A stretch of 64,000 nt of DNA. Source: the human T2T-CHM13v2.0 reference genome, Homo sapiens. A model generated the notes under the pieces. That model did no database searches and was not told the DNA's origin. It was given only the letters and a program-made list of their open reading frames with translations. The translations under genes were made by a program, and so were the position numbers. The stretch lies in the NCBI RefSeq assembly GCF_009914755.1, contig NC_060931.1; one strand, written 5' to 3'. Positions 1 through 64,000 of this stretch are shown one piece after another (positions within the stretch are counted from its first letter, which is position 1; each line of letters begins with the position of its first letter).

Positions 1-1660
<1,660 letters not shown>

Positions 1661-1736
1661 ATTCAACATTTTTCTGATATCTTTGTTTTAGCTGTTGTGT
1701 TTTGCTGAATTAAAGCATCTGAATTTGGTAAGCATT

Positions 1737-2930
<1,194 letters not shown>

Positions 2931-3067
2931 ATATTCAATGTCAGTAACTCATCTTTCTGGGTTTGAGATACTGAAAGAGCAATGTCTGGCCTCATCCAAA
3001 CCCTGGTAGATTTATCACCCAAGAAATTTTGAATATCAAGACCCTACCCTCTTCCCTGAATAATGAC

Positions 3068-3190
3068 TGTGAAAGGAAAATAAATCTCAGGACCACCAAC
3101 TCACTAAGCCAAAAGCAAAAGTCAAGCTGGAAACTGGATCATGCAAACCTGCCTCTCCCATTTTATTCCTAAATAGATAGCTACAAAGAT
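3068..3190 (+). mobile_element. MER4-family LTR 5' fragment
   Basis: tgtgaaaggaaaataaatctcaggacc...aaaagtcaagctggaaactggatcatgcaaacctgcctc...gatagctacaaagat. Confidence 0.65.
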
Positions 3191-3369
3191 TTTTTTTTTT
3201 TTGAGATGGAGTCTCACTCTGTCACTCAGGTTAGAGTGCAGTGGCGCAATCTCTGCTCACTGCAAGCTCCGCCTCCTGGGTTCATACTTTGGGAGGCCAA
3301 GGCAGGCGGATCATGAGGTCAGGAGATCAAGACCATCCTGGCTAACACGGTGAAACCCCATCTCTACTA

Positions 3370-3687
<318 letters not shown>

Positions 3688-3823
3688 CTAATTTTTTTAT
3701 TTGTAGAGATGAATTCTCACTATGTTGCCCAGGCTGGTCTCAAACTCCTGGCCTCAAGCAATCTTCCTGCCTTGGCCTCCCACAGTGCTGGGATTTCAGA
3801 CAGGAGCCACCACGATGGCCACA

Positions 3824-4090
3824 TAGGCAAGATTCATTAAATCATTGGTCACTGGTGATCAACTCAACCTTCAGCTCCTCCCTATCTCTGGAAATATGGG
3901 GGCAGGGGGCTGAAAGTTCCAATCCCCTAATCATGAGGTTGGTTCCCCTGGCAACCAGGCCTCATTTTGAGGCTATTCACGAGGCCCCAGAGATCAGTCG
4001 TCTCATTAGCATCCACAAAGACACTTACCACTTTGCAGATTTCAAGGGTTTCAGGAGCTGTGCACCCAGGAAACAGGGACAGAGACCATA
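3824..4090. mobile_element. MER21-like LTR fragment
   Basis: gattcattaaatcattggtcactggtgatcaactcaaccttcagc...gggctgaaagttccaatcccctaatcatg. Confidence 0.55.
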
Positions 4091-4214
4091 TATGTGTGTT
4101 TGTGCATATATGTATATATGTTTGTGTGTGTGTATTCTTTTTGTGTGTTCTTCCTTCTTTTACACTGTAGTTTTCAGATCTTACAAATATATATTATTAT
4201 TTCATGTTTATATT

Positions 4215-5555
<1,341 letters not shown>

Positions 5556-6101
5556 ATATAAATGGAATCATAGAGGCCAGGCACGGTGGCTCACGCCTAT
5601 AATCCCAGCACTTTGGGAGGCCGAGGCGGGTGGATCACCTGAGATCAGGAGTTCAAGACCAGCCTAAACAACATGGCAAAACCTTTTCTCTACTAAAAAT
5701 ACAAAAAATTAGCTGGGCATGGTGGTCCCGCCTGTAATACCAGCTACTTGGGAGGCTGAGGCAGAAAGAATTGCTTGAACCCGGGAGGCGGAGGTTGTAA
5801 TGTGCCAAGATCATGCCAGTGCACTCCAGCCTAGGCAACAGAGTGTGACTCCACCTCAAAACTAAATAAATAAATAAACAAATGAAATCATATAATGTGT
5901 GATTATTTGCCTCTTAATGTTTTAAAATCAAACATTTACACTGTAATTCTGCTTTGTACCAAAATTCATCAGAAACAATTTTCTTAGCACTGTGATTTTA
6001 TTTTCAAAATTAGCTGAACATTATAGCAAAGCTAAGTTACAATTTTCTCCTGCCTTCCCTGAAGAAAAGCCCTGAGGGATTTTGTTTTATTTTGTTTTTA
6101 G

Positions 6102-6260
<159 letters not shown>

Positions 6261-6654
6261 TAGTTGGGATTACAGGCATGCGCCACCACACCTGGCTAAC
6301 TTTTGTATTTTTAGTAGAGATGGGGTTTCACCATCTTGGCCAGGCTGGTCTGGAATATCTGACCTCATGATCCACCCACCTCGGCCTCCCAAAGTACTGG
6401 AATTACAAGCGTGAGCCACTGCGCCAAATGTTGCCATCTCTTTTCCATTAGTGGAAGCATGTCTGTTGCACTGGGACAGGAATTAAAAGAAATTAAAGAA
6501 TGTGTAAGCAGAAACTCAGTTGTATGTGAGAAAACCCAATTCCCCCTTAGAAAGAAAGAGCTGGAGTCCTTTAAAAATTAACTGGCTGCTTTTCTGTGGC
6601 TAGTGAGCCTTATCACTCCTCCTTTCCCAGGTTTTGTGAAGACCCTGTTTCTCT

Positions 6655-9543
<2,889 letters not shown>

Positions 9544-10174
9544 CTATGCTGCTGCAAGGTCACTAGACAGATAACCTCAAGTCATAAAACATGTTTTTCC
9601 TTGAAAAGTAAGAAAGTATGTAATGCATGTCTCAGTTAATTAAATAACTGTCTTTGTTTCTCTCTTCTGTAATATGCTTCCCCCTGCACAGATCTCCCCC
9701 GACCCCATGAAATGCTTTTTTTTTTTTTCTGAGACAGAGTCTCACTCTGTCCCCTATGCTGGAGTGCAGTGGCGTGATCTTGGCTCACTGCAACCTCCAC
9801 CTCCTGGGTTCAAGCAATTCACTGCCTCAGCCTCCCAAGTAGATGGGATTACAGGTGCCCACCACCATGCCCGGCTAATTTTTGTATTTCTAGTAGAGAT
9901 AGGGTTTCACCATCTTGGCCAGGCTTGTCTTGAACTCCTGACCTCAGGTGATCCACCTGCCTTGGCCTCCCAAAGTGCTGGGATTACAGGCATGAGCCAC
10001 TGCACCGCACCCATGAAATGCTTAAAAGGCAACTTAACTCTTTATTCGGGGCTCAATCCTTTGGATGTTAAGCCGACTGGGCCGGTGCACCAAAATAATA
10101 AATATCCTCCTCAATCCAGTCGGTCTCTCTGATTCCTTATCAATCCTACCACATTTCCTTATAAAAAATATACT

Positions 10175-14900
<4,726 letters not shown>

Positions 14901-15299
14901 ATAGCAATGTAAACATATTATTTAGAAATGTGGAGCTAAATAACAGTGAAAACAGTTAACAGACATCAAAGTGGATGCCTCTGGGATGAGAACTGACTTG
15001 GGGAGGGCTGGAGGAGGGAACATCTCTGTATTAGAAGGCTTTGATGTTATTTTATTTTGAAACCTTATGCATGTATAACTTTGATAATATATTCATTTGT
15101 GGATTGCCACATTGTTTTCGAGGAAAATACCCATGTGTTCTTACATGAATAATCAGGCATAGACCAGTGCTTTGAATATATAAAAATTCTGTTTAGCCAT
15201 GATAATTTTGGCAGTATGCCATTTATTTCTGTTGCCAAAGGCAGTGATTTAAATTGGAATTCCTGCCTGGGATGAGTAGGGCTAAGAGGTTTGATTACA

Positions 15300-16135
15300 T
15301 ATAGTTTCCCCATCTGTACTCTGGCCTCCAGCAGTTTGTTCTTTATGCAGCAGCGAAGAGTGATCATAAATAAGCTTATCTCACTCTCCAGTTTGAAAGC
15401 TACTAAACGTCTTTCATAGCAATTAGAATAAAATTCAAACTCTTCGGCATGGCCTACACACAAGGCCCTAAATAATGTAAATGATTGGACTCGCTCCCAG
15501 TTCTCCTGTCACTCTCCTCAATCACCATGCCCCAGCCTCAGTGGCCTTCCTTGGCACACCCACAGCTCATTCCTACCTCAAGGCCTTTGACTTGCCATTG
15601 CTCATGAGACCGATTGCTTACCATCACTCAGGATCTCATTCAAAACTTCATTCCTGGAAAAGGTCCTTCCTGATCATCAAGCTAGAGGAGCTTGCTGCAC
15701 CCCTTCTCTGCCCACAGCTATGGATCTCCAAGTGTGGGCTTCAGACCAGAAGCGTCAGTGTTGCCTGCAAGCATTTCATTTTGTGTTGTGTTTTCTCTGG
15801 AAATGCAGAGTCTTAGGCCCCACCACAGACCCACTGAAGGAAAAGCTGCATTTTAACCAGACCCCAAAGTGATTGTGCTTTAAAAATTTCAGAAGCACTG
15901 ATCTAGAGTTTCCCCTTCTAATTTTCCTGTGTATCTGTTACAAGGTGTGTCCATTGCTGCAGGTAATCTGGAATGTGTTTACATGTTTATTGTTTCTCTT
16001 CCCTAAATAGAATTTAAGGTCCACAAGGGCAGCACCTTGTCTGGCTCGTTCACTTCTGGATCCCCGGCACGTAGCGTCAGTGCACACAGTACATGCTCAA
16101 TAAGTATTTAGATGAGTGAAAGAATAAATGAATAT
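15300..16135 (+). mobile_element. L2 fragments with embedded MER5A (~15715-15905)
   Basis: L2 3' end (catgctcaataagtatttagatgagtgaaagaataaatgaa). MER5A-type gaaatgcagagtcttaggcccc...tgcattttaaccagaccccaaagtgatt. Confidence 0.55.
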
Positions 16136-17110
16136 AATGGAAATTATTTTATGTTCTTTGAAATGTATAACTGAAGGCTGGGTGTCATAGCTCGGCCTGT
16201 AATCCCAGCACTTTGGGAGGTCAAGGTGGGGGGATTGCTTGAGTCCAGTATTTCGAGACCAGTCTTGGCACATGGGAAAGCCCCAACTCTACAAAAAATA
16301 CAAAAAAAAAAGGATTGTATAATTGTACAATAAAATTTCATGGCGGCTGGGCGCGGTGGTTCACGCCTGTAATCCTAGCACTTTGGGAGGCCAAGTTGGG
16401 CAGATCACAAGGTCAGGAGATTGAGACCATCCTGGCTAACATGGTGAAACCCTGTCTCTACTAAAAAAAATACAAAAAATTAGCCGGGCGTGGTGGTGGG
16501 TGCCTGTAGTCCCAGCTACTCTGGAGACTGAGGCAGGAGAATGGCATGAACCCGGGAGGCGGAGCTTGCAGTGAGCTGAGACCGTCCACTGCACTCTAGC
16601 CTGGGTGACAGAGCGAGACTCCGTCTCAAAAAAAAAAAAAATCTTCATGGCTTTCACTTGTTTGTAAAATCGGGGTGATTTTTCTCTCCCAACATCACTG
16701 TTACACAGGGGTTTCATTCTGTATCTTGGGCATCGAGTGCCATTAAACTATTGTGGTCCGTGGAGAATCACTTATTTATCCTTGTTTTGGGGCAGTTTGT
16801 CTTCAGAACCAAAGTTTAGATTTTGTTTAGAGTGTTTCTCTACTGACTTAACACCATAACTGGTTATTTATTTTTTAGCATTTAAGAAGCACTCTCGTTC
16901 AAGCCAGAGTTAACATTATCTTTAAAGGTTTTGTTATTCACAATGAATGTTAGCTTGTTATTTGTATCAAGTTTTATCAAATCAGTATTAACAATTTAAA
17001 AAAGAAAATCAGGTTTTAAAAATATTAAGTCATATCCAAGATTTAAAGTTAAATTGCAAATAAAAACTGATAGGGCATATAATGTATCCGGTTTTTTACT
17101 TCTGAGATAG

Positions 17111-17372
<262 letters not shown>

Positions 17373-17564
17373 TGACCACGTGATCTGCTCACCTCGGCCT
17401 CCCAAGGTGCTGGGATTACAGGAGTGAGCCACGGGCCCAGTCCTACATTTAAAAAATACATTCCCAGTATATTTCTTAATGCATATCCTGGTGAAATTTG
17501 TGAAGAAACAACTTTTCAATCTATATTCTTTGAGTGAATAAATAGCACCCCTTACATCTATGGC

Positions 17565-17768
17565 TTTTAACTGGTGGCAGTTGTTTCCCAGTGGACGTTT
17601 GGCAATGGCTGTGACTGCATTTTTGGTAGTCACACCTGGGGTGGAGGAGTACTGGCAGCATCTAGTTGGGGGAGCCCCGGGGTACTGTTATGTAATGCAC
17701 AGAACACCCCACAGCACAAAGAATTATCTAGCCCAAAATGTCAGTAGTCCACTGTTAAGAGACAGTGG
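17565..17768 (+). mobile_element. MER20 DNA transposon fossil
   Basis: ggacgtttggcaatggctgtgactgcatttttggtagtcac...cagcacaaagaattatctagcccaaaatgtcagtagt. Confidence 0.7.
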
Positions 17769-18120
17769 ACAACTGTCTCCTTCTGCATAGAGAAGTCTCC
17801 TTCTGCAAATACTAATGCCATTGGAAAACGAATACTTTGCCCTACCTTCTGGAGAAGAGAATATATAGAAATTGGCAACTGAGAGATTCAGATGGGTATA
17901 CTGGCACCTTTAGATATGTTCATTTTAGATGATTATTTCTAATCAGAAATCTAGTGACTGGCCTCCCTCTCTTTGGGGCAAATCACTCTCTCAACACAGG
18001 ACATTTAAGACATTTCACAACTTAGTTGATTTTAGAATTGGATAACGTTCTCAAATAATGATACATTTTTTAAAATAGGGAAATTCAAATATAGGGTTAC
18101 TGGTTTTCCTTATTTTACAG

Positions 18121-18230
18121 ATGGGGTCGAGGATTTGGTCTTTTGGGTTCCATTTTTGGAAAGGATGGTGTATTAAACCAGCCAAACAGTGTCTTTGGAC
18201 TTATATTTTATATACTACAGTTATTACTTG
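18121..18230 (+). pseudogene. VKORC1L1 (exon copy): Isolated copy of VKORC1L1 exon 2 (110 nt)
   Basis: ttttccttattttacag|A TGG GGT CGA GGA TTT...TTA TTA CTT G|gtaagt = [36 protein letters not shown], identical to the recalled VKORC1L1 protein. The exon-3 ORF (MTASAVAALIL..., >60 aa) is absent from the ORF track, and exon 1 is not seen. Confidence 0.88.
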
Positions 18231-18606
18231 GTAAGTATTTATCAATACAAAAATAAGTTTGTTATATTCCGTTTAGTACTTTGTGTCTTTGCCCTGAAGT
18301 GTCTTGATGTTAAATAAAAGCATGTGTTATTTATAGAACCACTAGCGTGTACAACATTTTTGTGTTTTGAAAACTTGATTCACCAATATTTTTATTATAT
18401 TAATGTTGACTTTATGTCAATTACTGTTTAATCATGGAGAGCAGTATCTCATGATGTCCAGAAAAACCAGTCCCATTCCAGGAAATTATCACTCCCATCT
18501 TCCCTGTAAACATTTTTCCTTATTTTATAGACTCTGTAGCCTTGAAAAATATCATATATTAAGGGGACATTAACAAGAAACCATATTCATAATCCCATCA
18601 CCTTTA

Positions 18607-19769
<1,163 letters not shown>

Positions 19770-21897
19770 TATCCCCCTTTTCTTTTTGACAAAACCGCCA
19801 TAGTCATTATGGCCTGTTTTTGTTGGTCGTTGTCTTTTTGGAGCTGTTAGATACACCTGTAAACTAACAACAGACAGAACAGGCATGCAAGGATTAATAC
19901 AAATTTACAATAGTGGAACTTTTGATAGTTTTAACCCAAGTGACGAGGTTAAGATTTGTGAGGCCATCAACAGCTTTTACAATTGTCTTAGTTTTTGGTA
20001 CCAAATTTAAATGGGCTTTTGATGCCTTAAAAATTTGGTTTTTTAATTTTGAAATATTTAAAGTAAGATTATTTTTTCTGTTTTGTAGATGGCGTTTAAC
20101 CATGTCCCATTGATGTTCAGAGTCATTATAGGCTCGGGGTGTAATACAAAAATCTGACGTATTTCAGTCACACTGTAACTGAAAAAGATATTTCAAGCTC
20201 ATGGAGCCTATCTCTCATTTAAATGACAGTTTGTCTAAGATTATTAATTTGGTTTGCCAATTTTGGATCTATTTGGGTCTGAGAATTGCACAATTTTGAG
20301 GAATTCTTTTGCCAATTATTTACATATTTAGCAGTTTGAATAGAAGAGTGTAAAGCAATTCCAGCAGCCGCAGCAGTAGCTGTGACTGCAATAAGACCCA
20401 TAATCACATAATTAAAGTAAAAATGAATCTTTTGGATCTAGTTAGAACTTTTTTTAATACTTTTGTTAAAATACGGACAGATGGGGAAGACTCTCATGGT
20501 CGGTCTATGGACACAGGGATCCACATGCCCTCTCTTGCCCTCACTAGCAGAATATGGTGCTGCCAATTAAAAGTTGAATCAATGCAAGTAAACAATCTAC
20601 AATTTTCACAGGTTATAGTTTGGGAATCTGGTTTAATAACTGTGTTTTTTACAACTAGTATATAAGGGGGTTTTACACAACTTTGTAAAGGAATTGTTAA
20701 ATTGGAATTTAGGTTGATAGTATAATATGGCTTACGACTTTTTGGTTTTATAGCTTGATTTCCAGACCAAATTTTAACGTGGTGCAAAGCCACAGTAAGT
20801 TTTTATAATTTTGGATGTTTAGGACTAGTAACAGGACGAACTAACTTTGGTTGAGGTGATGAAATTCTCTTTTTACCCCATTTTTATGGATAGGGTGATT
20901 TAAACCTTTATAAAACCTGGTCTTGCCTTTTAGTTAAATCACTAATAGAGGCTGGATGAATGGGCCAGATGGATGGGGCCTGTGAACATGAGTGAGTCTG
21001 GCCTGTACAATTATAATATAATTGGCCTCGAGGGGCCCAGTTTATAATAGTTTCCAATTTATTGTTTTGTAATACCACAGCAGTATCAGTCACACATTTT
21101 TTCCAAACTAAGACTTTTGGGCCTTTTGATTTTTTGGGAATTTCTTGGGGCAAGGCTTCCCCTTACGCCTAAATTTTAATGATCTTTGATAAGAAGAGTC
21201 CTGTAAATTATTTATCTGTGGCTCCAGTGACATTTCACTTACCATGTGATAAGTAAATCTACTGGTGGCACTGACAGTAGGTACTTCTACCCACCAAATT
21301 TGGGTTGTAGGCGTTAAGCATCCTGGTGCCTTTTCTAGGCAAATAGGGGGATAATAATACCCAATGGAAATATTTATTATTATTTCTTTTTTTTTTTTTG
21401 ATTGGGCACGGCAACGATCATCTGTGGGGCCTGGTACCCACGCACTATTATTAACATATTCTTTAATAGGATTATTTATCCATGTGACTGCCCAAATTAA
21501 GGACAGGAAAGGCACATAGGCCCAGTAAGTATAATTAGCTGCAGCTGTTTCTGCAGACATGAGGAGACTTACCACCGTTGATACAATTATCAAAGCTGTA
21601 ACCAGTATATTTTCTAGAGTTTGTATTACCCTTGTTTTTTTAGGCTTTTTTTAGCTAACTGTGTCAGCTTCTTTAGTGGACCCCAGGTCGGCAGCTCCGC
21701 TTTTTTGGTGGATGACAGCTTTATCTGTTTTTTTGATATTACCATTTTGTTTACTTGGGGAGTCGATGATGCTTGATTGTGGGTTTTTTGTTTTTGCAGA
21801 GGCGCTTTTTTTGCATCTTCGATGGGTTTATTGTAGAACTTTAAATGTCTAGTGGGTATTCAAACAGGAAGCTGATTTTTTTCTGGTGAAACACAAG
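19770..21897 (-). mobile_element. HERV-K(HML-2) type-2 internal remnant: integrase C-terminus + disrupted, hypermutated env/rec
   Basis: ORF fragments match HML-2 Env: [51 protein letters not shown]. The rec exon region and the donor GGTG|GTAAGT (21572) are present. Multiple stops and frameshifts; gag/pro/most of pol and the 5' LTR are missing. Confidence 0.93.
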
Positions 21898-22479
21898 TAG
21901 TCCCAACTACGGAAGGCAGAGGACAAGGGGGGTGAGGCAGGAGGATCACTTTAGCCTAGGAGTTGGTGGCTGAAGTGAGCTATGATCGCACCACTGCACT
22001 CCAGATTGGGTGACAGAGCCACATCCTATCTCTAAAACTAAAAAATTAAAACATACAAAATCATCTTGTTTGGTCATCTCTTAGAAATGGATGAATTCCT
22101 TTTTGAGATGAAGATTTAATGTTTCCCAGATTTCACCTATTATCTTAGTAAACAAAACGGGGACTTAAAGAGGCAGGAGTTAATACACAGAAATACAGGT
22201 ACAGTGCCTCTGCCCTGAAAGCACTTAACCCAGCTGGAGAAAAAAGACAAATACATGCAAATTTTCACAACAAAAGATCTGAGTGACAGATATAGTGATC
22301 ATCTGCCTCAAAGAAAGACACAGCTCATTGCTGAAAGGGTGGCCGAACAGTGTGGACCCTGAAAGACTACAGAACTTCAGAGGAGATCAAATGACTGCAG
22401 TGACCACCCCTGTGCAGGCGACAACTTCTACATTTCTCTCTCAATTTGACCCTGGAGCTGCAGATCCATCTTTCCAATC

Positions 22480-22800
22480 AGCTCAGTAAGTATTTACTGC
22501 GTTAAAGAGCTTCTGGAGTGAAAACATGAAGAAGCCATGACTCCTGCAGCCATGTGTTGGGGGAAGCAGAACACTTACCCACTCTCCCTGAGCCTCAATT
22601 TCCTCATCTGTGAAATAGGAATGATAACAGTACTTACTATCTTATGAGAGGATTAAGAGGGATGAAAATCTTCCCAGAGGCTGCAGCTACCATTTATTGC
22701 TTGCTTTCCATGTGCAAGTACATTGAATCCTCAGATTTCACTGACACTGAGATAGCAAATAACTTGTCCACAGTTGCAAAGCTAGTAAATGGCGGAAAAG
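22480..22800. mobile_element. MIR fragments
   Basis: ctgagcctcaatttcctcatctgtgaaataggaatgataacagtac MIR core. Confidence 0.65.
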
Positions 22801-23586
22801 CTCCTGTTCTTGGCCATCTGCTTCTACTGTACATGTGATAATGGATCGAAAGTGTCATAATGCCATCTGTCCCACGATAGTTTCTCCATAAATGGCAGTC
22901 ATTATTAGGGCAGTTCTAGTCAATTTCTACTGCTTGTAGAATGTTTACTCCCCCAAATGTTTACTCTAGACTCAAGAAAGGAGACTCCACAGAGATGACC
23001 CTTGCACTAGACCCTGAAGGCTTTTCAACACAAAAGGGATGGAAGGGACAGACAGCCAGGGCAGGAACAACACAAAGACATGCCCAGAGGAAAGAAAGCT
23101 CCCGGAGTTTCAGGAAACAGCTAGAGAGGGGTAGGACATGGGGTGAAAAAGTCATCTGGGACAAGATCGAAAGGGCCCTGACTATCAAGAGGCTGGGTGT
23201 GACTTGGTCAATATAGGAGAACAACCAAGGAAGAGGGGCATGTTCTGGCTGGTGCTGGCAGCGATTCTGGAAGACCCAAGAAAATGGAGGCAGACAGTGA
23301 GGAACGCACTGTAACACCCTCTGGGTGAGCAAGAGTAAGGTTATGAAGTTGGCCAGCAGCGGCAGGCATGCCAGTAAGTGTCTAAACAGGTGAAATGCTT
23401 CCCGTTACCCTCAGGTAAAGTCAACAGGACCTGTGTAGATTGTGTCGGGGGAGGAGGAGTGAAGGAACAGATAGTTAAGGTTAGGTTGTTTAGAAAAAAA
23501 TACATTATTTAGGCCGGGCACGGTGGCTTACACCTGTAATGCTAGCACTTTGGGAGGAGGTCAGGAGATCGAGACTATCCTGGCTA

Positions 23587-23841
<255 letters not shown>

Positions 23842-24232
23842 TCAAAAGTGTGTCTTAAAAAAAAAAAGCGTGTCTAGTTTGAGGCCTAATTTGGTCTAGA
23901 ACTAAAGAAAAAAACCAGCACTAGATTTAATTGCAAGGAGTTATATGAAACTGTGGAGTGGATATTATGCTCCAAAAACCAACTGTGGAGTGAGTGAAGA
24001 CCAGGACAGAACACCATAAAGTGCCTCCATTTAAGAGGCCAGGAGAAGCCAGGCCTCCCCTGGGATTATAGGCACATGCCACCATGCCCAGCCAATTTTT
24101 ATATTTTTTTAGTAGAGACGGGGTTTCACCATGTTGGCCAGAATGGTCTCGATCTCCTGACCTCGTGATCCACCTGCCATGGCCTCCCAAAGTGCTGGGG
24201 TTACAGGCATGAGCCACCGCGCCCGGGGTTAA

Positions 24233-24415
<183 letters not shown>

Positions 24416-24964
24416 TAGTAGAGACAGGGTTTCACCGTGTTAGCCAGGATGGTCTTGCTCTCCTGACATTGTGATCCACCCACCTTGGCCTCCCAAAGTG
24501 CTGGGATTACAGGCGTGAGCCACCGCACCCGGCCACCTCTTTCATTGTCTCTACTTTCTCCCCTTGCTTCTCAACTCCCTGCACCCTAGCTCTTGCCCAA
24601 GCGATCACCAAAAGTGTTCTTCCTTCAAGGGCCTGGTGCCTCCACATGGACAAATCCAGCGGTTGCTCGTCGGTCCTACTCCATCTGACACTGCTGATCA
24701 TTCCCTCCTTAAAACTGCCTGCCCTCGGGGCTTCCATGACATCTTCTCTTTCAATTCTTTTCTGATATTTCCGACTCTCCCTTCTTCATCTCCTTCTGGA
24801 TTTTCTCTTCTCCCACGAGGCTCTGGCACTCTCATGATGTTGTCTTTCATCCTCTGACCCTCCTACTGACGTCCTCACCCAGGCCTCACAATGTCAGCTA
24901 CCACTACAAGCTATAACCAAGAAGTCCATGCTTTCTGGAGACAGAGAGAGGAGAAGGACCAGAG

Positions 24965-25612
<648 letters not shown>

Positions 25613-26254
25613 AGCCATGTCCTCATGCCATGTGACCTGAGCTTCACACATTTGTGGCCGACTGCCTGCTAGATTTCTCCACCTTGACATCTCTGACATG
25701 CCATGAACTTAACACGCCCCAGAGTGACCCTACAGCCTTCCCAACAAACCAGCTCTTCCCATTGTACTTCTCTTCTCGGTGAAGTGCCAGGCACCCAGGC
25801 CAGAAATCTGAGGGTCCTCCTTGACTCCTCCTTCACCCACTGCACATATTCAGTCACCAAGTATCAATGATTACACTTCTTTCAGGACATCTAGGCTAGG
25901 CGTGGTGACTCATGCCTGTAATCCCAGCACTTTGGGAGGCAGAGGCAGGCGGATCATTTGAGGTCAGGAATTTGAGACCAGCCTGGCCAACATGGTGAAA
26001 CCCTGTCTCCACTAAAAATATAAAAATTAGCCGGGCATAGTGGTGGGCGCCTGTAGTCCTAGCTACTCGGAAGGCTAAAGCAAGAGAATCTTTTGAACGC
26101 GGGAAGAGGAGATTGCAGCGAGCGAGATCGCGCCACTGCACTCCAGCTTGGGCAACAGAGCAAGACTCCAACTCAAAAAAAAAAAAAAAAATGCTGGGCT
26201 TGGTGGCTCACGCCTGTAATCCCAGCACTTTGGGAGGCCAAGGCGGGCGGATCA

Positions 26255-26572
<318 letters not shown>

Positions 26573-27671
26573 TCATCTTCAGTGGGCTGCCACTTTTTCA
26601 ATCTATCTGCACTCATACAAATAAAGTCTCTTTTAAAAGACAGAAACATAGTCATCTCATTATCCTGCTTGTAATCCTCCCACTGTCCTCACAGGTTGTA
26701 GTCTGAACTTGAATTTCCTTAGTTCAGCCCCCAGAACCCTCTGAAATCTGGTCTTTGTCAGTCTCTATAGCTTTGTATGGCCCTACTTTGCACTCATATC
26801 CCAATTGACCCAAACTGCAAACACCCTACAGAAAAGCACGAGGCTACTTCCTGATCTCAGGCCCTACTTGGCACATGGTGTTTGCTGACACTTCAGTGTC
26901 TCTCCACCGTGTCCCTACCATAGCACCTCCACTGTGTTCATCTTTGTGTCCCCAACAACCAAGACAAAGCTGCCATGAGGTAAACGTAATCTGAAGCATA
27001 CATGAGAGAAAGAGCTAGGGAAGCCCCGACTTGCAAAAGTTCATGGGAGAGAAAGGGGAAAACTCTGGGGAGATACGGGGCAGGACTCCACTCTCTGAAA
27101 GCAGCCAGGGTACCCGACTGCAGACACCAGGAAACCTACAACTCATCCGTCGACTCTGAGCTTTGCTGGTCCCAGAGGAACATATTCCAAATACGTTGTC
27201 AACTCCCAAGAATAATCTGTGCCCAGAAGAGTCCTTTTTAGGGATGCAAAGTTATTTATGACCCTATCTAAGCTGGGTCTTGAAGGCAAGTCCTCTTGCT
27301 ATATTCCCGGCAGACCTAATCCCAACCCTAACACAGAGCTGTATACTTTAGGGAGGAGATGTCAGTATGAGAGCTGGGGCTACAAGCCAGGCTGCAGTTC
27401 TTTGGGAACTAGGTGCCTGAAGCAAAAACTAAAATGATTAAAGAGCCAAATGCTTCAGAGGAAGTAACATGCTGTAGAAAAAAATGACACAGAGCCAGGT
27501 GCGCGGTGGCTCACGTCTGTAATCCCAGCACTTTGGGAGGCCAAGGCGGGTGGATTCTTTGAGGTCAGGAGTTCAGGACTAGCCTGTCCAACATGGTGAA
27601 ACTCCATTTCTACTAAAAAAAAAAAAAATTAGCCGGGCATGATGGCAGGCGCATGTAATCCCAGCTACTCA

Positions 27672-27839
<168 letters not shown>

Positions 27840-28460
27840 CTACTGCTTTGCTGAATAAGGTTATAAAGTCAAACAAAACATGGTTCCTACCCTACCCGCA
27901 AGGTCTCTCTGGTAGTGGAGGTATTTAAGCAAGTTAATAGAGCCCCAGCTTGTACTAACAGAATCAGACCCATTAAGGGCTGTTATCTTGAATCTCCTCT
28001 CCCTGAGAGAATGGCAGAGAAAAATTCTGTTGTGAATATTCAAACACCAGGATTAAAGACGCTTCAGGAGTTCCTGTTGTAAGTGTAATGTCTTAAGCTG
28101 CAACTAGCACACAATGGTCCAGGTCTTGATGGCTTTGGTCAAGCAGCTCCCTGGGTCACGGGACACTGAGGCTGTTTGAACTGCAAGGGCTGCAAGTTCC
28201 CAGAGAAGGAGCCAGGCCCAGCCACAGTGAAGAAGCCTGCCTCTCCCTCTACTGGCTGTTGGACAACAACACTGCCTGTAGCGTTTGCTCTTGGCAGTCA
28301 TGGAACCAAGTAATTAATGAAAGGGTTGAGGTTAAAAGGTTTAGAAAGCCTTTTAAAAAGATTTTTGGCCAGGCGTGGTGGCTCACCCCTGTAATCCCAG
28401 CACTTTGGGAGGCTGAGGCAGGCGGATCATGAGGTCAGGAGATCGAGACCATCCTGGCTA

Positions 28461-28736
<276 letters not shown>

Positions 28737-29710
28737 TTACAGTCTGCTTTAAATTTATATAGATTATGGCCAATCATGAATCAGCTTGCAAGACAATGCC
28801 TATTTATGTGTAGGTTTTTTGAACAGTCTTTGTCCATATTTATAGTGGAAAAGATGTTGGGCTTAGGAAGCAATACATCAGCCCAGACAAAGAGCTGAAA
28901 AGAGGCCTTAGAAATCAACTGTTAGGACTTCTGCTATAGGACAAGATGGAGAAAGCCCACGAAAGCCTTTCTCTCTGCACAGATTACAATGAGAAATTTT
29001 GAGACAGCTGGGCGCAGTGGCTCACACCTGTAATCCCAGCACTTTGGGAGGCTGAGGCGGCGGATCACCTGAGGTCAGGAGTTCAAGACAAGCCTGGCCA
29101 ACATGGAGAAACCCCATCTCTACTAAAAATACAGAAATTAGCGCTGGTGGCATGCACCTGTAATCCCAGCTACTCAGGAGGCTGAGGTGGGAGAATCACT
29201 TGAACCCAGGAGGCAGTGGTTGCAGTGAGCCGAGACTGTGCCAATGCCCTCCAGCCTGGGCAACAGAGCGAGACTCCGTCTCAAAAAAAAAAAAAGAAAA
29301 AAAAGAAGAAGAAATCTCCAGACAAAATACACAAAAATATACCTGAGGACTCTGAAAAGCAAATTAAAAGCAGGTGGCCTGGGAGGGAAACAAAACCTGA
29401 GAACCATTTGGGGTGGAGGATGAATCTGAGTTTCTTGGGGCTTTTTTCCCTCTTTTCTCTCAGGGCCTCAATCCTGGTGCAGCTGTGGTGGCCTCTATAG
29501 AAAGCTCCAACTCCAGGAGAAACCCAATCTTTCTGGCCAGGGAACTGAGAAAGGCTGGAGACCTGGGAGGAGCTCACAACTCAAGGGCAGCCCCCAACAC
29601 AGGGACCAGCAGCAGGCATAGCCCGGAAGGGAGCCCTTGCTCTCCAAAGTGCCCAAGAGTCATTTTTTCCTTTTCCACTTTCCCTGCTCTGCTCCAAGGA
29701 CAGCTCTAGT

Positions 29711-29851
29711 AACAACCACACACAGGCAGGCAGGTAAACCTTTGAGAGACACTGGGAACAACCACACCTAGGCAGGCAGGTAAACCTTTGAGAGACATTC
29801 AGAACAACCACAAACAGACGGGCAGGCAAACCTTTGAGAGAAACTCAGAAC
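29711..29851 (+). repeat. Minisatellite, 3 x 46 bp
   Basis: Unit aacaaccacacacaggcaggcaggtaaacctttgagagacactggg, starting at 29711, 29757 and 29803. Confidence 0.88.
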
Positions 29852-31081
29852 TTGTGGCTAGAGGACCAAAAAAGGGATCTCATGTGAACCAGAGTACGAG
29901 CGGGGGAGTCCCAGAGAGGAGAGCTAGAGAAGGGGACTCCTCCAAACTTGAATATCAATCAACACAAATCCTAGGTTCACCTGAGCTATTTATGTGCAGA
30001 ACAGCACCAAAACAGCAAGCATGGAACAGACCCAGAACAGCAAAGACCCCGAGTGAGAAGGGAGCAAGTTCCACCGCCAGTCCAGTCCCATATGCAAAGA
30101 CTCAGAGTGGCAGGGCAAAGGTTTCAAAAACCAAATGACACTGAAATCCTTGCCCCGACTTGAAGTCCGAACCTAATTGGATTGACAGTCTCCTAAAACA
30201 CAAACCAGAGGCTTTTAACAGGACCCAGAGTCCAAACAATATAATACTCAAATGCCCAGGATACAATCTACAATTACCTCGACCACGAAAATATGACTCA
30301 TTCTCCAGGGAAAAGGTAATCAACAGATGCCAAGCCCATGATGACCCAGATGTTAAAATTATCAAGATTCTGCTACTATAACAACCGGTGGTAAAAGTAA
30401 ACATTCCTGAAATGAATGGAACAATACTAGTTCTCAGGAAAGAACAGAAGTTATAACAAATAACCAAATGGAAACTTTAGAACTGAAAAATACCTGAAAT
30501 GAAAAATTCACTGGTAGGCTTGATAACGGAAGATGCCAGAACAATCTGTGTGTATACAGACAGATCAACAGAAATTATCCCGTTAAGACTTTGAGGCTGC
30601 AGTGAGCCTGATCGCGCCACCGCACTTCAGCTTGGGCAACAGAGTGAAACCCTGTCTCTATTTAAAAAGAGACAGAAAAAAAGAGAGAAATTATTCCATT
30701 TGAAATATAATTTTTTTTAAAAAAAGGAACAGAACCACAGAAACCTGTACAGCAGCATCAGAGGTCTACCAATCACCCAGGAGTGATTGGGTGATTGGAG
30801 TCTCTCTCTGTCACCCAGGCTGGAGGGCAGTGACACAGTCTCAGCTCACTGTGTTTTTGGAATTCAAGAAAAGGAGGAGAAAGAGTTTGGGACAGAAAAA
30901 TATTTCAAGAATAGTTAAAAACTTCACAAATTTAGTAAGAAACATAAATTTACATAATCAAGAAGCTCAGTAAAGATAAATTGGGGAAAAAATGCTGAAA
31001 TATATCATTATCAAATTATTGCAGACCAAAGACTTGAACAATCTTTTTTCAAATTTAATTTTATTTAAAAAAAATTTCCTT

Positions 31082-31129
31082 AGGCTAGTCAAGTGAAGCA
31101 GTGGGAGTAGAGAGGGAATACAAAAATCT
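31082..31129 (-). pseudogene. 5'-truncated Y3 RNA (RNY3) retrocopy
   Basis: aggctagtcaagtgaagcagtgggagtagagagggaa is the reverse complement of the hY3 3' half (...CTCCCACTGCTTCACTTGACTAGCCT). Decayed A/T tail at ~31045-31081; possible TSD aa(c/a)aatctt. Confidence 0.8.
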
Positions 31130-31240
31130 TAAAAGCAGCCAGAGGAAAATGACACATTAGGGTTAGGGTGATAGCAGATTTTTAAAAACTTTTTTTCAAT
31201 TAATTATTATTATTATTATTATTTTCTTTTTTTGAGATAG

Positions 31241-31411
<171 letters not shown>

Positions 31412-31720
31412 TAATCGTGTTAGCCAGGATTGTCTCGATCTCCTGACCTTGTGATCCGCCCTCCTCAGCCTCCCAAAGTGCTGGGATTACAGGCATAAGC
31501 CACCACGACCGGCCCCCATCTCTATTTTTTAAAAAATAATTAATTGGGCCAGGCGCGGTGGCTCATGTCTGTAACCCCAGCACTTTGGGAGGTCGAAGCG
31601 GGTGGATCATGAGGTCAGGAAATCAAGACCATCCTGGCTAACACGGTGAAACCCATCTCTACTAAAAATACAAAAAATTAGCTGGGCGTGGTGGCGGGAG
31701 CCTGTAGTCCCAGCTACTCA

Positions 31721-31870
<150 letters not shown>

Positions 31871-32618
31871 TCAAACTCTTGGCCCCAAGTGATCCTCCTG
31901 CTTTGGTCTCCCAAAGTGTTGAGATTACAGGCATGAGCCACCACACCTGGCCTGATTACAGATTTCTAATCAGAAACTGTGACAGTCAGAAGTCACTGAA
32001 ATGACATCTTTAAAGTTCTGAAGGAAAAGACCAATCAACCCAGTGAAATTATCCTTCAGGAATGAAAGAAACTAATTACATTCTTGGCTGGCGCTGTGGC
32101 TCACACCTGTAATCCCAGCACTTTGGGAGGCCGAGGCAGGCGGATCACAAGGTCAGGAGATCGAGACCATCCTGGCTAACACGGTGAAATCCGGTCTCTA
32201 CTAAAAATACAAAAAATTAGCCAGGTGTGGCGGCGGGCGCCTGTAGTCCCAGCCACCTGGGAGACTGAGGCAGCAGAATGGCGTGAACCCAGGAGGCGGA
32301 GCTTGCAGTGAACCGAGATTGCACCACTGTATTCCAGCCTGGGCGACAGAGAGTGAAAGAAATGATGACATCTTGGGTAGACATAAAAGACTATTTTTGT
32401 TATCTTAAGTTCTTTAAAATATGTAAGAATATAGAAAGTAAATAGGCCAGGCACGGTGGCTCACGCCTGTAATCCCAGCACTTTGGGACGCAGAGGTGGG
32501 CAGATCACGAGGTCAGCAGATCGAGACCATCCTGGCAAACATGGTGAAACCCTGTCTCTACTAAAAATATAAAAATTAGCTTGGCGTGGTGGCACATGCC
32601 TGTAATCCCAGCTACTCA

Positions 32619-32759
<141 letters not shown>

Positions 32760-33736
32760 TTAAAACACTACTAACAGTACCTAGATTTTATGTTTCAATG
32801 TATGTAGATTATATGTTATAAATACAACAACTATAATGTAAAGAGACTTATATACATTTACTAACTGGTCAAATATTAACTCTGGACTATAAATGGTCAG
32901 GCATGCATATTATTATCCTTACAGTAACTACTAAAAATAAAAATAAACAAAAAAGATACAGCCAAAAGACTACAAATCTTTTTAGATTTATAGATACAGA
33001 AAAAGCAAGTGACAAGATTCAACACCCAATCTCAGCAATTTGAACTTCGTAAACCTGTTGAAGGACATCCATAGAAAACCTACACTAACATCATACTTAA
33101 TGGTAAAGGACTGACTGTTTCCCTTGAGATCAGGGACAAGATGAGGATGTCTGCTCTCACCACTCCTACTCAACATCGTCCTGTAGGCCCCAGCTGGGGC
33201 AATGAAATAAGAAAAAGAAAAGACATACAGATGAGAAAGAAATAAAACTCTATTTGCAGACAACATGACTGTCAGCATAGAAAATCCTAAAGAATAAACT
33301 AAAAAAGTTCCTGGAACTAATAAGTGTATTTAGCAAGGCTGGAGGGCATAAGATCAATATAAATTCAGCTATATTTCTATATCAGCAATCAAGAACTGGA
33401 AATGAGCACCATTTATAATAGCACCCAAAATTATAAAATAGGTATAAATTTTAAAAAATTTGTGCAGAACCTGTACGCTACACTGTTTTCATGGACTGGA
33501 AGGCTCACTATTGTTGTTGTTTTTTTTAACCTTTGACTGATCTTAAATTATTCATATTGTTGGCCGGGCGCAGTGGCTTACGCCTATAATCCCAGCACTT
33601 TGGGAGGCCGAGGCGGGCAGATCACGAGGTCAGGAGATCGAGACCATCCTGGCTAACACAGTGAAACCCCATCTCTACTAAAAATACAAAAAATTAGCCG
33701 GGCGTGGTGGCAGGCACCTGTAGTCCCAGCTACTCA

Positions 33737-33904
<168 letters not shown>

Positions 33905-34206
33905 TCAATTCTCTGCCAAAACTGACCTATAGATATAACACAATCCCAATCAGAATCTCAGTAGGATTTGTTGCAGGTATCAACAAGTCAATTCAAAAAT
34001 GTTACATAGGCCGGGCACGATGGCTCATGCCTGTAATCCTAGCACTTTGAGAGGTCGAGGCAGGGGGATCACCTGAGGTCAGGAGTTCAAGACCAGCCTG
34101 GCCAACACGGCGAAACCCCATCTCTACTAAAAATACAAAAATTGGCCGGGTGCAGTGGCTCACGCCTGTAATCCCAGCACTTTTGGAGGCTGAGGCCGGC
34201 AGATCA

Positions 34207-34398
<192 letters not shown>

Positions 34399-35445
34399 CT
34401 AGGTGACAGAGCGAGACTCCATCTCAAAACAACAATAACAACAACAATAGAAATTGTGAAAGATGACACAAACAAATGGAAGCACATCCATTGAAGACTT
34501 CCTAATATTAAGATGTCAATACTACCTAAAGTGATTGATATATTATTCAATGCAATCCCTATCAAAATCTCAATGGTAGGCCGGGCACGGTGGCTCACAC
34601 CTGTAATCCCAGCACTTTGGGAGGCCAAGGTAGATGGATCACGAGGTCAGGAATTCGAGACCAGCCCGGACAACATAGTGAAACCCCATCTCTACTAAAA
34701 ATAAAAAAATTAGCCATGGTGGCACATGAACTCGGGAAGTAGAGGTTGCAGTGAGCCAAGATCACGCCATTATACTACAGCCTAGGTGACAGAGCGAGAT
34801 TCTGTCTCAAAAAAAAAAAAAAAAAAAAAAAAACCTCATTGGCATTTTTCTCAGAAATAGGGAAATCCATCCTAAAATTCATATGAAATCCAAAGGGACC
34901 CCAAGTAGCTAAAACAATTTTGAAAAAGAAAAATAAAGTCTGAGTAGTCATACTTCCCAATTTCAAAACTTCTTGTAAAGCTATAGCAATCAAAATAGTG
35001 TAGTATTAGCAGAGAAACAGATATACAGACCAACAGAGTAGAGAGCCCAGAAAGAAAACACTTGCATATATGGTCAAATAATTTTGATAAGGAGACTAAG
35101 ACCATTCAAGAGAGATGGATCATCTTTTCAGCAAATGGTACTAGAAAAACTGGATATTCACATGCAAAGGAAAGAAGGTGGATCCTTACCTTATGCTATA
35201 TACAAAAATTAACTGAAAATGGATAAATATTTGCAGTGATAAGTATGCTAATTACCTTAATTTGAGCATTAAATATTATATACATATCAAAATATGACTT
35301 TATATGCCATAAATATGCACAATTATGTCAATTAAATCTTTTAATTTAAAATTCTTTTTAATTTTTAAATAGAGGATCAAATACTTAAACATAAGACTAA
35401 AACAATAAACTTCTTAGAAGAAAGCATACAGAAAACGCTTCATGA

Positions 35446-35682
<237 letters not shown>

Positions 35683-36845
35683 TGAGAACTCAGGTGATCC
35701 GCTCACCTCGGCCTCCCAAAGTGCTGGGATTACAGGCATGAGCCACCGTGCCTAGCCATGACACTGAATTTGATAATAGTTTATTGGATTTCTGACATCA
35801 AATGCACAAGTAACAAAAGAAAAGCGACAAATTGGACTTCATTTAAAAACTTTGTGCACCACAGGACTCTTACCAACAGAGTAAAAAGACAACCCACAGA
35901 ATGGGAGAAAATATTTGCAAACCATATATCTACAAAAGGATTAATATCCAGAATATATATAAAATTCCTAAAACTGAACCAAAAAAACCTCATTCGAATT
36001 TGGAAAAAGGACCAGGTGTGGTGGCTCACATCTGTAATCCCTTTGAAAGGCTAAGGTGGGTGGATCAGTTGAGCCTAGGAATTTGAGGCCAGCCCAGGGA
36101 ATGTGGAGAAACCCTGTCTGTACAAAAAATACAAAAATTAAGTGGGCATGGTGGTGGCATGCCTGTAGTCCCAGCTACTGAGGAGGCTCACCTGAGCCTG
36201 GGAAGGTCAAGGCTGCAGTGAGCCAAGATAGCACTATTGTACTTCAACCTGGGCATCAGAGTGGGACCCTGTCTCAAAAACAAAAAGAGGGAAAATGACT
36301 GGAATAGATATTCTCCAAAGAAGACATACAAATGGCTAATAAGCATGTAAAACCATGCTCAGCATCACTTATCATTACGGAAATGCAAAATAAAACCACA
36401 ATAAGAGACTACTTCACACTTCATAGATGCTAGAGGGAGGGAGGAAAGAAGGAAGGAAATAAATGAGAAAAGTTGGCAGGGATGTGGAGAAATTGGAACT
36501 CTAGTGTACTGTTGTTAGGACTGTAAAATGGTGTAGCCAACAGAAAAAAATAGTATGGTAGTTCCGCAAAAAAGTTAAAAACAAAAATATTATATGATGT
36601 ATCAATTTCACTTCTGTGTACCCAAAGAACTGAAAGCAGGGTCTCACAGAGATATCTGAGCCCCCATGCTCATAGCAGCATTATTCACCATAGCCAAAAG
36701 GTGGAAGGAAGTATCCATCAATGGATGTTAGAAAATCAAACTGTGGGCCAGGCGCAGTGGCTCACACCTGTAATTCCAACACTTTGGGAGGCCGACACGG
36801 ATGGATCACTTGAGGTCGGGAGCTCAAAAATAAGCCTGACCATCA

Positions 36846-37070
<225 letters not shown>

Positions 37071-37136
37071 TTACATATAAAATGGAATATTACTCAGCCA
37101 TACAAAGGAAGGAAGTTCTCATACATTATTTTTTGA

Positions 37137-37429
<293 letters not shown>

Positions 37430-38043
37430 TAAATGATATAAGGACAAATACTGTGCGATCCCATTTACATGCAGTACTAAGTATAGTCAAATTCATGAAG
37501 ACAGAAAATAGAATGGTCGTTGCCAGGGGCTAGGAGGAGGGGAGAATGGGTAATTTATTGATTACTGGGCACAGAGTTTCAGTTTTGCAAGATAAAATGT
37601 TCTGTGGATAGATGGCAATGATTGTACAATGTGAATTTACTTAATGCCACTGAACTGCACACTTCAATTGTTAAAATAATTTTAAAAATTAAACATTCAG
37701 ATATGACTTAAAAAAAAGAAAAAAACACCGTATGGTTCCACTTGTATGAGGGAGTCAAACTCATAGAAACAAAAACCAGAACGGTGGCTGCCAGGGACAG
37801 AGGAGAAGCAAGTGCAGAATTGTTTAAGGGATACAGAATTTCAGTTTTGCAAACTGAAAAGGTCTGCATATTGGTTGCAACAATTGAACTGTACACTTAG
37901 AAATGGTTAAAATGGTAATTTTTTTTGAGACAGAGTCTTGCTCTATCACCCAGGCTGGAGTGCAGTAGCGCAATCTTGGCTAACTACAACCTCCCAGGTT
38001 CGAGCAATTCTCCTACCTCAGCCTCCCGAGTAGCTGGGATTAG

Positions 38044-38408
<365 letters not shown>

Positions 38409-39285
38409 TAGTAGAGACAGGGTTTCTCCATGTTAGTCAGGCTGGTCTCGAATTCCCAACCTCAGGTGACCCGCCTGCCTCGGGCTCCCAAAGAAATGGG
38501 ATTACAGGCATGAGCCACGGTGCCCGGCTATGTTATGTGTATTTTACTACAGTTTTTAAAAAATGTTATACACCAGTACAGAAGATACACATGGAAGATT
38601 TGCACACACACACGGAAGATGTTTTGTCTTCAGAGTTCACTTGGAGAAAGAGGGTGGGAGAAGTGCATTTAGTTCGTGGATTGTACCACCTGTGTGCCTG
38701 ATGTAACACCAAATGGGTCCTCCAAAAGAAAGTTACTGATTATTCTAAGTGAAATGACAAAAGCTTTTGAAATTTATCAGCTCTAGAACTGACTCTAAAA
38801 AACTTGGGCTAGTTTTTTTCTCCTCTAAACTCTTGATCTATGATGTTTTCGATTTTAATAGGTTGAACTCATTCCAGACCAAGAAAAGGAACTGGACACT
38901 ACAAGAACTCACAGAATATGATCAAGCCACTTTTGCCTCAAGCAAACACAAACATCAAAGGACTTCATTGATCAATTTTATAAAAAGTACTTTAACTTGT
39001 CAACCCTACTTTTCATCCAATTTGGTCTGAATTCTGGGAGTGGGGGTGATGGGATAGGTCATACAAACTGGAACTCCAAGAAAAGATTTTTAAAACCCCA
39101 TTAAGTTTTGTTCCTTACTCTAGAAGGGTCCCTATGTCTAACGTTTAATTGTTTCATCTACAATACTATAATCCTCCTTTAAATCCAAACTCAGCTGAAT
39201 ATCAATACACGGTTGCTACGAATGGCTTTCCTCAGCTATCATTTCACCATGTGTCACTCTCTTCCTACTTAAGAGGTTAACTTAC

Positions 39286-39380
39286 TTGGTCAACTTGTGG
39301 CTTTTCATTGCTGTGAGAAATTCTCTGACAATCTCAGGACTCTGGTGCCTGCACAGTGTTTTTGATATGTATTTTCACGT
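39286..39380 (-). pseudogene. CRCP (pseudogene copy): CRCP pseudogene exon 4 (95 nt) with premature TGA at 39377-39375
   Basis: ttttttctttttccag|ACG TGA AAA TAC ATA TCA...AAG TTG ACC AA|gtaagt = T*KYISKTLCRHQSPEIVREFLTAMKSHKLT. Confidence 0.94.
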
Positions 39381-39551
39381 CTGGAAAAAGAAAAAAGCCA
39401 AACATAACACAAAGAACCCTGAATGAGAAAAAGGAAACGCAATGGCTGTAATTAAAATTCTAAAATTTTGTTTTAAAAATCCTGTACAAGCCGGGTACAG
39501 TGGCTCACACCTGTAATTCCAGCACTTTGGGAGGCCAAGGTGGCCAGACTA

Positions 39552-42099
<2,548 letters not shown>

Positions 42100-42647
42100 T
42101 CATGATTACACAGAATTTGTGGCTTTTGAAGAAGAATACAGATATAATTTGAGAGGAATTATAATTACATATTTTGGGAAGAATCTGAAACTTGAAAAAT
42201 AAACAATAGCCTTAAGTGTCTAAGTCCCCAGCACTTTGGAAAGATGCGGTGAGAAGATCCCTTGAGCCCAGGGATTCAAGACCACCCTGGACAACAACAA
42301 AAAAATTAGCCAGGCATGGCAGTGCATACCCATATTCCCAGCTACTTGGGAAGCTGAGCTCGGAGCACCACTTGAGCCTGGGAGGTTGAGGCTGCAGTGA
42401 GCAGTGATTCCCTTTCAAGGAGAAGTGAGAGCAATCTTTTAGACTATTCCTTCTAACTTTGTAGCTGGCTAAACACTACACTTGACCAAACTCCTCCCAC
42501 TTTTATAAACAGAATAAAAATCAGGTTACAGTAAAAGTATTCAAATCAGATAAAAGGCGATCTTGATTTCAGCAGCCAGTCGTTGGGAGAATAAACCCCC
42601 CTCCCTCAATGGTACTTTAGGTAGGCCTGGCAGAAGCCCAGCCTTAC

Positions 42648-42746
42648 TTCATAGGTGATAGTGTTCAAGTTCTGTTGCCCAGAGCTGTGTTTATTCTTTC
42701 CACTTTCTTTACGCTGCTCTTTCAGATCAGTTAGTAAATGAAACAC
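42648..42746 (-). pseudogene. CRCP (pseudogene copy): CRCP pseudogene exon 3 (99 nt), acceptor is GG instead of AG
   Basis: cttctcctgg|GTGTTTCATTTACTAACTGATCTG...ATCACCTATGAA|gtaagg = VFHLLTDLKEQRKESGKNKHSSGQQNLNTITYE. Confidence 0.94.
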
Positions 42747-43081
42747 CCAGGAGAAGATACACAAAAGAAGTTTATGAATAAATTTGAGAAATATATCTAT
42801 CTAAGGTCAGTGGTTTTGAAGGATAAACAGGAAACTGTAGTACTTCCTTTCACCCGCCCATTACGCAGCTTCCAATTCTTGGATTTGAGCAAATATGAGT
42901 CCCAGAGGCATATGACATTAAAAAAATGCTCTTTTATATAAGCCAAATAATCCAAATTCATTAATTTACCTAAAATATTTCAAATATGGCCAGGTGCGGT
43001 GCCTCATGCCTGTAATCCCAGCACTTTGGGAGGCTGAGGCGGGCGGATCATGAGGTCAGGAGATCAAGACCATCCTGGCTA

Positions 43082-43297
<216 letters not shown>

Positions 43298-43484
43298 CTA
43301 TGAATATACACATCACTAATCTCCTCTGATCTCAAAAATATACTATTTGAAAGCAAATTTTCTTAAAACAAATATTTTGTTAAAAAAGAATTCTGCTTCT
43401 CTAGTATAAAAATCTAACATAGGCCAGGTGCAGTGGTGCACACCTTTAATCCCAGCACTTTGGGAGGCCAAGGCAGGCGGATCA

Positions 43485-43908
<424 letters not shown>

Positions 43909-45588
43909 TTAGAGATTCTACCACAGAAGTGAAGAAAATGCAGGCTCACACACCATCACTAAATACAATGCGACCCCTCTCATCTGCTGTTCCTTTCAGA
44001 AATAGTGGCATGAGATCAATGAATGCAATGTTTCCCCAATGGATAAAACACCCAAACGCCTAGCAAAGTCCAAACTGGACAAGGAGGCTCCTAAAAGCCA
44101 AAGGCTTGGCCAAAAACCATTCAACCATTTCCTTCCTGTTCTAAGCTGCAACCACTTGAGACTGAGCCTTTAGAGAGGAAAGAATATGGCCAACTCTGTT
44201 TATTCTACTACCTTCTTTTCTTTTGGGGGGATGTGGAAGGGAGGCGGTTTCTTTCTTTTTGCTGTCTTCCACTCTGGGAGCTTTTTTTAGGGGACAGGGT
44301 CCCAAAGGCTGTCTCCCAGGCTAGAGTACAGTGGTCATCACTGTAACCTCAAACTCCTGGGCTGAAGCAAACCTCCCCTCTGCCTTCCAAGTAGCTAGGA
44401 CCATAGTAGGTGTTTGCTACCATGCCCAGCTAATTTATTTTTTTAAGAGCTGGGGGTCTTGCTAGGTTTCCCAGGCTGATCTCTAACTCATAGCCTCAAG
44501 CAGTCTTCTCTCCTTGGCCTTCCAAAGTGCTGAGATTACAGGCATGAGCCACAGCACTTAAGCTACTACCTTCTAGACCTCCTCTGAGTCTTCCTGAGTT
44601 TAGACTCTAGCACATGGAAAATTCACAGTCAAGGTATAAATGGTTCTTTCTACACCTGGAGTGAGCCTATCAGATGGTTTTGCTAGTGCCAAATAGGAGG
44701 CAAAAATGCTGGAATATCTTCCGTCTTACCAATCTTTTTCCTTCTTTTCCTTTCCCTGGGAACCCCACCCTAGGCCCCAAAAATTATAAATTTGTTAATT
44801 TCTACTATTCAGAAAGGTGAGTCAACTAAACTCACTTTCAAAATAACAATGTTAATACCCAAAAGACTATTTGAAGATTAAAATAACAATGTATAAAAGC
44901 ATTATAAATATATAAATATATCAAGGGTGATAATTAGGAAAAAGCATAAATATTTCAATGGGAAATTTTGCAGAAACAGCTCTAAAATAGATGCTTCTAT
45001 CCTATGACTACATCCCAAATGATTATCTAGAATCTTTGAGATTTACTGAAATTTGCCTGCTCTGAATTAGAGTCTTCCCAGCTTCCCTGAAGTACTACGT
45101 ATACGTATAACATATAAAGCTTAGACTATTCCAAGGTCCACTAGATGGTGCCACATGTCTTGTTTTGAAGTGGAAAATTCAACTACATCCTTTTTTTTTT
45201 TTTTTTTTTTGGAGACAGAGCCTGGCTCTATTGCCCAGGCTGGAGTGCAGTGGCGTGATCTTGGCTCATTGCAACCTCCCCGTCCCAGGTTCAAGTGATC
45301 CTCCTACCTCAGTTGGGATCCCAAGGAGCTGGGACTACAGGCACGTGCCACCACAGCTGGCTAATTTTTGTATTTTTAGTAAAGATGGGGTTACACCATG
45401 TTGACCAGCCTGGTTTCGAACTCCTGACCTCAAGTGATCCATCTGCCTCAGCCTCCCAAAGTGCTGGGATTATAGGCGTGAGCCATTGCACCTAGTCTGA
45501 ATTCAGTCATTTCTAACCAAAATCAATTCAACAATCTTACAAGCAAAGGGCAAATTATCAGAGAGGAAAATGTAACAGTTCAATTTAC

Positions 45589-45625
45589 CACGTAGTTACT
45601 GAGAAGCGCAGAATCGACATCCTTC
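45589..45625 (-). pseudogene. CRCP (pseudogene copy): CRCP pseudogene exon 2 (37 nt), splice sites intact
   Basis: ttttctttttcag|G AAG GAT GTC GAT TCT GCG CTT CTC AGT AAC TAC GTG|gtaaat = KDVDSALLSNYV versus KDANSALLSNYE. 8+37 nt gives 15 codons. Confidence 0.92.
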
Positions 45626-45797
45626 CTGAAAAAGAAAAGTAAGTTATCAGTCTGGGCTCACACCCCTTTCTGGGTATCAAATATCTGTAAAAGAATTCCC
45701 ATCTGCCGGGCGCTGTGGCTCACACCTGTAATCCCAGCACTTTGGGAGGCCAAGACGGGCGAATCACATGGTCAGGAGATTGAGACCATCCTGGCTA

Positions 45798-46085
<288 letters not shown>

Positions 46086-46155
46086 TCATGAGGTCAGGAA
46101 ATCAAGACCATCCTGGCTATCATGGTGAAACCCCGTTTCTACAATCAATCAATCA

Positions 46156-46395
<240 letters not shown>

Positions 46396-46859
46396 CTACC
46401 ACCTAAAACTGAAACTGAGAAATGTCTTAAGTCCAACATGGTTTAGCTAGCTGTGGGCAATTTCAGAGCAGACTTGGGAACAAAGTGCTGTCCCATCCAA
46501 CAGCCATGTCCTCTCCCCATTATTATCTGCCTCCCATCAGCTATTGACATCTTGGGCAGCCACGTCCTCCTGCTGAATCAACAGAAATGGCCCACTTAAC
46601 ACCAATGTCACCACTGGGAATTCCAGCCATGGGCAAGTATCCTGCCAAATATCCACCATGCTCCCAGGGTGTTCACCACCTACGTCAACTCAACAGGTAC
46701 AGTCAGGGTGGCAAGCAGTGGCCAAAAGCCTGGTTCCCTGTGTAACAGTTAATCCAGGCAATATGCCATCTTTCCTGAGTGAAGAAACAACAATGTGATG
46801 TATATTAAATCACAATCGATCCACTCTACAATAGCATATCAGAAAGCATTGTTTTCAGC

Positions 46860-47490
46860 AGTCTGCAGGCAGTGGAGTATGACAAAGAATATAGTTTTGA
46901 AATCAGATTTGGGTTCACATTCTAGCTCTGCCATTTATATGCTGTGAGAGTTTTAGTTAATTACTCCCTAAGTTTTCCTTCTAAACTAAAAATGGGATGA
47001 AACTAGTATCTAAAAGTGTGGCCTGGATTTCAATCCAGCTCTTGCATTCTTTGGCTATGTGAATCTGGGCAAGTTACTTAATCTCATTATGCTTAAATTT
47101 CCTATCTATCAAATGGCAATTATAGTATCAACCTTGTAAGACTGTTCACAGGGTTCACTGGAAACATGTAAAATACCCGGAACATATTAAGTGCTCAATA
47201 AGCACCAACGTTATCATTACTACTACCTGTGCAACTACCACTACCACCAGCTCCTCCTACCTCATCAAACTGTTATGATGAAGTGAGACAACAAATTTTA
47301 AAAGTTTAGCACAGTTCTTGGTACTTGTATTAACATCTCCATAATGGAAGGTTATTATTTTTAAAAGATATTATCTCAGTTAATTGTCATTAAAAACCCT
47401 ATGATGTAGAAGCTATTCGTATGATTCCTACTCTATAGACAGGAAGCCAAGGTTCAGAAATTAAATAACTTGCTCAAGGTCACACAGTAA
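46860..47490. mobile_element. MIR cluster
   Basis: gggcaagttacttaatctc...tttcctatctatcaaatgg; aaataacttgctcaaggtcacacag. Confidence 0.6.
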
Positions 47491-48659
47491 GAAGTCTAAA
47501 TAAAGTGGAAGGCAACTATGGAGTTGTGGGAAATGAGACTGGACTGGATGAATGGAAACTGGTAATGCAGAATCCTGAAAAATCAGGTAGAGGGGTCTGT
47601 GCTTGACATATTGTGCAACAGAGACCCCTGTATGTCTTAAACCAGGAGTGCAGTGAGATGATGCAAATGATGACCCAAGATTTCAAAAGCATGGGCCAAA
47701 CAGATAGTTGATTTCCCAGTCAATAAATAAAGCAAAACCAACAGTGGTTCACACAGGGCTCAACCTAGGCCTTAGGTCATCAGCACAGTGATGTCAGCAC
47801 TGTAATCAAATCAGCTCTGTGAAGCTTACCAAATGCTACCAGTGATTCAAGCTACGATTTCACAAAAGTGCTGCTTTGCCCAAATGACCACAAACACACT
47901 GAAGTCACAAAGAGTATCATATTTGAAAGGAATCTAACACAGGAAAGACAATGCATAATTAGTGCATGTGACAGAGCTCATTTAAAATTGAAAATGACAA
48001 ATCAAACCACATGTCATCTTTGCCTGCTTAATCAGGAAATCAGCCCACTGGCTTCCTCCTATCTTTGCTTGAAATTGAGTTATAACTCCCTGTGCTCTCC
48101 AAAATATGAGGCGTTAAGACATCCCTTCCTGGAATAGTTAACTGGAGAAAAAATATGAATATTGTTTCTCTTCAGGACCAACGGATCCATCCCAGGTGCA
48201 CCGTTACAATTTCATTTCCAAATCATTGCCCCTTCTCTGTCATTCAGAATATTGCACGCTCTGCGAAAATTTGTCCTTGGCCATTCCAAGTTACTATGCC
48301 ACTGAAAAAGTCAATACTGTAATGTAAGAATCCAAAGAACATTCTTTGCCTCTTCTAGAACAAATATAAAGGAGGAAAACTCTCTTTCACATAAGTTTTA
48401 ATGAATCTGTGTTTTGGGATCAAGAGAACAATCGATGTTTACACAGGTACTGCATTTTGCAGACTCTGGCTGACAGAAACTGATTTATTCATTGATTTTC
48501 TTTTATCAGCAAGATAATTGTTTTTAACCCAGCTAAATACTCTGACAAAATGCCAATGTATGCTAGGCCCTTCTTTATTTAACAAAAGGTCAAGAGGTAC
48601 CTTATCTACCTTTTTATGAAGTCCTAAACGGGCTGTATGTGTTGTGGAATTTTTTTTTA

Positions 48660-50110
<1,451 letters not shown>

Positions 50111-50265
50111 AAGAAGTTAAGGAATATGAAAATGTAAAACTAAAATAAAGAATGCCATAAAGTTAAAAATAAAATTACTGTAACTTATAATTGAGGATGT
50201 AAAATACATTTGCCCCAAAAGTTTTTTTTGTTTTGTTTTGTTTTCTTTTTTTTCTTTTTTTTTGA

Positions 50266-50553
<288 letters not shown>

Positions 50554-51504
50554 TAGAGCTAGTAGAACTTAATGGACACATCTAGCAATTATAAATGTAC
50601 AAGCTGTAGATCTCTACAAAGCTGGAACTGTCTGCTCTACAGCTCACACTTTAGTATTATGTAATACGTTCACATGCAATCAGATTTCCAGAAACTGCTT
50701 ACCTATACAAAAACTTCATATTCTCCTGTAGGACTTAGAATAGTACTTATTTTATTTACATGTGTTTAAAGCAAATACTCCAAACGCATTTTAAAGACTG
50801 TCTAAATTTATACTACAGGCAGGCAGTTACTTAATTTCCTTAAGTAATGAATTAGATGACTGAAGTTGACTTTCTAGTTGACATTTAATTTGTAAAATTT
50901 GCTTAACTTGGTGAGTCAATTAAATGGATATAAACAATTCAGTTTATTCGGAAACTGAATTCCGAATAAACAGAACAAAATGATCTCTTGGTGAACTTTC
51001 CTCAGAAGCACACACATACACAAACGGCACATGCAAACAGTGCCTATTAATTGCCACACAGTCAACTCTTACGCAGGCAACGACGAAAAGAATTGCTCAA
51101 ATTCTCCTATGCCCAGCCTATGCTATCAAGTCATGCTCTGAAAAACTAAAGTCTGGTACAAGCAAACTGGGCAGCTTCTGAAGTCAATGAACAACTTAAC
51201 CTGTAGCATTCTCTTGGGAGCTAGCAAACGAGTATCCTCTTTGCAGTCCTGTTACTGGGATGTTATAGTACCTATTACCCACCTTTTCTAAATATCAGTA
51301 TTTCCAGCTGTGAAAAGAAAGAAATCCTGACACTACCTCAAAAAGATGGTACAGAAGATAGTGTCCATTTTCCTAATTATATATATTACATTCAAGAATA
51401 AAAGAGTGGGCTGCGGGCGCGGTGGCTCACGACTGTAATCCCAGTACTTTGGGAGGCTAAGGCGGGCGGATCATGAAGTCAGGAGATCGAGACCATCCTG
51501 GCTA

Positions 51505-51762
<258 letters not shown>

Positions 51763-51765
51763 TCA

Positions 51766-52050
<285 letters not shown>

Positions 52051-52161
52051 TCATTTATAGACAAAGTTAGCCAAATAGTAAATACCTAATATACAGAAAT
52101 ACCTAACTTTGCTATATAAATATTTTGCATGGTGGCACATACCTGTAGTCCCAGCTAGTCA

Positions 52162-52266
<105 letters not shown>

Positions 52267-52432
52267 TCAAAAAAAAAGAAGAAATTTCTGGTATTATTAT
52301 TATTATTATGTATTAGTTACTTAGTAGGTATTTCCTCAATCAGAATTTTAAAAAGTAGCAAAAACTTAGAGGAGTTGTTCATTGTGCCTCCTCGCTTCAG
52401 GTTCTGGGAGTGTCTGATAGAGTTACAATATA

Positions 52433-52718
52433 CAGGCATCCTCTGGTATGTATCGGAGATTGATCCCAGGACCCCCACATACACCAAAATCCGAACATGC
52501 TTGTGTCCCAGAGAGCCTTGCAGAACCAGCAGCTAGGAAGCCAGCTCTCCACATATGCAGGTATATTCTCATCCCTCAAATACTGTATTTTCATTCTCTG
52601 CGTTTGGTTGCAGATGTGGAACCTGCAGATATGGAGGGCCAACTGCATTTATTTTTTAAAATCTGCGTATAAGGAGATCCATGAAGTTCAAGCTCGTGTT
52701 GTTCAAGGGTCAACTGTA
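52433..52718 (+). mobile_element. MER8-like TcMar-Tigger MITE
   Basis: ta-caggcatcctctggtat...caggacccccacatacaccaaaatcc...gttgttcaagggtcaactg-ta, with TA target sites. Confidence 0.7.
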
Positions 52719-53052
52719 TCTGCAACTCAAGGTTCTGCTAAAGATCCTAAGGAGCAGACTTCCAAAGGTCACGCCTCCTGTTGAAGACCAGGTGAGGACC
52801 AGAAGTTAGGCTTCCAGACCTTTCCACTCCAGGGCCCTTCCACTCCCAAATCACATGTCTATCTCAGGAAACCTCATTTTCCCATGAATTACTGGCTGCA
52901 AAATTCTTGATTGGTTACAGGAAGTCACTGACTACTTGGCAGAAGTGGACAGGCTGTTACAAGAACAAAAACCCCTTGATTCAAACCATTTCACTTAGGA
53001 AAATCAGAAAATATACACGCCTAGCAACTAGGATGCTAGCTAATGAATTTAT

Positions 53053-54468
53053 ACAGTCGGCTCTCCTTAGCCTCAGGTTCCACATCCTTAGATTCAACCA
53101 ACCTGGAATGAAAAACATGCAAAAAAAATGTTTAAGAAAATGCTACATTGTTGCTGACATGTACTATGTAGTTAGGCCTAGGATGGCTGCCTCTACACTG
53201 AACATGGATAGACTGCTTTTTGTCATTATTCCCTAAACAACACAGTACAACAACTATTTACACAGCCTTTACATTGCATCATGTATTATAAGTTGGTTGA
53301 GAATCAAACTGGTTTTCCTCTGCTCTCACCTGACAACAATCAACACAGAAGACTTCTGTGACCAGATGCGTGGGGATTTTTCTCTATCAATAAGTAAGCC
53401 ATCAATTCTGCAGCCAGCACTAGCTGGGTACCTTCCAATCCAATTCAATTCGGACACTAACTATCTGAAAACAGTGTCAGATTCCACAGGCTGAGGGCTC
53501 AGTCCCAGAAGACTGCTCCTACTTCAGACACCAGTCACACAGGTCAGGGCCTCCAGAACTTCTCAATGGCGGGCTTCAAGCTGCAGTTCCCAGGACCTCC
53601 TCTTTAGGCTTCATTAATTTGAACACTTACTTAGGTTTACTGATTTATTATAAAGGGTATTACCAAGGATACAGATTAAGTGGTGCACAGGATGAGGGAT
53701 GGAGAGGGGGCACAGAGCTCTCTGCCCTCCCCAGGCATACCACCATCCAGAAACTTCCACCTGTTAGGCTATCCAGAAGTTCTCTTGGGCATTTTGTAGA
53801 GATTTCACTAGAGAGAGATTATTGAAGCATGACCAACCTCACAGTAACTGATTGGATAAAGAGTGTCATCTAACTGAGTGCAGAAACCCAGCAAGGCCCA
53901 TCCAGATTCTCCTTGGCCTCTCTCTATTTCTTCCTCCTGGGTAAGGGGCACGACCCCCTCTGAAACGGGGGTCTTGTAACCTAAAATCAGACAAGATACT
54001 TCAGAGATTTCTTTACGGCCAGCTCTAAGACAGAAAGGCAGGGGATGATTAGAGGGCAAGAGACAGATCTTCTGTTTTCTGAGGCCTGCTTCTGAGGCTT
54101 AGAGTGCCCCAACATTCTAACAAAAGACTGTCCTTCACCTTTACTGCTCTGAAGCTGTTCCAAGGCCACTTCAGGAACCATGGACAAAGGACAAATACTT
54201 TAACAAAAGTTATGCTTACTGTTTTAGTCATTTAGAAAGTAACAAGGACTATGGCAGTTATGAGCCAGGAACCATGGACAAAAACTGGTATTACATGTCA
54301 TGGTATCATAATAAGGCATCTAGAGATGATTTAAAGTATATGGGAGAATATGCATAGATCATATGCAAATACTACACCGTTTTATATCAGGGACTTGAGC
54401 ATCTGTGAATTTTGGTATACGCAGGGGGTCCCGGAACCAATCCCCCAAAGATGCTGAGAGATGACTAT
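53053..54468. mobile_element. Tigger4/MER46-like DNA transposon split by a MER21 LTR (~53294-54308)
   Basis: cagtcggctctcc...ggttccacatccttagattcaacc... resumes at ...tctagagatgatttaaagtata...ggaaccaatccccc...gatgactata. The insert has MER21 text (caattcaattcggacactaactatctg...tcagattccacaggctgagggctcagtcc). Confidence 0.65.
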
Positions 54469-54499
54469 ATTTATGAAGCTAATAAAGTATTGTTATATT

Positions 54500-56720
<2,221 letters not shown>

Positions 56721-57769
56721 GGAAATGCTCTAGTAAGTAGGGAAAAATTAGTAATGATGGCTTATACAAGAGTAAAATATATTAATAGTTTTTCAGGTTG
56801 CAGATGAAATCCCATCAGTAGGTTGCAAAATTAATTCAGTAGGTCAACTTATTTTTATTTTTATTTTTTTTTTAGACAGAGGCTTGCTCTGCCACTCTGG
56901 CAGGAATGTAGTGGCTGGATCTCAGCTCATTGCAGCCTCCTGGGATCAAGCGGTCCTCCCATCTCAGCCTCGTAAGTAGCTGAGACTACAGGCATGAACC
57001 ACCACACTCAGCTAACTTTTTTATTTTTTGCAGACACAGGGTCTCCCTATGTTGCCCAGGCTGGTCTCTACCACCCAGGCTCAAGTGATCCTCCTGCCTA
57101 CGCTTCCCAAAGTGCTGGCATTACTGGTATGAGCCACACGCTTGGCCCCATTCATTTTAACAAAAAAATAAACAATATGAGAGTGTACGCCATACATTAT
57201 TGTTTCATGAGCCTTTCATTTCAGTTACACAGACATATTATGTTACGTCAATAAAAAAAAAAAACTCAAAAGGAGCCAGGTGAGGTGGCTCACACCTGCA
57301 ATCCCAGCACTTTGGGAGTACAAGGCAGGAGGATCACTTGAGCTCAGTATCACCTTGAGACCAGCCTAGGCTGTAGTGAGACCCTCTGTCTACAAAAACT
57401 TAAAAAAAAAAAAATGAACAGTGAGTGATGGTGTGGGCCTGCAGTCCCAGCTACCGGAGAGGCTGAAGCAGGATTGCTTGAGTCCAGAAGGTCGAGGCTG
57501 CAGTGAACCATGATTACACCACCACACTCCCACTGGTGGACACAGCAAGACTCTGTTTCTTAAGAAAAAACAAAATTAATTAATTAAAAATATAAACATC
57601 TGAAATGCCATAGTACATATAACCATTAAACATGAGGCAAGAGAACGTGAAGGAAACTGTATCAGTCAGTTCACAGAGAACACAAGTTAGGTAATACCTA
57701 CAAGTTAATATCAATCATATAAAACCCACATTCGGAGTAGATGCAAAAACTTCCATTTGCACTAGGCGC

Positions 57770-58690
57770 AACGAACAAGCACGGAAAAGACCACGTGGAG
57801 TTAAACTGTCAGAAAACCTTTTACCCTCGCCTGTACACACCCACACACCCCGTGCTGTTTCTCCGGTCCCAGTCCTGGCTCACATCCTTCCCTTCTCCAC
57901 CCAAAAACTCGCCCCTTCCCTCACAGTGTTGACTGTTCCCATCAAACTCTGAGGGCAGCTCTTCGGAGTGAGGGCTCCCCAGGGCCCGGTGGGGCAAGCA
58001 GAGCTCTACCTGGACCTGATTCGTCTCTCCTCCACCTACTTTCAGGGCGGACAGACTCAGGCCTTTACAGCCTGCTAAGTCCCGGGTCGGATACCAGGCT
58101 GGGCTCCACCCCCGCACTGTGACCCAGAAACGCTGGTAAATGAATGAGAGAAGGAGGGGGCACATTGAAAGGCAGCCGGACACGGAGGTGCTCGGCCCCG
58201 CACCCCAGACACAGGTTGTGGAGGTTCGGAGGGGCTTGAGTCCCGTTCGTCCCTGTCCCTATCCCGGGGCCCTCCCGGACAGGGCCAGCCAGCCCCCTGC
58301 CCTCACTTCCGTACGAGGGTCGCCCAGTCCCCACGGCTCTCGGCTCTCAGAGGTCCAACTGTTAGGCTCCTCGCGTACCAAAAGGGACGCGTCCAGACTA
58401 GAGTCTGGACTTCCATGAGGTCCAGACTCGTCGCCTCTGGCTGCCAGCAGACAAGGAACTTCACACTCTACAGCTCTCCCCACCGTCGCCAACAGCGCCA
58501 AAGTGCCAGCTCCGCACGCCAAGGTGCAAGCCAGGAGCGCCGCGCTTCATGCCGGGAGCTTGGCGGACTCGGAACCTCGCGCCGCAGGTTCTCCTTTCTC
58601 GGGGGTGGGGGTGTTGGGGGGGGTGGGGGCGTGTTCCTGTATCCTTCGCCCAGGCCGACTTCAGACTGCTGAGCGTTTGCGGACAGGATT
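57770..58690. promoter_or_regulatory. CpG-island promoter of the CRCP pseudogene
   Basis: Only non-repeat GC- and CpG-rich tract in the window. It contains the CRCP-like exon 1, an ETS/GABPA-type CACTTCCG (58304-58311) and G-runs at 58601-58629. Confidence 0.8.
58409..58520 (-). pseudogene. CRCP (pseudogene copy): CRCP pseudogene exon 1 (5'UTR + ATGGAAGT); donor site absent
   Basis: Minus strand reads ...gtgtgaagttccttgtctgctggcagccagaggcgacgagtctggacctc ATG GAA GT (ATG at 58416-58414), followed by CCAGAC instead of a GT donor. The 5' boundary is approximate. Confidence 0.82.
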
Positions 58691-58704
58691 ATCTCGTGTT
58701 TTCT

Positions 58705-62222
<3,518 letters not shown>

Positions 62223-62224
62223 TA

Positions 62225-63932
<1,708 letters not shown>

Positions 63933-63943
63933 GACTCCTAATC

Positions 63944-64000
63944 CAGTGGTCCCCAACCTTTTTGGCACCAGGAACTTGTTTTGTGGAAGACAGTTTTTCC
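63944..64000 (+). mobile_element. MER1 (hAT-Charlie) 5' end, runs off window
   Basis: cagtggtccccaacctttttggcaccagg...ttttgtggaagaca. Confidence 0.75.

What the first reader, a model, noticed from the sequence alone, without database searches (positions are those of the whole stretch)
19770..21897. HML-2 provirus fossilised by GA>AA (APOBEC3F/D/H-type) hypermutation rather than the GG>AG APOBEC3G pattern
Seen versus recalled HML-2 consensus: systematic E>K, D>N and M>I changes. Examples: PEEEGMMINIS becomes [12 protein letters not shown] (A-run ~21385-21399); VWEECV becomes VWKKCV; NNEFGTIIDW becomes NNKLETIINW; GENQLPVWIP becomes EKNQLPV*IP. TGG codons survive when followed by G (WAYVPF, WAPRG, WVPGP, WVKT) but become stops when followed by A (TGAATA at ~21861; TAAATG at ~20220), i.e. 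G-before-A context. Edits extend into the LTR (ctaagaaaactc near 18940-18950). Established: A3G prefers GG; A3F/D/H prefer GA. Inference: a dead-on-arrival record of a non-A3G restriction event in an old LTR5B lineage.
Basis: partly seen in the sequence, partly recalled or inferred. Interest (0 to 1): 0.72.

Follow-up and report, generated by a model that had tools for sequence, protein, structure and literature searches.

The report
GA-context APOBEC3-hypermutated HERV-K fragment
A truncated, ancient HERV-K (HML-2) provirus on human chromosome 7 was riddled with G-to-A changes by a host antiviral DNA-editing enzyme of the APOBEC3F-like kind rather than APOBEC3G, a known type of event not previously described for this copy in the papers searched.

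Summary
Window 18777-21897 (minus strand) is the 5'-truncated HML-2 provirus 7q11.21: pol end, env and an LTR5B-type 3' LTR.

I compared it with 28 natural HML-2 copies from the same genome and built no consensus. It carries a large sense-strand G>A excess. Where its three nearest copies agree:
- G>A 102/559
- A>G 6/803
- C>T 26/543
- T>C 8/732

The edits sit at GA (57/155), above all GAA (28/48). They are rare at GGG (1/26) and GT (1/105). GG edits are almost confined to GGA.

The same method finds GG-type editing in two young copies, which serves as a positive control. Host flanks show no bias. GA-site editing is 50/96 in pol/env and falls to 3/48 in the first 740 nt of the LTR, just past the polypurine tract. 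That drop is the signature of minus-strand editing during reverse transcription.

The best reading is lethal pre-integration editing by a TC-preferring (TTC) APOBEC3. A3F and/or A3D are likeliest, but the enzyme is not resolved.

- The LTR is largely spared.
- The copy is not unique: a chrX copy shows the same type.
- The fragment lies exactly between two segmental duplications.

It is a new member of a known kind.

The parts
18777..21897 (-). Whole HML-2 fragment (locus 7q11.21 of Subramanian 2011): 5'-truncated provirus made of the pol end, env and the 3' LTR
   Evidence: Colinear homology to 28 HML-2 copies. Its distance to GUSB matches the hg19 entry chr7:65469689-65472384(-) in Table 2 of PMC3228705. 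No second LTR is present in the window.
21832..21897 (-). Last codons of pol (integrase C-terminus), broken off at 21897
   Evidence: The reading frame is seen. No Pfam hit for this short piece. The assignment rests on its position upstream of env and on recall of HML-2 anatomy.
19724..21831 (-). env (type 2, with the Rec first-exon region), read in pieces across three reading frames with at least 13 in-frame stops; the start codon and several tryptophan codons are among the edited sites
   Evidence: Pfam HERV-K_env_2, HERV-K_REC and GP41. PDB match E 8e-92. Frames and stops. Edited GA site at 21829.
19772..19787 (-). Polypurine tract (plus-strand primer site) just upstream of the LTR; the editing rate drops here
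   Evidence: Sequence shown. GA-site editing is 8/13 in the 300 nt before it and 3/48 in the 740 nt after it.
18777..19771 (-). 3' LTR of LTR5B type, ending in the terminal CA; almost unedited except for a cluster at 18944-18975
   Evidence: Indel markers.
21898..22040 (-). Left-hand junction: the interior of an old Alu that belongs to an inverted CRCP-derived duplicon (window 21898 to at least 55114) abuts pol directly
   Evidence: The paralogue at chr7:67.366 Mb has the same Alu uninterrupted.
18655..18776 (-). Right-hand junction: an Alu interior directly after the LTR end, followed by a VKORC1L1-derived direct duplicon (window 11809-18776)
   Evidence: This Alu piece is only 84% like the positional Alu of the paralogue, ranking 26th of 104 Alus.

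Best explanation
This is the remnant of an LTR5B-lineage HML-2 provirus whose minus-strand cDNA was heavily deaminated during its last round of reverse transcription. The enzyme was a virion-packaged APOBEC3 that prefers 5'-TC, and especially 5'-TTC, which corresponds to plus-strand GA and GAA.

Shown:
- The edits are strand-specific and confined to the provirus.
- They are private to this copy.
- They are in GA/GAA context.
- They track how long the minus strand stays single-stranded: high up to the polypurine tract, near background just after it.

Inferred:
- The provirus was already non-functional when it integrated, because its env start codon and several tryptophan codons are among the edited sites.
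- The enzyme was an ancestral catarrhine or hominoid A3F and/or A3D. A3H, A3B and A3C are not excluded.
- The 5' truncation came later, from the rearrangements that placed two segmental duplications on either side.
For: Spectrum: G>A 102/559 against A>G 6/803, C>T 26/543 and T>C 8/732. G>A exceeds A>G against all 28 natural copies.

Context: GA 57/155, GG 14/116, GC 14/88, GT 1/105. By +2 base: GAA 28/48 (26/33 in pol/env), GAC 3/21, GAG 8/33, GAT 10/35. GG edits are confined to GGA (10/34) against GGC, GGG and GGT together (4/71). In 7 of the 14 edited GG sites the next G is also edited.

Positive control: the same counting finds GG-type editing in two young copies. L050 gives GG 22/93 and GA 8/128. 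L051 gives GG 19/109 and GA 4/163.

Negative controls:
- Ordinary copies L006 and L003 show G>A of only 31/557 and 32/527.
- Sense-strand C>T shows no TC bias.
- Host flanks compared with their paralogues are unbiased: G>A 14 against A>G 18, and 15 against 23. GA sites are 4/85 and 4/128.

Gradient: GA sites edited are 50/96 in pol/env and 3/48 in the first 740 nt of the LTR, Fisher p=1.4e-8.

Age class: the private non-CpG change at A, C and T sites is 3.07%. Other LTR5B-type copies show 2.5-4.4%.

Literature:
- A3F cut HERV-Kcon infectivity about 50-fold, while A3G had only a marginal effect (PMC1781480, passages read).
- hA3B and hA3F edit HERV-K in the GA context ex vivo (PMC2531183, section 5 read).
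Against: - No orthologue or outgroup could be examined. The direction of change rests on agreement among natural paralogous copies.
- GC-context G>A (14/88) is about twice that of ordinary copies. A pure TC preference does not predict this.
- Editing within pol/env is patchy (chi2 27.6, df 7, p=2.6e-4). One run of 10 consecutive unedited GA sites lies at 21322-21144. This is unexplained.
- The rise at the LTR's end rests on four sites, 4/10, p=0.013.
- Dinucleotide and trinucleotide context cannot name the enzyme. A3D and A3F have similar 5'TC preferences (PMC3395617).
Confidence: 0.85

Rival explanations
1. APOBEC3G-type (GG>AG) hypermutation, as published for two human-specific HML-2 proviruses.
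For: Some G>A occur at GG (14/116). A3G has a secondary GA preference (PMC3395617).
Against: GGG 1/26, GGC 1/26 and GGT 2/19. Only GGA is edited (10/34), which fits sequential GA editing. GA against GG at non-CpG sites gives p=3.9e-8. The same method does detect GG-type editing in L050 and L051.
Confidence: 0.02
2. Editing by a TC-preferring deaminase other than A3F or A3D (A3H, A3B, A3C, A3A or APOBEC1 of the ancestral host). The mechanism is the same but the enzyme differs.
For: All of these prefer 5'-TC. [quoted passage not shown]
Against: The strong GAA (TTC) preference fits the A3F hallmark as I recall it; no call tested this. The GT context, reported for hA3DE as 'GA/T', is absent here at 1/105. 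That argues against an A3DE-like or APOBEC1-like AC preference. Nothing here separates A3H, A3B and A3C.
Confidence: 0.25
3. G>A hypermutation without a deaminase: reverse-transcriptase misincorporation under a dNTP pool imbalance, which also favours GpA.
For: The context is GpA. This older explanation of GA-type hypermutation is recalled and comes from no call.
Against: Misincorporation during minus-strand synthesis should affect U3 as much as env. GA-site change is 50/96 before the polypurine tract and 3/48 after it. That pattern tracks single-strand exposure, not synthesis.
Confidence: 0.03
4. Change after integration: regional, transcription-linked or replication-linked strand asymmetry, or germline APOBEC clusters on chromosomal DNA.
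For: The locus lies inside a lncRNA gene and in a rearranged, duplicated region (hub annotation).
Against: The bias stops at both element borders and at the polypurine tract. 18% of G's have changed, against 3.7-6.4% in sister copies of like age.
Confidence: 0.02
5. The fragment never was a normal provirus. On this reading, a broken, edited reverse transcript was captured by end-joining at the chromosomal break that also joined the two duplications.
For: The piece lies exactly between two unrelated duplicons. The left junction is non-homologous (Alu interior to pol). Both paralogues have an uninterrupted Alu and no HML-2. No second copy exists in the genome.
Against: The LTR ends at its normal terminal CA. 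The 122-nt Alu piece next to it resembles neither paralogue's Alu specifically (84%, rank 26 of 104). That suggests the piece brought its own integration-site flank and was joined later by Alu-Alu exchange.
Confidence: 0.05

Closest known systems
The two A3G-hypermutated human-specific HML-2 proviruses (Lee, Malim & Bieniasz 2008, J Virol 82:8762). The paper is not held; I saw only its title and a one-line summary in PMC8155577. That L050 (chr21:16.92 Mb) and L051 (chr3:128.63 Mb) are those two proviruses is my recollection.
   Same: Same virus group. The event is the same in kind: strand-specific G>A editing private to one copy, with stops in the reading frames.
   Different: Those copies are GG-type (GG 22/93 and 19/109; GA 8/128 and 4/163) and of the LTR5Hs lineage. 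This one is GA/GAA-type, more heavily edited (GA 57/155) and of the LTR5B lineage.
GA-to-AA hypermutated HIV-1 proviruses attributed to A3F and A3D (Refsland et al. 2012, PMC3395617, passages read)
   Same: The same dinucleotide signature, and the same logic of minus-strand editing with a drop after the polypurine tract. The HIV gradient literature is recalled, not read here.
   Different: The host here was an ancient catarrhine or hominoid, the virus is a betaretrovirus with no known Vif-like antagonist, and the record is fixed in the germ line.
Genome-wide ERV surveys that report GG-to-AG or GA-to-AA footprints and some hypermutated copies in human ERVs. These are Ito, Gifford & Sato 2020 (PMC6955324, passages read) and Anwar et al. 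2013 (not held; known from one sentence in PMC7449416).
   Same: They already establish that TC-type APOBEC3 editing marked human ERVs.
   Different: They work at family level. I found no mention of this locus or of LTR5B in the main-text passages or in the 9 supplementary files held. Esnault 2008 found 'no clear-cut evidence' of GA context in 20 young HERV-K copies.

Membership tests
HERV-K (HML-2) provirus | Internal coding sequence homologous to HML-2 env | tested here: met
   Pfam HERV-K_env_2 E 1.7e-57, HERV-K_REC and GP41. 84-89% DNA identity to 20 or more HML-2 copies. PDB 'Surface protein' E 8e-92.
HERV-K (HML-2) provirus | At least one LTR joined to internal sequence in the same orientation (criterion of Subramanian 2011) | tested here: met
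   env runs into a 995-nt LTR, colinear with other copies.
HERV-K (HML-2) provirus | Two LTRs with a target-site duplication (an intact integration) | tested here: not met
   No second LTR in the 64-kb window. The element is cut at 21897 within pol.
LTR5B subgroup | Lacks the LTR5Hs 4-base insertion (consensus position 461) and the LTR5A insertion (position 135), per PMC3228705 Methods | tested here: met
   The copy lacks the insertion after LTR position about 138 that 16 copies carry, and lacks the short insertion after position about 467 seen only in L024 and L025. The subgroup labels of those comparison copies are inferred from chromosomal position, not from a liftover.
APOBEC3-hypermutated provirus (edited before integration) | Sense-strand G>A excess over C>T and over A>G | tested here: met
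   102/559 against 26/543 and 6/803. The excess holds against all 28 references.
APOBEC3-hypermutated provirus (edited before integration) | Editing confined to retroviral DNA and graded by distance from the plus-strand primer | tested here: met
   Flanks are unbiased. GA sites: 50/96 before the polypurine tract against 3/48 after it, p=1.4e-8.
APOBEC3-hypermutated provirus (edited before integration) | The same edits present in all orthologues (fixed at integration) | not testable with these tools
   Only the human assembly is held (one search states that it has no relatives here).
APOBEC3G-type hypermutation | Preference for GG, especially GGG | tested here: not met
   GGG 1/26. GG overall is 14/116 and limited to GGA. 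The control copies do show a GG preference.
APOBEC3F-type hypermutation | Preference for GA with +2 A (minus-strand TTC) | tested here: inconclusive
   GAA 28/48 against GAC 3/21, GAG 8/33 and GAT 10/35, so the pattern is present. It is not exclusive to A3F: A3D has a similar 5'TC preference (PMC3395617). The TTC hallmark itself is recalled.

The most novel reading that the evidence does not exclude
The APOBEC3 enzyme that hit HML-2 may have changed over time. Among the 31 copies compared here, the old LTR5B-type copies that are hypermutated carry the TTC-type (A3F/A3D-like) signature. These are this one and chrX:61.16 Mb, with a milder case at chr11:58.95 Mb. The two hypermutated young LTR5Hs copies carry the A3G signature. 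Even ordinary old copies show a GAA-biased G>A excess (L003: GAA 9/41 against 2/76 for the other GA sites). If general, this would reconcile two results: HERV-K is strongly sensitive to A3F ex vivo, yet A3F footprints are absent from young copies. It would also date a shift in which restriction factor mattered.
Probability: 0.3. Interest if true: 0.55.

Novelty: new member of a known kind. Interest (0 to 1): 0.42.

Why it matters
Two reconstituted-virus studies found HERV-K highly sensitive to A3F. The copies examined for natural footprints showed only the A3G signature, and one study concluded that A3B, A3DE and A3F made no significant contribution (PMC1781480, PMC2531183).

This locus is a clear natural record that a TC/TTC-preferring APOBEC3 did lethally edit an HML-2 virus in an ancestor of humans. 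It includes a textbook drop in editing at the polypurine tract.

It adds a data point on which restriction factors acted on the LTR5B lineage before that lineage died out. It also gives a concrete motif profile against which ancestral A3 enzymes could be tested. It does not reveal a new mechanism.

Tried and rejected
- Search of viral contigs for a reference copy. One relative was found but no locus was released, so I used the window's own genome instead.
- First PDB search used the wrong frame and found nothing. It was corrected.
- Lee 2008 (PMC2519637) and Anwar 2013 (PMC3700199) are not held. What they show is known to me only from citing papers and from recall.
- The supplements of Ito 2020 have no occurrence of HERVK or LTR5B in the 9 files held. 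Whether this locus is among their hypermutated copies stays open.
I fetched only two small stretches.
- Rejected readings, all treated under rival explanations: A3G-type editing, post-integration bias, an RT or dNTP artefact, and a lineage polymorphism.
- The idea that the two Alu halves flanking the fragment are one Alu split by the insertion, with about 31 nt missing, was rejected. The left half is paralogous to the CRCP-side Alu. The right half is a different Alu.
- A duplicate of the element elsewhere, as the footnote 'product of a duplication event' in PMC3228705 might suggest, was not found. The best other match is 89%, with 40 of 1466 candidates scored.

Full report
WHAT IS THERE

The finding lies on the minus strand. 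Six-frame reading and comparison with other copies show an HML-2 fragment at window 18777-21897. It holds the last codons of pol, a type-2 env read in pieces across three reading frames with at least 13 in-frame stops, a polypurine tract at 19772-19787, and a 995-nt LTR ending in the normal terminal CA.

Pfam gives HERV-K_env_2 (E 1.7e-57), HERV-K_REC and GP41. Solved 'Surface protein' chains match at E 8e-92.

Homology to 28 other copies stops exactly at 21897, although those loci held 1500 nt more pol. The window has no second LTR.

By orientation and by distance from GUSB, this is the provirus listed as 7q11.21 in Table 2 of Subramanian et al. 2011. The entry reads hg19 chr7:65469689-65472384, minus strand, 'This study', with a footnote saying it is the product of a duplication after the chimpanzee/orangutan split. 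That paper contains no occurrence of 'hypermut' or 'APOBEC'.

REFERENCE WITHOUT A CONSENSUS

I used natural copies instead. The window's own genome is searchable, and it gave 29 other env+LTR loci. I aligned 28 of them with the window copy. L027, whose match was split, was left out.

SPECTRUM

The window copy has A 0.330 and G 0.181. The full-length comparison copies have about 0.30 and 0.215.

Against every one of the 28 copies, G>A into the window copy exceeds the reverse change. Against L002 the counts are 141 and 22, with C>T 53 and T>C 37. The weakest case is L023, at 78 and 50.

The strict count uses only columns where the three nearest copies (L002, L030, L004) agree:
- G>A 102/559
- A>G 6/803
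- C>T 26/543
- T>C 8/732

Run every copy against its own nearest neighbours, the window copy stands out. L023 shows a lesser G>A excess and L015 a mild one.

CONTEXT

By +1 base:
- GA 57/155
- GG 14/116
- GC 14/88
- GT 1/105

Excluding CpG, against L002: GA 78/194, GG 20/148, GC 15/122, GT 9/151. Fisher GA against the rest gives p=1.2e-16, and GA against GG gives p=3.9e-8. Eight other references gave the same picture.

Within GA, the +2 base matters:
- GAA 28/48, and 26/33 in pol/env
- GAC 3/21
- GAG 8/33
- GAT 10/35

GG edits are almost confined to GGA (10/34), against 4/71 for GGC, GGG and GGT together. In 7 of the 14 edited GG sites the next G is edited too. This is what sequential GA editing would give. 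GGG, the APOBEC3G target, is 1/26.

TGG followed by A is kept at 3 of 10 sites. TGG followed by G is kept at 8 of 9 sites.

CONTROLS

- Sense-strand C>T shows no TC bias.
- The reverse direction, A>G, shows no context bias.
- Ordinary copies L006 and L003 give G>A of 31/557 and 32/527.
- Positive control: two young copies show GG-type editing by the same counting. L050 (chr21:16.92 Mb) gives GG 22/93 and GA 8/128. L051 (chr3:128.63 Mb) gives GG 19/109 and GA 4/163. I believe these are the two A3G-edited proviruses of Lee et al. 2008. That is recall, because the paper is not held.
- Host flanks compared with their own paralogues are unbiased on the proviral sense strand. The 5' flank gives G>A 14 and A>G 18, with GA sites 4/85. 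The 3' flank gives 15 and 23, with GA sites 4/128.

WHERE THE EDITS LIE

GA sites are edited at the following rates:
- 50/96 in pol/env
- 8/13 in the last 300 nt before the polypurine tract
- 3/48 in the first 740 nt of the LTR (Fisher p=1.4e-8)
- 4/10 in the last 264 nt (p=0.013)

The last figure rests on one cluster at 18944-18975.

A sharp fall right after the plus-strand primer site is what editing of single-stranded minus-strand DNA predicts. The prediction rests on established knowledge of reverse transcription; the HIV gradient papers are recalled, not read here. Misincorporation by reverse transcriptase does not predict the fall, and neither does change after integration.

Inside pol/env the editing is patchy (chi2 27.6, df 7, p=2.6e-4). 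Ten consecutive unedited GA sites lie at 21322-21144, just downstream of an edited purine-rich tract. A second sparse zone lies at 20628-20279. I cannot explain this. Extra plus-strand priming or protection by leftover RNA are guesses.

LINEAGE AND AGE

With G>A ignored, the nearest copies are L002 and L030 at 93.8%. The 7p22.1 copies are at 85.7%.

The LTR lacks the insertion near position 138 that 16 copies carry. It also lacks the short insertion near position 467 seen only in L024 and L025. By the criteria in Subramanian 2011 that makes it LTR5B.

Its private change at non-CpG A, C and T sites is 3.07%, within the 2.5-4.4% of sister copies. Non-CpG G sites have changed at 18.5%, against 3.7-6.4% in ordinary sister copies, with L015 at 10.7%. 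It is therefore of the same age class as the other LTR5B copies. Subramanian dates paired-LTR members of that group to roughly 15-40 My (table read).

SURROUNDINGS

The fragment lies exactly between two unrelated duplications.

- Window 11809-18776 is a direct copy of chr7:67164747-67171453 on the VKORC1L1 side. Identity is 88-98%.
- Window 21898 to at least 55114 is an inverted copy of the CRCP region, chr7:67366632-67340003. Identity is 87-94%, and it includes the annotated CRCP pseudogene.
- Both paralogues have an uninterrupted Alu and no HML-2 at the matching place.

The left junction joins the interior of the CRCP-type Alu to pol without homology.

The right junction follows the LTR's terminal CA with 122 nt of an Alu. 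That Alu is only 84% like the positional Alu of the paralogue, ranking 26th of 104 Alus. The unique DNA beyond it is 95-100% identical. The simplest reading is that the fragment kept a piece of its own integration-site Alu and was joined to the VKORC1L1-type duplicon by Alu-Alu exchange.

On this reading the 5' truncation belongs to these rearrangements, not to the arrival of the virus. A capture of broken cDNA at the break is not excluded, but it is less likely. No near-identical second copy exists in the genome. The best match is 89%, with 40 of 1466 candidates scored.

WHAT IS KNOWN

- Esnault et al. 2008 found GG context in 20 young HERV-K copies and 'no clear-cut evidence' for GA or GT. 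Ex vivo, hA3B and hA3F were the most active enzymes and edited in the GA context, while hA3DE edited in 'GA/T'.
- Lee and Bieniasz 2007 found about 50-fold inhibition by A3F and only a marginal effect of A3G. They noted that natural patterns did not match A3F.
- Ito et al. 2020 state that human ERVs show GG-to-AG or GA-to-AA changes and that some copies are hypermutated. Their held supplements do not name HERVK or LTR5B.
- Anwar et al. 2013 is summarised by Poulain et al. 2020 as showing 5'TC and 5'CC depletion on the minus strand of retroelements.
- Refsland et al. 2012 show that A3D and A3F together account for GA-to-AA in HIV and have similar 5'TC preferences.
- Five library searches found no paper describing this locus as hypermutated.

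VERDICT

The observation and the interpretation both stand. This is a real record of lethal editing by a TC/TTC-preferring APOBEC3 on an LTR5B-lineage HML-2 virus, made before integration.

The kind of event is known, so this is a new member of a known kind. The enzyme cannot be named beyond 'A3F/A3D-like'. The near-absence of GT argues against an A3DE-like GA/T profile.

- The LTR is mostly spared.
- The copy is not unique in type. L023 on chrX gives GA 23/91, GAA 16/35 and GG 14/81.

Noticed in passing
window 11809-18776 and 21898-55114: The HML-2 fragment lies exactly at the seam between a direct VKORC1L1-side duplicon and an inverted CRCP-side duplicon. The second contains the annotated CRCP pseudogene. 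Both source loci have an intact Alu and no HML-2 at the matching point.
   Followed up: partly
window 17697-18296: A 600-nt block is 100% identical to the paralogue about 55 kb upstream (chr7:67.17 Mb). The rest of that duplicon is about 95% identical, so this looks like recent gene conversion.
   Followed up: no
L023 (G000:C23:61161639-61163658); L015 (G000:C11:58952287-58954310): A second old HML-2 copy on chrX shows GA/GAA-biased G>A hypermutation: G>A 53/332 against A>G 11/561, GA 23/91, GAA 16/35, GG 14/81. A chr11 copy shows a milder excess (G>A 45/531). Their edits are largely independent of the window copy's: 18 are shared against 11.6 expected.
   Followed up: partly
window 21144-21322 and 20279-20628: These are edit-sparse islands inside an otherwise heavily edited env. 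The first has 0 of 10 GA sites edited and begins just downstream of a fully edited purine-rich tract at 21378-21398. Heterogeneity among eight bins gives p=2.6e-4.
   Followed up: partly
L003, L006 and other old copies in the alignment: Copies that are not hypermutated still show more private G>A at GAA than at the other GA sites. L003 gives GAA 9/41 against 2/76 for GAC, GAG and GAT together. This hints at widespread low-level TTC-type editing or shared hot spots in old HML-2 lineages.
   Followed up: no
L050 (G000:C21:16921158-16922934), L051 (G000:C3:128629040-128631229): Two young LTR5Hs-type copies show clean GG-context hypermutation: GG 22/93 and 19/109. They served as the positive control.
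   Followed up: yes
window 21385-21399: Editing of a purine-rich env stretch, plus a 3-nt length difference from the nearest copies, has produced a run of 13 A's on the sense strand.
   Followed up: no
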